Source: Spirochaetia bacterium
Lineage (GTDB): Bacteria; Spirochaetota; Spirochaetia; DSM-27196; Salinispiraceae
Direction of reading: 5' to 3'
DNA length: 64,000 bases
NCBI GenBank assembly: GCA_038204425.1
Contig: JBBRCZ010000004.1
Location: 64,001-128,000, forward strand
A model generated the notes under the pieces. The model was not told the DNA's origin. It searched no databases and was given only the letters and a program-made list of their open reading frames with translations. This document shows, in pieces, positions 1 to 64,000 of this stretch. The stretch's first letter is position 1. Each line of letters opens with the position of its first letter. A program made the position numbers and the translations under genes.

Positions 1-1668
1 GGCAGGTTAAAGTATATTCTATTTAATCTCATCACCGACCCTGTTCTCGTCATTGACGACCAAATGCGGGTAGTAATTCACAACCAGGCCGCGCTTAAAT
101 TCTTTCCACGTTGTGACATGCGCCAACACAGCCAGTTTTCCGACGTAGCCGAGCATATTAGCAATCGCCAAGTAGTTTTAAACATGGTTGCATTGGGTCT
201 GGAAGGCAAACGCGTTAAAAAAAACGTAGTTATGTTCATCAATGAACGTGAATATACTGGCGGGTTAACCGTAGAGCCGGGTCCCAAAACCACCAGTAGC
301 GAGCAACATAGACCTTGGGTTGTTTTGGTTTTTAAGGACAGCACCGCCTACCAACGGTTGCAAAAGCGCATGACGCAGGACGAGTTTTTTGACCGCAGCT
401 CAGGCCTACTCAATCGCCGCTCACTCGACATTGTGTTGGAAACAGAGTTAGAAAAGGCCAGCCGCTCAAGCAGCCGAGCCAAATTGGCGCTGATGATGAT
501 TCAGATCACCAACTTAGAAGGACTAAAACTGGCTTTTGGACCCAAAATTAGTAACATTATTTTTGAGCAAGTTGGCAACAACATTCGTGAGGCGCTACGA
601 CTGTCTGACATGATTTTTCATTACGACGACAACCGTATACTTGCCATTGTTACCCAGTTTGAATGGAAGAGCGATCTACTGATCGTGGCCGAAAGAGTGG
701 AGGATCAAATTGCGGTTCCTTTTCATCACCAAGAGACCGACATCCATCTGCGCGCGTGTATTGGCATCACCATTTTTCCTGAGGATGGTAGTGAGAAGGA
801 TCAACTGATTAGCAATTCCACAGCTGCCTTGGCCCAAGCCATAGAAATTGGCAAGCCATGGTTAATTTTTAACGACGATGTCCATCAACAAGCGCTTGAT
901 CGCCTGTTCTTGCGCAGTGGCTTAACTAAGGCTGTCAGAGAAAATGAGCTGCAGCTTCGCTACATGGCGTTGGTCAATGCCGAGGGCCAGATTTGCGGGG
1001 TAGAAGCCTTGGTGCGCTGGATGCATCCAGAGCGAGGGCTCTTGGGCCCAGACCAGTTTTTGCCGATAGCCATACATTCCCACATCATTGGGGCTTTGAC
1101 GCGCTGGGTTCTCTATCGTTTAATAGAAGACTATCAGAAGCACTTTAGTAAACTGGACATCTTCTGCACTTTTAATATCTCGGCGGTAGACTTGGAGGAC
1201 TTGTACCTGCCTATCAGTATCCAAACCGCCATCAAGGGCAAGATGGATCCATCCAAGATCAAGATAGAAATTACGGAAAGCGAATTTATGGAAAACTACG
1301 ATCGTGCGCAAACGGCCATAGAATCGTTTCGACAGCATGGTTTTGACGTCTTAATAGACGATTTTGGCGTCGGCAACTCGTCTCTGAGCTACCTCAAGGA
1401 TCTTTCCGCGCGTTATGCCAAAATTGACAAAAGCTTCTTGACCGATATTGTGGAATCAGCTTTAGAACTTGACTTTTTGCACCACATTGTTGCCTTGTGC
1501 AAAGTGCGCAACATAATAGTTCTTTTGGAGGGTATTGAAACCCAAGCTCAGTTTGAAAAACTCACCTCTAGCGGGGCAGACTTGTTTCAGGGTCATTTTT
1601 TTGGGACACCGATGACCGTCGAGGAACTAATGCGTCGTTTTGCCGAGCACAAAGTATTTAGCGACTAA
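1..1668 (+). CDS. PAS + degenerate GGDEF + EAL protein, probable c-di-GMP phosphodiesterase (5' end truncated by window)
   Basis: Frame is open from base 1 (GRLKYILFNLITDPVLVIDDQMRVVIHNQAA, PAS-like). GGDEF position reads HYDDNR. EAL motifs EALVRW, FNIS, EITESE, DDFGVGNSSL, KIDKSF, EGIET, QG are intact. Confidence 0.9.
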   Translation, partial: GRLKYILFNLITDPVLVIDDQMRVVIHNQAALKFFPRCDMRQHSQFSDVAEHISNRQVVLNMVALGLEGKRVKKNVVMFINEREYTGGLTVEPGPKTTSSEQHRPWVVLVFKDSTAYQRLQKRMTQDEFFDRSSGLLNRRSLDIVLETELEKASRSSSRAKLALMMIQITNLEGLKLAFGPKISNIIFEQVGNNIREALRLSDMIFHYDDNRILAIVTQFEWKSDLLIVAERVEDQIAVPFHHQETDIHLRACIGITIFPEDGSEKDQLISNSTAALAQAIEIGKPWLIFNDDVHQQALDRLFLRSGLTKAVRENELQLRYMALVNAEGQICGVEALVRWMHPERGLLGPDQFLPIAIHSHIIGALTRWVLYRLIEDYQKHFSKLDIFCTFNISAVDLEDLYLPISIQTAIKGKMDPSKIKIEITESEFMENYDRAQTAIESFRQHGFDVLIDDFGVGNSSLSYLKDLSARYAKIDKSFLTDIVESALELDFLHHIVALCKVRNIIVLLEGIETQAQFEKLTSSGADLFQGHFFGTPMTVEELMRRFAEHKVFSD

Positions 1669-1670
1669 AA

Positions 1671-2852
1671 CTAGCGCCGCAAGGGCGAATCCAGATTAAG
1701 GGCTTGGATTTGTTCTTGCTCTTGCTCATTTATTTGCGGCATATATTGAGAAAAGAGCGCATGAAAGTCTGGATTGTAATAGCGGTGGAAGCTACGCGTT
1801 TCTTCGGCCACAAAACCGCGCCTAATTTTGTGAGGACTGCCTGCGCCTGGGTCAAAGATTTCAATGCCTTCTTGGATACACCATTCGATTGGGCGATAAT
1901 AGCACAGCTCAAAATGCAAGTCGGGGTGGAACTCTTGAGTGCCCCAAAACCTGCCGTATAGATAGCCGTTGCCCCTAAACATAAACGTCATCGCCATCGG
2001 AACTTCGTCTGGACTTTCAAGTAGATTGGGGTTGCGCGAAGCCCAAGCAAAGACAATAAAGTCTGCACAGTCCACCACAGCACGGGCAAAAAACTCGTGA
2101 TTGAGAAAACGCGCCGCCCAAGGGCCAAACTGTTGGTTGGTTTGGTAGTAAAGTTCGGCCATGTGGGCGGCCCAAGCCTTGCGCTGCGGCTGGCTCAGTT
2201 GCTCCATGGTCACCACGCCTGTAAAGATACCTGCATCTTGTACAGACTGGCGCTCACGCTTAATATTGCGCCTTTGATTCTTGCCAAAGACGGCCAAATA
2301 ATCTTCAAAGTCTGACCACTGGCGATTGCGCCAGGCGTAGCGATGATGCGTCCAGGCCAGCATATTTTGATCTTCAAGTGCACTTTCCATCGTGCGCTCA
2401 ACAAAAAGGGCGTGCAGCGAATGGCAGCCGAGTTGCGAGACCCGTTGTTGCAGTTGCGTCAAAATAACAAGTGACAGTTCTTCTCGTCTTGTTTCGTCTG
2501 CCATCAAAAAGCGGTAGTCAGCACTTGGTGTAGCAGGAATAGTTGCCACCAGTTTTGGGTAGTACGTCTGTCCCATCTGTTTGGCCAGGTCAGCCCAAGC
2601 AAAATCGTAGACATAGTCACCCCAGCTATTGCTGCGACCATAGGCTACTGCGGCTGCCACAAGGCTGCCGTCACCCTCACGCACCAAGAGGTGACTTGCA
2701 TGCCAACCAGTGCTTGGCGCGATGCTGCCAGAAAGCTCCATGGCAGCAAGCCAACCATGTCGATGGCAAGGGCTGGTTTGCTTTCCAAGCAGGCTGTCCC
2801 ATTCGCTTGCTGCAACTTGGGCGATACTATCTAACCATTGAAATTGCAGCAT
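1671..2852 (-). CDS. GNAT / FemAB-like family protein (DUF482 / COG3146 type)
   Basis: SWGDYVYDFAWA, YYPKL, RRNIKRER, LYGRFWG, LHFELCYY, PGAGSPHKIRRGF motifs. Confidence 0.88.
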   Translation of the reverse strand: MLQFQWLDSIAQVAASEWDSLLGKQTSPCHRHGWLAAMELSGSIAPSTGWHASHLLVREGDGSLVAAAVAYGRSNSWGDYVYDFAWADLAKQMGQTYYPKLVATIPATPSADYRFLMADETRREELSLVILTQLQQRVSQLGCHSLHALFVERTMESALEDQNMLAWTHHRYAWRNRQWSDFEDYLAVFGKNQRRNIKRERQSVQDAGIFTGVVTMEQLSQPQRKAWAAHMAELYYQTNQQFGPWAARFLNHEFFARAVVDCADFIVFAWASRNPNLLESPDEVPMAMTFMFRGNGYLYGRFWGTQEFHPDLHFELCYYRPIEWCIQEGIEIFDPGAGSPHKIRRGFVAEETRSFHRYYNPDFHALFSQYMPQINEQEQEQIQALNLDSPLRR

Positions 2853-2869
2853 ATTTTTTTCCGTTTATC

Positions 2870-5800
2870 CTAGCCAAAAATCTCGTCGATAGTCAGGCGA
2901 TAGGAAAGATCTTTTAGGAACTCCCCAAATTTGTTTATAAAGACGATGCTGACCTGCAGATCTTCTTGGGCACCTTCTGCCACAATCAAAATATTGTTGA
3001 CGCCTTTGTTGAGAGGAGCATCCTCCAACTTGCTGGCCTTTTGTATGCTGGGGCCAACTTGACCAATATATCGGTCAGAAATCCAAATGCGAGCGTTGCA
3101 GTTGCAGCTTATCAAGAGGTCAGGGGTAATAGTTGGGTCGGGCAAAGAATTTTCTTCGCGCTCAAAGTTGTTGCGGTTGACCGGCGACTGGACATAGGCT
3201 GTCATCAATACTGTCTTTCCAGCGCTGGCTTTGGCGGTCAACCATCCGTCAGTTTTAAAGATTCGCGACATCCAACCATAAAGTCCCTCCCCGAGGTTGT
3301 TGAGCTTGTAATCACGACTCTTGTAATAGGCAATCATCTCATCCAAAGCGTAGGTGCTGCTATGCTCAAGCGCCATTACGGCAGGTATCGCAAAGTCAGC
3401 GTCGCTCTTGATCTTTTGTAAGAATCGCAACTGGCTACTTAAGCCAGCATTGTACAAAAGTCTGCCAAAAAATCGCGCTACCCGCGGGTTGTCATCGGGC
3501 AAAACCTGACAGATTATTAGTGAGCCCTTGCCAATTTTGACCTCGGCCCCATATTTTGCACCAACAAAATCTTCGGCCAACTTGTTGGTGATGCCCGCAA
3601 TCTTGAGGGCTTCCATGTCAACGCCCTGGACATACATTTTTTCCCAAGGGTTATGAAGTGAGGTCAAAAAATACTCAGCGTCTTCTACTACCAGGGCGTG
3701 GCTGGCAATCAAGCGATTAGTTTTGGAAAAAATGTATGTCACACGGTCGAGGCCGTAAACGTCAGTTGTACAAACACCATTAACCAGTGGGTGTTCTTCT
3801 ACATCCACCTGGTAAACAGGCTGAGGAAAAATCTTTACTATTTTTTGTGCAAGTTCGCTTAAGATCGTCGAGTCTAGGGCCTGTGCACCAAAAACCACTA
3901 GGCTTGCACCTTGACTTATCTGACTGTGCAAGGTTTTGATGTCCAGCTGCGCAAGATCTTGTGCTGCCAGAACTGCAACACAATCGCCATGTATTTGACT
4001 TTGCTGGCCCTTTGCCTGAACAAACTCAGCAAGGACTGAACTAAGACCAGCTACATCGCCCGCCAGGTTAAGGCCCAAACGAGCAGGCCTTGCGCGGTAG
4101 TCAAGTGCGTAAGCAAGCATGTTTCTAAACAGCCAGGCTGCTTGTGGTGCACTATCAATAAATGAGCAGATGCCAAGCTGACAAAGTATCAGACTACCTT
4201 TTCCATGCTTGACTTCCAAAAGACTCGACCAATCCAAACCACCATTGCCAAAATCACCCTCGCCGCATTCCAGCAGTATCGAGATAGCGCCTGATTGTGG
4301 TTTCTCAAAAGCATTGTTAGTAAGGTAGCGGCAGTCTGGGTAGTTTGGGTTGAGAGTATCCCAAAGCATAAAATCATCTTCACTCATGCCTGCAAAAATC
4401 GGATGTTGGTAGTCCAAGACAAAGGAACTAAAGAACTTGCGACCAGAAAGTACTGCCTCGCCGGGGGCAAAGTAGGACTGCTCAAGAACAACAATGCTTC
4501 CACCCTGCTCTAAAAAATCCTCCATCAAGGGTTGGCAGGCATCATAGGCTTCTGCAAATTCTGGTCCAACAATAATCACCTGCGGCTTGGCGTCACTGGC
4601 AGCAGCAAAGCTTTGAAAGGGTTCAATGCCTGCACAAACTTGAGCCAAACGCTGCAAGTCTGATTTATTGCCCACAAAGCCGATGCGTTTGCCACTATAA
4701 CAACTGTCCAGAGCAATCTGTCGAGGATAGACGTGATATTCAAATTGCATGTCGTCAATTTTTTTGCCCTGATGCAAAAGGTCAAAGCGGAGCACAAAGG
4801 TTTGCGGCACGGTAGTTTCAAAATTAAAGTCAAAAGATACCTTCTCAAATGTCCCTGCTTCTTGTTCAAACTTCTTTTTCTGCTTAAAAATCAGCCTGCC
4901 GTTGGCGTTCTTTACTTCCAGCCTAAGCTCGGTTTGGCTGGTGCCAAAGGTGTCGTTAAAGACATTAAAGTGCCGGGTGTTGGGTCCGGCGTAAAGCCGA
5001 GTATTGTATTGTGCAGGCGTAATTAGCACGGCAGCAAATGCAGGAGTACAAGCGTAAAACGAGGCGTTAGGTACCATAAAAGGTTTGTCTGGCACAAAAC
5101 CATTTGGCACCGTTAGCGAGCGTTTGCGTACTATTTTTGGCTTAGGGCCGGGGGTATCGAGTGCCTTGTGCTTGAGATGAATGTCTTGGTCCGGAAACGC
5201 GTAAAGCATGTAATTGATCATATTAAACGGACCGAGTCCGCTTACTTCCTGCTCGCGAGCGTACTCAAGAAAATGCCTCTCGGTCATACCGATGGTATAC
5301 ATTGCATCTTCAAAATTGCGGTAGGCCCGTGGGCCGGCGTATTCGGTCCCTACCACTGGTGAAACATAGTGCCACTTGCCGTGCTCACCAAAAGTCAACG
5401 GTTTTTCTTTGTTCCAACCCGAAACGGTACCGTCAATATTGTAATGCATCGATACAACTTCCATCTGCTCTTCGGTGAGCAGTCGATTGTCGCCGTCGCA
5501 GGAGACCAAGCGACTGGGATCAAGTGAATGCATGAGCGCCATAAACTCAGGAATGTACTGTTTATAAGTGTCGGCGCCGTCCACCCAACGCATTTCGTTT
5601 TGCAGACTCCACATAACGATACAGGGGTGGTTGCGATCGCGTCTAACAAATCTATGCAAGTGTTCTCTACAATTGTTAATAAACTCAGCATTGTCAGCAA
5701 TCATGTACTTGGACGAACCGTAAATGGCGCTCTCATCTATGATTAGCATGCCCATTTCGTCGGCAACATCATAGAACAAACTTGGGTAAGGCATGCCGTG

Positions 5801-6844
5801 CAGCCGTACCGAATTGGCGCCGGTCTGCTTGCAAAGCGTATACCAACTCTTGGCGTACTCGCGTGTTTGACAAGCGTGCCCTTGGTAATGCCAACTGTCG
5901 CCACGCAAATTTATGCGCTTACCGTTTAAAAAGAGCTTGTGTTTTTGGTTCCATATTTCTCTAAATCCAAAGCGCTCGGTCATACGATCCAACAAGATCT
6001 CATCTTCAAACAACTCAAGCTGCAGATGATAGAGGTTTGGATTTTCTATGTCCCACAGTTTTGGGTTTCCCCAATCCTGCTCTAAACACGTTTTAGCACC
6101 GGATATTCTGCTTTTAAAGGTCAAAACTGTTTTTTTGCCATCCAAAACCTTAGCTACGATGCGATATTTTTTATTGCTTGCTGCATCGATCTTAAAAGCT
6201 TGGTCGGAATTGCCACTGTCCGCAAGCGCCACGTCGACAATCAGCTTGGAAGTTCTAAAGCGTGTTTCAATCCTTGCTTCACTAAAGTGCTTATTTGGTA
6301 TGTAGCGCAGCCAGGCGTCCTGCCAAATACCCAAGGACATCCACGAAAACCAAGTGCCATCGGGCGCAATTCGGCGCTTACCATATGGTGTTTCGACTGT
6401 CTCATAAGATCCACACCAAACAAGCAGTTCTATCTCTTGTTCGTCGTGGCTAAGCTGCTCAGTGATATCTATCGAAAGAGGCATAAAAGCTTCAGCTGTC
6501 GCCAGCATAAGCTTATTGTTGACGTAAATTTTAGAACGTTGAAAAACGGCGTCAAGGACAATCACGGTACGCATGTCGTTAAGTTTTTTGACTAAGAGTT
6601 TACGCCCGATGATGCCACTCTTTGCTTGGTTCCATGCCGCTGGATAGTCAAAAATGTTAAAAAAGTCTTTTTCTTCGGGAGTTTTGACGGCCATATCAAC
6701 GTTATAGAGCTGATAACGTGCAGAAGATGGTACAAAAATAGGCACAGTATCCCAGACAGGACTGGCCAAACTGTCGGCCGGTTGACTGTCATCGTAGATG
6801 GGTGCAAATCGCCATTGACCATTGATACAAATATTCTGTCTCAT
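2870..6844 (-). CDS. Glycoside hydrolase family 2 (beta-galactosidase/glucuronidase-like) with long C-terminal extension
   Basis: PKLWDIENPNLY, FGFREI, LNGKRINLRG, RDRNHPCIVMWSLQNE (acid/base Glu), TFGEHG (putative nucleophile). No obvious signal peptide. Confidence 0.9.
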   Translation of the reverse strand: MRQNICINGQWRFAPIYDDSQPADSLASPVWDTVPIFVPSSARYQLYNVDMAVKTPEEKDFFNIFDYPAAWNQAKSGIIGRKLLVKKLNDMRTVIVLDAVFQRSKIYVNNKLMLATAEAFMPLSIDITEQLSHDEQEIELLVWCGSYETVETPYGKRRIAPDGTWFSWMSLGIWQDAWLRYIPNKHFSEARIETRFRTSKLIVDVALADSGNSDQAFKIDAASNKKYRIVAKVLDGKKTVLTFKSRISGAKTCLEQDWGNPKLWDIENPNLYHLQLELFEDEILLDRMTERFGFREIWNQKHKLFLNGKRINLRGDSWHYQGHACQTREYAKSWYTLCKQTGANSVRLHGMPYPSLFYDVADEMGMLIIDESAIYGSSKYMIADNAEFINNCREHLHRFVRRDRNHPCIVMWSLQNEMRWVDGADTYKQYIPEFMALMHSLDPSRLVSCDGDNRLLTEEQMEVVSMHYNIDGTVSGWNKEKPLTFGEHGKWHYVSPVVGTEYAGPRAYRNFEDAMYTIGMTERHFLEYAREQEVSGLGPFNMINYMLYAFPDQDIHLKHKALDTPGPKPKIVRKRSLTVPNGFVPDKPFMVPNASFYACTPAFAAVLITPAQYNTRLYAGPNTRHFNVFNDTFGTSQTELRLEVKNANGRLIFKQKKKFEQEAGTFEKVSFDFNFETTVPQTFVLRFDLLHQGKKIDDMQFEYHVYPRQIALDSCYSGKRIGFVGNKSDLQRLAQVCAGIEPFQSFAAASDAKPQVIIVGPEFAEAYDACQPLMEDFLEQGGSIVVLEQSYFAPGEAVLSGRKFFSSFVLDYQHPIFAGMSEDDFMLWDTLNPNYPDCRYLTNNAFEKPQSGAISILLECGEGDFGNGGLDWSSLLEVKHGKGSLILCQLGICSFIDSAPQAAWLFRNMLAYALDYRARPARLGLNLAGDVAGLSSVLAEFVQAKGQQSQIHGDCVAVLAAQDLAQLDIKTLHSQISQGASLVVFGAQALDSTILSELAQKIVKIFPQPVYQVDVEEHPLVNGVCTTDVYGLDRVTYIFSKTNRLIASHALVVEDAEYFLTSLHNPWEKMYVQGVDMEALKIAGITNKLAEDFVGAKYGAEVKIGKGSLIICQVLPDDNPRVARFFGRLLYNAGLSSQLRFLQKIKSDADFAIPAVMALEHSSTYALDEMIAYYKSRDYKLNNLGEGLYGWMSRIFKTDGWLTAKASAGKTVLMTAYVQSPVNRNNFEREENSLPDPTITPDLLISCNCNARIWISDRYIGQVGPSIQKASKLEDAPLNKGVNNILIVAEGAQEDLQVSIVFINKFGEFLKDLSYRLTIDEIFG

Positions 6845-6982
6845 GAACTGTCCTTGCTTGATGATCTGTCCACAAAGGAATTTTCATCTCTGCGAGAATA
6901 CTGCATTAGCGTTCTTGTTGCAAGAAATCAGTGCCCAAAGTAAGGCTTGATGAAGCAAGAGAAAGCCGTCCATAATCAGGCC

Positions 6983-8299
6983 ATGTGCTCTAAGTTGTCA
7001 ATTGCGCTTGTGGGGTTCTTAGTTCTCAGCTGTGGCTCACTAGACTCTCCAGAAGTGCACCCTGAACGTCTGCTTATTTTTGTTGCCAACGGCGCGGGCT
7101 TTTACCATATGGATGCAGCGAGTATCTTTAAAACAGGCCACGTAAAAGGGCTTATTTTTGAACAATTTCCTACAAGGCTCGCAATGAGCACGTACGCTTA
7201 CGGCGGCTCATATGACTCCAAGCGCGCTTGGTCAGACTTTAACTATCTTAAGGAAGGTGCAGGCGACTCCGCGGCTGCATCAACGGCTTTAGCTAGCGGA
7301 GTAAAAACCCATCGAGCTTTTGTGGGCGTGTCACCAGACGGACAAGCCACAAGAAACCTATTGGAGAAAACTTACCGCAGTTATCGTTCGGCTGGCATTG
7401 TCAGCAACGAATCCTTTGTAAACGCAGGAATTGCTGCCTTTGCAGTCCACAATAGGTCAGGCAATTCCTACCATGAGATCAGTAACGCGCTAATAAACAA
7501 GAGTCTTGCCACGGTCGTCATTGGTGCAGGTAATCCTTGGTTCGATGATCGATGGAACAAGAAACTTGACCATGCTGTTTTTGGCTACCTAAGCCAGCAA
7601 GATTGGCAAAACTTAGCCGATGGAGTTGCGGGTAACGACCTAGATCGAGACGGTCAAGGCGACCCCTGGGATTTGGTCGAAAGCAAGAAAGATTTTGAGC
7701 GTATTGCAGAAGGAACTGAAGTTCCAGACAGACTTTTTGGCATCATCCAAGCTCAATCCAGCTTGAACCGTAACCGACCCGGCAACGCTTTTGCTGCCCC
7801 CTACAAAGTTGCTCGCAATGCTCAGCTGCCCACCCTGGCAACGCTGTGCCTTGCAGCTTTGGAAGTCTTGGACAAAAATCCGCGCGGATTTACTTTGGTG
7901 GTCGAGGCCGCTTCAATAGACTTTGCCAGCCATGCTAATCAGTCTGGCCGCATGATTGAAGAATTGTTAGCCTTAGAAGAGGCAGTTCAGGAAAGTCTTG
8001 CATGGCTGGCCACAAGAGATTACCTCAAGACCAGTCTGGTTGTGGTGCTTGGCGACCATGAGACCGGTCACCTAAGCGGCCAAAAAGGCAAACACGGGCC
8101 AATCCAAAGCCATGGCAAGGGCGAGCAGCCCAAACTCTTTTGGCATTCTTATGAACACACTAACTCCTTGGTTCCGATCTATGCCATTGGCATTGGTGCC
8201 AAGGCATTTCTATCCTTGCCAAGCCGGAGAGACCAACAATATGGTAGTTTTGTCGACAATACTCAGGTGGGCAAACTTTTTTCCGAACTTATACAATAG
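6983..8299 (+). CDS. Alkaline phosphatase family lipoprotein
   Basis: DSAAASTA catalytic Ser, VEAASIDFASHAN, GDHETG, HTNSLVP. Lipobox LVLSC after the ATG at 6983; start is uncertain (ORF opens at 6947). Confidence 0.85.
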   Translation: MCSKLSIALVGFLVLSCGSLDSPEVHPERLLIFVANGAGFYHMDAASIFKTGHVKGLIFEQFPTRLAMSTYAYGGSYDSKRAWSDFNYLKEGAGDSAAASTALASGVKTHRAFVGVSPDGQATRNLLEKTYRSYRSAGIVSNESFVNAGIAAFAVHNRSGNSYHEISNALINKSLATVVIGAGNPWFDDRWNKKLDHAVFGYLSQQDWQNLADGVAGNDLDRDGQGDPWDLVESKKDFERIAEGTEVPDRLFGIIQAQSSLNRNRPGNAFAAPYKVARNAQLPTLATLCLAALEVLDKNPRGFTLVVEAASIDFASHANQSGRMIEELLALEEAVQESLAWLATRDYLKTSLVVVLGDHETGHLSGQKGKHGPIQSHGKGEQPKLFWHSYEHTNSLVPIYAIGIGAKAFLSLPSRRDQQYGSFVDNTQVGKLFSELIQ

Positions 8300-9612
8300 A
8301 GATTCTTGCAATAATCAATCAAACCAGCGTCGAGGCTACGCAATAGCTCTCCATACTCTTCCCGGGGCGCCAAAAGACTTATGACGAGACTTAGATGACG
8401 ATCTTCTTCAGCATCATCGCTGTCCGAAAAGTAACCGTAGTACCAAGCTGGGTGCAGGCTTAGCTTGTGTTTTTTTAGAAGGAAGATGGCGAGTTTTTCG
8501 TCCTCGGGAATGCCATCCGACTCGGATGATGCTTGACTATTTATGTGCGACAAACGCAAGTACTGTCCTCCTAGGGTCAAAACCACATGGATTCCGGCTT
8601 GCGGCGCATGGAAGGTCCAACCACAGCTATGACCAGGCTTAATCTTGATAAGATGTTCTCGATTGGACGAGAGCGACACTAGCAAGCTGCGCACAAAGTC
8701 GCCATAGTCGGCAAAAAATCGGACCAACGCAAATTGAACAAAGCTGTTTGCATTGAGAAACGTATCATTGCGTAACTCAAGCGCTGAGATCATATCTTCT
8801 TGGTCTGGAAAACCCAGAGCTGGCTTTTGACCCGGCTGACCGTACGATAAAGCAATCCATGCCAATTTTAAATCGGGCGAGGCAAAGAGCTTAGATACAC
8901 CATTGAGCGTAAAGACAGGAACTCCAGGTGAATACGCCGCCGGACGCGGAAGTTTCTTGGCCGCATTGCCATAGATAAACTCAGAAAAGACTTCATCGCA
9001 AATTATCATTACCTTTTCTCGCTTGCAGATCTTCAATAAGTTCTTGAGTGTCTTTTCTGAAACCAGACTTCCGCATGGATTGTTTGGCGAGATGAGCACC
9101 AAAAACTTGGTCCGACGGTCTATCAAAACATCAACAAGGTCGCAGTCGATCTCCCAGTTTTTGTGTGCATTAAGTGGGTAGTAGCGCGTCTCGAGGCTCG
9201 AGTAGTCCGCTAAGTCATCAAACAACGGGTAGCCAGGTTGCGGTAAGAGCACATTGTCGCCGGGCTTGGTCAAAACAGAAAACAGCAAGTGATAACTCTC
9301 AGAGCAAGAAGCTGTTATAAGAATGTTTTCTGGATCAATGGCTACCCGACAGCCTGGACTCACCGGGCCACCGTCTTTGTAGAACTGAGCTATCGCCTGT
9401 CGCGCTGCAAGCAATCCTTTGCTTTCTGGCTGATAACGCCGCTGTGCAAGATAGTCTTGCATGGCGAGCATAAGTGTTTGGGCAGGGGGCACAAAACCAG
9501 CCGCATGAAAGTTTCCTTGGACTAAATCTCGATATTGGCTCTTGGTGTCTGGGCCTTCTTGATTACTGTCGCCGTCCAAAGCTTGGCGCACTTGTTCCAA
9601 ATTTAGAGCCAT
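8263..9612 (-). CDS. PLP-dependent aminotransferase class I/II
   Basis: PGYPLF, SPNNPCG, DEVFSEF, NGVSKLFASPDLKLAW (PLP Lys). Overlaps the convergent phosphatase gene by 37 bp. Confidence 0.88.
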   Translation of the reverse strand: MALNLEQVRQALDGDSNQEGPDTKSQYRDLVQGNFHAAGFVPPAQTLMLAMQDYLAQRRYQPESKGLLAARQAIAQFYKDGGPVSPGCRVAIDPENILITASCSESYHLLFSVLTKPGDNVLLPQPGYPLFDDLADYSSLETRYYPLNAHKNWEIDCDLVDVLIDRRTKFLVLISPNNPCGSLVSEKTLKNLLKICKREKVMIICDEVFSEFIYGNAAKKLPRPAAYSPGVPVFTLNGVSKLFASPDLKLAWIALSYGQPGQKPALGFPDQEDMISALELRNDTFLNANSFVQFALVRFFADYGDFVRSLLVSLSSNREHLIKIKPGHSCGWTFHAPQAGIHVVLTLGGQYLRLSHINSQASSESDGIPEDEKLAIFLLKKHKLSLHPAWYYGYFSDSDDAEEDRHLSLVISLLAPREEYGELLRSLDAGLIDYCKNLYCISSEKSLPT

Positions 9613-9670
9613 AGTTTGGGATCCTTCTCAATTGCTCTTGCTATTCTTGTTGATGCGTAGCTAACTTAGA

Positions 9671-9691
9671 TAGTAGCAATTTTTGCAACTA
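9671..9691. promoter_or_regulatory. Palindromic operator-like site
   Basis: TAGTAGCAA-TTT-TTGCAACTA (one mismatch) in a divergent intergenic region. Confidence 0.45.
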
Positions 9692-9733
9692 CTTTTGCAA
9701 GTAGCTACGACCAAGTAAGTCAAGGAGCTAACC

Positions 9734-10597
9734 ATGTTAAAGAAACTCGGCACGGTATTCGTCATTCTCATGATGACTACCTTTGCCCAACAAGCCTTCT
9801 CTCAAACTGAGCCCATTTTTAGGATCGTACCCCATGCCGAGCTCGGCTTTGTTTCTGTTCTCAATCACGTCTACCGGGTAGGAACCGAAGCCAATGGCAA
9901 CACCACCTTTGATTTTGTAAAACAAGGTGCTCAGGATGTACTATTTCCTTATGCTCGCTTTTCAGTAGACGCTATTGTTGCATCGCAGCATCGATTTACG
10001 GTCCTCTATCAACCTCTTACAATTAAAACCCAAACAGTTGCTGGTCGCAACGGCACTGGTGCCGTGCAGATCGATGACGTCCTGTTTGCGCCAGGAACAC
10101 CGCTCAACCTGACCTATGGCTTTGACTTTTTTAGATTGAGCTATCTGTATGACTTTATTGCAGAAGAAGCCAGTCAGTTGGGAATTGGATTGAGTTTTCA
10201 ACTACGCAATGCCAACATAGACTTCTCGTCGGCCGACGGCCTACAAAGGGTAGTTCAGAACAATGTTGGCCTAGTTCCGATCATCAAAATTAAAGCAGCA
10301 CACCGATTTGCGCCCGAGTTTGGCATAGATTTTGAAGCAGATGGATTCTACGCCTCAAGCGCCGTCTTCAATGGAGCCGGAAGACCCTTTGAAGGCTGGA
10401 TCTGGGATGCTGCGCTGCGTCTAGAAAGTCAACTCATCGAGGGCGCAACTGCCTTTTTGTCTATACGAACCATAGGTGGAGGGGCTTCGGGCAATAACGC
10501 GTATGACAACGTGACAGCAACAACTAGTTCAGGAGCCGAAACCTACAATTCCTTGGCAACTTTGGCCGTTACCTTGGGTGTTTCATTGACACCCTAA
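9734..10597 (+). CDS. Hypothetical exported protein, probable outer-membrane beta-barrel
   Basis: AAGGAG RBS, signal peptide ending AFS, amphipathic beta-strand pattern rich in aromatics and Gly. Confidence 0.65.
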   Translation: MLKKLGTVFVILMMTTFAQQAFSQTEPIFRIVPHAELGFVSVLNHVYRVGTEANGNTTFDFVKQGAQDVLFPYARFSVDAIVASQHRFTVLYQPLTIKTQTVAGRNGTGAVQIDDVLFAPGTPLNLTYGFDFFRLSYLYDFIAEEASQLGIGLSFQLRNANIDFSSADGLQRVVQNNVGLVPIIKIKAAHRFAPEFGIDFEADGFYASSAVFNGAGRPFEGWIWDAALRLESQLIEGATAFLSIRTIGGGASGNNAYDNVTATTSSGAETYNSLATLAVTLGVSLTP

Positions 10598-11139
10598 ACT
10601 TGATTGTCTGACTTGGCTGCCTCTATTTTTTTGGCAGCCAAGCTTTTACGCTCCCTGACAAACATTACTATTACAAATGCAATAGCTCCAAATGTAATAG
10701 ACATATCGGCCACATTGAGTACCCCAGTAGAAACAGGACCAAAGCGGAACAACAAGAAGTCAGTTACCTTTCCAAATGCAATCCGGTCATAGAGATTGCT
10801 CGCACCGCCAGCCAAAAAGCAAGAAACGATGACTAGTTCCGCAATGCTCATTGCGCCAATTTTTGCGCACAACCAGATTAAGCCTGCCAAGGTTATCAAT
10901 GATGGCAGAAAAAGTAACATCAAAGTATGTAGCGGCCCTTCCAGCTTGGAGCCAAGGCCCAAAAACGCCCCTGTATTCTCTGCATAGGTAATAACTACGA
11001 TACCGCCGATGTATTCACTTGCCGGTCGACCCCTGACTTCTTCTCGGGCCCAGTGTTTAGTAATTTGATCTACGCTAGCGTTAAGACCAAATACCACGAG
11101 AACCAGCAATATTCGTGCAAAAAGTTGTTTTTTACTCAT
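10594..11139 (-). CDS. lspA: Lipoprotein signal peptidase II
   Basis: DQITK, ENTGAFLG, GGASNLYDR, VTDFL, NVAD motifs. GGAG RBS before the ATG at 11139. Confidence 0.92.
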   Translation of the reverse strand: MSKKQLFARILLVLVVFGLNASVDQITKHWAREEVRGRPASEYIGGIVVITYAENTGAFLGLGSKLEGPLHTLMLLFLPSLITLAGLIWLCAKIGAMSIAELVIVSCFLAGGASNLYDRIAFGKVTDFLLFRFGPVSTGVLNVADMSITFGAIAFVIVMFVRERKSLAAKKIEAAKSDNQV

Positions 11140-11236
11140 AGTTACTCCACAAAAAAAGGCGCTTGCGTAACAACGCAGGCGCCTGTGGATGATCACATAG
11201 CACATAGCTCTCAGTCAATGCTCTTGGACTAAGCTT

Positions 11237-11694
11237 TCAAAAGCTTGGCAGGGTGGAGCTGAAGCTATAGGAGTAGCTGGTGCTAGGAATTGCTTCGCCG
11301 TTGATAGTCCCCGTGTTTGCAACTGCTCGAGCAACATTTAGGACACCTTTAGTGGTAATAAGACTTGTCGTTTCGATAGGGTCAGGCACTACAAAGTCCA
11401 CTCCATCCCAATTGAGGTTACTAGTCGTAATTATGGCCAATTCGACGGTGCCATTGATTATGTAGTCCTTGCCTTCAAGGCTAGCTTTTACATCAGAATA
11501 GTTTGCATTGCCACTAAGGCCTTCTATGCTAGCTGTGCCGGTAAAGAAAATACTGCCACCGTTGGGACCACTGTAGGTTGTAGTAATTGCAATGCTTCGC
11601 GCACCTGTGCTGGACGGTGGCGCTGAGACTATCGATGGGCTCATGGCGCCTTTGCCCGCACTTTGGCCAATGCCACTAATATATTCTTCATCAT
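11237..11694 (-). pseudogene. Probable disrupted gene for an exported Thr/Ser/Gly-rich beta protein
   Basis: Purine-rich RBS-like GGAGAAGGA precedes a signal-peptide-like MMKNILVALA that stops after 17 codons (11641). The long Thr/Ser-rich ORF lies in another frame. Confidence 0.45.
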
Positions 11695-11863
11695 TCCTTC
11701 TCCCCAATAATGGACATTTTTGTTTAAACGCAACTGCTTGTGTATTTATTTACCTATGGCATAACGGTTCTTGTATTAGCGAGCAAGAAAATAGCTTAAA
11801 AACGGCTTGCCATTTTTAGAATGTCATCGCCATACTGTTGCCAGCTCATTTTAAGGACCAAGC

Positions 11864-12817
11864 ATGCCAAAAAAGTTAACAAACCCACATATTTGCCTGG
11901 TAGTACCCTGCCACAACGAAGCAGACACCTTACGGCTATTTCACCAGCAAGTTAGTCAAATAGTACAAAATCGTAACGAGACTTTTTCGTTTTCGTTTGT
12001 CAACGATGGCAGCAAAGATCAAACACTCGATATTCTTCGAGAGCTAGCCGACTTGGATCCACGAGTGCAGTACGCAAGTCTGTCACGCAATTTTGGCAAA
12101 GAAGCAGCACTTTCGGCCGGAATCGATGGCGCTGAGGGTGATGCTATAATTGTTATGGACTCAGACTTACAACATCCGCCAGAAATGATTCCAGCCATGG
12201 TAGACGCGTGGCTTGCTGGTGACTGCCAGGTGGTTGATTGCGTCAAAAAAAAGCGTGGTCGCGAATCAATCTTTTATAAATTTGCAGCCAACATCTTTAA
12301 CAAAATAATGTCCGAGTCAGCCGCCATGAACCTACGTTCGTCATCAGACTTCAAGTTGCTAGACCGTAGCGTAGTTGAAGTCTTGCGTCGAATCCCAGAA
12401 AGGACTCGCTTTTTTCGTGGACTCACCGAATGGGCTGGCTTTGTCCACAAACGAATCGAGTTTAACGTAGCCGAACGCGTAGGTGGTGTTAGATCTTGGT
12501 CATTTAAAAGTCTGCTACGCTACTCTATCAACAATATTCTCATTTTTTCTTCTACACCGCTTCGCTTGATTTCAGCATTGGGAATGTGGACGGTACTTGG
12601 ATCGGTTATCTTGGCAATTCAAACCATAGTCACCTTTGCATTAGGAAACGCCGTCGAAGGCTTTACGACGGTTATCTTGGCGATATCGTTCTTTTCGGGA
12701 ATGATTTTGATCTGCCTTGGCATTATGGGCGAGTATCTTGCTCGCATGTATGACGAACTTAAGGCTAGGCCAAGCTACATCATCGCCGAAAAAAATCAAA
12801 ACAAAGAAGGTAAGTGA
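11864..12817 (+). CDS. Glycosyltransferase family 2, GtrB-like bactoprenol glycosyltransferase
   Basis: VVPCHNE, VNDGSKD, SRNFGKEAAL, MDSDLQHPPE, two C-terminal TM helices, GEYLARMYDELKARP. Confidence 0.92.
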   Translation: MPKKLTNPHICLVVPCHNEADTLRLFHQQVSQIVQNRNETFSFSFVNDGSKDQTLDILRELADLDPRVQYASLSRNFGKEAALSAGIDGAEGDAIIVMDSDLQHPPEMIPAMVDAWLAGDCQVVDCVKKKRGRESIFYKFAANIFNKIMSESAAMNLRSSSDFKLLDRSVVEVLRRIPERTRFFRGLTEWAGFVHKRIEFNVAERVGGVRSWSFKSLLRYSINNILIFSSTPLRLISALGMWTVLGSVILAIQTIVTFALGNAVEGFTTVILAISFFSGMILICLGIMGEYLARMYDELKARPSYIIAEKNQNKEGK

Positions 12818-13665
12818 GAATGAACCCTATCGATTTCCTAAGCGCTACGGTACTTGGTATAGTTGAAGGACTTACCGAGTTTTTGCCTATATCGTCCACT
12901 GGCCACTTAATTTTGTTCAATCAATGGTTTAAGTTTGAATCGGTTGCCTTCACCAATATGTTCAATATTGTCATCCAAAGTGGCGCAATTCTTGCCGTTA
13001 TTCTATCGTTTCGCAAACGCCTATTTCCAGTCTATAAAAGTCAGGATCTTGTCCAGAAGCAAGCTGTCTATCAACTGTGGCTCAAAGCATTTATCGCCTT
13101 TGTACCAACTGCTGTGATAGCGTTTTTGGGCTCGGACTTTATCGACACCTATCTCTTTAAACCAGGGGTGGTCATAGCTGCGCTAGCCTTTTGGGGTATT
13201 GTCATTATTGTAATAGAGCGTTTTATCAAGGGTGGCAGATTAAACCAAAGATATGACACGGTGGCAGATTTAACTATCCCAGTAGTACTAGCAATTGGGT
13301 TTATTCAGTGCCTTGGCATGATACCCGGGACCAGTCGATCGGCAGCCACTATAATTGGCGCCTTGCTCTTGGGTGCAAGCCGAGTTGCTGCAGTAGAATT
13401 TAGCTTTTTTCTCGGTATTCCCACGCTCTTGGCTGCTGGCGCTTACTCGCTCTACAAACAGTTGCGCGCAGGACTTGTTTTGGGCCTCAACGATATCCTT
13501 GTACTTATTACAGGGCTTGTAGTATCTTTTGTGGTAGCATGGGCGGTTATAGCATTTTTGATGCGTTTCATCCAAAAGAGGGATTTTGAGGTCTTTGGAT
13601 GGTATCGAATTGGGCTTGCTGTGGTCGTGCTAATAGTGTTTGGACTAATCAATGTCCAGTTATAA
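12814..13665 (+). CDS. uppP: Undecaprenyl-diphosphate phosphatase
   Basis: GIVEGLTEFLPISSTGHL and PGTSRSAATI BacA signatures. Confidence 0.96.
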   Translation: MRMNPIDFLSATVLGIVEGLTEFLPISSTGHLILFNQWFKFESVAFTNMFNIVIQSGAILAVILSFRKRLFPVYKSQDLVQKQAVYQLWLKAFIAFVPTAVIAFLGSDFIDTYLFKPGVVIAALAFWGIVIIVIERFIKGGRLNQRYDTVADLTIPVVLAIGFIQCLGMIPGTSRSAATIIGALLLGASRVAAVEFSFFLGIPTLLAAGAYSLYKQLRAGLVLGLNDILVLITGLVVSFVVAWAVIAFLMRFIQKRDFEVFGWYRIGLAVVVLIVFGLINVQL

Positions 13666-13680
13666 GAAAGTGAGGAATCC

Positions 13681-14208
13681 ATGAAAAAAATCGGAAGCAC
13701 AAAGGCATTATTAATTGCCATCATTTTGCTGTCCTTTGGTGCAGTGCAGGGTCTCAGTGCTCAAACAGCCCATGATCCCGGGTTTAAGCTCGGCCTCGTC
13801 GGCGGCTATCCATCAGGTGTTTCGATAGCCTATCGCTTTGACAAAGACTTTGAAATGAACGGTCTTATCGGCACCAACTGGGGCAGCGCCTTTTTGGGTA
13901 CCGACGCGTTGTTCCGCTTGGCAGATGTCGTGATTGGTGGTGAAATATTACCATTGTCGCTTGGGCCAGCAGCCTACATAGGCATTCAATTTAATAGCAA
14001 CCTTTATTGGGGAGCGTTTGTTAAGCTGCATTGGGAGTACACGTTCAAAAGAGTGCCGTTCAATGTCTTTATTGAAATTGGTGGCGGCGCCTCTTCAAGC
14101 TATTACAGCTTCTATAACTCCTCACCCGTTGGCTTTGACTGGATTTCTGCTGCAGGGTTTAGAATAGTGTTTGATCACCCCAGCATGTCGCCAGTCGTCA
14201 TCAAGTAA
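13681..14208 (+). CDS. Hypothetical exported small beta-barrel protein (DUF3996/BAPKO_0422-like)
   Basis: Signal peptide, GLVGGYPSG, PFNVFIEIG, terminal AAGFRIVF strand. Confidence 0.55.
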   Translation: MKKIGSTKALLIAIILLSFGAVQGLSAQTAHDPGFKLGLVGGYPSGVSIAYRFDKDFEMNGLIGTNWGSAFLGTDALFRLADVVIGGEILPLSLGPAAYIGIQFNSNLYWGAFVKLHWEYTFKRVPFNVFIEIGGGASSSYYSFYNSSPVGFDWISAAGFRIVFDHPSMSPVVIK

Positions 14209-14243
14209 AAGGGCTATACTTTTCTATTGGCACAATAAGTATT

Positions 14244-14276
14244 GGTGCCTCGTCAGCAAAGAGCTGACGAGGCACC
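14244..14276. terminator. Hairpin between convergent genes, probable intrinsic terminator
   Basis: Perfect 14-bp stem GGTGCCTCGTCAGC-AAAGA-GCTGACGAGGCACC. Confidence 0.75.
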
Positions 14277-14314
14277 CAATTTAAAAAAAACGAATTAGCT
14301 TTTATTCACACTGT

Positions 14315-14431
14315 CTATTCAGTGCTGCTGGATTTTTTGTCTTGCTTTTCCTGTTTTTCTTTTCGCTTTTCTTTGATCGACTTCTGAGGTTCCTTTTTAG
14401 GTTCCTTCTTCTGCTTACTTTTCTCGCCCAT
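14315..14431 (-). CDS. Small Lys/Glu-rich protein (38 aa), not in the ORF track
   Basis: AAGGAG 6 nt before ATG. MGEKSKQKKEPKKEPQKSIKEKRKEKQEKQDKKSSSTE*. Followed by the 14244-14276 hairpin. Confidence 0.7.
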   Translation of the reverse strand: MGEKSKQKKEPKKEPQKSIKEKRKEKQEKQDKKSSSTE

Positions 14432-14511
14432 TTTATACTCCTTTGCTTAGTATAGTATATTTGAAAATATAGCGTTACTGACCCAGACATGAAACTATAA
14501 GTTTTAAAAAA

Positions 14512-14540
14512 TTGACAAAAGGTTAAGTCTTTTGTAATTT
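14512..14540 (+). promoter_or_regulatory. Putative sigma70 promoter
   Basis: TTGACA-N17-TAATTT in AT-rich DNA upstream of the glycosyltransferase. Confidence 0.5.
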
Positions 14541-14596
14541 ATTTTTCAGTTGTCGACCAAGATATAATATAGTATTATTCCGCACTATGGTTATTA

Positions 14597-15808
14597 GTGC
14601 TGACTTGTTCAAAAAAGGTGTTTCGTAGCGTGTTCAGGAATAAGCCAAAAAAAAGAGTTCTAGTGCCGTATTATGCGGCAGGTTACGGACACGTTTCCTT
14701 TGCCAAGGCGTTGGTTCACCACCTTAAAGCGTTGAGACCAGAATGGGAATATCGGCTTTTTGATCCTGGCAAAGAGCTTGCCGACCAAAATTTGGATCAC
14801 GCATATGTAGAACAATGGCGCAATATTCTTGCACTCCCGTGGATTGTAAAAAAATCAATTTTTGCTTTGGAGCCTGTCTTTGCCGGAATCTACCTAGGCA
14901 ATCACCGTCGCATCGTCGCCCAAGCCACCCCCCAGGCGGCCCGTTTTTTGGCCGAGTGGAAGCCCGATGCGATAGTTCCTACCCATTGGGGCTGCAGTCA
15001 CCTTTTTGCAGCGGCGCGAGAATTGCCTGACGCCCAGGGCATTCGCCCACCAATTTGGTATGTGTATTCGGAGCTTGGCGGTCATTATCGTTTGCTCAAC
15101 TGCGGTGCAGATCATTATTTTGCCCTGACGGCCTTAGCAAAGGAAGACTTAATTTCTACCGGAATAGAACCAGGCAAAATAGAAGTCATTGACTTTATTA
15201 TTCAGTCTTATCTTCAAGAGCGCCTCTCACTGACTCATGATCCTGTTCTTCGAGTACAAGCGCGACGAGAGCTCGGCCTAGATCCCGAGCGTTATACCGT
15301 GCTTTATTCTCTTGGCGGAGAGGGTATTGGTAGTGCGATGGACTTTTTATCTGACTATTACCATAATGGAAAAAGTGCTCAGATTATTGTACTAACCGGC
15401 AAGAACAACCAATTAAAAAAGAAGATCGAGCGTTCTCTTCCTTATCGCACCGGCCGTGCTTTGATAAGAGCCTATTCTTTTATGCCTGATCTAACCAAAA
15501 TATTTATGGCATGCGACGCCCAAGCTGGAAAGTCAGGTACCTGCAGTGTTATGGAAGCGATCAAGATGCACAAACCGCTGGTCATTTGCCAGCCAGGCGC
15601 TCCCAACGAAGAAGAAAATATGAAGTATGTTACCAGCCAAGGAATGGGCTGGTACACACCAAAGCCACGCATGTTTACTGACATGGTAGAAGAACTTGCA
15701 CTTGGAAGCGACAGAGTTAGCCTAGCGCTAGGCAAGCTTTCACAAGTAGGCGATGGCAATGGCGCTGCAAGGATTGCCGAATACGTTGTCAAATCACTTA
15801 GCAAATAG
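14597..15808 (+). CDS. MGDG synthase / UgtP-like glycosyltransferase (GT28)
   Basis: AAGYGHVS, PDAIVPTH, TGKNNQL, GKSGTCSVMEA, NEEENM. Start uncertain. Confidence 0.8.
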   Translation: MLTCSKKVFRSVFRNKPKKRVLVPYYAAGYGHVSFAKALVHHLKALRPEWEYRLFDPGKELADQNLDHAYVEQWRNILALPWIVKKSIFALEPVFAGIYLGNHRRIVAQATPQAARFLAEWKPDAIVPTHWGCSHLFAAARELPDAQGIRPPIWYVYSELGGHYRLLNCGADHYFALTALAKEDLISTGIEPGKIEVIDFIIQSYLQERLSLTHDPVLRVQARRELGLDPERYTVLYSLGGEGIGSAMDFLSDYYHNGKSAQIIVLTGKNNQLKKKIERSLPYRTGRALIRAYSFMPDLTKIFMACDAQAGKSGTCSVMEAIKMHKPLVICQPGAPNEEENMKYVTSQGMGWYTPKPRMFTDMVEELALGSDRVSLALGKLSQVGDGNGAARIAEYVVKSLSK

Positions 15809-16715
15809 AGCAGTCTGCCGCTTTGCTCCAACATGTTCGGGGTCTGCCCATCCTGGCACCTTGTTGGCAGCCATGTTGGCATATTTGGATGCCAAAAAAA
15901 ACGACGCACGCTTTGTTCTACGCATGGAGGATATTGATCCCTCAAGTGTCACTGATCATTGGCGCTCAACCTTGCTCAAGGATCTAGAGTGGTTTGATAT
16001 CAAGGGCGACTGCTTTAGCTGGCAATCAGAAAACACGAGTGCCCATGAGTCTATGATGGACCAGCTGGCTCTCACCCAGCGTCTGTATGCATGCAACTGT
16101 AGTCGAGCTAAAATTGCACGTGCTGGCCAGGCATCTTTAGCCGGCGGCTGGGTCTATCCTGGAACCTGCAGATCCTTGACTTTGCAAGATTGGCGGTCTT
16201 CAAATGCTAATATTCGCATCAACTTGGAAGGCATAAAGATTAGTCTCAAAGACCAATCGGGAGCTGATCTCAGTCAAGAGCCGAGCATTGCAATGGGCGA
16301 CCCGCTGCTTGTCAGAAAAGACGGCAGCTTTACCTATCATTTGGCGGTGGTAGCAGACGATCATTTGGCTGGTGTAAATCGGATAGTTCGTGGTCGTGAC
16401 CTTGCAAGCTCCAGTGCCATTCAGGTGGCCCTGCGACAGCTGCTAGGCTGGCCAGTTCCAAGCTACCGGCATCACCTGCTGCTCTTAGAAGAACGGGGAC
16501 AAAAATTTGCTAAATTTCATGGAGCTGTCTGTTTGACCGACTTGCAAAAGCACTATTCACCTGACCAGCTCCGTGGTGTTCTGGCCCATGCTTGTGGACT
16601 TATTGGCCAAGCCCGCGAACTAAGCTTTCATGCGGCGTTGTCGGTGTTTGATTGGCAGTCGGTTAGGTCTGACGACCTCGTTATGCACTGGGACGGTAAG
16701 CGCTTAAGTTTTTGA
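15786..16715 (+). CDS. gluQ: Glutamyl-Q tRNA(Asp) synthetase (GluRS catalytic-domain paralogue)
   Basis: RFAPTCSGSAHPGT, LRMEDID, CNCSR..YPGTCR, YHLAVVADD, VRGRDL, KFAK. No anticodon-binding domain. TTG start is inferred. Confidence 0.85.
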   Translation: MSNHLANRAVCRFAPTCSGSAHPGTLLAAMLAYLDAKKNDARFVLRMEDIDPSSVTDHWRSTLLKDLEWFDIKGDCFSWQSENTSAHESMMDQLALTQRLYACNCSRAKIARAGQASLAGGWVYPGTCRSLTLQDWRSSNANIRINLEGIKISLKDQSGADLSQEPSIAMGDPLLVRKDGSFTYHLAVVADDHLAGVNRIVRGRDLASSSAIQVALRQLLGWPVPSYRHHLLLLEERGQKFAKFHGAVCLTDLQKHYSPDQLRGVLAHACGLIGQARELSFHAALSVFDWQSVRSDDLVMHWDGKRLSF

Positions 16716-16718
16716 CCA

Positions 16719-17660
16719 CTAAGCTTGTTTGCGTCCAATCAAAACAAGCGGCTCAATCTCTGGCCAAGCTGGGTCAGACCCGGCAATATGGCAGCGAACA
16801 TCAAGAAAACCACACTGCCCGAGCCAATCAATTAAGTCATTTTGGTCAAAACCCAGCCAAAAATCTGCAAACCGCTCTTTGATCCACTCTTGATTATGGG
16901 CATGCAAATCAAGTATCAGAAGTCGGCCTCCATCTTTTAGCAAACGCCAAGCCTCTTGAATGACCGCTCGCGGTTGAGCAGCATGATGTAGGGCATGGCT
17001 AACGACCACCAGATCCCAAGAATTGGCGGCCAAACCAGTTGCTTCCATGGGGGCCTTTTTAAAGCTCAGGTTTGGCAGCGCCAAGCCTGCATGCAGCGAT
17101 TGCGCCCCACTTATCTGTTCATCACTATTGTCTATTCCAGTAACTCGATTACCACTTGCCGCCAACATGGCCGACAAGCGTCCAACACCGCAACCAAGGT
17201 CAACTACGTCAAGCTCGCTGATTAACTCAATCAATCCACGGCCAAGCGCCTCCCAAGTCTGCCCTGGACTTACTTGGTTCTGAGCCTCCCGGCTGGCAAA
17301 AAAGCTGAGCGAAGCTTCTCTGCGACGTTCAAAAATATCCAACAGACGTCTCTGGTCACGTTCGTGCCATTCGTAGGCCTGGGCTTGCTGCAAAACTTCG
17401 TCGCAGATTCTGCGCGTAAATTCATCATCAAAAGTTTGGCTGAGTCGATAGTAAACGAATTGGTTTTCTTTACGGAAGCTAACTAAGTTTGCCTCTTTGA
17501 GCTGTCCCAGTTGGGTAGAAAGTGTTGACTGCCCAATTCGCAGCACTTCGGTTAGTTCCTTGACAGTAAGTTCGTTTCCCTGAAGTACCGAGAGTATCCT
17601 CAAGCGAGTTTGATCGCCCAAAAGCTTGAGAACTAAGGTTATGTCGCGATCACTGTGCAT
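16719..17660 (-). CDS. ArsR-family regulator fused to a SAM-dependent methyltransferase domain (SahR-like)
   Basis: N-terminal ArsR wHTH (TRLRIL..ELTVKEL..QSTLSTQL). C-terminal VVDLGCGVG, HALHHA, GGRLLILDL, WLGF. Confidence 0.9.
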   Translation of the reverse strand: MHSDRDITLVLKLLGDQTRLRILSVLQGNELTVKELTEVLRIGQSTLSTQLGQLKEANLVSFRKENQFVYYRLSQTFDDEFTRRICDEVLQQAQAYEWHERDQRRLLDIFERRREASLSFFASREAQNQVSPGQTWEALGRGLIELISELDVVDLGCGVGRLSAMLAASGNRVTGIDNSDEQISGAQSLHAGLALPNLSFKKAPMEATGLAANSWDLVVVSHALHHAAQPRAVIQEAWRLLKDGGRLLILDLHAHNQEWIKERFADFWLGFDQNDLIDWLGQCGFLDVRCHIAGSDPAWPEIEPLVLIGRKQA

Positions 17661-17701
17661 AAGACCCTTAGCATAGCACAGCTGGCCCGGTACAAGCTAC
17701 C

Positions 17702-17730
17702 TTGACATTGGTGACTACTGTGCGTAATTT
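17702..17730 (+). promoter_or_regulatory. Putative sigma70 promoter of the pan/coa operon
   Basis: TTGACA-N17-TAATTT. Confidence 0.65.
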
Positions 17731-17738
17731 AGAAGCAT

Positions 17739-17893
17739 CGCTTTCCCATATGGCAAGCGCACTGTCTCCCGAGAGGACCCTATCCAGTTGGAAGGGTACC
17801 GGCAAGGAACTGACAGCCCACGCCCGTGATCTAGCAATCACAGACTTGTGCCGTTCTACCCTGCTCCTTTTTCGGGAGTTGAGAGGAGACGGT
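17739..17893 (+). ncRNA. Structured 5' leader of panB, candidate cis-regulatory RNA (pan-motif-like)
   Basis: Several hairpins plus long-range pairing ACTGTCTCC (17761-69) with GGAGACGGT (17885-93) covering the RBS. Confidence 0.5.
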
Positions 17894-18739
17894 ATGTTTA
17901 CTATTCCTGATTTTCAAAAGAAGAAGCAAAAAGGGCAGCCCTTGGTTTTGCTGACTTGCTACGATGCTTGGTCGGCAAGCCTCTTGGAAGCAAGCAGTCT
18001 AGACGCTGTCTTAGTTGGTGACAGTGTGGCGATGGTCGTGCATGGCTTGCCCGACACCTTGGCGGCCGACATGGATATGATGTGTCTCCACACTGCCTCG
18101 GTCAGACGTGGTTCTGACAAGCTTTGCATAATAGCCGACATGCCCTTTATGGCTAGTCGCGCCAGCGTCAAAGAAGGCATGCACAACGCTGCCCGCTTAA
18201 TGCGCTGCGGTGCGCAGGCAGTAAAAATAGAAGGTTGGCGAGGGCACCAAAAGCTCATTCCACGCTTGGTCGACGCTGGTATTCCTGTAATGGGACACCT
18301 CGGCTTGCTGCCCCAGTCGGTACATCTTAGCGGCGGCTATAAAGTGCAAGGTCGTGATCAATCTGCTGCAGACACCTTAGTCAAAGAGGCCCAAGAACTA
18401 GAAAAAGCGGGTTGTTTTTCTGTAGTTCTAGAATGTGTTCCAAGCTCACTTGCCAAAGCCGTTTCTAAAGTAGTCAAAATTCCTGTTATTGGCATTGGCG
18501 CTGGCAATCAAACCGACGGCCAAATATTGGTCTTCCACGACTTACTTGGGCTGGGCACGCGCCCACTGCCACGTTTTGTAAGACAAGTTCTCAATGCCAA
18601 CACTCAAATGTTAGACGCCGTCGAGAGTTACTGCAGTCTTGTCCGTCAAGGTGACTTTCCCAATATCGCTGAATCTTACGGTGAATCATACGATCAATCA
18701 AACAGCGAATCCACCAGTGCCGAGGCTCAACATGGCTAG
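17894..18739 (+). CDS. panB: 3-methyl-2-oxobutanoate hydroxymethyltransferase
   Basis: LTCYDA, LVGDS, ADMPF, AVKIEG, VMGHLGLLPQS, GGYKVQGR, IGIGAG..DGQILV. GAGGAG RBS before the ATG at 17894. Confidence 0.97.
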   Translation: MFTIPDFQKKKQKGQPLVLLTCYDAWSASLLEASSLDAVLVGDSVAMVVHGLPDTLAADMDMMCLHTASVRRGSDKLCIIADMPFMASRASVKEGMHNAARLMRCGAQAVKIEGWRGHQKLIPRLVDAGIPVMGHLGLLPQSVHLSGGYKVQGRDQSAADTLVKEAQELEKAGCFSVVLECVPSSLAKAVSKVVKIPVIGIGAGNQTDGQILVFHDLLGLGTRPLPRFVRQVLNANTQMLDAVESYCSLVRQGDFPNIAESYGESYDQSNSESTSAEAQHG

Positions 18740-19592
18740 TATAGAACTAATAAGTGATCCCTTAGAGTGGCAAGAATACTGTGAAATGTTGCGCCAAAGC
18801 TCGGAAAATGGAGGGCGCAAGCGCAATACTCTGGGCTTTGTCCCAAGCATGGGTGCCTTGCATCAAGGCCATCTTAGCCTAGTTCGCCGCGCGCTTGCTG
18901 AGCAGTCCTACTGTTTGGTAAGTATTTTTGTAAATCCGGCCCAGTTTGATGACCCAAATGATCTTGCGTCGTATCCCTCAACGCTTGAGTCCGACCTGGC
19001 TCTCATGCAAGAAGCTGGAGTACAGGCTGTTTTTCTTCCTAAGGCGGCGAGCGTCTACCCCAACGGTTATCGCTTTAGGGTAAGCGAAGAGCAGGTTTCT
19101 ACCCGCTTTTGCGGCACCCACAGGCCGGGCCATTTTGATGGCGTTTTGACGGTAGTCTCAAAGCTCTTAAACCTTACCCAAGCTCATGCGGCCTACTTTG
19201 GCCTCAAAGATTATCAGCAGTATAGTCTTGTGAGAGATATGGCCCGCGACTTCTTTTTAAAGACGGCTATTGTTGGCTGTCCCACCGTGCGCGAGGCCGA
19301 CGGTTTGGCAATGAGCTCTCGCAATGTGCGGCTGAGTCCAAGTCAACGTAAGCTAGCACCTCAGTTTTATAAGATTCTGCAAAATTCGGTTCAAACTAAG
19401 CTCGGTGTCAACATCGTTAGTCCAGACCACGTCAAAAACGAGCTCACTGCAGTCGGTTTTGACGTGGACTATGTAGAGGACCTTATTGACAGCACGTCAT
19501 CCCGCCGACTTGCAGCCATTCGACTGGGCCCTATAAGACTAATCGACAACGTTGAGCTTTTTTCTGGCCCACAGCAAGGAGACAGCAATTGA
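18732..19592 (+). CDS. panC: Pantoate--beta-alanine ligase
   Basis: GFVPSMGALHQGHLSL, SIFVNPAQF, RPGHFDGV, FGLKDYQQ, READGLAMSSRN, RLIDN. Confidence 0.97.
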   Translation: MASIELISDPLEWQEYCEMLRQSSENGGRKRNTLGFVPSMGALHQGHLSLVRRALAEQSYCLVSIFVNPAQFDDPNDLASYPSTLESDLALMQEAGVQAVFLPKAASVYPNGYRFRVSEEQVSTRFCGTHRPGHFDGVLTVVSKLLNLTQAHAAYFGLKDYQQYSLVRDMARDFFLKTAIVGCPTVREADGLAMSSRNVRLSPSQRKLAPQFYKILQNSVQTKLGVNIVSPDHVKNELTAVGFDVDYVEDLIDSTSSRRLAAIRLGPIRLIDNVELFSGPQQGDSN

Positions 19593-20884
19593 ATATTTGC
19601 TTAATTATTTCTGGTTCTGTAGCCGCCTACAAAGCATGCGAGCTTGTCAGTCGTCTTGCAAAGACTGGCCATACAGTGCAAACCGTCGTAAGTGAAGGTG
19701 CGCTGCACTTTATCGGCGAATCTACACTGGAAGCTCTAAGCGGAAGACAAGTTTACAGTCAACTGTGGGCCAGGCGCGAAAACATGACTCACGTAAGCCT
19801 GCGACGCTGGGCTGACCTGTTTGTTTTCTATCCTGCCAGTGCAAATCGTATCAATCAGTTTGCAGCTGGGTTGGCCTCCGACCTGATTGGTGCTACCTTT
19901 TTGGCAAACAATTTTGAAAAACCATTTTGGATTTGCCCTGCCATGAATACCAACATGCGCGAGCACCCTGCCACCTGTCAAAGTATCGAAACCCTATCCA
20001 AGTGGGGGTGCCGTATCTTAGATGGCCAAGTCGGCTTGCTTGCTTGTGGAGACAGTGGTGTCGGCAGAGCAATTGAAGCGCAGGTTTTGTTTGAACTTAT
20101 CCAAGCCGAAGCACGCCAACAAAAACGAGCCCTCATCGCCAACAGCAACTTGGCCACCTTTGGCAAACCACATCGCAAGCTACTTATTACCGGCGGCGCC
20201 ATGAGCGAAAAAATTGACGGTGTGAGAGAAATCAACAACAGATCGTCGGGTAAGACAGCAAGTGCGATTGCAGCCTGTTTCCTTGACAATGGATGGGAGC
20301 TTACTTACCTGCACCATGATAGTGCGAGCTTGGAGGGCAGCGAGGGTTCTTTCCAGCGCAGCTATCATGACTACCAAGATCTTGAGGGCTTGCTAGACGA
20401 TTGCCTTGAGCGCCAAGAATGGGATCTTATTATTCATGCTGCTGCCGTCAGCGACTATAGATTGCACAAAGAACCAAAACTGGTTAAACAACAAAAGCTT
20501 GAGTCGGGCCAGAATCTCAACTTAATTCTACAGCCAACGGCCAAATTACTAGATAAGCTGCTCGAAAAAGCCAAAGGCAAGCCAATTATTTGTGCCTTTA
20601 AACTCACCGTCGGCCAAGTCCCCGTGAGTGGTCTTGCAAAAGCTCAAAAGTTCTTGGACCACAACAAAGCAGACTTTGTGGTTTGGAACGACACTGATCA
20701 GATTGGCCCCGGGCGGCACCACTATACGCTCATCTCAAGTCAAGACAATACCCTAGACCAAGATGCAGTCGGCCCAAATATTTGCGGTGAAGCCAACGAT
20801 GAAGAAAGCCTTGCAAAACTGCTCTACAAAACATGCCTCAAAAGCCTAGAATCTAAGCAACTTGCACCCAAGGAGTCGCATTGA
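19589..20884 (+). CDS. coaBC: Bifunctional phosphopantothenoylcysteine decarboxylase / phosphopantothenate--cysteine ligase
   Basis: SGSVAAYK, PAMNTNM, LACGDSGVGR, ITGG..EKIDGVREINNRSSGK, AAAVSDY. Confidence 0.93.
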   Translation: MNICLIISGSVAAYKACELVSRLAKTGHTVQTVVSEGALHFIGESTLEALSGRQVYSQLWARRENMTHVSLRRWADLFVFYPASANRINQFAAGLASDLIGATFLANNFEKPFWICPAMNTNMREHPATCQSIETLSKWGCRILDGQVGLLACGDSGVGRAIEAQVLFELIQAEARQQKRALIANSNLATFGKPHRKLLITGGAMSEKIDGVREINNRSSGKTASAIAACFLDNGWELTYLHHDSASLEGSEGSFQRSYHDYQDLEGLLDDCLERQEWDLIIHAAAVSDYRLHKEPKLVKQQKLESGQNLNLILQPTAKLLDKLLEKAKGKPIICAFKLTVGQVPVSGLAKAQKFLDHNKADFVVWNDTDQIGPGRHHYTLISSQDNTLDQDAVGPNICGEANDEESLAKLLYKTCLKSLESKQLAPKESH

Positions 20885-21720
20885 TGGCAAGCAATCAGAA
20901 CAAAGCAGCTGGCCTAACCTTATGTTTGGATGTTGGCAACTCCAACCTTTACGCTGGTGTATACGACAAGAATCAAAACATCTTGCTTAGGTTCAGAAAA
21001 ACCTCACATGGTGGTTCAAGTGCTGACGAGTACGGTGTTTTTCTGAAGTCAGTCTTACGAGAAAATAACATAGATCCGCTCCAAGTTGATTCAATTGGCA
21101 TTTGTTCGGTGGTTCCAGATGCTATTTACTCAATCCGACGAGCCTGCATTAAGTATTTTGCTAGCGAACCATTTTTGTTGCAGGCAGGAGTCAAGACTGG
21201 CTTACACATTATGTATCGCAATCCTCAAGATGTGGGTGCCGACCGCATTGCCAACGCGGTTGCAGTCGGGGTGCGCTTTCCAAACATCAACTGCATTGTA
21301 GTAGACTTTGGCACCGCCACTACCTTTGATACGATCAGCGCCAGCAAAAAATATCTTGGTGGCGCAATATTGCCAGGTCTGCGCATTAGCATGGAAGCTC
21401 TTGAGGAGCGCACAGCTCGACTTCCTTCAGTAGAAATAGTTGCGGCCGACCTTGCTTGCGGCAGAACGACTATCGAGAGTATTCAAGCGGGTTTGTTTTT
21501 TGGGCACATGGGCATGATTAAGGAAATCAGCTCCCGTATTAGCCAAGAATGTTTCTCTGGCGAAAAAGTGCTCTTGATCGCAACAGGCGGATTTGCAAGT
21601 TTATTTGCTGACAGTGGACTGTTTGATCACATTCTACCCGACTTGGTACTCGAGGGTCTCTACCACACCATGCAGATAAACAAGAGCGAACTTATTCAAT
21701 TAAAAGGAGTTAAACAATAA
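20881..21720 (+). CDS. coaX: Type III pantothenate kinase
   Basis: LDVGNS, GADRIAN, VVDFGTATT, GGAILPG, ATGG. Confidence 0.95.
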   Translation: MMASNQNKAAGLTLCLDVGNSNLYAGVYDKNQNILLRFRKTSHGGSSADEYGVFLKSVLRENNIDPLQVDSIGICSVVPDAIYSIRRACIKYFASEPFLLQAGVKTGLHIMYRNPQDVGADRIANAVAVGVRFPNINCIVVDFGTATTFDTISASKKYLGGAILPGLRISMEALEERTARLPSVEIVAADLACGRTTIESIQAGLFFGHMGMIKEISSRISQECFSGEKVLLIATGGFASLFADSGLFDHILPDLVLEGLYHTMQINKSELIQLKGVKQ

Positions 21721-22106
21721 TGCAAGTCATCTTATTAAAGGGTAAAATCCACCGCGCTACCGTAACTGGAGCAGTAATCGACTACGAGGGTTCAATTGGC
21801 ATTTGCCCTGATCTGATAGCAGCTGCAGGCTTTTTACCCTGGGAAAAAGTAGACATTTATAACGTCAACACTGGAGCGAGATTTTCTACCTACGTCATCG
21901 TGGGCAATAAAGCGGAGATCACCCTCAACGGCGCAGCGGCCCGTTTAGTTCAGACAGGCGACTTATTGATTATCGCAGCTTATTGCTCAATCGAAGCACG
22001 TCTTGCTCCTGAACACCGCCCAACGATAGTACTAGTAGATCAAAACAATAATCCTGTCCCAGTTGTCGCAGATCCCCATGGTGGTGCACAACTTCGGGGT
22101 CAATAG
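21720..22106 (+). CDS. panD: Aspartate 1-decarboxylase
   Basis: KIHRATVT, YEGS (Gly-Ser cleavage site), RFSTY, LNGAAAR. Confidence 0.97.
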   Translation: MQVILLKGKIHRATVTGAVIDYEGSIGICPDLIAAAGFLPWEKVDIYNVNTGARFSTYVIVGNKAEITLNGAAARLVQTGDLLIIAAYCSIEARLAPEHRPTIVLVDQNNNPVPVVADPHGGAQLRGQ

Positions 22107-22195
22107 TTGCCACTCAATAGTTGCAGCAGACGACATGTTGAACTATAGTTTTTGGTGACGGTTATTTGATAACAGTCAAACAAATGGAGGAATTT

Positions 22196-22798
22196 ATGAA
22201 GAAGGTTCTAACTATAGTTCTACTCGTGGCGTGCTTGGTTGTGCTTGGCTCTTGCGCCAGTAGAAGCGTATCTCGCCTTTCAACCGACACTGCGATTGAC
22301 CTATCAGGCCGATGGAACGATGTCGACTCACAAGCAGTAGCCGAAGGCATGATTACTGATGTGCTCAAACGACCTTGGTTGGAAGATTTTCGTGATCAAG
22401 CCGGAAAAAAGCCTGTAGTAATTGTTGGAAGCATTCGTAACCGAAGTTCGGAACACATCGACTCGGAAACTTTTTCCAAAGATATAGAACGAGAGCTTAT
22501 CAATAGTGGAAGAGTTTCGTTCGTCGCTAACGAAAAAGACCGCGAGGCGATTCGCGCCGAACGAAATGACCAACAGATGGAAGCCAACCCTGACACCATT
22601 AAGCGTCTAGGCAACGAGACTGGAGCAGACTTTTTTCTACAAGGCGTAATTACCACACAAGTAGATGCTGTGGAAGGCAAAAGAGTCATCGTTTATAAGG
22701 TGGACTTGGAGCTAATCAACATCGAAACCAACCAAAAGGTTTGGATTGGTTCAAAATCAATTAAGAAGCTCATCGAACAATCACGCGTGCGATTTTAA
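22196..22798 (+). CDS. LpoB-like (penicillin-binding protein activator family) lipoprotein
   Basis: Lipobox LGSC, DLSGRWNDVDS, NRSSEHID, GADFFLQG, ETNQKVW..IKK. GGAGG RBS. Confidence 0.8.
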   Translation: MKKVLTIVLLVACLVVLGSCASRSVSRLSTDTAIDLSGRWNDVDSQAVAEGMITDVLKRPWLEDFRDQAGKKPVVIVGSIRNRSSEHIDSETFSKDIERELINSGRVSFVANEKDREAIRAERNDQQMEANPDTIKRLGNETGADFFLQGVITTQVDAVEGKRVIVYKVDLELINIETNQKVWIGSKSIKKLIEQSRVRF

Positions 22799-22816
22799 GC
22801 AGCAATAGGAAAACAA

Positions 22817-24226
22817 ATGAAACTATACCAACTAGTTCCTACAGTACTGGCTTTGGCAGTACTTGGACTGTCCTCATGTGCTAACCGCAATGAAGTATAC
22901 TCAAAGGTAGACTCCTACGTTGCCAAACGTGACTTTCAATCGGCTCTTGCAGAGCTTAAAGAAAACAAAAGCAAGATCTACTACTCCGATCTCGATGGAG
23001 TGGTGGCCTTGCTCGACGTTGGCATGTTGCACCACTTGCGCGCAGAAAGCAAAGAAGCGATTGCAAAGTTGACTGAAGCTGAGCAACTAATAGAAGAAAA
23101 CTTTACACAGAGCATCACCAATGCTGCTGCTTCTTTCTTGCTCAACGACCTAGCCATGGAATATACCGGCGAAGCTTATGAGGATCTCTATCTCAATGTT
23201 TTTAAGGCGATAGACTTCATCAAGCAAGGAAGCTTTGACGGCGGTTTTGTCGAAATTCGACGACTGGGGAACAAGCTCAACCTCTTAGAAGATCGCTACA
23301 AAAAGCTAGCTCAGGAGCTCAACTCTTCCGACGACGCCAAAACCAAGGTGGCAGCTGGTGATTCCGAGTTTTACGACTCTGCGCTGGCCCGCTATCTGAG
23401 CTTTCTACTCTATCGGGCCGACGGTCGTTTAGACAGTGCGGCTATTGACCTCAAAAAGATTGATGAGGCCTTTGCTAAGCAGCCCAATATTTTTAAGTTT
23501 GCAAAACCAAATCTAAAAGGACTCTTGGACAATACCAGCCAAGCTAGGCTGAGTGTCGTGAGCTTTACGGGACGCATTCCCGTCAAAAAGGCCAACACTA
23601 TTAGGATTTCCACCGGCATCGATTCCATCAGTTTTGACGTCCAACGTGAGGGCAGTGACGGAAAGCTTTTCAACATTTTGTCTGATAGGCTCTCTATCAA
23701 AGGAATAGAATCAGGGTTCTACTTTAAGTGTGAGACCCCCTATCTTGAAGCTCTCCCTTCCAATATTTTTCGGGTTGCAGTCCTTGTTGACGGTGCCGAA
23801 GTCGGACAGCTTTCTTTACTTGAAGACCTAAGCGCCGTAGCCATGGAGACCTTTAAGGTCAAAGAACCCCTGACCTTTGTAAAAACTTTGGTGAGAACTA
23901 CTGTCAAAGGCATCTTGGCTCAAGAAGCCAGAAAAGCTGCCAATGATGCTGCAGCCAGTCAGGGTGATGCCGGAATACTACTCGCACTTTTTGCTGGAGT
24001 TGCTGCGGACGTGGCCATCGAAGCAAGTGAGACGGCGGACCTACGCAGTAGCCGCTTTTTCCCTGGCAAGGCCCATGTAGGTGACTTTATTGTAAGTCCA
24101 GGCGAGCACTCGGTGGCCCTGAGCTACTTTGGCAAAAATGGCAAACTACTGTATACCGACGATTTGGGAACAAGAAACTTTAACGCCAAGGGTCTCAATC
24201 TAGTCACCTCTACCAATCGAGACTAG
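22817..24226 (+). CDS. COG3014-type helical-repeat lipoprotein
   Basis: Lipobox LSSC, LLNDLAMEYTGEAYE, ADLRSSRFFP motif; this family is commonly found next to lpoB. Confidence 0.7.
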   Translation: MKLYQLVPTVLALAVLGLSSCANRNEVYSKVDSYVAKRDFQSALAELKENKSKIYYSDLDGVVALLDVGMLHHLRAESKEAIAKLTEAEQLIEENFTQSITNAAASFLLNDLAMEYTGEAYEDLYLNVFKAIDFIKQGSFDGGFVEIRRLGNKLNLLEDRYKKLAQELNSSDDAKTKVAAGDSEFYDSALARYLSFLLYRADGRLDSAAIDLKKIDEAFAKQPNIFKFAKPNLKGLLDNTSQARLSVVSFTGRIPVKKANTIRISTGIDSISFDVQREGSDGKLFNILSDRLSIKGIESGFYFKCETPYLEALPSNIFRVAVLVDGAEVGQLSLLEDLSAVAMETFKVKEPLTFVKTLVRTTVKGILAQEARKAANDAAASQGDAGILLALFAGVAADVAIEASETADLRSSRFFPGKAHVGDFIVSPGEHSVALSYFGKNGKLLYTDDLGTRNFNAKGLNLVTSTNRD

Positions 24227-24250
24227 GCGAGAGTCAAAGGAGAATTGTAG

Positions 24251-25303
24251 ATGTTAAAAAAGCATTTTTCGATAGCAGTGGCAGTTTTGGCGTTTGTCAT
24301 TTTGGGCTCCTGTGCGTCGGCACCGGTCGCTGCTCAGGTTACGAGAAGCTCAGCCAATGCGCCCAGTTGGCTATCCAATCTTGACAACGGCTATCCTGAC
24401 AAGGTTTATGTGGCTGCAGTTGGAACCGGTGACAACCGTCGTAGCGCAGAATCAGCAGCGGCTGGCGCCTTGGCAAGCCGTTTTAAGGTAAGCATCAAGG
24501 TAGATACTAACGCCCAACAGCGCTATCGCGAGATCGTAAAGCAGAACCAAAACTATAGTGAAGAAGAACGCAACATAATTCAGAATGTCAGTACTTCGTC
24601 CAATGAGAGCTTGCTCAATCTACGCTACAGTGAACCCTATAGCGACAGCCGTGGAACCGTAAGCATTGTAGCCTACATAGAGAGGGAGCCAACTGCACAA
24701 CTGTATAGAAAGATAGTAGAAAAAGATGCGCAGACTATAGCATCTCTCAAAAGTCGAGCCGGCACGGCTGTGTCATCAATAGTTGCTTTTGCACTCTATG
24801 ATTCGGCGATTCAAGTTAGTCTTAACGATGACTCAATTGTAGAAAAGCTACAATTGATACACCCGGCTACTGCGTTTGCCCTTGCATCCAAGGTTGACAC
24901 TGCTGGTTTGCTACGAGCTCGCGACGAAATAGCTTCCAAGCTTAGCTACCGGTTAACCGTAGATGGTGATGTAGATGGCAAGATAGCCAGCATCGTGCGC
25001 AAAACACTAACCGATCTAAAGCTGGTGGCCAACCAAGCGGGCAAACTTGGCGTCAACGCCTTTATCCTAATTGAACCAACCGAAGTTAACCCACGCTTTA
25101 AGTCAGTCAGATGGACCATCACTGTGGCTTTGACCGACGAAACCGGAGCAACTATCGCCAACCTCTTTAAGGAGTCACGCGAAAACGCGATTAGCGAGCA
25201 AGAAGCTCGCGCCTTTGCCATCAAAAGCATAGAAAAAGCAGTTGCCAGCGACTTTGTTAAAGAATTTAATAAGTACTTAAACGGTGTTGCGCTAGGAAAG
25301 TAG
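24251..25303 (+). CDS. LPP20-family lipoprotein
   Basis: Lipobox LGSC, PSWL, YVAAVGTG..AESAA..LA..F.V.I. Confidence 0.7.
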   Translation: MLKKHFSIAVAVLAFVILGSCASAPVAAQVTRSSANAPSWLSNLDNGYPDKVYVAAVGTGDNRRSAESAAAGALASRFKVSIKVDTNAQQRYREIVKQNQNYSEEERNIIQNVSTSSNESLLNLRYSEPYSDSRGTVSIVAYIEREPTAQLYRKIVEKDAQTIASLKSRAGTAVSSIVAFALYDSAIQVSLNDDSIVEKLQLIHPATAFALASKVDTAGLLRARDEIASKLSYRLTVDGDVDGKIASIVRKTLTDLKLVANQAGKLGVNAFILIEPTEVNPRFKSVRWTITVALTDETGATIANLFKESRENAISEQEARAFAIKSIEKAVASDFVKEFNKYLNGVALGK

Positions 25304-25347
25304 ACTGAGCAAGTAAGCAAAACTTGCTTACCCAGATTTGTTTTAAA

Positions 25348-25375
25348 AAAGGCCAGCATCACAAAGCTGGCCTTT
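25348..25375. terminator. Bidirectional intrinsic terminator
   Basis: AAAGGCCAGC-N8-GCTGGCCTTT between convergent genes. Confidence 0.7.
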
Positions 25376-25399
25376 CTAATTGGTTATTTGGCTATCAAG

Positions 25400-26734
25400 C
25401 TAGGCAATTTGTTCTGCCTCGAGGTCCACTCCCTTAGGTGCATTTATGCGTGCGCGCACTACTGCTCCAGGTGACAAGGGCGCGTTAGAAAGTCCCTTTA
25501 GAACTATTAATCCATCAACCTCAGGTGCCTGCAAATAAGAACGGCCAAGGTAAAGATCACTGCCTTCGACTCGCTCTTCAATTAATACGTCCATTTCTAC
25601 CCCAGTCCAGCGGGCCAGGAGAGCTTCGGTAATCTTAGATTGACGATGTTCAATTACGGTCTTTCTGCGCTTAGCCTCAGGTTTTGACTTTTCAAACGAA
25701 TCGTCATCTTGGAGACGAAAGCTCGCCGTTTGTTCTTCCCTACTATAAGTAAAGATACCCACCCAATCTATTTGGGCCTTTTCTTGAAAATCTAACAGTT
25801 CGCCAAAGTCTTTTCGGTTCTCACCTGGAAAACCCACCAAAAAGGTAGATCTAATTACGGCGTGTGGCAAGGCAGTCCGAATACGTTTTAGTAGCTCAAG
25901 ATACTTTTCTTTGTCGCCGTAGCGTGCCATCATTTTTAGGATGCGCGCATCAGCGTGCTGAAATGGCAGGTCAAAGTAGGGCAAAAGGCGGCTGTCTGCC
26001 TGCATCAACTCTATTAGACCATCAGGAAAAGTATCAGGATGAATATAAAAGGGTCTAATCCAAAAGTGGCCCTTGCGCTCTAACATGCGAGTCAAAAGCT
26101 CTACAAGGTTGCCAGGTCCGCCTTGCTCACGACCAAAACTAGCCAAGTCCTGTGCAATTAAGTTAATCTCAAAGATGCCTCGCGCCAAGAGTTCATCAAA
26201 CTCACGAAGTACATCATCTATGGTTCGCGAGACCAGCTGGCCGCGGATTTTGGGGATGGCGCAAAAAGTGCAGTGGTGGATGCAGCCCTCGGCGATTTTG
26301 AGAAAAGCGCTGCGGGCATGAGACAGAAGGTTTTTACGCATAGGTGAGGTGGTAAGTTCTTGTGGAAAAAAGGTGACTCTCTCTCCCTTCTCCACTTGCT
26401 CCATAATTTTGGGTAATAGTTCTGGTGCTCTGTTGCCAAATATGGCGTTGGCCTCTGGCAACATTTCCAAAAGCTCGTCGCCATATCGCTGGGCCAGACA
26501 GCCGGCAACGATAATCTTTGCATCCGGGTGAGCCTTGCGTAACTCAAAGAAGGTATCTATCGATTCTTGCTTGGCACTTTCGATAAATCCGCAAGTATTT
26601 ACGACTATGGTTTGTGCCTCTGAAGAATCTTTGACGAGCGTATAGCCCGATTGTTCCATGCTGGCGATTATGTATTCGGCATCAACTTGGTTGCGAAAAC
26701 AACCCAAATTTTCTAGATAAAAGTTTTTTGACAT
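25400..26734 (-). CDS. rimO: Ribosomal protein S12 methylthiotransferase
   Basis: LGCFRNQVD, NTCGFIESAKQESI, GCLAQRY, radical SAM CIHHCTFC, TRAM domain APEVDG. Confidence 0.95.
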   Translation of the reverse strand: MSKNFYLENLGCFRNQVDAEYIIASMEQSGYTLVKDSSEAQTIVVNTCGFIESAKQESIDTFFELRKAHPDAKIIVAGCLAQRYGDELLEMLPEANAIFGNRAPELLPKIMEQVEKGERVTFFPQELTTSPMRKNLLSHARSAFLKIAEGCIHHCTFCAIPKIRGQLVSRTIDDVLREFDELLARGIFEINLIAQDLASFGREQGGPGNLVELLTRMLERKGHFWIRPFYIHPDTFPDGLIELMQADSRLLPYFDLPFQHADARILKMMARYGDKEKYLELLKRIRTALPHAVIRSTFLVGFPGENRKDFGELLDFQEKAQIDWVGIFTYSREEQTASFRLQDDDSFEKSKPEAKRRKTVIEHRQSKITEALLARWTGVEMDVLIEERVEGSDLYLGRSYLQAPEVDGLIVLKGLSNAPLSPGAVVRARINAPKGVDLEAEQIA

Positions 26735-26831
26735 TCAATACGTTCCTTTGCCCCTGGACTATTTCCAGCGCGGGGCAAAGATTACCTGATTTGTCGGAAA
26801 AAGGGAATGGCAACACCATTAACGCTTGGGG

Positions 26832-27440
26832 CTAGGGCTTGCTGATCTCAAGGTAGTCCAAATTGACAGCGCGAGCTTCCACAAGCCCACCACTTCGCAC
26901 TTCGAGATAGTTGAGGCCAACTACAAGGTTAAGAGTAAAATCGATTGTACCCCATACTGACCACAAGAGATCATCTTGCTGCACCCACGCGGGTATGACC
27001 GTAAGCACCCCATTTAAGTAGAAATGGATATTTTGAGGAGAGCCATACATGGCGCAGGCATATCCGATTTTTATCGAATAGCTGCCGGCTTCGACAAGAT
27101 CTGCAACCCATTTAATAACTCGGTTGGGTCCTTCATAGAAACTCTCGACATAAAATCCACTCGATGCCCCACCATAAGCGTTACCTGAGACTAGCGGAGC
27201 GTCAAAATGAGCATCTTCGGCCTCAATCCTGTAAGTGCCCGGCCCGGCTGGGATCGTAGTCTGAGGTGTTAAGGCAATCGTTGTGGTGGTGCTCGTAGAA
27301 GTCGTAGTTGCTAAAGCTATGGTTGTGGTGCTCGGGTTCGTGTTTCCGTAATTGCGGGAGTTGGGATCATTGGGGTTACTGAGATCGTAACAGCCTACAA
27401 AAAGCGATGCAAGCAAAATCATCAACAAAAAGACCTTCAT
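26832..27440 (-). CDS. Lipoprotein with Thr-rich linker and CBM6/CBM35-like carbohydrate-binding domain
   Basis: Lipobox FVGC, NPNDPN, poly-Thr stalk, IEAEDA...ASSGFYV...GSYSIKIGY...GLNYL...NLDYLEI. Confidence 0.75.
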   Translation of the reverse strand: MKVFLLMILLASLFVGCYDLSNPNDPNSRNYGNTNPSTTTIALATTTSTSTTTTIALTPQTTIPAGPGTYRIEAEDAHFDAPLVSGNAYGGASSGFYVESFYEGPNRVIKWVADLVEAGSYSIKIGYACAMYGSPQNIHFYLNGVLTVIPAWVQQDDLLWSVWGTIDFTLNLVVGLNYLEVRSGGLVEARAVNLDYLEISKP

Positions 27441-27545
27441 TTGTTAATAATAGCCTAATTTTTGGTTAAATCAAGCATTCGTTTAAAAATGAGCCTTATA
27501 GCGCCGGTCTTTTTTCTTTTGACCAAGTTGTATTATACTATCAAC

Positions 27546-28235
27546 ATGAAGCAAAGCGCTGCCAGAACAGGATTTGGATCGACTCGCCAAGAAAAAATCG
27601 ACCTGAGCCAACATCCTTTGCCTCAGCTTCCACCTGAACTCAACAGCACGCAATTAAAACAAATCTTTGCTGAGCACCCTGCCCCACGTCTGGCAATTCG
27701 GCATTTGCTCAAGGATGGCTCGCTTATTCGCGTCAGACGCGGCCTGTATGCCAGCAACACGCTCTTTCAGTCGCGTCCTTTTTCGTTGGGAATGTTGGCC
27801 TCCATGTTGTACACTCCTTCATATATCTCGATGGAACGGGCGCTCAAAATGTACGGCTTCACCAACAAAAACTTTGACTACTGCACTTCAGTCTGCCTAG
27901 GCAGATCCCGCACGTTTGAATCATCGCTTGGCCAGTTCGTCTTTTTTCACCTTCCATCCAAGCGCTATGATTTTGGGTACAAGAAGATTCGCAGCAACGA
28001 CGGCAGCTTCTACCATCTGGCAGAGCCCGAAAAAGCGCTCTTAGACGCAGTAAGTTTTAGAGGCGCTTTGCGTAGCCAAAAAAAACTTGAGGCGCTTATT
28101 TTGGACGAACTTGGACTCGACGTTTCTGCGCTTCGTAAGTTTGACCTGGTTAAGTTGCGCAGCTATAGTGATCGTTACCAAAGTGCAACATTTAAAAAAT
28201 TCCTTCTCCCTTGGCTGGCAAGCGTGCAGCAATAA
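27546..28235 (+). CDS. AbiEi-like type IV toxin-antitoxin antitoxin / transcriptional regulator
   Basis: wHTH LIRVRRGLY, PSYISMERAL..YG, AEPEKALLD. Confidence 0.75.
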   Translation: MKQSAARTGFGSTRQEKIDLSQHPLPQLPPELNSTQLKQIFAEHPAPRLAIRHLLKDGSLIRVRRGLYASNTLFQSRPFSLGMLASMLYTPSYISMERALKMYGFTNKNFDYCTSVCLGRSRTFESSLGQFVFFHLPSKRYDFGYKKIRSNDGSFYHLAEPEKALLDAVSFRGALRSQKKLEALILDELGLDVSALRKFDLVKLRSYSDRYQSATFKKFLLPWLASVQQ

Positions 28236-28380
28236 GCAGCCAGGCAGATGGCAAGGTTCATTTATCAAAAAAACAATCCACTTCAAAAAAACTTTAAAAA
28301 AAGTCCTTGACCAAACGCCCACCCTGTCCCATTGTGTCCACATAAATCACTTGCAATAAGAAGGGGGTGCATGAACATAG

Positions 28381-29556
28381 ATGAACATTGAACGCTACTA
28401 TGACAGGGATACCTGGGACCGAATTAAGAAATTTTCGGACACACAAGAAACACCATTTCTGGTGGTCGACCTTAAGAGCATTGAGATCAAGTACCGCGAA
28501 CTAGTTGCGGCTTTTCCTCGAGCAAAAATTTACTATGCTATCAAGGCAAATCCGTCACCGGAAGTTCTCAAGCTTTTGGCCGACTTGGGCTCCTGTTTTG
28601 ATGTTGCTTCCATCTATGAGCTGGATCGCATCCTCTCACTCGGTGTCACGCCGGACAGACTGTCTTATGGCAACACCATAAAAAAACGCAAAGATATTAA
28701 ATACTTTTACGACCATGGCGTTCGATTGTACGCAAGCGACTCGGACGCTGACTTGGCAAACATTGCCCAGAATGCGCCCGGAAGTAAAGTCTATATTAGA
28801 ATCCTAACTGAGGGCGACCAAACAGCTGATTGGCCCTTATCTCGCAAGTTCGGTTGTCAAACCGACATGGCCTTGGACTTGGTCAACATGGCTAAGCGGC
28901 TTTCTTTGCACCCAGTCGGTATTAGCTTCCACGTAGGTAGCCAACAACGAGATATTGGTGCTTGGGACGCAGCCATCGCCAAGGTAAACCAAATCTTTAA
29001 TCGACTTTGGGAAGAGGACCACATCAAGTTGAGCTTAATCAACATGGGTGGCGGTTTTCCTGCCCAGTACTTGGCAAAAGCACATGAGCTTGGCACTTAC
29101 GCCAGTGAAATCCATCGCTTTTTGAGCGAGGACTTTGGTGATGAAATTCCAGAGATAATTCTGGAGCCTGGTCGTTCTTTGGTGGCCGATGCGGGCTTAT
29201 TGGTAAGTGAACTGGTGCTCATAAGTCGCAAGAGCGTAAACGCCCTAAATCGTTGGATCTACACCGACATAGGTAAGTTTCAGGGCATGGTTGAGACCTT
29301 GGAAGAATCGATCAAATACCCACTGTTTACCGATCGCACGCTCCATAGTCCAGAAGACGGTGAGTGTGAAGAAGTAATCATTGCTGGGCCAACCTGCGAT
29401 AGTATGGACATCCTCTACGAAGACTTTAAATACAACCTGCCGATGAACCTCGCTATTGGCGACCGCCTCTATTGGTGTTCAACCGGTGCTTACACCACGT
29501 CCTACTCAAGTATCGAGTTTAATGGGTTTCCACCGCTAAAAGCCTACTATATTTGA
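28381..29556 (+). CDS. Ornithine/lysine decarboxylase, fold type III PLP enzyme
   Basis: YYAIKANP (PLP Lys), FDVAS, WPLSRKFG, SFHVGSQ, MGGGFP, EPGR, GPTCDSMD, GAYT..FNGF. Confidence 0.93.
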   Translation: MNIERYYDRDTWDRIKKFSDTQETPFLVVDLKSIEIKYRELVAAFPRAKIYYAIKANPSPEVLKLLADLGSCFDVASIYELDRILSLGVTPDRLSYGNTIKKRKDIKYFYDHGVRLYASDSDADLANIAQNAPGSKVYIRILTEGDQTADWPLSRKFGCQTDMALDLVNMAKRLSLHPVGISFHVGSQQRDIGAWDAAIAKVNQIFNRLWEEDHIKLSLINMGGGFPAQYLAKAHELGTYASEIHRFLSEDFGDEIPEIILEPGRSLVADAGLLVSELVLISRKSVNALNRWIYTDIGKFQGMVETLEESIKYPLFTDRTLHSPEDGECEEVIIAGPTCDSMDILYEDFKYNLPMNLAIGDRLYWCSTGAYTTSYSSIEFNGFPPLKAYYI

Positions 29557-29590
29557 GCCCAAGTTCCATCGCTCGCTGACGTCGGATTTC

Positions 29591-29620
29591 AAAAGCCCTA
29601 CACTTGTATGTAGGGCTTTT
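29591..29620. terminator. Bidirectional intrinsic terminator
   Basis: AAAAGCCCTACA-CTTGTA-TGTAGGGCTTTT between convergent genes. Confidence 0.85.
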
Positions 29621-29630
29621 ACAAGAAACG

Positions 29631-30668
29631 TTACTCCCACTTAAAGCTTAGAGTTGAGAGCAAAAAGAAGACCAGAGTGAGGCTTCCCAAAACGATGAGA
29701 TTGGGCAGGATTTCAACGATTCCTGCGCCTTGCAACATAACCGCACGTGCCGCTTCGATAAAATGGGTAAGTGGGAATATTCTAGACAAAGACTGCAGCA
29801 CTTGTGGTGTTCCATCGAGCGAAAAGAAGACTCCCGATCCAAGCAACATTGGCATGGTAACCAAGTTCATCAGACCGTTGGCAAGTTCTTCGCTCTTGAG
29901 TCTAGAAGCAAAAATTAGGCCCAGTGAAATCATACAAAGCCCGGCCATGACCGTCAGCAAAAGCAGGACCAAGTAGCTTCCTTTCATCATAAAGCCCAAA
30001 AAGAGATTGGTTGCCGTATAGACCAGCACCGAGGTTACCAGCACGATCATAAGCCGACTAATAGCGTGGGCGATAATAAAGGTGCTCGCTGTCACTGGTG
30101 TGGCCTTTAGACGCTTCAAGACACCGTTTTTTCGATAACGAACGATCACATAACCAACACCAAATAGGCAACTAAACATAATGTTCATGCCAATTACACC
30201 TGGAACCAGCCAATCAACATAGCGGATGGCTTCTCCAGAGCTGAGCTGAGGCTTGAGTCTTGCGAAGGTGTTTTTTTGATCTGAGCCTTCCAAAATCCTC
30301 TTTGCCAAAAGACTGGTTGGAGATTGGTCATTCACAAAATATGATCCAGTTTCAAAATCCAACACCAAGTCAAGTTGGTGTTGACTCAAACGGGCCAAGG
30401 CCTTTTCTCTTCCTTTTTTGGGACTGTCACTTGGATTGTCAGGGTAGGCGACGAAGCTGATGTGTTCGATACTTACAAAAGATATGTCACTCGGCACACT
30501 GCCCAAGGTTCCAACCTTAAAGACAGCCTGATTGTTACCGGAGAAAGCAAATGCAAAACCAAATACCAAGACGACCGGAAAGGCCAAGTTCCAAATAAAT
30601 GTTTCTTTGTCTCTCAAAAACTCCATCGTCCGGGCCTTAAAAAGCGCCCCAAAATGCTTAATGTTCAT
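29631..30668 (-). CDS. ABC-2 type exporter permease
   Basis: YVDWLVPGVIGM, LKRLKATP, SGVFF, PLTHFIEAAR; about six TM segments. Confidence 0.9.
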   Translation of the reverse strand: MNIKHFGALFKARTMEFLRDKETFIWNLAFPVVLVFGFAFAFSGNNQAVFKVGTLGSVPSDISFVSIEHISFVAYPDNPSDSPKKGREKALARLSQHQLDLVLDFETGSYFVNDQSPTSLLAKRILEGSDQKNTFARLKPQLSSGEAIRYVDWLVPGVIGMNIMFSCLFGVGYVIVRYRKNGVLKRLKATPVTASTFIIAHAISRLMIVLVTSVLVYTATNLFLGFMMKGSYLVLLLLTVMAGLCMISLGLIFASRLKSEELANGLMNLVTMPMLLGSGVFFSLDGTPQVLQSLSRIFPLTHFIEAARAVMLQGAGIVEILPNLIVLGSLTLVFFLLSTLSFKWE

Positions 30669-30700
30669 AGTAGTTCCTTATTTCTCAGTACAGCCATCGT

Positions 30701-31627
30701 TCAAGTCCGCAAAGAGCTTCCCGTCAACTTGATAAAGAGGTCTTCTAGGTCAGGTTTATGCACCGACAGACCCTCGAGATTAACGCCGCTGGCCAATAGC
30801 TTGTTAATCGTATGTTCGAGTTGATAAGAAAGAATATCCCAGGTATCTGCCTTTTCCACCAAACTGTCGGCGCCACTAGTGTTGGTCGAAGTGGATTCAG
30901 CAGAGATTATTTTGCTGACCGCTTGGGTTTGAGGCACTTTGGGCAAGCGTAGAATAACACCGCCAAAGTGACGTGTAAGCAATTGGCTTGGCGTATCTTG
31001 TTCAATTATTTTACCGTGGTCCATAATAGCGATCTGGTCACACAAGAGCTGTGCCTCGTCCATGTAGTGAGTGGTCAAAATTATGGTTGCATTCTCGGCT
31101 TTAATCCTGCCAATTAACTCCCAGAAGTGGCGCCGGGCTTGCGGATCGAGACCGGTGGTTGGCTCATCTAAGAAGACAAGGTCTGGATGGGGGATAATCG
31201 CCAAAGCGAGCAGCATGCGCTGTTTTTGTCCGCCAGAAAGCTTGCGGTTGTCACGCTCAAGAATATCCGAGAGTGAGCACAGTTCAATCAGTTCATCCAT
31301 AGAGCGGGGGTTATCATAGAAAGCTCTAAACATCTCTATGGTTTCCCTTACCGTTATAAACTCTGGTAGAGAAGTTGATTGAAACTGAATGCCGACTTTC
31401 TGCCGAAAGTGTTTGTCGATCGGCTGTCCTCTAAACAAAATCCGACCGTTGCTTGGCCGAATAATACCTTCCATCATTTCTATAGTGGTAGTCTTTCCAG
31501 CGCCGTTTGGCCCCAGAAGGCCAAAACAGATGCCTTCTTTAATGCCAAAACTAACACCTTTGACGGCTTCCACCTCGCCATAGCGTTTGCTCAACGCTTC
31601 TACTTGTATAATTTCGCTCATTGGCAC
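30701..31627 (-). CDS. ABC exporter ATP-binding protein
   Basis: Walker A GPNGAGKT, signature LSGGQ, Walker B FLDEP, TTHYMDEA, LEDLF. Confidence 0.95.
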   Translation of the reverse strand: MPMSEIIQVEALSKRYGEVEAVKGVSFGIKEGICFGLLGPNGAGKTTTIEMMEGIIRPSNGRILFRGQPIDKHFRQKVGIQFQSTSLPEFITVRETIEMFRAFYDNPRSMDELIELCSLSDILERDNRKLSGGQKQRMLLALAIIPHPDLVFLDEPTTGLDPQARRHFWELIGRIKAENATIILTTHYMDEAQLLCDQIAIMDHGKIIEQDTPSQLLTRHFGGVILRLPKVPQTQAVSKIISAESTSTNTSGADSLVEKADTWDILSYQLEHTINKLLASGVNLEGLSVHKPDLEDLFIKLTGSSLRT

Positions 31628-31663
31628 AAGGTAGCCAGGCTACGATTAAAACACAAGGGTCAT

Positions 31664-32545
31664 TTACTCTTTTTTCTCTTCTGCTGCCTCTAATTTAGTT
31701 ATGTCTGCAACCAATATATTCTTAAGCGCGTCACGAAGTTCTTCTTGGTTGGAGGCAGTTACCAAACGCGCGCCCTGCTTTTCTATACTCGCAAAAGTTT
31801 CAGACTCAATATCAAAGCCTACAAAACTCACCAGCGTACCTCTGGTGTAGACCGGGTATTCATGATTAGACTTGTCGTTTCTGTTGTTGCTGAGTGCAAA
31901 AAGCGCGTCTTCCGGCAAAACCCCTTCGGTGTTCTCGCCGTCTGAGATCACTATCAAGCTCTTAAGGATGGTCCCCGACTGCGCAAGAATTTCTGTGCCT
32001 TTTTCGATCGCCAAACCAATTGCTGTCCGACCGCCCGGTTCAAGATTTTTTGGGTTAGAAACTGCCCGTCTAAGCGCCGAGAAACCTTTGCCCCTGATGG
32101 ATGCCAAGGCACTGATAATGCGTACTTCACTGTCAAATCCAATTACCGCTACGTTAAGTTTAAACTCTTTGAAATCCTTGTCTCTGGAGAGTGTTTCCAA
32201 AAAGTCTACAATTTGCGTCAAGGCACGTGAAGCAACGATATACTTGGCTAGGGCTCCCCCAGAAGCAGGAACATCGATCATTGAACCACTAACGTCAATA
32301 GCAATCACGACGGATAGACCAAGGTCGTCTATCGAATTAAGCCCAGGGTTAAATGATTCGTCAAATTCAAGAATGTAGCCTTTGCCTTTGAACGGTCTAG
32401 TGTCCTCTACAATCGTGCTGGTAGTCGTTGTGACTTTAGTACTGTCACGCTCAGAACTTGGGTCAAACCAAAAATTATATAAACCAAGACCAATGATGAC
32501 TACAAAGGCGGCTATCACCAAGCGACTGTTCTTCTTACCTGCCAT
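31664..32545 (-). CDS. Membrane-anchored von Willebrand factor A (vWA) domain protein
   Basis: N-terminal TM helix and complete MIDAS: DVSGS, GRTAIG, ISDGE. Confidence 0.85.
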   Translation of the reverse strand: MAGKKNSRLVIAAFVVIIGLGLYNFWFDPSSERDSTKVTTTTSTIVEDTRPFKGKGYILEFDESFNPGLNSIDDLGLSVVIAIDVSGSMIDVPASGGALAKYIVASRALTQIVDFLETLSRDKDFKEFKLNVAVIGFDSEVRIISALASIRGKGFSALRRAVSNPKNLEPGGRTAIGLAIEKGTEILAQSGTILKSLIVISDGENTEGVLPEDALFALSNNRNDKSNHEYPVYTRGTLVSFVGFDIESETFASIEKQGARLVTASNQEELRDALKNILVADITKLEAAEEKKE

Positions 32546-32634
32546 AATCCTTCTTCTCCTTCTGACCAAAACAAAACCCGCCAATTAAGAGGTTCTTGCA
32601 AAAAGACTATTGAAATTGAGTCCTTAGAATAAAT

Positions 32635-34299
32635 CTATTCAAAGGACAGAAATCGTACCTCTACGCGGCGGCTGCGGGCTGCATCACCGCTGGAGGCTGG
32701 TTGATCCCAGCCTTTTCCCTCAGTAATCAATCGTTCTGGGTCAGCGCCATACTGTTCAACGAGAACCTTCTTTACAAACTCGGCCCGACGTTTTGATATC
32801 AGCTTGGCTTGAGAACTTGCCTCATTAAAAGCTTGCATGCCTTGCGAGCGAAACTCTTCAACTTTAGATGTGTCCAAGTGACCAACCAATTTGACCAAAG
32901 TAGTTCCAAGAATTTGCATTTGCTCAATAATACTCGCTAGCAGCTCTTTGTTCTTCACCATCTCTGGTCTCTTGGAACTCAAGTCAAAATCAATCTTTTG
33001 AGCATCAAAATAAAGTTCAAAGTCGCCGGTAAGCACTACCCTTTGGCTTTCCAAGTCGGCTATGTCAAAAGCAGCCTGTTTATTAAAACTATTGAGAACT
33101 CTATTGGGTTGTGCCTTATAAACCTTGTTGCTTTCTAGTTGCTCAAGAAACTTTGTCAGCAGGACTGACTCTGGTTCGTACGAGGCATCCGCAGCAAGGG
33201 AACCTACGGCCTTATAATACTCCTGCGCCAGATAAAAAATCTTGGACGCATTGATAGGGTTCTCTATATCAAAGAACATGCGACTTTCAGTGTAGTTAGG
33301 AAGATGTACATTTGAGACCAAGGACCGTGCTTCGGCGATACCGGAGAGACCAAAAAACGAGTTAACCAATCGAAGAGCTGGTTCGGGATTTTTTGTGAAC
33401 TGGCTCTCCGCCTCTATCATACACTCCACAAAACTGGCTAAAAGCGGTCCTTGTTCGCGCGCTAAATCAAGTCGGGTAAAGTAAACATCGGCAATCAACT
33501 GGTTTGCATCCCGGCTATTAATCAATACGCGACTTCCTTCTTGATAATAAGGTGAAGCAGGATTGAGCACATCGGCCAGAAATGGTTCCCAGGTAACCCA
33601 GGCATCGATAGTCTTATCATCTCTAAATACCTCGGCTGCGGCTGGACCATCACCAACATACATCATCTGCACTTCTGAGGTCTTGATATCACTTTGCGCA
33701 AGCAACCACAATAAAAAGAAATTAAAGGGCGTATTGCCACTAGTAAGAATCTTTTTGCCCTTTAGATCCTTGGGGGACCTTATATTCTTGCGAACCAAAA
33801 TGCCATCGCCACCATTGGACCAATCAAAGAGACCAATAACTTGAGGAATCAAACGCTTGTCGGCCTTGAGAGCGTCGTAGAGCAAGGGCATGCTGTCCAT
33901 TGAAGACCACAATAGGTGGTATTTGCCGGCCGCGTAACCATCCAATTGAGCTTTTGCACCTTCTACTTTTACAAGCTCAACAGCAAATTTACCTTTTTTG
34001 TAGAACAAGGAGTCTTTGTTTGGCTTTGCGCCACCATTAGCAAGAAGCAAGGCCGCATATCCGCCCCATGTATCAAGTGGAATTCTAAAAACAGGAACAG
34101 GACCACTTCCAAAATCAGTACTACCCAGAACATAGCCACTCGCGGGCCCAACCGTTAAGGGAACAGGCTTTACAGCTTCCGCAGTTACCCCGGGCGTCTT
34201 AGTGGTCTGCTCGGCCTTGTCTGACATAAATCTAAACAGCAAGCCACCGCCTACTATAAGTAGCAATATTACAATACCGATAACGATTGATTTTTTCAT
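32635..34299 (-). CDS. NMT1/SsuA-like substrate-binding domain fused to a C-terminal OmpA-like domain
   Basis: N-terminal TM anchor. TWGGYA, DWSNGGDGI, KDLKGKKI, TWEPF, IADV (SBP). VGHLD, SKRRAEFVK, GKGW..P, RRVEV (OmpA_C). Confidence 0.82.
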   Translation of the reverse strand: MKKSIVIGIVILLLIVGGGLLFRFMSDKAEQTTKTPGVTAEAVKPVPLTVGPASGYVLGSTDFGSGPVPVFRIPLDTWGGYAALLLANGGAKPNKDSLFYKKGKFAVELVKVEGAKAQLDGYAAGKYHLLWSSMDSMPLLYDALKADKRLIPQVIGLFDWSNGGDGILVRKNIRSPKDLKGKKILTSGNTPFNFFLLWLLAQSDIKTSEVQMMYVGDGPAAAEVFRDDKTIDAWVTWEPFLADVLNPASPYYQEGSRVLINSRDANQLIADVYFTRLDLAREQGPLLASFVECMIEAESQFTKNPEPALRLVNSFFGLSGIAEARSLVSNVHLPNYTESRMFFDIENPINASKIFYLAQEYYKAVGSLAADASYEPESVLLTKFLEQLESNKVYKAQPNRVLNSFNKQAAFDIADLESQRVVLTGDFELYFDAQKIDFDLSSKRPEMVKNKELLASIIEQMQILGTTLVKLVGHLDTSKVEEFRSQGMQAFNEASSQAKLISKRRAEFVKKVLVEQYGADPERLITEGKGWDQPASSGDAARSRRVEVRFLSFE

Positions 34300-34372
34300 G
34301 TTCCCTACCCCAACCTTTTTATAGGCCCAAGTCATTCTTCCGTCAAGTACGTGCCCTTAGGATTGGACTAAT

Positions 34373-34403
34373 AAAAAAAGCTGCCTGAACAATCAGACAG
34401 CTT
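34373..34403 (-). terminator. Intrinsic terminator after tRNA-Leu
   Basis: Minus strand AAGCTGTCTGA-TTGT-TCAGGCAGCTT followed by a T run. Confidence 0.75.
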
Positions 34404-34405
34404 CT

Positions 34406-34489
34406 TGCCGGCGGTGAGACTCGAACTCACACACTATTACTAGCGACAGATTTTGAGTCTGTTGCGTCTACCAATTTCGCCACGCCGGC
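34406..34489 (-). tRNA. tRNA-Leu(CAA)
   Basis: GCCGGCG acceptor stem, D loop TGGTAGAC, anticodon arm ACAGA-CTCAAAA-TCTGT, long variable arm, GTTCGAG T loop. CCA not encoded. Confidence 0.96.
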
Positions 34490-34538
34490 ATAAACAGTGC
34501 TAAGCTAAGCTTGGCACTGTAAAAAATCCATATAAATC

Positions 34539-34931
34539 TTAGCGCTTGGAGAACTGGAACTTCCTGCGTGCACCAGGCTGTCCGTATTTCTTGCGTTCCA
34601 CCATGCGTGGGTCTCGAGTCATAAAACCATTGGCGCGCAATACTTTGGCGTTGGTTTCATCGAGCGCAGCAAGCGCACGAGAAATGCCGTGTCTAATTGC
34701 TTGGCATTGACCGTTCTTGCCGCCACCATAGACGTTGATTACTATATCGTATTTTCCGAGGCTATCAGTAACATCAAGCGCTTGGTTAACAATAAACATC
34801 ATGTCTTTATTCATAAAATAATCTTCTGCAGACTTCTCATTGACAGTTATACTGCCTTTTCCTTGACGCATATAAACACGTGCAACTGAGGTCTTTCTTC
34901 TTCCGGTTCCTAAACTTAAATTCTTAAGCAC
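34539..34931 (-). CDS. rpsI: 30S ribosomal protein S9
   Basis: GTGRRKTSVARV, GGGKNGQ, TRDPRMVERKKYG, QFSKR. Confidence 0.98.
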   Translation of the reverse strand: MLKNLSLGTGRRKTSVARVYMRQGKGSITVNEKSAEDYFMNKDMMFIVNQALDVTDSLGKYDIVINVYGGGKNGQCQAIRHGISRALAALDETNAKVLRANGFMTRDPRMVERKKYGQPGARRKFQFSKR

Positions 34932-34950
34932 TTCCTATGTCTCCTGTAAC

Positions 34951-35385
34951 TCAAAGCTCAAGCGGAATTGGTTGCTGGGCCACGTGTGGGTGGTCAGTTC
35001 CAGCATACACTTTCATGTTGGTAAAAAGCTTACGGCCCAATCGCGTCTTGGGAAGCATGCCCTTTATTGCCTGCTCAAGTGGATATGCAGGACGACGATC
35101 CAACATCTTTTTAAGTGTAAAACTGCGCAAACCACCTGGATAGCGGCTGTGATAGTAATACAATTTGTCATCCATTTTTCTTCCACTCACCGAGAACTTC
35201 TCTGCGTTGATTACGATTACGTAATCACCACATTCCTGATGAGGCGCATAAAAAGGCTTATGCTTTCCACGAAGAATATTGGCTACCTTAACGGCAATGT
35301 GTCCAAGATTCTTTCCCTCGGCATCAATAATGTACCATTTTCGATCGAGTTGATCGTTCTTCAAAAATATAGTCTTCATATTCAT
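34951..35385 (-). CDS. rplM: 50S ribosomal protein L13
   Basis: WYIIDAEG, LRGKHKP, GDYVIVINA, HSRYPGGL, GMLPK, HPHVAQQP. Confidence 0.98.
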   Translation of the reverse strand: MNMKTIFLKNDQLDRKWYIIDAEGKNLGHIAVKVANILRGKHKPFYAPHQECGDYVIVINAEKFSVSGRKMDDKLYYYHSRYPGGLRSFTLKKMLDRRPAYPLEQAIKGMLPKTRLGRKLFTNMKVYAGTDHPHVAQQPIPLEL

Positions 35386-35519
35386 CTACCCTTCTCTACC
35401 TGCAAGGAGATCAAGCATTTTCATCTGGTTTTGACACCGGGCCTTTGTTTGTACGGGTTAGGAAAAGGACCAGTGTCGCTCAAGATATCTGCAACGTGAG
35501 CATTACGTCGCTAAGATCT

Positions 35520-35768
35520 TTATTTGGTTTCTGCTTGCTTATCTGCCTGTTTTGCTTCTTCTGTTTCTTCTTTCTTGGCTTCAATGCGGTCTTTTATATC
35601 GGCAATTCCGATAAAAATCGCAATAAGGCCAACAAACCCTGCCAAGACGGGTGCGCCACCTTTCAAAAACTCAAGAACCGACTGTCCCCATTGCAACAAT
35701 CCCGGTACCGGAATAACCGCAATTACGGCAAAAGCAATGAAAATCAATCCAACTATCAGAGCAACCAT
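35520..35768 (-). CDS. Small membrane protein, two TM helices and charged tail
   Basis: GGAGG RBS; MVALIVGL...FLKG..PV...IGIADIKDRIEAKKEE. Confidence 0.75.
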   Translation of the reverse strand: MVALIVGLIFIAFAVIAVIPVPGLLQWGQSVLEFLKGGAPVLAGFVGLIAIFIGIADIKDRIEAKKEETEEAKQADKQAETK

Positions 35769-35845
35769 CGCATCCTCCAAGTGAGGGGTGCATAGTATCA
35801 TGCTTTTTTTTGTGTGACAACTATCTTGGCCAAGACTAAGGAAAA

Positions 35846-36136
35846 CTAATCTCGTCTCTTTATCATTACTAGACTAGCAATTATGTAAAAGACCAAGGGA
35901 ACATTGGTTAAGATCGCCCTTAGTAGCTCCGCAGCAACAGGATCATCTAGTTGGACGCGAGCGATGCCAAACACTTCAAGTGCCTGAAAGACCAAGGCTC
36001 CGTAGTGTATGATGATGCCGATAATGACCAACATCCAGGCGATATCTCTGGTTCTTGGCCACAACATAATAGCAAAGAATGTGGCGAGCGCTCCTGTTGA
36101 CAAGCTAATGGTCATCGCAACAATACCTTCAGGCAT
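35846..36136 (-). CDS. Small hypothetical membrane protein (about 3 TM)
   Basis: GAGGAG RBS; FAIMLWPRTRDIAWMLVIIG. Confidence 0.7.
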   Translation of the reverse strand: MPEGIVAMTISLSTGALATFFAIMLWPRTRDIAWMLVIIGIIIHYGALVFQALEVFGIARVQLDDPVAAELLRAILTNVPLVFYIIASLVMIKRRD

Positions 36137-37070
36137 CGATTGTCTCCTCGTTTTTTTGGGCAAGAACCTTTTCTAGCAGTGCTTTTTCTCCGTGACTCAT
36201 TATGCCTGGCAGTATCGACAGGCCCCGACAAGTAGGGTTCAACAAAATGCCGTGACTCAGCGCACGACTGAACACCTTTTTATAGTCGACATTTTTATAA
36301 CTATGCATGAGGTAGGGCCCAAGACGATGCCAAGGCTCTTCAAGCTTTAACTGCGACCAGTCTGACTCTTGCCACGAGCCAACTCGGCGTCTGAGACTGC
36401 TTTGATAACGGACTTCTGCTGGGCTTGGTTCTTTAGCTTCTTTGACAACAAATGCATTAAGTGACTTTAGTGCAAGAAAACTCTTTAAGGCTATCCCGAG
36501 GGTAAAGAAAGGCACCAAGCGCGCCTCATGTTGGATGAGACTGTCAAAACTGATCTTTTTGTTACCAAGCAAGGCAAGACATCGTTTGCCTTCTTTATTT
36601 AGCAAGAGAAAAAATGGTCCTTGGACGCTTAACCCCGGCAAACAGAGTATCTTGTCCGTGGCTGCCAAATGGTTGGACAAAAATGGCAGACAAACCTCGA
36701 GTTCAGCATCGCTCGACTTGGCAAGGAATGTTTCAATAAAATGACTTAAGCGGTATCTATCGACAAACATCAAAACTCTATAGTCACTAAACTGTTTTGC
36801 AAGTGACGTCAGCATTTGCTGATGCAAGACATGTGGCAAATTATTCACAAAGCCATGGGCGAGACGATTGGCAACCGATTCTTTGGACCCTGGTAGCGAA
36901 TATCCCAAAAGCTGCCTGCCATCGCCGCGGTAGAGATCAAGGATTCGTTTGGCTTTTACATCGTAAAGATGATAGTCACGCGCTCGTCTAATGAAGGGGA
37001 TCGTCGCAAAATTTTCTAGATCGTCAAGACTATAGTCAGGCAAGACCTGATAGACATGGATTTTTTTCAT
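36129..37070 (-). CDS. Hypothetical protein with a class III aminotransferase-like N-terminus
   Basis: IRRARDYHLYD...ILDLY..DGRQLLGY resembles the N-terminal strands of class III PLP enzymes. Overlaps both neighbours. Confidence 0.55.
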   Translation of the reverse strand: MKKIHVYQVLPDYSLDDLENFATIPFIRRARDYHLYDVKAKRILDLYRGDGRQLLGYSLPGSKESVANRLAHGFVNNLPHVLHQQMLTSLAKQFSDYRVLMFVDRYRLSHFIETFLAKSSDAELEVCLPFLSNHLAATDKILCLPGLSVQGPFFLLLNKEGKRCLALLGNKKISFDSLIQHEARLVPFFTLGIALKSFLALKSLNAFVVKEAKEPSPAEVRYQSSLRRRVGSWQESDWSQLKLEEPWHRLGPYLMHSYKNVDYKKVFSRALSHGILLNPTCRGLSILPGIMSHGEKALLEKVLAQKNEETIDA

Positions 37071-39235
37071 CTAGATAGACGCTCCAAAGAAGAATATTTG
37101 GGAACAAACTGCGCACTGCGACCCGACTCAAATTGCACCTGTACCAACTCTTGATTGTTTGCAAACCAAGACTTGCTTACATGACCGCTGCCGTAGTCGT
37201 CATGATAGACCGCGGTACCTTTGGGCCACAGGGGCATGGGTCCCAGGCCTTGACTTGGCCCATAGGCAAACCTCTGAGAACCTATACCGACTCGCTTGAT
37301 CTCAAGCAAACCTTCTGGAATTTCGGCCAAAAACTGTGACGGCCTCAGATCCATAGTCCGCCCATAAACGCGCCTCGTTGCACATGAAGTCAGAACCAGT
37401 TCGTCGCGAGCCCGCGTAAGTGCCACATAAAAAAGCCGACGTTCTTCCTCCAGCTCATCTTCATCGTCAGCTTCTCTTGGAAATAGCCCATGCTCTAAGC
37501 CAGTAATATAGACTCGATCAAACTCAAGCCCCTTGGTATTGTGCATAGTTATGAGAGTTACTTTGGGCTTGTCGTCGCCTGTATCGTTCTCACGAGCACT
37601 ATCAAGTTCTACAGCCTCCAGAAAGGCAACCAGCCCGTCTAAGTCTGCGCTAAACAGACCAGCAGCATTGGCAAGCTCACCGAGATTTTGCAGCTTTTGG
37701 CTTCCTGCAATACGATCTTCTTCTTCGTAGTGGCCCTTCAGGCCACTTTTCTCCATTACAAAGTAGATTGCCTCGCCCAAACTTTGAAATGAACGACTCG
37801 GCTCAATACCTGGCAGAAAATCGTCCAAGCCGGTGCTTTGGGCATAAAACATGGCGCGAGCCTGGCTCATAGTGCTCAAAAACATCTCTAGTCCCTTGGC
37901 GGCCTTCTTGCTAAGTAGAGGCAAAGCACGCACAGCACCCTTTAATACGTCGCCAGCTTCGTAGCTGCGCTGTTCTAGGATCTTCTCAAGCGAGGCCGCG
38001 CCGATGCCCCTGCTGGGTTTGTTGATAACGCGACGCAGCGCAAGTTCGTCATGAGGATTGGCCAGCAAACGCAAAAGAGCAAGTGCGTCTTTAACTTCTT
38101 CTCGTTCATAAAATCTTAAAGTACCGATGATGCGGTAGGCGATACCAGCATGCAAAAGTGCTGTCTCAAACGACCTGCTTTGCGCGTTGGTGCGATACAA
38201 AATCGCTGTGCCCTCAAGCTCCTGCCCAGCGATTCGTTTGACTAGCTGTTCCACTTCAGTATCGGAGTCGGGAAAAAGCAGCAGCTCGGGCTGCTTGCTC
38301 GATAGTCTGCTGGTCCACATGGTTTTACCAAGCCTGCTGGTGTTGTTGGAAACTAAGGCATCAGCAATTTTGAGTATCTGGTCAGTTGAGCGGTAGTTTT
38401 GTTCGAGCCTTACGATGTGCGTGTTAGCAAATCGCTCTGGAAAGTCAAGAATGTTGCGAACCTCAGCTCCCCTAAAGCGATAAATCGACTGGTCATCGTC
38501 CCCAACTACACAAATCACACAGCCAGGTCCTGCCAGTACCTTCAACAGTTCGTATTGCGCAACATTTGAGTCCTGATACTCATCGACAAGAATAACCTTA
38601 AAACGGTCATGCATTCTGTTTCTAAGCACTGAATCGTTGCGCAGGACGGTAAGAGGGCGCAAAATAAGATCGCCAAAGTCGCAGTTCCCTATTTCGTTTA
38701 GACGCGTCTGATAGCGTTGGTAGACCTCCGCCAAGTCGGGCTTGTCCATTACTGGCGTTAAGTCGTCGTCGGGTGATAGACCGTAATCCTTGGCACGACT
38801 TATCATACGCGCATATGATGACAAGATCTGTCGTGTCTGCTGGGGAAAAAGTGTTTGCAAGAGTGCTACCGAATCATCGTCATCGTAGATACAAAAGCTT
38901 GGGCTAAGCCCAGCCAAGGCGGCATTTCTCCTGAGCAGCCACGCTCCAAATGAATGAAAGGTTCTAATCATGACATTGGCGGCTTGTGGCTCCAAACTTA
39001 CTGTTCGTTGACGCATCTCTTCTGCGGCTTTATTGGTAAAGGTAACTGCAAGAATCGACTGCGCATCCATTGCTAACTCGCTAATCAACCAAGCAATCTT
39101 TACGGTTATAACGCGAGTTTTACCGCTACCAGCGCCAGCTAATATCAAGAGTGGCGAGTCATTGTGTAGGACCGCCTCTTTTTGATGCTCATTTAGCCCA
39201 TCGAGCAGCCCATGGTGGGATTTTTTATAGGACAT
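37067..39235 (-). CDS. uvrD: ATP-dependent DNA helicase UvrD/PcrA
   Basis: AGAGSGKT, TFTNKAA, VDEYQD, VGDDDQSIY, LEQNYRS, KGLEF, EERRLFYVALTRA, C-terminal Tudor-like domain. Confidence 0.95.
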   Translation of the reverse strand: MSYKKSHHGLLDGLNEHQKEAVLHNDSPLLILAGAGSGKTRVITVKIAWLISELAMDAQSILAVTFTNKAAEEMRQRTVSLEPQAANVMIRTFHSFGAWLLRRNAALAGLSPSFCIYDDDDSVALLQTLFPQQTRQILSSYARMISRAKDYGLSPDDDLTPVMDKPDLAEVYQRYQTRLNEIGNCDFGDLILRPLTVLRNDSVLRNRMHDRFKVILVDEYQDSNVAQYELLKVLAGPGCVICVVGDDDQSIYRFRGAEVRNILDFPERFANTHIVRLEQNYRSTDQILKIADALVSNNTSRLGKTMWTSRLSSKQPELLLFPDSDTEVEQLVKRIAGQELEGTAILYRTNAQSRSFETALLHAGIAYRIIGTLRFYEREEVKDALALLRLLANPHDELALRRVINKPSRGIGAASLEKILEQRSYEAGDVLKGAVRALPLLSKKAAKGLEMFLSTMSQARAMFYAQSTGLDDFLPGIEPSRSFQSLGEAIYFVMEKSGLKGHYEEEDRIAGSQKLQNLGELANAAGLFSADLDGLVAFLEAVELDSARENDTGDDKPKVTLITMHNTKGLEFDRVYITGLEHGLFPREADDEDELEEERRLFYVALTRARDELVLTSCATRRVYGRTMDLRPSQFLAEIPEGLLEIKRVGIGSQRFAYGPSQGLGPMPLWPKGTAVYHDDYGSGHVSKSWFANNQELVQVQFESGRSAQFVPKYSSLERLSR

Positions 39236-39251
39236 CTAAATCGTGAACCAC

Positions 39252-39599
39252 TTAGCCCGGTGGCCAAGCCAATTGTCGTCCGCCAAGAATATGAGCATGG
39301 AGATAGGCCACCGATTGTTGCCCATCTTTCCCTGTATTAAAGACCACTCTAAATCCGTGCTCGGCCAGACCAAGTGCTTTGGCCGTTTTTGAAACACCCT
39401 GCATAAAACCACTAACAAGGTCACTTGGGGCCGCTGCGATAGCAACAAAGTCTATCAGTTTGGTTTTAGGTATCACCAAAACGTGGACAGGGGCTTGGGG
39501 GTTAATGTCATTAAAGGCAATCACATAATCGTCTTCATAAACTAAAGTGGCAGGAATTTTTTTATTAATGATTTTGTCAAAAATTGTATCATCTGCCAT
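39252..39599 (-). CDS. hinT: Histidine triad nucleotide-binding protein
   Basis: TIFDKII, DINPQAPVHVLVIPK, HAHILGGR. Confidence 0.9.
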   Translation of the reverse strand: MADDTIFDKIINKKIPATLVYEDDYVIAFNDINPQAPVHVLVIPKTKLIDFVAIAAAPSDLVSGFMQGVSKTAKALGLAEHGFRVVFNTGKDGQQSVAYLHAHILGGRQLAWPPG

Positions 39600-39623
39600 A
39601 TATAGACTCCAAGCTTACCCCTT

Positions 39624-40736
39624 TCAATAGAGGGCAGCCAAACTCAATTGGCGCTGACCGTCAATCTCTAGCCAAGCAAGCTGCCAAGTTGCTACCTCAC
39701 CATCAGTGCCAGCTTTAAGCGTGCGACTTCCGATGCGTAAACTCACTCTTCCACCGTTGGAAAACCACAGCCTTATGCGCGAACTTGCCGACAAGGTAAG
39801 TGTTTCTTCAAACTGTGACAATCGCTCTTCGCGTTTTGCCCCGTCGATCTCATACCTAAAGAAGGATTGACCCTCAAAAACTAACGTGACTGCTACTTTG
39901 TCTCCCGAAAACTCAGGAAAGTTTTGGCTTGGTTTGATTCTTGAAGCAATCCGAGTGTTGCCAAGGCTGGCGGGGTCGGAAACTGCAGCAATACTTGCAA
40001 CAGTAAGTTCTGCAGTTCGCGCGCCTCCAGGAGACTGAATAAGCCTATCAAGCGAAACTACCAATTGATTGGGACTAGCCTTGGTATCAAGTGACTGAAC
40101 CATTATCTTTATGTCTGATTTTCCGTCTTGGTTGAGGTCAAGTTGGTTTTCTTGACCAAGAGGCAGCAAGACGTCTTGGGCCAACACTTTTACAAAGGCT
40201 TCATCATTTTTGATCAAGAAGTTAAGGTCAGTATCAATGCCGTTGACAGGCACTCTAATGATGTTTTCTACCGTAAAAGTCCTCACCATAGACGCGGTAT
40301 CCATTCTGATTAACTTATCACTGGCAACAGCAGGTACCTGAACCTGCACCACGTTCTCACTTTCCAGAGGCGTAGAAGCCGCCCTAAATAGAATAATCAA
40401 GAGTACCAATAGAAGTACTCCCGAGGCAGCGGCGATACTCACTTTACTGGTAAATGAAAGGCCGTTTTTGACAATTAGTTCGTTCATGGGGGCTGGCTGT
40501 TCTTGCAACTTCATGTTTCGGTAGAGTTGCACCACCTCATCTGCGTTCATGCCCAAGTATTCAGAGTAGGAACGCAAAAAGCCCAAAACGTAAGAATCTC
40601 CAGGTAGTGAAGAATAGTTTTCGCTCTCAAGTGCTTCTAGAAATCGCTTGGAAATATGGGTGTCCCTGGCCACTTGATCAATGCTGTAGCCTTTTTCTTC
40701 TCTAGTCTTTCTTATTTTGTCACCAATTGATTCCAC
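39624..40736 (-). CDS. rodZ: RodZ-like helix-turn-helix membrane protein
   Basis: IGDKIRKTREEKG, FLEALE, YVLGFLRSYSEYLG, single TM, periplasmic beta domain. Confidence 0.8.
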   Translation of the reverse strand: MESIGDKIRKTREEKGYSIDQVARDTHISKRFLEALESENYSSLPGDSYVLGFLRSYSEYLGMNADEVVQLYRNMKLQEQPAPMNELIVKNGLSFTSKVSIAAASGVLLLVLLIILFRAASTPLESENVVQVQVPAVASDKLIRMDTASMVRTFTVENIIRVPVNGIDTDLNFLIKNDEAFVKVLAQDVLLPLGQENQLDLNQDGKSDIKIMVQSLDTKASPNQLVVSLDRLIQSPGGARTAELTVASIAAVSDPASLGNTRIASRIKPSQNFPEFSGDKVAVTLVFEGQSFFRYEIDGAKREERLSQFEETLTLSASSRIRLWFSNGGRVSLRIGSRTLKAGTDGEVATWQLAWLEIDGQRQLSLAALY

Positions 40737-40807
40737 AAGTTCATCCTTTAATACACTAATTCTCTGCAGCTTCTGACAAGGGCGTTCAGCAATGATTCGA
40801 TTTTATG

Positions 40808-41491
40808 CTAGTTGGTTCCAAACAAAAAATTGTCGTATTTATTGGCAGTCGGAGGAGAATCAAAGTCAAAACGACTGGAAGCTATGCCAATATTAATCTG
40901 AATATTCGAATAGTCGATACGAACATTCTTTCTATCAGCGGTAATACCATCGATCCGACGAATGAACTTTCCTGAACTAATCGACAGTTCTAGCTGCCGA
41001 AAACCCTGATTGGTATTACGCCAGGTCAATAGCAGCTTAGTTACTTTTTCACCTGTGCCTCTATCTTCATCAATAAACACTGTGCCAGGCCCTGATTTAT
41101 AGGCGATGTTGTATGCCCGTCTCATCAAAGTCAAGCCCTCTTGAGTCGCCATAGAACCGGGTGCGGATTGTGGGGCATCTGCCAACTTTTGCGTCAAAGT
41201 AACGTCGTAGCGCGGGATGTGGACTTGGAGGATATCTCCATCTGATACAATAACTTGTTTTGCAGGCTGACTAAAGTCAATTCTTATTCTGTCAGGGCGT
41301 CGGTAAATGAGTCGGCCAAACATTTTATTGTCGTCAACACTCATCGACACATCCGCTGAGTAGTCTATGATTCCAGCATACCTTTCGGCAACACTTTCAA
41401 AAAAGCTACTAGCGCTAGTAATCTCTTGAGCCTCAAGCCCCAAGACTGCAAGAAAGAAAACACAAAAAAAACTAATAATTAATTTCTGCAC
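40808..41491 (-). CDS. lolA: Outer-membrane lipoprotein carrier protein LolA family
   Basis: Signal peptide, YRRPDRIRIDF.QP..QVIVSDG, FDFDSPP. Confidence 0.82.
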   Translation of the reverse strand: MQKLIISFFCVFFLAVLGLEAQEITSASSFFESVAERYAGIIDYSADVSMSVDDNKMFGRLIYRRPDRIRIDFSQPAKQVIVSDGDILQVHIPRYDVTLTQKLADAPQSAPGSMATQEGLTLMRRAYNIAYKSGPGTVFIDEDRGTGEKVTKLLLTWRNTNQGFRQLELSISSGKFIRRIDGITADRKNVRIDYSNIQINIGIASSRFDFDSPPTANKYDNFLFGTN

Positions 41492-41541
41492 AATAAAGTA
41501 TAATTGACCGAGAGGTATCCTTTGTCAATAAGCCAAGCCTA

Positions 41542-42285
41542 CTAAGTCATACTGCGAATTTTATCACGTAGGTCGGCGGCTCGTTCGTAGTTTTCGTCAT
41601 CCAGTGCTTTTTTTAGCTCCTCATTGAGTTCCTCTAATGGATTGGCTTCTTTACCTTTCAATTGCTCAAGCGCCGTCCTCAAGTGAGTAAGAGATCGAGA
41701 TCTCTCAAATTGAAAGACAGCTGAAGCGAGGTTATCTAGGTCCTCTATGCTTTTTATAGCATTATCTAGCACGGCAACTGCCTTAGACCACGACTGAGAA
41801 TTTACAAATAGCATCGACCGAGCAACTGCATTCATGCGGATAATGTAGGGCCTAAATTGAAGAATAGAAAGCTTGTCCTCTTCATGTTCTGCGTAGGTAC
41901 CAACCATCAAACACAATCGCAAATTGTGTTCAGTATCACGAATAACACCTTCAAAATCGTTAAGTTGAAACAAAAGCAAATAACGATAATAAAACAACAT
42001 GCCCTCGTTCTGAAGATTCATCATTTCTTGCGGTTCTATGGCAAAACCCCGGTCAGTGTGTAGCTCCGCCTTAAAGTCAGCAAGCTTGGACTCAACATGG
42101 TCAAGGTAGCTTGAGAATCCTTGCGGTCTCTTTCCATCAGGCCGACCCTCAAGTTCGTATTGCTCAATACCCAATGGCAATCTTACTTGCAAGACCTTTC
42201 GGCTTGCACCCACATCTATCACGCGTAAGGTGTTTTCTGGGTCAAATTCCCATTCATTTAGTATAAGTCGCAGATCCATATTCAT
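41542..42285 (-). CDS. UvrB/UvrC-motif (UVR) domain protein
   Basis: GRPDGKRP N-terminal motif; C-terminal ALDDENYERAADLRDKI. Confidence 0.75.
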   Translation of the reverse strand: MNMDLRLILNEWEFDPENTLRVIDVGASRKVLQVRLPLGIEQYELEGRPDGKRPQGFSSYLDHVESKLADFKAELHTDRGFAIEPQEMMNLQNEGMLFYYRYLLLFQLNDFEGVIRDTEHNLRLCLMVGTYAEHEEDKLSILQFRPYIIRMNAVARSMLFVNSQSWSKAVAVLDNAIKSIEDLDNLASAVFQFERSRSLTHLRTALEQLKGKEANPLEELNEELKKALDDENYERAADLRDKIRSMT

Positions 42286-42490
42286 AAGCAGTCACCCATA
42301 AAGCCAAAAGATTCGCATTACTCTGCGCCACAGTTCTAGAAAGTAGTATAGCACAAAAGGCCACACAAAAAGAATCAAAGTGCCAACCTTGCTGTAACTT
42401 ACTTTGTTAGCAAGTCTCAAAATACTTAGGCGCCGATTGCCAAGTCATATTACTATTGTCTAATGTTGTGCAGTTTCTTATAGTGGGGTC

Positions 42491-43174
42491 ATGGTCAGCA
42501 TAATTTCATTGGGCGGTTCTATCGTCGCGCCGGACGAGGTTGATACAACCTTTGTCAGCAAGTTTAAAAAATTGATAGTGGCATACCTACAAGAAGCAGC
42601 TAGTAACAAGATCATACTAATTGTCGGAGGCGGCGCACCAGCAAGAGCCTACCAAAACGCCTTTAAAAATATAGTCCCTAATGCTCCTAACGACGACCAG
42701 GACTGGATTGGGATAATGGCTACTAGACTCAATGCAGAACTGATAAGAGCAAGCTTTGTACCTTATTGCCAAGATCCCGTAGTAACTGATCCAAGCGCAG
42801 CAATCGAGTTTGGAGGACAAGTGCTCGTTGCAGCTGGGTGGAAACCAGGGTTTTCTACTGATTTTGATGCAGTTTACTTGGCCGATAGATTTGGCGCAAA
42901 GACAGTTATCAATCTTTCAAACATAAGCAAAGTGTTTACCGCTGACCCAAAAGAGGATCCAAACGCCAAAGCTGTAGATGCTATGACTTGGTCTGACTTT
43001 AGAGCCATGGTTGGTGACTCATGGCAGCCTGGAAGAAACGTTCCTTTTGACCCGATTGCCAGCAAAAAAGCAGAGCAACTTGGACTAAAGGTGATTGTGG
43101 CCGGAGGTAGAGATCTCAACAATTTAAGAAAAATTCTGGATGGTCAAGATTTTTTTGGGACAGTTATTAGTTGA
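42491..43174 (+). CDS. pyrH: UMP kinase, archaeal/spirochaete type
   Basis: SLGGS, GGGAPARAYQ, DWIGIMATRLNA, PGFSTD, FDPIAS, GTVI. Confidence 0.93.
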   Translation: MVSIISLGGSIVAPDEVDTTFVSKFKKLIVAYLQEAASNKIILIVGGGAPARAYQNAFKNIVPNAPNDDQDWIGIMATRLNAELIRASFVPYCQDPVVTDPSAAIEFGGQVLVAAGWKPGFSTDFDAVYLADRFGAKTVINLSNISKVFTADPKEDPNAKAVDAMTWSDFRAMVGDSWQPGRNVPFDPIASKKAEQLGLKVIVAGGRDLNNLRKILDGQDFFGTVIS

Positions 43175-43209
43175 TCGATGCATAACAACGATAGCTATCC
43201 TTGAGTGAC

Positions 43210-44778
43210 TTAACGTATTTTGGGCAAGGCAATTTTTTCCCAACGACTCTTTATGATATTGAGATTCTGCTGTACTTGACTTAGTTCTTCATCTGACAAT
43301 GCAAGCATTCCCAGATCACTGAGTAATTGTGACAAGAGCAAGGGATTTTCTATGCCATCTGCAAGCTGAATAACGTCTTCCAGACGACCTTCTATCGCAC
43401 CTTGCATAACAACCAATGCACTTGCATCTTCTTTAAGAAAACTAGCCTTCTGTGCCATTGCATATGCTCGCTCGAGCCAAGCTTCTTCTTTAACTATATT
43501 CAAAAGCTCGCCTTTGGGAACAATCTTAGACAGACCATCTACATACTTTGAAATAGTCAAAGAGGCTTGGTAACCGTCATCAATCTTAGAAATTTGGTTT
43601 TTTGCTTGTTGCAATTTGCCGAGTCGCTGGTAAATTTCAACCAAGCGAGCAAGTGTAGCGTCGGCGTTTATCAAACCACTAGCTTCTATTGTCTCCACCG
43701 CCAAGTTTGCGTACGCAAGAGCCTCGGTCTCGACTCGGTCTAAGGAATAAACCTCAGCTATTCTCGCATATAAGAGCGCAAGCCTCTGCGGATTTTGCTG
43801 CCCGAGTACACTATTTACCAATCTCTGTGTAGTAAGTCGAGCCTGAAACACGCCTGAGGGACCAGCTGACAGGTATCGCTTAATCAGCGAAAGCTGGACC
43901 GTAACTTGTTGTTCTTCGTAGGGAAGTTGGCCATAAAACCTCACAACTTCTCTAATCCAACCCAAATCTATCAAAATCAACAAGGTTGACTGCATAACCT
44001 GTGCTTCGCTTGGTGCAATTTGCTCACCAACGGTTGCGTCCAGCTCCGCAAGTGCCAAGGCAATGTACTTGTTATATTCATCCGGCTTATCTTCTCCCAA
44101 CCATGCACGTGCAATTCTTACAAAAGCATTGGCCTTCAGATGCGGCTTTTCAATCGAAAGGGCGGCGTTTATTGAGTGTTGAATTAGGACGTCAACCTTG
44201 CTCCTTACGTTGATCTCACGGTATCGTTCGCTTATGTCCATCAAGAGCCCTACTTTTTGAAAAGGGTTCTCAATAATGTAAGTAAAATCGACAGCATCTC
44301 GGAGTAATGGCGCCAGCGCTGTTTGGTATCTAAAGCATAACTGAATAATCGCACTCAGGGAGTTGACTCTATCAAGTTCTGAATCCAATTTGAGGCATAA
44401 TTCGAGGGCCTCGCGGATAAGCGACCGACCAGTCTCGTAGTTGCCAAGTCTCAAATAGTAAGTCGCCAAGGCAACAATCAGCTCGGGCTTCCTGCTTGGG
44501 CGTGCTGCTCGGGCGCTCAAGAGACCGCGCCGCAAAACTTCACGAGCTGAGGCAAAATCTGCTTTTCGCAAAAGCGCCTCAGCCAAGTTTGAGTAGGCAA
44601 ATACCCTACCGTTATATTCTGGCACATACTCAGCAAGTAAAGCTGCAACCGCCAAAAAGTCAGTTTCATTGGATACCTTGCGATATCCAAAATCGGCCCA
44701 ATTGCGCGGATCAGTGGACAGACAAGAAGAAAAAAATAGACATGACAATGTTAGCAATACAAAACGGAGCCGAAGCAT
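43210..44778 (-). CDS. Hypothetical TPR-like helical lipoprotein
   Basis: Lipobox FSSC; repeated Ala/Leu-rich helical pairs. Confidence 0.65.
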   Translation of the reverse strand: MLRLRFVLLTLSCLFFSSCLSTDPRNWADFGYRKVSNETDFLAVAALLAEYVPEYNGRVFAYSNLAEALLRKADFASAREVLRRGLLSARAARPSRKPELIVALATYYLRLGNYETGRSLIREALELCLKLDSELDRVNSLSAIIQLCFRYQTALAPLLRDAVDFTYIIENPFQKVGLLMDISERYREINVRSKVDVLIQHSINAALSIEKPHLKANAFVRIARAWLGEDKPDEYNKYIALALAELDATVGEQIAPSEAQVMQSTLLILIDLGWIREVVRFYGQLPYEEQQVTVQLSLIKRYLSAGPSGVFQARLTTQRLVNSVLGQQNPQRLALLYARIAEVYSLDRVETEALAYANLAVETIEASGLINADATLARLVEIYQRLGKLQQAKNQISKIDDGYQASLTISKYVDGLSKIVPKGELLNIVKEEAWLERAYAMAQKASFLKEDASALVVMQGAIEGRLEDVIQLADGIENPLLLSQLLSDLGMLALSDEELSQVQQNLNIIKSRWEKIALPKIR

Positions 44779-44947
44779 TTTTTTACTATATCAAGAAAGC
44801 CTTTGCTAATACAGGGAGAGGCTTGCACAGACATTTTTTCGCAGACACTTCTATCCATTTTCTACAGATTTTTTACTATTTAACAGTTAAAGATGAATGG
44901 CTTTTAAGTTACACTTTAGCTTATAATCTCTATTAAGGCAGTTTTTC

Positions 44948-44976
44948 TTGACAAAAAGCTTCACTTAGCCTATTTT
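44948..44976 (+). promoter_or_regulatory. Putative sigma70 promoter
   Basis: TTGACA-N17-TATTTT in an AT-rich divergent intergenic region. Confidence 0.45.
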
Positions 44977-45065
44977 GTTCAATAATTATTTCTTCAAAAT
45001 CTTTTAGATAAGAGATTTTTTAACGTCGAGCAACAATTACTACGCTCGAAAAACAGGAGTTCGAC

Positions 45066-45698
45066 ATGGCAAAAAAAGACAGAAAGGTTAGAATTTTCTC
45101 TGCACTAGAGGTAGCTAATCATTGCGGCGTCGTAAATCAGACGGCTATCAACTGGATAAAGAACGGCTACCTCAAGGCCTTTCAAACCCCGGGCGGACAA
45201 TACCGCGTTTATGCAGAGGACCTTGCAGACTTCTTGCACGAAAGAAACATGCGCCTTCCACCTGAACTTCAAAAAATTCTTGAAGAACAGATGACGATTG
45301 AGCTGGTGCTTATCGTTGATGATGACCGTGAGTCCAATATGGCGCTTCGACGCAGCTTAGAAGCTATCAATGAAGGCATGACTATATTTCAAGCCTATGA
45401 CGGTTTTGACGCTGGTCGGCTAAGTACCGAAAAGAAACCTCACCTGATATTGTTAGATATTAATTTGCCAGGAATCGATGGATTTAAGTTGTGCAAGATA
45501 TTCAAAGACGACCCCAGCCTCAACAATCCAATTATTATAGCCGTTTCTGGCCTTGATGATGCTGAGACCACACAGCGAATCGCAGATGCTGGAGCCGATG
45601 CCTTCTTTACCAAGCCAATTGATATAGCAACACTATCTGCCAAAATCGAAGAGTTGGCCCGGACCCACCGACGCCGAACTCAACTGGCAAACCAATAG
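45066..45698 (+). CDS. Response regulator: N-terminal excisionase/MerR-like HTH plus receiver domain
   Basis: FSALEVANHCGV..QTAINWIKNGYLKAFQTPGGQYRV; LIVDDD, LLDINLPGIDG, FTKP. Confidence 0.9.
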   Translation: MAKKDRKVRIFSALEVANHCGVVNQTAINWIKNGYLKAFQTPGGQYRVYAEDLADFLHERNMRLPPELQKILEEQMTIELVLIVDDDRESNMALRRSLEAINEGMTIFQAYDGFDAGRLSTEKKPHLILLDINLPGIDGFKLCKIFKDDPSLNNPIIIAVSGLDDAETTQRIADAGADAFFTKPIDIATLSAKIEELARTHRRRTQLANQ

Positions 45699-45763
45699 TT
45701 GAAACTTGCCCAAAAACTTGCCCATTAGCTCGCCCGGTTTTTCAATTAAAATGCTGGGCCGGG

Positions 45764-46195
45764 CTATTTTTTGACGATCCAGGACAAAAAGAATACGAGT
45801 GAGAGGCTAGAAAAAACCAAGAAAATAATCCATTTGTTTACGAAGCTGTCAATTGATGCTTGCCTATCTTCTCCAGGAACATATCTGATAGCAATTTTCT
45901 CACCACTATTCGGTGCTTTTCCCAAGTAAGGTAAAGACGATTCAAAACGTAGAAACACGTTTTTACTCGCTTCATATTCTATGATAGGATAGTAAAGTCG
46001 ACCCGAATCGGGTTCGGTAAAAACGAGTGCGTTTTGAGAAAAACGCGCAGAAACGACAGTACCCAACGTTACTACCGAGCGAAGTTCAAAGACGAGTGCA
46101 AACACTGCCGCAATTGCGGCGAGTAAAAGAAAAACTAGGGTTGCCCACTTAAAAAGCCCAGAGAAAAGGTGCTTGGTTTGAATCTCATCGCTCAT
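45764..46195 (-). CDS. DUF3592-like membrane protein
   Basis: TM - GTVV...YYPIIEY...GEKIAIRY.P - TM. Start overlaps the fabF 3' end. Confidence 0.65.
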   Translation of the reverse strand: MSDEIQTKHLFSGLFKWATLVFLLLAAIAAVFALVFELRSVVTLGTVVSARFSQNALVFTEPDSGRLYYPIIEYEASKNVFLRFESSLPYLGKAPNSGEKIAIRYVPGEDRQASIDSFVNKWIIFLVFSSLSLVFFLSWIVKK

Positions 46196-47429
46196 AGCGT
46201 TTAAGCACAAGTATACTATTGTGCCCGCCAAACCCAAGACTATTTGAAATCGCATGTCTCATAACTGCATTGTAACCTTTGTTTGGCACATAGTCCAAGT
46301 CGCAATTGGGATCTGGATTCTCTAGATTGATAGTCGGTGGAAAAAACTGCTCTTCTAGAGCCTTTGCGCAGATTATTGCTTCAATAGCGCCCGCTGCCCC
46401 GATGCAGTGCCCGGTCATGGACTTGGTGCTAGAAACTTTTAATTTATAGGCGTGGGCGCCAAAGGCGGCCTTAATAGCCTTAGTCTCTACGGCGTCATTT
46501 ATTTCAGTACTTGTGCCATGTGCGTTAATATAATCTATATCTTCAGGTGTGATTCCAGCAGCCTTTAAGGCCCATTTGATTGCTTTTGATGCTCCCAAGC
46601 CCTCTTGGTGAGGCGCAGTCATGTGGTAGGCATCGGTACTGGCTGCTGAGCCCAAGACTTCGGCATAAATCTTTGCTCCTCGTGCTAATGCATGCTCTAG
46701 ACTCTCGAGAATCAAAATACCTGCTCCTTCTCCCATAACAAAACCATCTCGGTCGGCGTCAAAAGGGCGACTCGCTTTGGTGGGATCATCATTTCGCTTG
46801 GTCGAAAGTGCATGTAAGACATTAAAACCTGCCATACCCAAGGGGGTGATTAAGGCTTCCGATCCGCCTGCAATCATCACGTCGCAAACATCATCTTGGA
46901 TGAGCCGCAAGGAGTTGCCTATCGCGTCGGTGCCGCTTGCACAAGCAGTAGTCACCACACAACTCGGGCCTTGAACATTAAGCAAAATAGCTATGTTGCC
47001 AGGTGCAATGTTGCTTATTACTTTAGGTACTGTCAAAGGTGGCACCCGCGTGGGGCCTTTTTCTAAAAGTATTGAAAAAGCGTTCTCCAGAGTTTCAAAT
47101 CCACCCATGCCTACGCCAAGTACTACACCAATGCGATCAGGATCCATGGTTTCTGGCGTGAGTCCACTGTCACGATAGGCCTCAAGAGCGCTAGCCACTG
47201 CAAAGTGACAAAAAGGCTCCATTTTTCGTGCCTCTTTGAGCTCCATAAACTCTGAAGCCTTAAAACCCTTTACTTCAGCCGCAATCTTGGTAACATGATT
47301 GACAGGGTCAAAGTGAGTTATGGGGCCAACGCCACTCTTGCCTGCTTTAATCCCGGCCCAAAAGTCTGACAGATTATTCCCGATAGAATTAACGGTACCC
47401 ATACCGGTTATAACAACACGCTTTCGCAT
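46185..47429 (-). CDS. fabF: Beta-ketoacyl-ACP synthase II
   Basis: RVVITGMG, TACASG (Cys), NAHGTST, KSMTGHCIGAAG, SNSLGFGGHN. Confidence 0.96.
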   Translation of the reverse strand: MRKRVVITGMGTVNSIGNNLSDFWAGIKAGKSGVGPITHFDPVNHVTKIAAEVKGFKASEFMELKEARKMEPFCHFAVASALEAYRDSGLTPETMDPDRIGVVLGVGMGGFETLENAFSILLEKGPTRVPPLTVPKVISNIAPGNIAILLNVQGPSCVVTTACASGTDAIGNSLRLIQDDVCDVMIAGGSEALITPLGMAGFNVLHALSTKRNDDPTKASRPFDADRDGFVMGEGAGILILESLEHALARGAKIYAEVLGSAASTDAYHMTAPHQEGLGASKAIKWALKAAGITPEDIDYINAHGTSTEINDAVETKAIKAAFGAHAYKLKVSSTKSMTGHCIGAAGAIEAIICAKALEEQFFPPTINLENPDPNCDLDYVPNKGYNAVMRHAISNSLGFGGHNSILVLKRYER

Positions 47430-47490
47430 AGCCCCACCTTATTTTTTATCTGAAGCAAAAGTGCGGACTGCAAAAGCAAGTCCGCTAGCA

Positions 47491-48234
47491 TCACATTCCC
47501 AAACCGCCGGTAACTTTGATTTCTTCTCCGCTGACGTACGATGATAAGTCAGATGCCAAAAACAAACAAAGCTTGGCGACTTCTGCTGGCTCACCAAAGC
47601 GGCCCATTGGTATCTGGTCGAGCATGACCTTCTTCTGTTCTTCATTTAATTTGTCGGTCATTGGAGATACAATAAAACCTGGGGCAATGGCGTTTACCCG
47701 GATATTCTTGCCACCAACTTCGCGTGCCAATGACTTAGTTAGTCCTATCATGCCCGCTTTTGAAGCACAGTAGTTAAACTGCCCTGGATTGCCCATGATG
47801 CCTACAATTGAAGCCATGTTGATGATGGAACCCGATCGCTGTCGAATCATTGGCCGTATAACTGCGCGGCAAATCAAGAACGCACTCTTGAGATTGATAT
47901 TTAAGACATCGTCCCAATCCTGAGTGCTCATTCTCATTAGAAGGCCGTCGCGAGTAATTCCTGCGTTGTTTACCACGATATCGATACTGCCTTCGGCCTT
48001 GGCCATTTCGTCCACAATAGCATTGACTGCAGTCTCGTCGGTAACGTTTCCTTGCTTAAAAACTACCTTGCCACCCTTGGCACTAGCCAATTTTTGATAT
48101 TCCTCAAAAGAGTCACCCTGTTGAATATCAACATAATAAACGCTCGCACCATTCTCCAAAAACGAGAGAACAATTTCCCTGCCAATACCGCGGGAACCTC
48201 CGGTAACCAAAGCCTTCTTGCCTTGCAATAGCAT
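47491..48234 (-). CDS. fabG: 3-oxoacyl-ACP reductase
   Basis: TGGSRGIG, NNAGITRD, YCASKAG, VNAIAPGFI. Confidence 0.95.
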   Translation of the reverse strand: MLLQGKKALVTGGSRGIGREIVLSFLENGASVYYVDIQQGDSFEEYQKLASAKGGKVVFKQGNVTDETAVNAIVDEMAKAEGSIDIVVNNAGITRDGLLMRMSTQDWDDVLNINLKSAFLICRAVIRPMIRQRSGSIINMASIVGIMGNPGQFNYCASKAGMIGLTKSLAREVGGKNIRVNAIAPGFIVSPMTDKLNEEQKKVMLDQIPMGRFGEPAEVAKLCLFLASDLSSYVSGEEIKVTGGLGM

Positions 48235-48429
48235 ATTGAACTCCTCAAAAAAATAATTGCTGCAGATTAACTACAAACTTTTTAACGGCCACCCAAGGCT
48301 TAGTCAACTAGCCAGGTTGCTATTGTGGTCGATCTATAGAACCTTATTCTATAATTGCGCTAGGCAGTGCTATTATTTTCTTGGCCTAAATACTGGAAAC
48401 ACCTTGTCATTACCGTTATAGTCAGGGCC

Positions 48430-49644
48430 ATGAAGCTACAACGCAATCGCACGATTGCCTTCACAATTATTTTTGCTATGGCGATTATCCTCTTTATCGA
48501 TCCATTTAATTTTTTTAACCAAAAACGACCACCACGATTAGACTTTGATCAACAGCAACTCGATTTAGTTAGAGCCGTTGTATTAGAAGAAGCCAAGCCA
48601 GCAATAGAGTCAGTAATTGACGCCCTCAAAACAAACAAAGTTACCATGATAGGCGAAACTGGACTTATTCGGGACGAGGTTAATTTTTTTATCAAGGTCA
48701 TCAGCCAAATTCCAAACGATGCCCCAAGCAGCATAGGGCTTGATACCTTGCTCGTCAGTGACAACGAAGAGCTCAGCATGCTCATCGACAATCCGGTTTG
48801 GGACGAATCCGTAGCTAGAAGCCTTTTCTTTAACAACTCGCCGGTCTGGGGCTATCAAGAGTACATCAACATTGCCAAGGCCGTCTGGGAAAAGCGCCAG
48901 TCTGGTGCCGATCTGAGACTGCTGGGACTGTCCTACTCAGCTGATTTTTCTTTGATTAAGACTAATGAAGACTTTAGAAACCCCACAATCATTAGGACGG
49001 TCTGGCCACTTGGTTTACCCGATAGTTTTATGGCAAGCGAAATCCAGTCCCATTTAGACCAAGAACCTGAGCGCCGGGTGCTTGTTTTTTGTCAAAAACC
49101 CTACCTTTTTGCCTACTTATTCAACCTTGGCTTTGAGGCCGAAATGTCACGACTCGGTTTTACTGAGCTAAGGCACTGCGCTCAGATCCTCAAAGAAAGG
49201 TATGGTGACGCCTCGGTACATTTAGTTCATTTTAATTCGCCATGGCCTTTCAAGAGCTCAGATTTTGGATTGAGTTACTTTGCTGACGGCCTTTTTGAAA
49301 AAGTTGTTGAGTCGCTAGAACTTGGAGATACTAACCCATGGCCCTTAGCGATAGATTTGGGGTCCAAACGCTTAGACAGTATTACGCTGAGTTTGCATGA
49401 TTTTGACCCCGGTAAAAAAACAAAACTCAGCCAACTCGGTGATAGTGTTGTCATTTTGGGTTCGGTCAGGAAGTTTACCACCGTTGCAGCTATAGACAAC
49501 TTTATTACAACAAGCAATATTTCTGAACTTGCAAAGAGAATTCCCGGACTTTCCAATCCAAACGAAGCCACGCCGGCCGATTTAAATAATTCTATCCGTT
49601 CTGCCTCAGCGGATTTTCAACAAGTTCTAAGTGAGTTTCGCTAA
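48430..49644 (+). CDS. Hypothetical membrane-anchored periplasmic protein (ChaN/EreA-like N-terminal motif)
   Basis: N-terminal TM helix; VTMIGET motif loosely resembles the ChaN/erythromycin-esterase fold. Confidence 0.55.
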   Translation: MKLQRNRTIAFTIIFAMAIILFIDPFNFFNQKRPPRLDFDQQQLDLVRAVVLEEAKPAIESVIDALKTNKVTMIGETGLIRDEVNFFIKVISQIPNDAPSSIGLDTLLVSDNEELSMLIDNPVWDESVARSLFFNNSPVWGYQEYINIAKAVWEKRQSGADLRLLGLSYSADFSLIKTNEDFRNPTIIRTVWPLGLPDSFMASEIQSHLDQEPERRVLVFCQKPYLFAYLFNLGFEAEMSRLGFTELRHCAQILKERYGDASVHLVHFNSPWPFKSSDFGLSYFADGLFEKVVESLELGDTNPWPLAIDLGSKRLDSITLSLHDFDPGKKTKLSQLGDSVVILGSVRKFTTVAAIDNFITTSNISELAKRIPGLSNPNEATPADLNNSIRSASADFQQVLSEFR

Positions 49645-49662
49645 ATTGTTCAAGGAGCTTTC

Positions 49663-50682
49663 ATGAAAGCTGTCATCCGCTCGCTGGGTTCGTACGCGCC
49701 CATTAGAGTTATGCCCAACGATGAGTTGGCACACCAAGTTGATACCTCTGACGAATGGATCTATAGCCATACCGGAATAAGAAACCGCCATATTGCCGCT
49801 TCTGACCAAGCAGCAAGCGATCTTGCTATTGAAGCCTCTCTAAACGCTATAGAAGCAACCAAGCATGACGGCGGCCCGGCCTTAGAGGCTAATGATATTG
49901 ACCTCATCCTTTTGGCAACAGCAACCCCCGACTACATCGGATTTCCGTCGACCGCCTGCATTGTCCAGGCCGCTATTGGCGCAAACAAAGCAGCCGCCAT
50001 GGATATTTCCGCCGCTTGTACTGGGTTTATATACGCAATTGAAGTCGCACGCTCATTTATCATCGCCAAGTCGGCACGCACGGTACTTGTGATTGGCAGC
50101 GAAGTATTCTCCAAGATTGTTAATTGGAAAGATCGCTCGACTTGCGTTCTTTTTGGCGACGGCGCGGGAGCAGCGCTTGTTTGTGCGGCCGAAGACAACT
50201 CAAGTTTAGCTTGGGAACAAGGTCATTTAGGCATTGGATACTTGGCATCAGACGGTACTGGTGCTGAGCATCTCATTCGTCCTGCCGGGGGCAGCAAACA
50301 AGCATTGATTCCTGGCGTAACATCAGAAGAAGATCAGTTTGTTAAGATGAACGGAAGGCAAGTCTACCTTTTTGCAATAACAGCCATAATTGATTCAGTC
50401 AATAAACTGCTCGAGAGCAACAAGCTCACCTTTGAAGAAATAGATTTAGTTGTACCCCATCAAGCCAATCGTCGCATAATTGAAGCATCTTGCAAGCGTG
50501 CGGGGTGGGACGAATCCAAGTTTTTCATGAATATGGAAGAATATGCCAATACTTCGGCTGCCAGCATTCCCCTGGCTATGGATGAGCTATACCGAGCTGG
50601 CAAAATCAAGCGCGGCCAAAAAATCATCACGCTCGGCTTCGGTGGAGGACTAACCTTTGGAGGCAACTTTCTAGTTTGGTAG
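49663..50682 (+). CDS. fabH: Beta-ketoacyl-ACP synthase III
   Basis: DTSDEWI..TGIR.R, AACTGF (Cys), LFGDGAGA, VPHQANRRI, NTSAAS, FGGGLT. Confidence 0.96.
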   Translation: MKAVIRSLGSYAPIRVMPNDELAHQVDTSDEWIYSHTGIRNRHIAASDQAASDLAIEASLNAIEATKHDGGPALEANDIDLILLATATPDYIGFPSTACIVQAAIGANKAAAMDISAACTGFIYAIEVARSFIIAKSARTVLVIGSEVFSKIVNWKDRSTCVLFGDGAGAALVCAAEDNSSLAWEQGHLGIGYLASDGTGAEHLIRPAGGSKQALIPGVTSEEDQFVKMNGRQVYLFAITAIIDSVNKLLESNKLTFEEIDLVVPHQANRRIIEASCKRAGWDESKFFMNMEEYANTSAASIPLAMDELYRAGKIKRGQKIITLGFGGGLTFGGNFLVW

Positions 50683-50801
50683 CTAAAACCAGAAAGTTCA
50701 ACAGAGTACTAACCCTTTGAGCTAAAGAATTACCCCCAGTTCTTCGAAAATAAGAAAACGCAGGATGCAATCATATTTTTCTCCTGCGTAGGGAGTTAAG
50801 A

Positions 50802-51026
50802 ATGAAGTATATAGGCAAGTCCTATCAAATTCGTTCCAGCGAAGGCTTTGAAAAAACGATGGCAGTACTATCGGAACAGAGTGATAGTCTCTCAATACTG
50901 CTTACCACACAATCGGCATGGGGGCAAAATGAGAGTCGCGAAGACTTGCCAAAACATCTTTTTGAGACCTGCTTGCGCACCGGCTACCTTAGCGAAATCA
51001 AGCGCCAGTCCTTGACATTAGTATAA
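50802..51026 (+). CDS. Small hypothetical protein (74 aa)
   Basis: GGGAG RBS; C-terminal LFETCLRTGYL. Confidence 0.65.
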   Translation: MKYIGKSYQIRSSEGFEKTMAVLSEQSDSLSILLTTQSAWGQNESREDLPKHLFETCLRTGYLSEIKRQSLTLV

Positions 51027-51040
51027 CTTTCTACCATAGT
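51012..51040 (+). promoter_or_regulatory. Putative sigma70 promoter for tRNA-Ala
   Basis: TTGACA-N17-CATAGT ending 13 nt before the tRNA. Confidence 0.55.
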
Positions 51041-51053
51041 TTGCTTGCACAAC

Positions 51054-51127
<74 letters not shown>

Positions 51128-51249
51128 TTCTATTGTGCGCCTTTGGACGGGTCATGCTTAGAAAATTCGCTTGCATAGATCTGATGTTGGGGCCGTCTGA
51201 TTCAGGCGGCTTTGGTGAGGAACTTGAAATCATTATCCCAGAGGCCGAA

Positions 51250-52821
51250 ATGGGAAGTGGTGATTCGACGAGACCGCCAAGCTTTGCAGATCTTTTTGAC
51301 GACGAGCCAAGTACCCCCGGTGGCCTAAGTGCTTCCGACCTCAAAATCAGAACATTTAAAAAATGTGAGCCGTTATCAGAGGATCCTAAACCCTACTTCA
51401 AAGACTCCGACTACTACAAAGTTCTGCTTGGCAACGAAGGCGATTCCGCCAAAAGAGTACATCAGGTCCTGCAAGAATTTATTAAGGCCGAAGATCCTCA
51501 AGAAAAATCTGTCCAACGTCAAAGACTGGTGCCTGCCTATTGGGATTTCTATGCCAGCGTAGCTAGCAAAATTGGTGGCAAGATGCCAATTCCAAAACAA
51601 CTCTTGCTACGATTCGGCATCCTCTTGCCTACGGCGATTGATGCAGATCAACGACAGATCATTTCTTCAATAATTTCTAAGAACGACAGTGGAGAACCTA
51701 TTTTCTATGCTGACGAATGGCTCAAAGAAGTGGCCTACGGTCGAGTTAGCACTAGTGCAATTGATGAAACCAAGGGCGCGCAAAAAGGCGAGGGCGTCAA
51801 ACTAAACGCTCTTATGGAAAAAACTCGCGGCCGCTACGATGCTCAGGTTTCTTTGATTACCAATATTCTTGAAGACATGAACTTAGCAGAAAAAATGTTA
51901 GTCGAACACGCGCAGAACATTGCCAATCACTATCCAAGCTCAGAATACGGCAACTTAGCCGGCCCCTACAATGACAGTCAACGCTCAAGTTTTTCGGAAG
52001 TCGCGGATATTTTGCGCCGCCTTGGTGTCAATAACCGAAAGTTACAAATTGCTTTTGGCGAATTGTCGACAGTTCAAGAACAGTTGGATGGTCTGCGAGC
52101 TCGCGGCGAGGATATGCCTGAAGACAGCGCCGCCGACGCCAAAGCCGTTGTAGAGGAAGTCAACACTGTCAAGCAAATGGCCAAGATGGCCGTCGGTAGA
52201 CAGGGCAATCACTTTCCAATGCTGTCAAAACAATACTTTAGAGGCACGCTTCGCGATATTTGTACGCGCGAAAATGCCATCAATGCCTTGTTTGACGTAG
52301 AATACCTTGACGGCGGCATTTTTCTTCGCACTTTTAAGCAACAAACGAATAGAATTGTGCCCAACATAATTCTGCTGCCATGTTACGGTGATTTTGGCGT
52401 GTGTTGGGAGCCGTTTGAACGCTTTAATCGGGCTACCAGCAGAGGCCGGATTGCGTTGCCCATGTACCCTAAAGAGCTACGGGTGGCAGTAATCGCTGCA
52501 TGTGGTGACTTGCGCTGGCAAGTTGCCAAAGAAAAAGCGCAGCATTACTGGATGGAAGAAGGACTCACTGGTTGGTACTATCAATGGTTCTCAGAACAGA
52601 AACTCAAGGGTGACGTAAAAGATAAATTTATAGAAGACTATGTTTTGTGGATAACCAAAGAAGCCGAAGGCACCCAAAAGCTGGAACGGCCGGTACGTGA
52701 AATTTTTTGGCGTTACATGCCTTTTCCACAAGAACGAAAAGACTCGCTCAAAAACCGCGGGTTCGTTTATGCGGAGCTCGCGAAAAAAGACCTCAACCGT
52801 TCAATGTCTGACGGTTACTAA
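51250..52821 (+). CDS. Conserved hypothetical protein with central coiled coil (start uncertain)
   Basis: Long ORF with aromatic-rich C-terminal domain (PNIILLPCYG..GVCWEP, GDLRWQ, EGLTGWYYQW). GAGG before the ATG at 51250. Confidence 0.75.
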   Translation: MGSGDSTRPPSFADLFDDEPSTPGGLSASDLKIRTFKKCEPLSEDPKPYFKDSDYYKVLLGNEGDSAKRVHQVLQEFIKAEDPQEKSVQRQRLVPAYWDFYASVASKIGGKMPIPKQLLLRFGILLPTAIDADQRQIISSIISKNDSGEPIFYADEWLKEVAYGRVSTSAIDETKGAQKGEGVKLNALMEKTRGRYDAQVSLITNILEDMNLAEKMLVEHAQNIANHYPSSEYGNLAGPYNDSQRSSFSEVADILRRLGVNNRKLQIAFGELSTVQEQLDGLRARGEDMPEDSAADAKAVVEEVNTVKQMAKMAVGRQGNHFPMLSKQYFRGTLRDICTRENAINALFDVEYLDGGIFLRTFKQQTNRIVPNIILLPCYGDFGVCWEPFERFNRATSRGRIALPMYPKELRVAVIAACGDLRWQVAKEKAQHYWMEEGLTGWYYQWFSEQKLKGDVKDKFIEDYVLWITKEAEGTQKLERPVREIFWRYMPFPQERKDSLKNRGFVYAELAKKDLNRSMSDGY

Positions 52822-53111
52822 GCGCTTTTGCTGCCAGACTTCTTAGACTTAAAGCTCGGCTCTAAGTACTTCTCGAGACCAAACTTTTGATTAGCCTTTT
52901 TCATCAAAAAATTGTAGATCGGATAGGTTCCGATGATGGGGCCGAGAAATATAACGAGCACAGCTATCGTAGTGACCAGTTCATTGGCACTAGCTGCAAT
53001 AAAAGTCATGTAGATCCACAAGGGCGGTATCACAAGTAAGGCAATAATCAACAAATTGCCCAAGGTCGCCGCTATTACGAAGATCATCGAATTAATCTTT
53101 TTGTTCATCAT
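52818..53111 (-). CDS. Small two-TM membrane protein
   Basis: MNKKINSMIFVIAATLGN...KFGLEKYLEPSF. Confidence 0.7.
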   Translation of the reverse strand: MMNKKINSMIFVIAATLGNLLIIALLVIPPLWIYMTFIAASANELVTTIAVLVIFLGPIIGTYPIYNFLMKKANQKFGLEKYLEPSFKSKKSGSKSA

Positions 53112-53144
53112 TTATAGTCCATATCCCGTTTGAGTTTATTGAGC

Positions 53145-53915
53145 TCAGAAGCCAGTCGGCAGATCTATAAAGCAGGTACTCAAGCCCAGATCTTGCGACA
53201 TTCTCTTAGCAAGCAAGCTAACACCCCAAATCTCGGTTTGATAGTGTCCACCAAAAATAACATTGATGCCGGCCTCAAGACAACGATGATAGATGGTATG
53301 GTCTGCATCCCCGGTTATAAATAGATCCACTCCTAGCGCTATTGCTTCATCAACCAAGTCGCATGCGCCACCCGAAACGATAGCCACGCTGACATTTTTT
53401 TCTTTACCAAAAGGCAGGCGCCCTAGTTCACTGCGGTCATCAGTAAACAGTCTGTCGCCTATCACTTCGATACGTTGGGGCTCTGGTAGATTTCCCACAA
53501 CGCCGATTTTTACGCCCTTGTAGGTTCCAAATTCTTGCCGATCAGTCAGCCCGAGCTGATTCGCTAGTCCGGCGTTGTTGCCAAGTTGGGGATGCATATC
53601 CAACGGTAGATGGATAGCATAGAGCGCAAGATCTTCTTTGCAAAGCAATGACACTCTATCGTAGGCATTGCCCGTAATTGGAAACATCGAGCCCCAAAAG
53701 ATGCCGTGATGAACCAAGAGCAGATCGGCCTTCCAAGAGATAGCACGTTCAAAAGTCTCCAGACATGCATCAACAGCAAAGGCAACTCTGGTGACCGTCT
53801 TGTCCAAGCGACCAAGTTGAAGGCCATTGTAGGCACTATCGATCTTCTTTAGTTCTTCTATGGGAAAAATCGATCTAAGGTACTGATCGATTTCAAGTAA
53901 AGTGACTTTGCTCAT
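53145..53915 (-). CDS. Nif3/YbgI-like dinuclear metal-centre protein
   Basis: NGLQ, LVHHGIFW, HLPLDMHP.LGNN, FITGD, GHYQTE. Confidence 0.92.
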   Translation of the reverse strand: MSKVTLLEIDQYLRSIFPIEELKKIDSAYNGLQLGRLDKTVTRVAFAVDACLETFERAISWKADLLLVHHGIFWGSMFPITGNAYDRVSLLCKEDLALYAIHLPLDMHPQLGNNAGLANQLGLTDRQEFGTYKGVKIGVVGNLPEPQRIEVIGDRLFTDDRSELGRLPFGKEKNVSVAIVSGGACDLVDEAIALGVDLFITGDADHTIYHRCLEAGINVIFGGHYQTEIWGVSLLAKRMSQDLGLSTCFIDLPTGF

Positions 53916-53982
53916 TGGACCAGTATACGCCAAAGCCTTGACTGTGGAAAGAATGTTGGTTCTGGGTTACAGTCAGCCTATC

Positions 53983-56463
53983 ATGACCATTGAAAACAAG
54001 ACTGTTAGCCCCGACCATGCCAGCGTTAGCTGCCTGTTGAGTCCCGAAGCCTGTACCTTTCGTATTGACGAAACAAATATACAGTTTCAAAACAGTATAT
54101 CCTCAGACTTTGCTATCATTGGCCAAGAACGGGCAATGATGGCGATAGAGATGGCTATCAATATACGTGCAAAAGGATATAACCTTTTTGTCAGTGGACC
54201 AGCAGGCACAGGCAAGCGAACCGCTATAAAGCATGTGCTCAACAAGCTGCCTCCTGAACCAGAAAGGATGCGAGACCTGTGTTTGGCTTGCGATTTTAAG
54301 GATCCAGATGCCCCTCGTCCGCTCTACTTTCCGGCCGGAATTGCCCGAATGTTTCAGAAAGATTTGCGAGATTTTTTGCGCAACCTTTCGGCAGCCTTAC
54401 TAGAACTCAGCCACCAACCACAGTTCAGAAGCATCAAAGACAGAATTTTGATGCAAACCGAAACCGAAGAGCATCAATTGATCTTTGATTTTGAAGGTAA
54501 GTTGAGCCGAGAAGGCTTTAAGATAGTTCAGTTAGAAGGCGACGAACAAGCAAAGACCGACATATTACCTTTGATCAACGACGAAGTATCTGATTTTGAC
54601 ACTTTACAAGGCATGGTTGCCCGTGGTGAGATGAGTGAAACCGACTATTCAAAACTAAGAGAGCGACAGCTCGGCTTCATTGACGAAATGCAGGCGATTT
54701 TTGAAACCTTGCGTCGACGCCGTAAAGAAATGCAGCACTCGCTCGAAACACTGCGCAGCGAAATCATACAGCCATTTATCCATGATGGTTTAGAAACTAT
54801 TGCCTTGGCCTACGACTCTGAGGAAGTCAAAAATTTTCTCAAAGACATGGAAGAGCACCTTGACTCCAGTGGTGGATTGATAAAAAAAGGTATTGAGAGC
54901 ACTAGCGACAGCTCAGGCAAAGCGGAATCCAACGATAACCTTGACTTGCCATGGTCTGGGTCTGATGTACCTGAGCACCTAAAGCTCTACGACGTTAACG
55001 TTTTGATTGACCATAGCGATGACCCAAGCAATCCGATTCTTTTTGAGCAATACCCCGACTACCCAAAGCTTTTTGGCATCATTGAACCAAGCGCAGAAGG
55101 GAGTGATGCACGAGCAAGTCACCATTTGGTTCGTGCTGGCAGTTTGCTTAAGGCGTCGGGTGGCTACTTGGTTTTACGAGCAGAAGACTTGTTGCGTGAT
55201 GAGGATACCTACGTGGCACTTAAACGCGCCTTGCAAGAAGGTTCAGTAGAAATTCGCAATGTACCAAACTCCTACGGGCAAGGCAACCCAAGTGCCGTAA
55301 AGCCAAAGCCAATCAAAATTGATCTCAAACTAATTGTGATGGCACCAGACGGCCTCTACGAGGCCTTATTTGATCGGGATGAAGATTTTGAAAAGCTCTT
55401 TAAGGTCCCGGCCGAGTTTGACTCATCGGTCGACCGCACGGCAGCAGTTTCTCAAACCTACACCGATTTCTTATATATGATAGCCCAAGAAAACAAGCTC
55501 TTAACCCTTACCAAGTCAGCGGTCGCCGCACTGCACGAATGCGCGGTAAGGGACTCCGAGTTTCGCAATAAGCTATCCACACGTTTTTCAAGTCTGGCGG
55601 ACATTTTGCGCGAAGGCAACTACCATGCCATCAAGACTGGAGCCAAAGAAATCCACCGAGAACACATCGAATCGGCACTGCGTATAAGAGAATTTCTCTA
55701 CAATTTGCCAGAAGAAAAAATTGACGAACAAATCTTAAGTGGCGAACTACTTATACATGTAGAAGGCAGTCAAGTTGGCAGGGTCAATGGTCTTGCCGTT
55801 ATGGATCGTGGCTACTACGCATTTGGCAGGCCAACAGTTATAAGTGCCCAAGTTGCGCCTGGAAGCGATGGCGTTATAAACGTAGAACGAGAAGTGGGAC
55901 TGTCAGGCGAAATCCATGACAAGGGCACCATGATAGTCGAATCCTATATTAAGGCGATTTACGCCAAAGACTTTCCACTTTCCATTAGCGCCAGTATCTG
56001 TTTTGAGCAATCATATTCAGAGGTCGACGGTGACAGTGCCTCAAGCACCGAAGTTTATGCACTCTTGTCGTCTATCGGAAATATTCCACTTAGGCAAGAT
56101 ATTGCGGTCACAGGCTCAGTAAACCAAATGGGGCAGATCCAGCCAGTTGGTGGAGTGGTTCAGAAAATCGAAGGCTTTTACGCAGTTTGCAAAAAGGTTG
56201 GCCTCAATGGCAAACAAGGCGTAATCATTCCTCACCAGAATATTGAGAACCTTATCTTACGTGAGGATGTTCAACATGCAATCCAAACTGGCCAGTTTAG
56301 AGTTTGGGCAATTAAGACCATAGATGAAGGATTTGAAATACTTTCCCAGCTAACGGTAGGAAGAAAAAACGCCAAAGGGGTCTACCAAAGTGATAGCTTT
56401 AATGCAATAATTGAAAAAAGATTGCGGGAAATGGCGCGAATATCTAAAGAGTTTGGAAATTAG
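53983..56463 (+). CDS. Lon-like ATP-dependent protease (LonB/LonC type, S16 peptidase domain)
   Basis: IGQERA, Walker A GPAGTGK, GRVNGLAV, LSGEIHDKG, FEQSY..VDGDSAS (Ser), GGVVQKIEGF (Lys). Confidence 0.92.
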   Translation: MTIENKTVSPDHASVSCLLSPEACTFRIDETNIQFQNSISSDFAIIGQERAMMAIEMAINIRAKGYNLFVSGPAGTGKRTAIKHVLNKLPPEPERMRDLCLACDFKDPDAPRPLYFPAGIARMFQKDLRDFLRNLSAALLELSHQPQFRSIKDRILMQTETEEHQLIFDFEGKLSREGFKIVQLEGDEQAKTDILPLINDEVSDFDTLQGMVARGEMSETDYSKLRERQLGFIDEMQAIFETLRRRRKEMQHSLETLRSEIIQPFIHDGLETIALAYDSEEVKNFLKDMEEHLDSSGGLIKKGIESTSDSSGKAESNDNLDLPWSGSDVPEHLKLYDVNVLIDHSDDPSNPILFEQYPDYPKLFGIIEPSAEGSDARASHHLVRAGSLLKASGGYLVLRAEDLLRDEDTYVALKRALQEGSVEIRNVPNSYGQGNPSAVKPKPIKIDLKLIVMAPDGLYEALFDRDEDFEKLFKVPAEFDSSVDRTAAVSQTYTDFLYMIAQENKLLTLTKSAVAALHECAVRDSEFRNKLSTRFSSLADILREGNYHAIKTGAKEIHREHIESALRIREFLYNLPEEKIDEQILSGELLIHVEGSQVGRVNGLAVMDRGYYAFGRPTVISAQVAPGSDGVINVEREVGLSGEIHDKGTMIVESYIKAIYAKDFPLSISASICFEQSYSEVDGDSASSTEVYALLSSIGNIPLRQDIAVTGSVNQMGQIQPVGGVVQKIEGFYAVCKKVGLNGKQGVIIPHQNIENLILREDVQHAIQTGQFRVWAIKTIDEGFEILSQLTVGRKNAKGVYQSDSFNAIIEKRLREMARISKEFGN

Positions 56464-56554
56464 GAAAAACATTAGAGATAATTCGAAACAATTCAACACG
56501 GTCCGTTGCGTTTCGTAAAAAAATCACTATGATGAAAGTAACAGGTTAAATGAA

Positions 56555-58042
56555 ATGAAACTGGATAAGTCTACCATTGTTCAAGCTGCGCGAAACTCTG
56601 CTCCTCTAACCATTAAGACCTATACTCTTCCGCATGATACCGAAGAGGAGCTTGAAGGAATTCTTGAAGTCTTCCTTAACGAAATGGGACAAGAAAGCAT
56701 CAAAGATGCACTCTATTACTGTTTGCGAGAACTGGCAGTAAACGCAAAGAAGGCCAACACCAAGCGCGTATTCTTTAAGGAACGCGAACTCGATCTCAGT
56801 GACGACGCCCATTATGCAGAAGGCATGATTGCCTTCAAGAGAGAAACGCTTGATAATATTGACTATTATCTGCAGAAGCAAAAAGAAGCGGGTCTCTATA
56901 TCAAGATCATTTTTCATACCCAGGGTGACTTGTTTAACCTCTACGTTTGTAATAATTCAGAGATGACCCGCAAAGAACAAATTAGGGTTTACGATCGAAT
57001 TGCCCGCTCACGCGCCTTTGAGAGCATGGAAGAGGCCTTGGCGACTGTTTTGGATGATTCCGAAGGTGCCGGTCTCGGTCTCGTTATCATGGTTCTTATG
57101 CTCAAGCGAATTGGCCTCAACGAAGATGCTTTTGATATTGACGTGGATCGAGGCGAAACCATAGCCCGCGTAAGCATTCCTATGTCACAAATCCGTAAAG
57201 ACCATGTACATGAAGTCTCGATGCAGATGATCAAGTACATTGACAATTTGCCGCAGTTTCCCGAAAATATTTCCCAATTACAGGCTAAGATTAATGACCC
57301 CGATGTAGAAATGGCCGAAGTTGCAAGAACGATAGCCATCGATCCTGCCCTCACTGCTGACTTGCTCAAATTAGTCAACTCAGCCGCGTTTATGCTACCC
57401 AAAAAAGTAGACAATATTCACGAGGCAGTAATGTTGGTCGGTTTGCGCGGCTTGCGAAACTTACTTTATTCTTACGGAACACAGAAGGTTTTAGGTGCCG
57501 AAAGTGAAAAAACCAGAGCATTGTGGCAGCACTCCTACCGCACTGCCTACTACAGCTATTCAATAGGCAAGAATATTCTGCGCAACAAGGCTATTTTGGA
57601 TGACGTATATATTGGCGGCATTCTGCATGATATGGGCAAGATAGTGTTTAGTTCGGTTCATCCTGACTTGATCAGCAACATAGAAAAATTTTGCGGCGAA
57701 AAGAACATCCCTCGCCTGCTTTTTGAAGATATGAGCGCCGGGATGAGTCATGCCGAAATCGGCGGCCTAATCGCAGAAAAATGGAATTTTCCAGAAGTCT
57801 TGGCGGACGCAATTAGACACCATCACGTGCCCCAGAATTCAAAACCACATCATAGGCAAGTGGTAAACACGGTCTATTTGGCCAATTCGCTGTGTAACTA
57901 TCGAGATAAGATTCTCACCTTTGATCAATTAGATCCTGATGTCTTGTCCGAGTTTGGTATAAAAACGCAAGAACAGTTTGTAAACTTGGAAGAAAGGCTC
58001 TACCTCGCTTTCCAAAGAGAATCACGTGCCTCAAGAGAATAG
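56555..58042 (+). CDS. GHKL-like ATPase domain + HDOD domain signalling protein
   Basis: RELAVNAKKAN (N box-like), EGAGLGL (G box-like); LPQFP, DPALTADLLKLVNSA, LWQHS, LHDMGK, HAEIGG..AEKWNFP. Confidence 0.85.
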   Translation: MKLDKSTIVQAARNSAPLTIKTYTLPHDTEEELEGILEVFLNEMGQESIKDALYYCLRELAVNAKKANTKRVFFKERELDLSDDAHYAEGMIAFKRETLDNIDYYLQKQKEAGLYIKIIFHTQGDLFNLYVCNNSEMTRKEQIRVYDRIARSRAFESMEEALATVLDDSEGAGLGLVIMVLMLKRIGLNEDAFDIDVDRGETIARVSIPMSQIRKDHVHEVSMQMIKYIDNLPQFPENISQLQAKINDPDVEMAEVARTIAIDPALTADLLKLVNSAAFMLPKKVDNIHEAVMLVGLRGLRNLLYSYGTQKVLGAESEKTRALWQHSYRTAYYSYSIGKNILRNKAILDDVYIGGILHDMGKIVFSSVHPDLISNIEKFCGEKNIPRLLFEDMSAGMSHAEIGGLIAEKWNFPEVLADAIRHHHVPQNSKPHHRQVVNTVYLANSLCNYRDKILTFDQLDPDVLSEFGIKTQEQFVNLEERLYLAFQRESRASRE

Positions 58043-58064
58043 ATTCTTTTTCTGATTGCCTGGC

Positions 58065-59210
58065 TTAAAACGCTTGCCTAACTAGATCACTGACTACTTG
58101 CTGGTTGACCGAAAAAGGAACCGAGCGGATAAAAGGTAGATCTAAGGCAAGCTCACAAATTTCGGGCACCATTTCGAGCGACAGATGAAAATCTCGCAAG
58201 CGACTTGGAAGATCAAGTCTTGCAACAATGCGCCTTGCAACCTTTGAAGCCAAAAGCGACGCGTCTTCCGGACTCAGGTTGTCCACGTCTTCGCCCATAG
58301 CCTTGGCCAAGGCAGCAACTCTGTTTGGTTGATGGTTTCCATGTAGGTCAAGTACCAAGGGAACTAGGGCCGTTGCCACCCAAGACTTTGGAACTGCATA
58401 GCGACTGTTGATAGCATAGCTGAGTGCACCCCCGATGCCCTGAGTAGAAGTAGATAAGGCTAGCGAAGAAAGTAAGCCAGCCTCCGCTGCTTTTAGGCGG
58501 GGACGTATATCCTTAGGACTTTGCGAAAACTCGATCATTGCTTGGGACAGTATTTCAATAGAACGCAGTGCAAACCCATCTGACAAGAAATTTGCCTGAC
58601 TTGAGGTAAATGCCTCGATGGCTGCCAAAAACACGTCCATCATAACTACCGCATAGTACTTTGGAGAAAGACTGGTTGAAACTTTGGGGTCAAGAATAGT
58701 TACGCGTTCCATCTTGGCTGGTGAACGTAGCACAACGGGTTTGCGACGAAAGTTGTCGGTCATTACGTAGCTGGATTGGGCCAAAAAATGATCACGACAA
58801 GTCCCGGGAATCGCAATGAACGGCAACGTTTTATCACCGGGAACTTCACCAGCAAAAAAACGTTCTATACTTAAGTTAGAAGGCGCGATACTTGCGATAG
58901 TCCTAGCCACAGTTAGGGCCTTGATGCCACCAATTCCAATAACGCAATTTGGTTTACCAGCTCGGACCATACCTAAAATAGTGTGAAACACTTCACTACC
59001 GCTTGAGGCTTGTAGTTCGTCATAGACTAGGGTTTGGACATTTGATCGGGCCAATATGGAACGAAGTTGACTCATATAGGGGTTATCATGAATAGTTGCT
59101 TCTGAAATGATTACGCTACGTTCGCCAAAGCCTCGGGCAACTTCTCCGGCTTGTGAAAGGGTATCAATGCCAAAAAGTATCCGCCCAGCACTTTTAATAT
59201 CCAAAGCCAT
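58065..59210 (-). CDS. Iron-containing alcohol dehydrogenase-family protein, degenerate
   Basis: ILFG, VIGIGG, FIAIPGT, ILDP, LPSRLRD match the fold, but the His metal ligands are missing. Confidence 0.75.
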   Translation of the reverse strand: MALDIKSAGRILFGIDTLSQAGEVARGFGERSVIISEATIHDNPYMSQLRSILARSNVQTLVYDELQASSGSEVFHTILGMVRAGKPNCVIGIGGIKALTVARTIASIAPSNLSIERFFAGEVPGDKTLPFIAIPGTCRDHFLAQSSYVMTDNFRRKPVVLRSPAKMERVTILDPKVSTSLSPKYYAVVMMDVFLAAIEAFTSSQANFLSDGFALRSIEILSQAMIEFSQSPKDIRPRLKAAEAGLLSSLALSTSTQGIGGALSYAINSRYAVPKSWVATALVPLVLDLHGNHQPNRVAALAKAMGEDVDNLSPEDASLLASKVARRIVARLDLPSRLRDFHLSLEMVPEICELALDLPFIRSVPFSVNQQVVSDLVRQAF

Positions 59211-59235
59211 AAAACCACCCCCTTTTGTTAGAGCT

Positions 59236-59271
59236 AAAAAAAAAGAGAGCCAACCATTAGGTCACCCTCTT
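59236..59271 (-). terminator. Intrinsic terminator after flgM
   Basis: Minus strand AAGAGGGTGACC-TAAT-GGTTGGCTCTCTT followed by a T run. Confidence 0.6.
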
Positions 59272-59313
59272 ATTTTCGGAAAATCATGTTCCGCGATTAT
59301 AAACAGCCAACGA

Positions 59314-59598
59314 TCAATTGATCCCAAACGAATCCATCAGTCGGTCGGCAAGCGAATTAAGCAGCGTATCATTTATATAGTTAGGATCTTGTAGTTTCAA
59401 CTTAGCAGCTTCTACCTTATCCATACGAACGTCAGAAGCAGCATGTACCAAGGTATTCATCTGAAGCACTTCGGCTTTGACTCGCGCTTCGGAAGATACA
59501 GAAACCGAATCACCATCGGCACGAGCACCACGGCTAACCTTTTGGTTTTTATTGTAAGCCGATAAAGGGTCTAAGGAACCAAGTCTTTCAATGCTCAT
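59314..59598 (-). CDS. flgM: Anti-sigma-28 factor
   Basis: 94 aa; DSVSVSSEA, DVRMDKVEAAK.K...Y; sigma28-type promoter upstream. Confidence 0.82.
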   Translation of the reverse strand: MSIERLGSLDPLSAYNKNQKVSRGARADGDSVSVSSEARVKAEVLQMNTLVHAASDVRMDKVEAAKLKLQDPNYINDTLLNSLADRLMDSFGIN

Positions 59599-59632
59599 TT
59601 CTGCATGATCCTTTCCAAGTGCGATAGATTAA

Positions 59633-59659
59633 GTATCGTCCGCAACCTGCCAAAAGTTA
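59633..59659 (-). promoter_or_regulatory. Sigma28 (FliA)-type promoter of flgM
   Basis: TAAC-N15-GACGATAC versus consensus TAAA-N15-GCCGATAA. Confidence 0.65.
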
Positions 59660-59718
59660 AATGAATTGTGTCCACTTAACCGAATAAAAACGGTAGACTA
59701 AGAAAAGCACCTCGATTG

Positions 59719-60480
59719 CTATTGCTCTTCAGAATCGCCCTTATAGCTATTATCCTTATATTTCGATTTTTTCTCAAGTGATTTTTTGTCGTTAGTAGCA
59801 TGAAAATCCATACTTGCCTGTATTGCTATTGCAAATTCACCCTTAATTACGGTCTTTTGCGAAAGATGCTCTAGAATTTGCGCTGGGCTACCTCGTATTA
59901 CTTCCTCATGAATCTTGGTTAGCTCTCTGGCTACGACGACTGCAGCCAAGGGATCAATTGTCAAGCAATCGCCCATCAATGCAACAATTCTAAAAGGAGA
60001 TTCGTAAACTACCGCAATATCACTGGCTAACATCAGTTCACTTAACTGTTTTCTACGCCTTCCGGACTTGGGCGATAAGAAGCCTTCAAAGGCGATTCTC
60101 TTGCCTGCCAAACCCATGACGCTGATGACTGTCGCCAAGGCAGAGGGCCCGGGGATTGGTACTACTTCAAAACCAGCGTCAACAACCGCCTGCACCAAGA
60201 TACCACCTGGATCACTTAAACCGGGTGTTCCGGCGTCGCTCACAAAGGCTACATTTTTTCCTTCGCGCAGACTTTCTATTATGCGCTTGGCACTTGGCAG
60301 TTCATTGTGACCATGGCAACTGACAAGTTGTTTGCGAATTTCATAGGCTTGCAAAAGATGCTGGGTGTGTCGCGTATCTTCGCAGGCGATAATATCGACC
60401 TCTCTAAGTGTATCGAGCGCTCGCAAACTGATGTCACGAAGATTTCCAATGGGCGTTGCTACCACGTATAAACAAGACAT
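59719..60480 (-). CDS. rsmI: 16S rRNA (cytidine1402-2'-O)-methyltransferase
   Basis: LYVVATPIGNL.DIS.RA, CEDTRHT, VSDAGTPGLSDPG, YESPFR, ARELTKIHEE. Confidence 0.96.
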   Translation of the reverse strand: MSCLYVVATPIGNLRDISLRALDTLREVDIIACEDTRHTQHLLQAYEIRKQLVSCHGHNELPSAKRIIESLREGKNVAFVSDAGTPGLSDPGGILVQAVVDAGFEVVPIPGPSALATVISVMGLAGKRIAFEGFLSPKSGRRRKQLSELMLASDIAVVYESPFRIVALMGDCLTIDPLAAVVVARELTKIHEEVIRGSPAQILEHLSQKTVIKGEFAIAIQASMDFHATNDKKSLEKKSKYKDNSYKGDSEEQ

Positions 60481-60523
60481 AGCCGCTATGATAACGGCAA
60501 CCAATACATGATACAATCACCCC

Positions 60524-60982
60524 ATGGAAACTGCGATCGCCATCGTAATGGCCATAGTTCTTGGCGCACTCTTGCTATCGCTTATGGGCAAGAAGCCAGC
60601 TGTTCCTGCCAAACTGGGCAAATCGCAACACCAAACAAAGGCCGGGAATCTACCCGGCAAAACGTGCACCCTGTGCTTCACGGGACTCAAAGTTGGACAA
60701 ACGCTAAAAACCAAAGTGACAGAACTGCCTGCGCGGTCGGGCAACCAGATGGGCGTCAAAGAATCAATTGCGACTGTCTATGGCTGTCCCTGGTGTTGGC
60801 CAGCCAATCCAGAACATGTAAGGATCTGCCCGGCGTGCAAGTCGCACTTAGCAGCTCATGACTATGTTATCGGTCGCTACTTTGAGCGGACTGACAAACG
60901 AAACCACCTTCGTATCTTGGGCTGCACGCGGTGCCGAAACCCGATTAGCTTAAAAAGCCTACCAATTAGTAGCCTTTTGTAG
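60524..60982 (+). CDS. Membrane-anchored Cys-rich (four CxxC) hypothetical protein
   Basis: N-terminal TM; CTLC, CPWC, CPAC, CTRC. Confidence 0.7.
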   Translation: METAIAIVMAIVLGALLLSLMGKKPAVPAKLGKSQHQTKAGNLPGKTCTLCFTGLKVGQTLKTKVTELPARSGNQMGVKESIATVYGCPWCWPANPEHVRICPACKSHLAAHDYVIGRYFERTDKRNHLRILGCTRCRNPISLKSLPISSLL

Positions 60983-61048
60983 TTCTCTTTCGTTCTACGA
61001 CAGACTTGCGTCTTGAAGTCTGCAAAAGCCCTGAGGTAATCTCTTTGC

Positions 61049-62845
61049 ATGGAATCATTCAAAAGAACGGTCACCTGCGGCGAGCTAAGGGCTAGTGACG
61101 CCGGAAAGTCCGTGACTCTCAATGCTTGGGTACATAGAAACAGAGATTTTGGGGGCGTACAATTTATCGTCCTGCGCGATCGTTATGGCATAGTCCAGGC
61201 TGTTGTCGATGCCGACGCAAGTGCACAACTAAAGCAACTGGCTGCCAACCTAAAATTTGAATACTGCGTTGCGGTACTTGGTCGGGTTCGAACCAGACCA
61301 AGCGATCAAATCAACAAAGATATGAGTACGGGTGAAATAGAACTTGCGGTTGAACAACTGATTGTCCTCAATGCTTGTGATGTCTTGCCGTTTATGATTG
61401 ATGACGTCTCGAATGCAAACGAAGAGCTACGCCTAAAATACCGCTATTTGGACTTGCGTAGTTTTTCCATGCAACGCAAGCTCAAACTACGGCACGACGT
61501 TACTTGGCGCGTTAGAGAGTACTTGGTCAATCAAGGATTTTTTGAGATTGAAACCCCAACTTTAATTCGTTCTACCCCAGAAGGAGCTCGTGACTACTTG
61601 GTACCAAGTAGAATTCATCGCGGTAGTTTTTATGCCCTGCCACAAAGTCCGCAGCTTTATAAGCAGCTTTTGATGGTTGGCGGTATGGATAAATATTTCC
61701 AGATAGCTCGTTGCTATCGAGATGAAGACGCACGCGGTGACCGACAACCAGAGTTTACCCAAGTCGACATTGAGATGAGTTATGTCGGTCGAGAAGATAT
61801 CTTTGCACTTATGGAAGGCATGTTTGCTCATGTCTTCAAAAACACTCTCAATATCGACCTGCAGATTCCATTTAGGCGCCTGTCATATGATCAAGCGATT
61901 GAACTCTACGGCTCAGATAAACCTGACTTACGTTTTGCTTGGGAAATTCAGGATCTTGCGTCGCTGGCTGCCAAAAGCAGTTTTGATGTCTTTACGTCCA
62001 CCTTGGCACAAGGCGGCAGCGTCAAAGTGCTAGTTGCCAAAAATTGCGGCACCTACTCACGTAAGCAGATCACCGACCTGGAAGACGTTGCAAAAACATA
62101 CCGAGCCAAGGGTTTAGCTTGGATAAAAGTCGGCGAAGCTGGCTCGGGACTCGATTCTTCGGGCCTCGATGGCGGTATCGCTAAGTTCTTTACCACACAA
62201 GCTGCTGACTTAATTAGCTCCACGGGAGCTCAAGCCGGCGACTTGCTTTTGTTTGTAGCAGATAAACACAAAGTCGCTTGCTCTGCACTGGGCGCGGTTA
62301 GGGCTCGCCTGGGCAAAGACCTTAACCTTGCCGATCCCAAGGCCTTTGCCTTTGCCTGGATCATCGACTTTCCACTGTTTGAATATAACGAAGAAGAAAA
62401 AAAGTGGGATGCAGCCCACCACATGTTCAGCATGCCTCAAGAACAGTTCCTAGAAACCATGGAGAGCGACCCTGGTGCCGTTAAGGGAGATCTGTATGAC
62501 TTGGTTTGCAATGGCTATGAACTAGCATCTGGCAGCATTCGAATCAACACGCCAGAACTTCAGCAGCGAGTTTTCAACATTGTAGGATTTGATGCAGCAG
62601 AAGGTCAAAAGAAGTTTGGATTCTTGTTGGATGCATTTAAGTATGGTGCTCCGCCGCACGGTGGCATAGCCCCGGGCCTAGACCGACTAATAATGCTGAT
62701 GGCAGGAGAAAGCACCATTCGTGAGGTAATAGCTTTTCCAAAAAATACCAACGCCTATTCTCCAATGGACGATTCGCCGGCTGGCGTTGATCAGCAACAA
62801 CTACAGGAACTTGGCATTAAAATTCAAGCGCGCGAAAACGATTAA
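61049..62845 (+). CDS. aspS: Aspartate--tRNA ligase
   Basis: RTVTCGEL, LRDRYG, RYLDLR, STPEGARDY, LPQSPQLYKQ, RQPEFTQ, GAPPHGGIAPGLDR. Confidence 0.98.
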   Translation: MESFKRTVTCGELRASDAGKSVTLNAWVHRNRDFGGVQFIVLRDRYGIVQAVVDADASAQLKQLAANLKFEYCVAVLGRVRTRPSDQINKDMSTGEIELAVEQLIVLNACDVLPFMIDDVSNANEELRLKYRYLDLRSFSMQRKLKLRHDVTWRVREYLVNQGFFEIETPTLIRSTPEGARDYLVPSRIHRGSFYALPQSPQLYKQLLMVGGMDKYFQIARCYRDEDARGDRQPEFTQVDIEMSYVGREDIFALMEGMFAHVFKNTLNIDLQIPFRRLSYDQAIELYGSDKPDLRFAWEIQDLASLAAKSSFDVFTSTLAQGGSVKVLVAKNCGTYSRKQITDLEDVAKTYRAKGLAWIKVGEAGSGLDSSGLDGGIAKFFTTQAADLISSTGAQAGDLLLFVADKHKVACSALGAVRARLGKDLNLADPKAFAFAWIIDFPLFEYNEEEKKWDAAHHMFSMPQEQFLETMESDPGAVKGDLYDLVCNGYELASGSIRINTPELQQRVFNIVGFDAAEGQKKFGFLLDAFKYGAPPHGGIAPGLDRLIMLMAGESTIREVIAFPKNTNAYSPMDDSPAGVDQQQLQELGIKIQAREND

Positions 62846-62916
62846 AAATACCAGCACAGTTTCGGGCAATTGCCCACAAAACCCCGCCCTAAACGGCACA
62901 AGACAAGGAGCATACC

Positions 62917-64000
62917 ATGTTTAAGATTCGAGCCCTCAACAACATTTCCCCAAAGGGAACTGACCTTCTGCCAAAAGACAATTATTCATTGAGTGAAACC
63001 GAAGAGAACCCCGATGGCATTTTGGTACGAAGCTACAAAATGAATGATATGGAACTTCCAAGTAAGCTCTTGGCAGTTGCACGCGCCGGCGCTGGTGTTA
63101 ACAATATTCCTGTTGATCGTTGTACCGAAAAAGGAATCGTTGTCTTTAATACTCCAGGTGCAAATGCCAATGCGGTTAAAGAATTGGTTATTGCTGGCTT
63201 GATGCTCTCCAGCCGTCGACTTTACCAAGGCATCAACTGGTCCCAGAGCCTTAAGGGCAAAGGCGACGAGGTTGCAAAACTCGTCGAGAAGGGAAAAGCT
63301 GACTTTACCGGGCCAGAGATTTTTGGCAAAAAACTTGCAGTTCTTGGTCTCGGTGCCATCGGTGTCATGGTTTCCAATGCTTGTAGTGACCTCGGCATGG
63401 ACGTAATTGGTTACGATCCGTTTATTTCGGTTGAGTCCGCTTGGGGGCTAAAACGAACCGTACGCCGAGCTAAGAGCATCGATGCTGCCGTGGCCGAAGC
63501 TGATTATATCACCATACATACACCTTTGGTTCCCGAAACAAAAGGCGCATTTAACGCCAGCCTTTTTGCAAAGATGAAGGAAGGTGTCCGCATACTTAAC
63601 TTTGCGCGCGGTGAGTTGGTAAACAATACCGACATGGTGGCCGCCATCCATGCTGGTAAGGTCGCTGTCTACGTGAGCGACTTCCCTGAAGAAGAACTCT
63701 TGGGCATTGATCAAGTCATTCCAGTTCCCCACCTTGGCGCATCAACTCCGGAGGCAGAAGATAACTGTGCAATCATGGCAAGTGAACAACTTCGCGCCTA
63801 CCTCGAGACAGGGAACATTCGTAACTCAGTTAATTTTCCGCATTGCGAGATGGATTTTAGGCGAACAAGCCGTCTTTTGATAGCCAATAGAAATATTCCT
63901 AACATGGTAGGTCAAATTACCACTATACTTGCTCAAGAAGGAATTAACATTGCTGATATGATTAATAAAGGAAGAGATAACCTAGCCTACAACATCATCG
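62917..64000 (+). CDS. serA: D-3-phosphoglycerate dehydrogenase with ACT domain (3' end truncated by window; not in the ORF track)
   Basis: AAGGAG RBS; MFKIRALNNIS, ARAGAGVNNIPV, NTPGANANAVKE, GLGAIG, NFARG, PHLGASTPEAEDNC, NRNIPNMVGQI. Confidence 0.92.
   Translation, partial: MFKIRALNNISPKGTDLLPKDNYSLSETEENPDGILVRSYKMNDMELPSKLLAVARAGAGVNNIPVDRCTEKGIVVFNTPGANANAVKELVIAGLMLSSRRLYQGINWSQSLKGKGDEVAKLVEKGKADFTGPEIFGKKLAVLGLGAIGVMVSNACSDLGMDVIGYDPFISVESAWGLKRTVRRAKSIDAAVAEADYITIHTPLVPETKGAFNASLFAKMKEGVRILNFARGELVNNTDMVAAIHAGKVAVYVSDFPEEELLGIDQVIPVPHLGASTPEAEDNCAIMASEQLRAYLETGNIRNSVNFPHCEMDFRRTSRLLIANRNIPNMVGQITTILAQEGINIADMINKGRDNLAYNII

What the first reader, a model, noticed from the sequence alone, without database searches (positions are those of the whole stretch)
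17739..17896. Candidate RNA switch controlling a pantothenate/CoA operon
Seen: a TTGACA-N17-TAATTT promoter (17702-30) lies about 160 nt before the panB ATG, and the leader is unusually self-complementary. Hairpins: CGCTT/AAGCG (17739-59); GG-ACCCT-A-TCC-AGTT-GGA-AGGGT-A-CC (17775-800, two bulged As); GTGAT/ATCAC (17826-41). The strand ACTGTCTCCCGAGAGGA (17761-77) has three competing partners: GACAG (17812-16), TCCTTTTTCGGGAG (17865-78) and GGAGACGGT (17885-93). The last is the Shine-Dalgarno through to the ATG, a 9-bp helix with one G-U. AGGGTA (17793-98) can alternatively pair with TACCCT (17857-62). Known: the pan RNA motif (bulged stem-loops upstream of pantothenate genes, ligand unresolved) was described from other phyla, and I know of no validated natural CoA riboswitch. 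Inference: a translational ON/OFF switch responding to CoA, pantothenate or an RNA-binding protein.
Basis: partly seen in the sequence, partly recalled or inferred. Interest (0 to 1): 0.8.

Follow-up and report, generated by a model that had tools for sequence, protein, structure and literature searches.

The report
Pan RNA hairpin gating pantothenate translation
The leader of this bacterium's vitamin B5/coenzyme A operon holds a variant of the long-unexplained "pan" RNA hairpin, wired to hide the ribosome binding site, and comparing genomes points to the enzyme pantothenate kinase (CoaX) as the protein that probably binds it.

Summary
Real, conserved cis-regulatory RNA; a variant of the orphan pan motif (Weinberg 2010) that Rfam misses. 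Hairpin 17775-17800 has exact pan geometry (2 bp, bulged A, 5 bp, bulged A). Seven related leaders keep it, with compensatory changes, nested in stems that hide the Shine-Dalgarno. Holding the hairpin makes the ribosome site 1.7-3.8 kcal/mol harder to open in those seven, but only 0.25 in this copy. The same hairpin type precedes pan/coa genes at 46 of 55 pattern hits in the window's class and in 30 of 30 Bdellovibrionaceae loci read. It stays on stand-alone coaX where panB/C/D are lost, follows an altered CoaX onto a vitamin-B6 operon, and is missing from CoA operons without coaX. Best reading: the CoaX dimer binds it and represses translation (about 0.5). Against: enterococci carry pan RNA but no CoaX; no binding data exist. 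Direct CoA riboswitch about 0.12. The scan found canonical pan leaders on other DNA before; none of the nine notes shown names this architecture or a partner.

The parts
17702..17730 (+). Probable sigma-70 promoter (TTGACA, 17 nt, TAATTT); start site inferred near 17737
   Evidence: Sequence; not called by the consensus scan; similar sites in L005, L106, L107, L108 lie 123-136 nt before the conserved GTCTCC, here only 62 nt
17739..17759 (+). Small hairpin CGCTT/AAGCG at the place where relatives have a second (upstream) pan hairpin; lacks both bulged As; relic or unrelated
   Evidence: upstream pan hairpin of perfect geometry in 6 of 7 relatives, one mismatch in the seventh
17761..17769 (+). 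Anti-Shine-Dalgarno strand; core GTCTCC (17764-69) pairs with GGAGAC (17885-90)
   Evidence: Invariant in 8 of 8 leaders; no compensatory change, so pairing is inferred
17766..17777 (+). Switch strand (AGRAAGG-type): pairs with the 3' pyrimidine strand in the ON fold; its last GG is also the foot of the pan hairpin
17775..17800 (+). pan hairpin: GG-ACCCU-A-UCC-loop-GGA-AGGGU-A-CC, bulged A at 17782 and 17798; proposed protein-binding site
   Evidence: Same geometry as the pan consensus structure; 94.9% of 79 cells paired, 4 of 10 pairs with changes on both sides
17801..17864 (+). Variable insert (includes GTGAT/ATCAC hairpin 17826-41 and TACCCT 17857-62); length and sequence differ among relatives
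   Evidence: 39-118 nt from hairpin end to start codon
17865..17878 (+). 3' pyrimidine strand (UCCUUUYU-type): captures the switch strand (ON) or folds back on the Shine-Dalgarno (OFF)
   Evidence: Conserved in 8 of 8; folds
17883..17896 (+). Shine-Dalgarno (GAGGAG/GGAGAC) and panB start codon
17894..18739 (+). panB, ketopantoate hydroxymethyltransferase
   Evidence: PF02548
18732..19592 (+). panC, pantothenate synthetase
   Evidence: PF02569
19589..20884 (+). coaBC
   Evidence: PF02441 + PF04127
20881..21720 (+). coaX, type III pantothenate kinase with usual motifs; proposed binder of the hairpin
   Evidence: PF03309, NF009855 over cut-off, motifs
21720..22106 (+). panD, aspartate decarboxylase
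   Evidence: PF02261
16719..17660 (-). Divergent ArsR-HTH + SAM methyltransferase gene; neighbour only, not part of the element
   Evidence: not beside the pan operon in 4 of 4 relatives

Best explanation
The leader is a translational operator of the pan family. The two-bulged-A hairpin is a nearly two-fold symmetric site for a dimeric protein, most likely the operon's own type III pantothenate kinase CoaX. Unbound, the purine strand in front of the hairpin pairs with the pyrimidine strand near the 3' end and borrows the hairpin's two foot pairs, which takes both anti-SD strands out of play (ON). When the protein holds the whole hairpin including its foot, GUCUCC or the pyrimidine strand pairs with the Shine-Dalgarno (OFF). 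Binding is probably switched on by pantothenate loading of CoaX, giving the feedback that type III kinases lack at the enzyme level. Shown: sequence, conservation, gene context, co-occurrence. Computed: the folds. Inferred: direction (about 0.7), CoaX as binder (about 0.5), pantothenate as effector (about 0.3).
For: Geometry equals the pan consensus and covaries. Holding the hairpin raises the cost of opening the ribosome site by 1.66-3.75 kcal/mol in 7 of 8 leaders; the SD-only value is reached by at most 2 of 25 shuffles in 6 of 8. In Desulfobacterota pan leaders 22 of 29 have a terminator by a crude scan and 14 of these an antiterminator of 6 bp or more that uses the hairpin foot: same logic, hairpin held = OFF. 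For CoaX: 12 hairpins sit before a coaX that is the first gene; five 98-99% complete genomes with the hairpin have no PanB, PanC or PanD match; PanC also missing in 5 of 5 others; PanD missing in 5 of 35 and CoaX present in 35 of 35 Desulfobacterota with an RF01749 hit; in 7 genomes the hairpin precedes an altered CoaX clade followed by pdxS-pdxT; 3 of 3 coaX operons of G618 and 2 of 2 of G632 are headed by a hairpin; the CoA operons of G626, G690, G681, which use pantoate kinase and phosphopantothenate synthetase and hold coaBC and panB but no coaX, have none at their head; three 99-100% complete genomes with the sister PanB lack CoaX, PanC and the hairpin. [quoted passage not shown]
Against: [quoted passage not shown] CoaX is so common in these phyla that its presence alone proves little, and the genomes are kin (the pdxST case is one origin). 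This genome's own copy shows no computed coupling (0.25 kcal/mol), lacks the upstream hairpin, and its SD is predicted closed either way (5-7 kcal/mol). The long-range stems are conserved but show no compensatory change. No RNA-binding signature was found in the CoaX alignment. No binding or expression data exist.
Confidence: 0.5

Rival explanations
1. Same operator and same OFF logic, but the binder is a universal CoA-pathway enzyme (CoaBC, CoaD or CoaE) or an unknown RNA-binding protein that senses CoA.
For: These enzymes are the only pathway proteins left in both enterococci (no CoaX) and the coaX-only spirochaetes (no PanB/C/D). CoaD is regulated by CoA (PMC12570885). Control of kinase, biosynthesis and transport genes fits an end-product signal.
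Against: Three coaBC-containing CoA operons without coaX have no hairpin at their head while the altered coaX-pdxST operon of the same genomes has a tandem pair. A CoA sensor has no clear reason to control vitamin-B6 synthase.
Confidence: 0.25
2. A true riboswitch: the hairpin, alone or in tandem, binds CoA, dephospho-CoA or phosphopantetheine directly. It would be the first natural CoA riboswitch.
For: Works across phyla with three platforms: terminator, start-codon overlap and nested SD stems. Explains the enterococci. No CoA riboswitch is known (PMC9971707 passages).
Against: Only about 26 nt, symmetric, and in the upstream copies everything except the two As changes freely (26 of 45 loci), the pattern of a shape-read protein site; loops vary from 4 to 38 nt, so no kissing. 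The pdxST context and the empty CoA operons do not fit.
Confidence: 0.12
3. The family is real but this genome's copy is decaying or constitutive: a new promoter removed the upstream hairpin and the 3' platform no longer responds.
For: Single hairpin, promoter 62 nt instead of 123-136 nt upstream, coupling 0.25 kcal/mol and 10 of 25 shuffles as high.
Against: The hairpin keeps both As and carries a double change that preserves pairing (G-C to U-A); single hairpins are common; three folds lie within 2.4 kcal/mol, inside the error of the model.
Confidence: 0.09
4. PanB, PanC or PanD binds its own mRNA.
For: PanC is a homodimer (PMC7770189 section 13); when Desulfobacterota operons split, the hairpin stays with panC-panD and lone panB lacks it in 5 of 6. 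Fits the enterococci.
Against: Hairpins persist unchanged in five 98-99% complete genomes without any of the three.
Confidence: 0.04

Closest known systems
pan RNA motif (Rfam RF01749; Weinberg et al. 2010, PMC2864571)
   Same: Stem with two bulged As in the same register; upstream of panB/panC/panD; tandem in most relatives; proposed there as a dimeric-protein site.
   Different: No Rfam hit here even at E 10; GG-ACYYG/CRGGU-A-CC sequence type; single in this genome; 93 nt from the start codon and nested in long-range SD-hiding stems rather than followed by a terminator; outside the three phyla of the paper; regulon extends to coaX, transporters and pdxST.
M. tuberculosis CoaX as pantothenate sensor (PMC11626117)
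   Same: A type III kinase used as a regulator of pantothenate synthesis; one of its two pseudokinase positions (the H229 column) is also changed in the 7 pdxST-linked CoaX.
   Different: Acts on protein turnover through Dop, not on RNA; no RNA binding reported in the sections read.
Enzyme- or protein-bound mRNA operators such as PyrR sites, the thrS operator and the MS2 coat hairpin (recalled, no call)
   Same: Small hairpin read by a dimer; metabolite-dependent or autogenous repression; bulged adenines in protein pockets in the MS2 case.
   Different: Different proteins and folds; only an analogy.
SAM-I riboswitch (considered from a recalled resemblance)
   Same: AGAG..GG..CC..GGCAA run and a SAM-methyltransferase regulator gene next door.
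   Different: No Rfam hit; the resembling bases are not conserved; the neighbour gene is absent in relatives.

Membership tests
pan motif (RF01749) | Stem interrupted by two conserved bulged A residues (2-3 bp, 3' A, 5 bp, 5' A, upper stem) | tested here: met
   Compared with SS_cons and rows of the authors' alignment; both As invariant in 8 of 8
pan motif (RF01749) | Lies upstream of panB, panC or panD operons | tested here: met
pan motif (RF01749) | Stem supported by covariation | tested here: met
   4 of 10 pairs with double changes, 0 of 500 shuffles reach the paired fraction, slid controls 27-48% against 94.9%; 3 of the 8 rows were found by a pattern, so partly circular
pan motif (RF01749) | Tandem arrangement (usual, not universal: single rows exist in the authors' alignment) | tested here: not met
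   Single in this genome; tandem in 6 of 7 relatives with perfect geometry
pan motif (RF01749) | Scores over the Rfam gathering threshold (detection criterion) | tested here: not met
   hence filed as a variant
pan motif (RF01749) | Shares the (unknown) binding partner | not testable with these tools
   Partner not established in the papers searched
Metabolite-binding riboswitch | RNA alone binds a small molecule | not testable with these tools
   Needs in-line probing or SHAPE
Metabolite-binding riboswitch | Expression platform coupled to the sensing element | tested here: inconclusive
   Computed coupling in 7 of 8 leaders but not in this copy; no covariation in the long-range stems
SAM-I riboswitch | Rfam match and conserved SAM pocket | tested here: not met

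The most novel reading that the evidence does not exclude
Type III pantothenate kinase (CoaX) is a moonlighting RNA-binding repressor and the pan hairpin is its operator, with the two bulged adenines read by the two halves of the dimer. The enzyme-plus-hairpin unit is portable: it drives a terminator, blocks a start codon directly, or throws the nested SD switch seen here, and in one spirochaete lineage an altered CoaX and its hairpins were re-used to control vitamin-B6 synthase.
Probability: 0.45. Interest if true: 0.88.

Novelty: new variant of a known kind. Interest (0 to 1): 0.72.

Why it matters
The pan motif has had no known partner since 2010, and how bacteria whose only pantothenate kinase is type III (not inhibited by CoA) control the pathway is open. 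The comparison removes PanB, PanC and PanD as general binders, names one candidate and gives a one-strain test: B. subtilis has the RNA and a viable coaX deletion (PMC11487621). It also shows that Rfam misses a large branch of the family, and the hairpin marks candidate pantothenate or pantetheine importers. If instead the RNA binds CoA itself, it would be the missing CoA riboswitch.

Tried and rejected
Rfam scans of the locus, five panB loci and 12 further loci: nothing relevant; RF01749 over whole genomes: no hit at the leaders. SAM-I likeness rejected. Link to the divergent ArsR-methyltransferase rejected. Coding explanation: the leader is open in the panB frame from 17702, but the motif falls in all three frames relative to the start among 8 leaders and precedes panC in two. 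DNA operator rejected by reasoning: the bulges break DNA dyad symmetry, G-U pairs are kept, loops run 4-38 nt. PanC was my leading candidate after and was dropped. The protein-seeded scan of named genomes gave 66 loci, none with the nested form. Nested-form pattern in 401 class genomes: 9 hits, control 4, only this genome and G002 real. Model R1 in 99 order genomes: only the 5 training loci strong, 7 weak hits without pan genes; in 151 Bdellovibrionota genomes it found none beside pan genes among 30 loci read, so it is insensitive to the bare hairpin. Signature-residue searches in PanB, PanC and CoaX were inconclusive. No RNA holder listed; contigs of 4 DNA runs showed no variants. A B. subtilis RNA-binding proteome supplement has no CoaX row, so it is uninformative. 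The PanB tree is the quick tree; the careful search did not finish. One structural paper on type III kinase is not held.

Full report
1. Observation. The leader (17661-17893) lies between a divergent ArsR-methyltransferase gene and panB-panC-coaBC-coaX-panD. It is not unusually stable: z -1.17 and -1.66. The promoter has a perfect -35 and a 3-of-6 -10 and is not called by the scan. Rfam gives nothing relevant at E up to 10, and RF01749 run over five whole genomes does not hit the leaders.

2. Conservation. panB was found in 5 of 41 relatives including this genome and 7 of 99 genomes of the order. The four closest copies, picked by protein and not by motif, all carry GTCTCC, a purine strand, a hairpin ending GGGTACC, a variable insert, CCTTT and GGAGAC before the start. 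The two other order-level panB genes belong to another clade and lack it. A pattern scan of metagenomes gave 4 hits, 3 before panB or panC, two of them on separate contigs with the same record prefix, one before panB and one before panC-coaBC; the fourth has no 3' part and was dropped. A strict scanner for the geometry 2 bp, A, 5 bp, A, 2 bp hit 5 of 5 leaders of this clade and 0 of 96 other panB leaders; relaxed, it added 1 of 28 phylum leaders; background is 1-6% per window. On the 8 cores, 94.9% of 79 cells pair, 4 of 10 pairs show double changes, 0 of 500 shuffles reach the paired fraction and slid controls give 27-48%. The motif sits in all three frames relative to the start codon, so it is not coding.

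3. Family. The authors' pan alignment (PMC2864571 supplementary file 5, parts 27-29) has the same register: foot, 3' bulged A, 5 bp, 5' bulged A, upper stem. The paper's passage describes a stem with two bulged As, mostly tandem, suggestive of a dimeric protein site, in three phyla. Six of 7 relatives have an upstream second hairpin of perfect geometry and the seventh one with a mismatch; this genome has only a hairpin without As there and a promoter about 65 nt closer. The same sequence type lies just before the start of the DUF2520-panB-panC-coaBC-coaX-panD operon in 30 of 30 Bdellovibrionaceae loci read (the 30 best of 118 matching genomes among 121; 20 of 20 operons read in full hold coaX). 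PanB of the nested group is a clade (SH 95) inside a clade with these (SH 100; quick tree of 85 rows). A pattern for the bare hairpin hit 52 of 396 genomes of the class (55 places; reversed control 2). Of 53 places read, 44 precede pan or coa genes, 1 is cut by a contig end and 8 do not; the 2 others were read earlier and precede panB. In 26 of 45 there is an upstream partner hairpin whose sequence varies freely around the two As.

4. Switch. In the nested leaders the purine strand can pair with the pyrimidine strand only at the expense of the hairpin's foot. Holding the complete hairpin raises the cost of opening the SD by 1.9-4.1 kcal/mol in 6 of 8; with the whole ribosome site, by 1.66-3.75 in 7 of 8; shuffling the region between hairpin and SD reaches the observed value in at most 2 of 25 trials for 6 of 8. 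This genome is the exception (0.22-0.25), because its ON helix can form in a slipped register beside an intact foot; its three main folds lie within 2.4 kcal/mol. The long-range stems are conserved but without double changes, so they are inferred. Direction is supported from outside: RF01749 hit 35 of 151 genomes of the Desulfotignum phylum (17 over cut-off); 28 of 30 loci read precede panB or panC; 22 of 29 have a terminator by a crude scan and 14 of those an antiterminator of 6 bp or more built from the hairpin foot. Terminators are already marked in the authors' annotated file (file 4 part 140). In the bare form an ATG or GTG lies within 4 nt of the hairpin end at 35 of 53 places, not all true starts. 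In all three layouts a held hairpin means OFF.

5. Partner. PanD is missing in 5 of the 35 Desulfobacterota with a hit (one of the five is a false RNA hit), CoaX in none. Twelve class-level hairpins precede coaX as first gene and one coaBC-coaX. Five such genomes, 98-99% complete, have no PanC, PanD or PanB match; five more have no PanC; PanB was found in 6 of 13. In 4 the coaX is followed by a family-5 ABC importer, in 7 by pdxS-pdxT. The 7 pdxST-linked CoaX form one clade (SH 96) and all have the TGG motif changed at the column of M. tuberculosis H229. G618 has three coaX operons and G632 two, each headed by a hairpin. G626, G690 and G681 make CoA by a pantoate kinase-like and a phosphopantothenate synthetase gene with coaBC and panB; these operons have no hairpin at the head (one weak internal hit in G681), while their coaX-pdxST operons have tandem hairpins. 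Three complete or nearly complete genomes with the sister PanB lack CoaX, PanC and the hairpin (one weak mismatched hit in L009). The hairpin therefore tracks coaX, not the biosynthetic genes and not coaBC. Known context: type III kinases lack CoA feedback (PMC12570885, section 5 part 1) and M. tuberculosis CoaX is a pantothenate sensor whose nucleotide binding is seen only with pantothenate (PMC11626117). From this I infer that pantothenate-loaded CoaX docks the two adenines; that step is speculation.

6. Against. E. faecalis V583 is in the pan alignment and has PanB, PanC, PanD and CoaA but no CoaX in the supplementary table of PMC6593275 (rows seen; E. faecium DO the same). Either those copies are recent passengers, or the binder is something all share (CoaBC, CoaD, CoaE, or a metabolite). 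CoaX is near-universal in the phyla sampled, and kin are not independent. No binding surface was evident. No RNA run was available. Odds: CoaX 0.5, other universal protein 0.25, direct metabolite 0.12, decayed copy 0.09, PanB/C/D 0.04.

7. Literature. Ten searches showed no paper naming a ligand or protein for the pan motif or describing it in spirochaetes or Bdellovibrionota; the library lacks most subscription papers, and the 2010 paper's Additional File 1 (DOC) and S3 PDF could not be read and may say more. Seen as passages only: PMC9971707 (no CoA riboswitch known), PMC5670726 and PMC4342826 (pan listed before panB), PMC11487621 (coaX deletion viable), PMC7770189 (section 13); PMC10265488 had no matching words. 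PyrR, thrS and MS2 analogies are recalled. Earlier scan notes describe canonical pan leaders with terminators and one before ECF-panT-coaX; look-ups by sequence and place found nothing like this leader.

8. Verdict. A real regulatory RNA, a new variant of the pan motif with a nested translational platform, and a concrete, testable candidate for the family's missing partner. Interest 0.72.

Noticed in passing
L257-L259, L270, L271, L306, L307 (G681, G690, G626, G618, G632, G546, G526): A clade of altered CoaX (TGG motif changed in all 7; GADR to GADL and DxGN to DxGS in 4) heads a pdxS-pdxT operon under pan hairpins: possible pseudokinase regulator or B6-vitamer kinase.
   Followed up: partly
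L300, L301, L302, L304 (G240, G220, G314, G304): Hairpin, coaX with GADL-IAD in place of GADR-IAN, then a family-5 substrate-binding protein and permease, in genomes without panBCD: candidate pantothenate or pantetheine importer and perhaps a kinase of changed specificity.
   Followed up: partly
L167:589-686 (G1090): Best-scoring RF01749 hit in Desulfobacterota precedes a family-5 substrate-binding protein, not a pan gene; fragmentary genome.
   Followed up: partly
L365:1710-3402, L366, L367 (G626, G690, G681): Archaeal-type pantoate kinase-like and phosphopantothenate synthetase genes in a bacterial operon with coaBC and panB.
   Followed up: partly
L007-L009, L370, L371 (G134, G070, G269): panB-coaBC-panD operon in 99-100% complete genomes with no PanC and no CoaX match; how they make phosphopantothenate is unexplained.
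   Followed up: no
window 16719-17660 (-): ArsR-HTH fused to a SAM methyltransferase domain (SahR-like by recall), divergent from panB; a possible promoter at about 17699-17670 would make it nearly leaderless.
   Followed up: no
window 15753-16715 (+): GluQRS-like tRNA synthetase paralogue converging on the ArsR-methyltransferase gene.
   Followed up: no
window 17702-17893 (+): The leader is an open frame continuous with panB from TTG 17702 / ATG 17750; frame not conserved in relatives.
   Followed up: yes
L107 and L108: Two contigs with the same record prefix carry near-identical nested leaders before panB and before panC-coaBC, i.e. a split operon with a duplicated regulator.
   Followed up: partly
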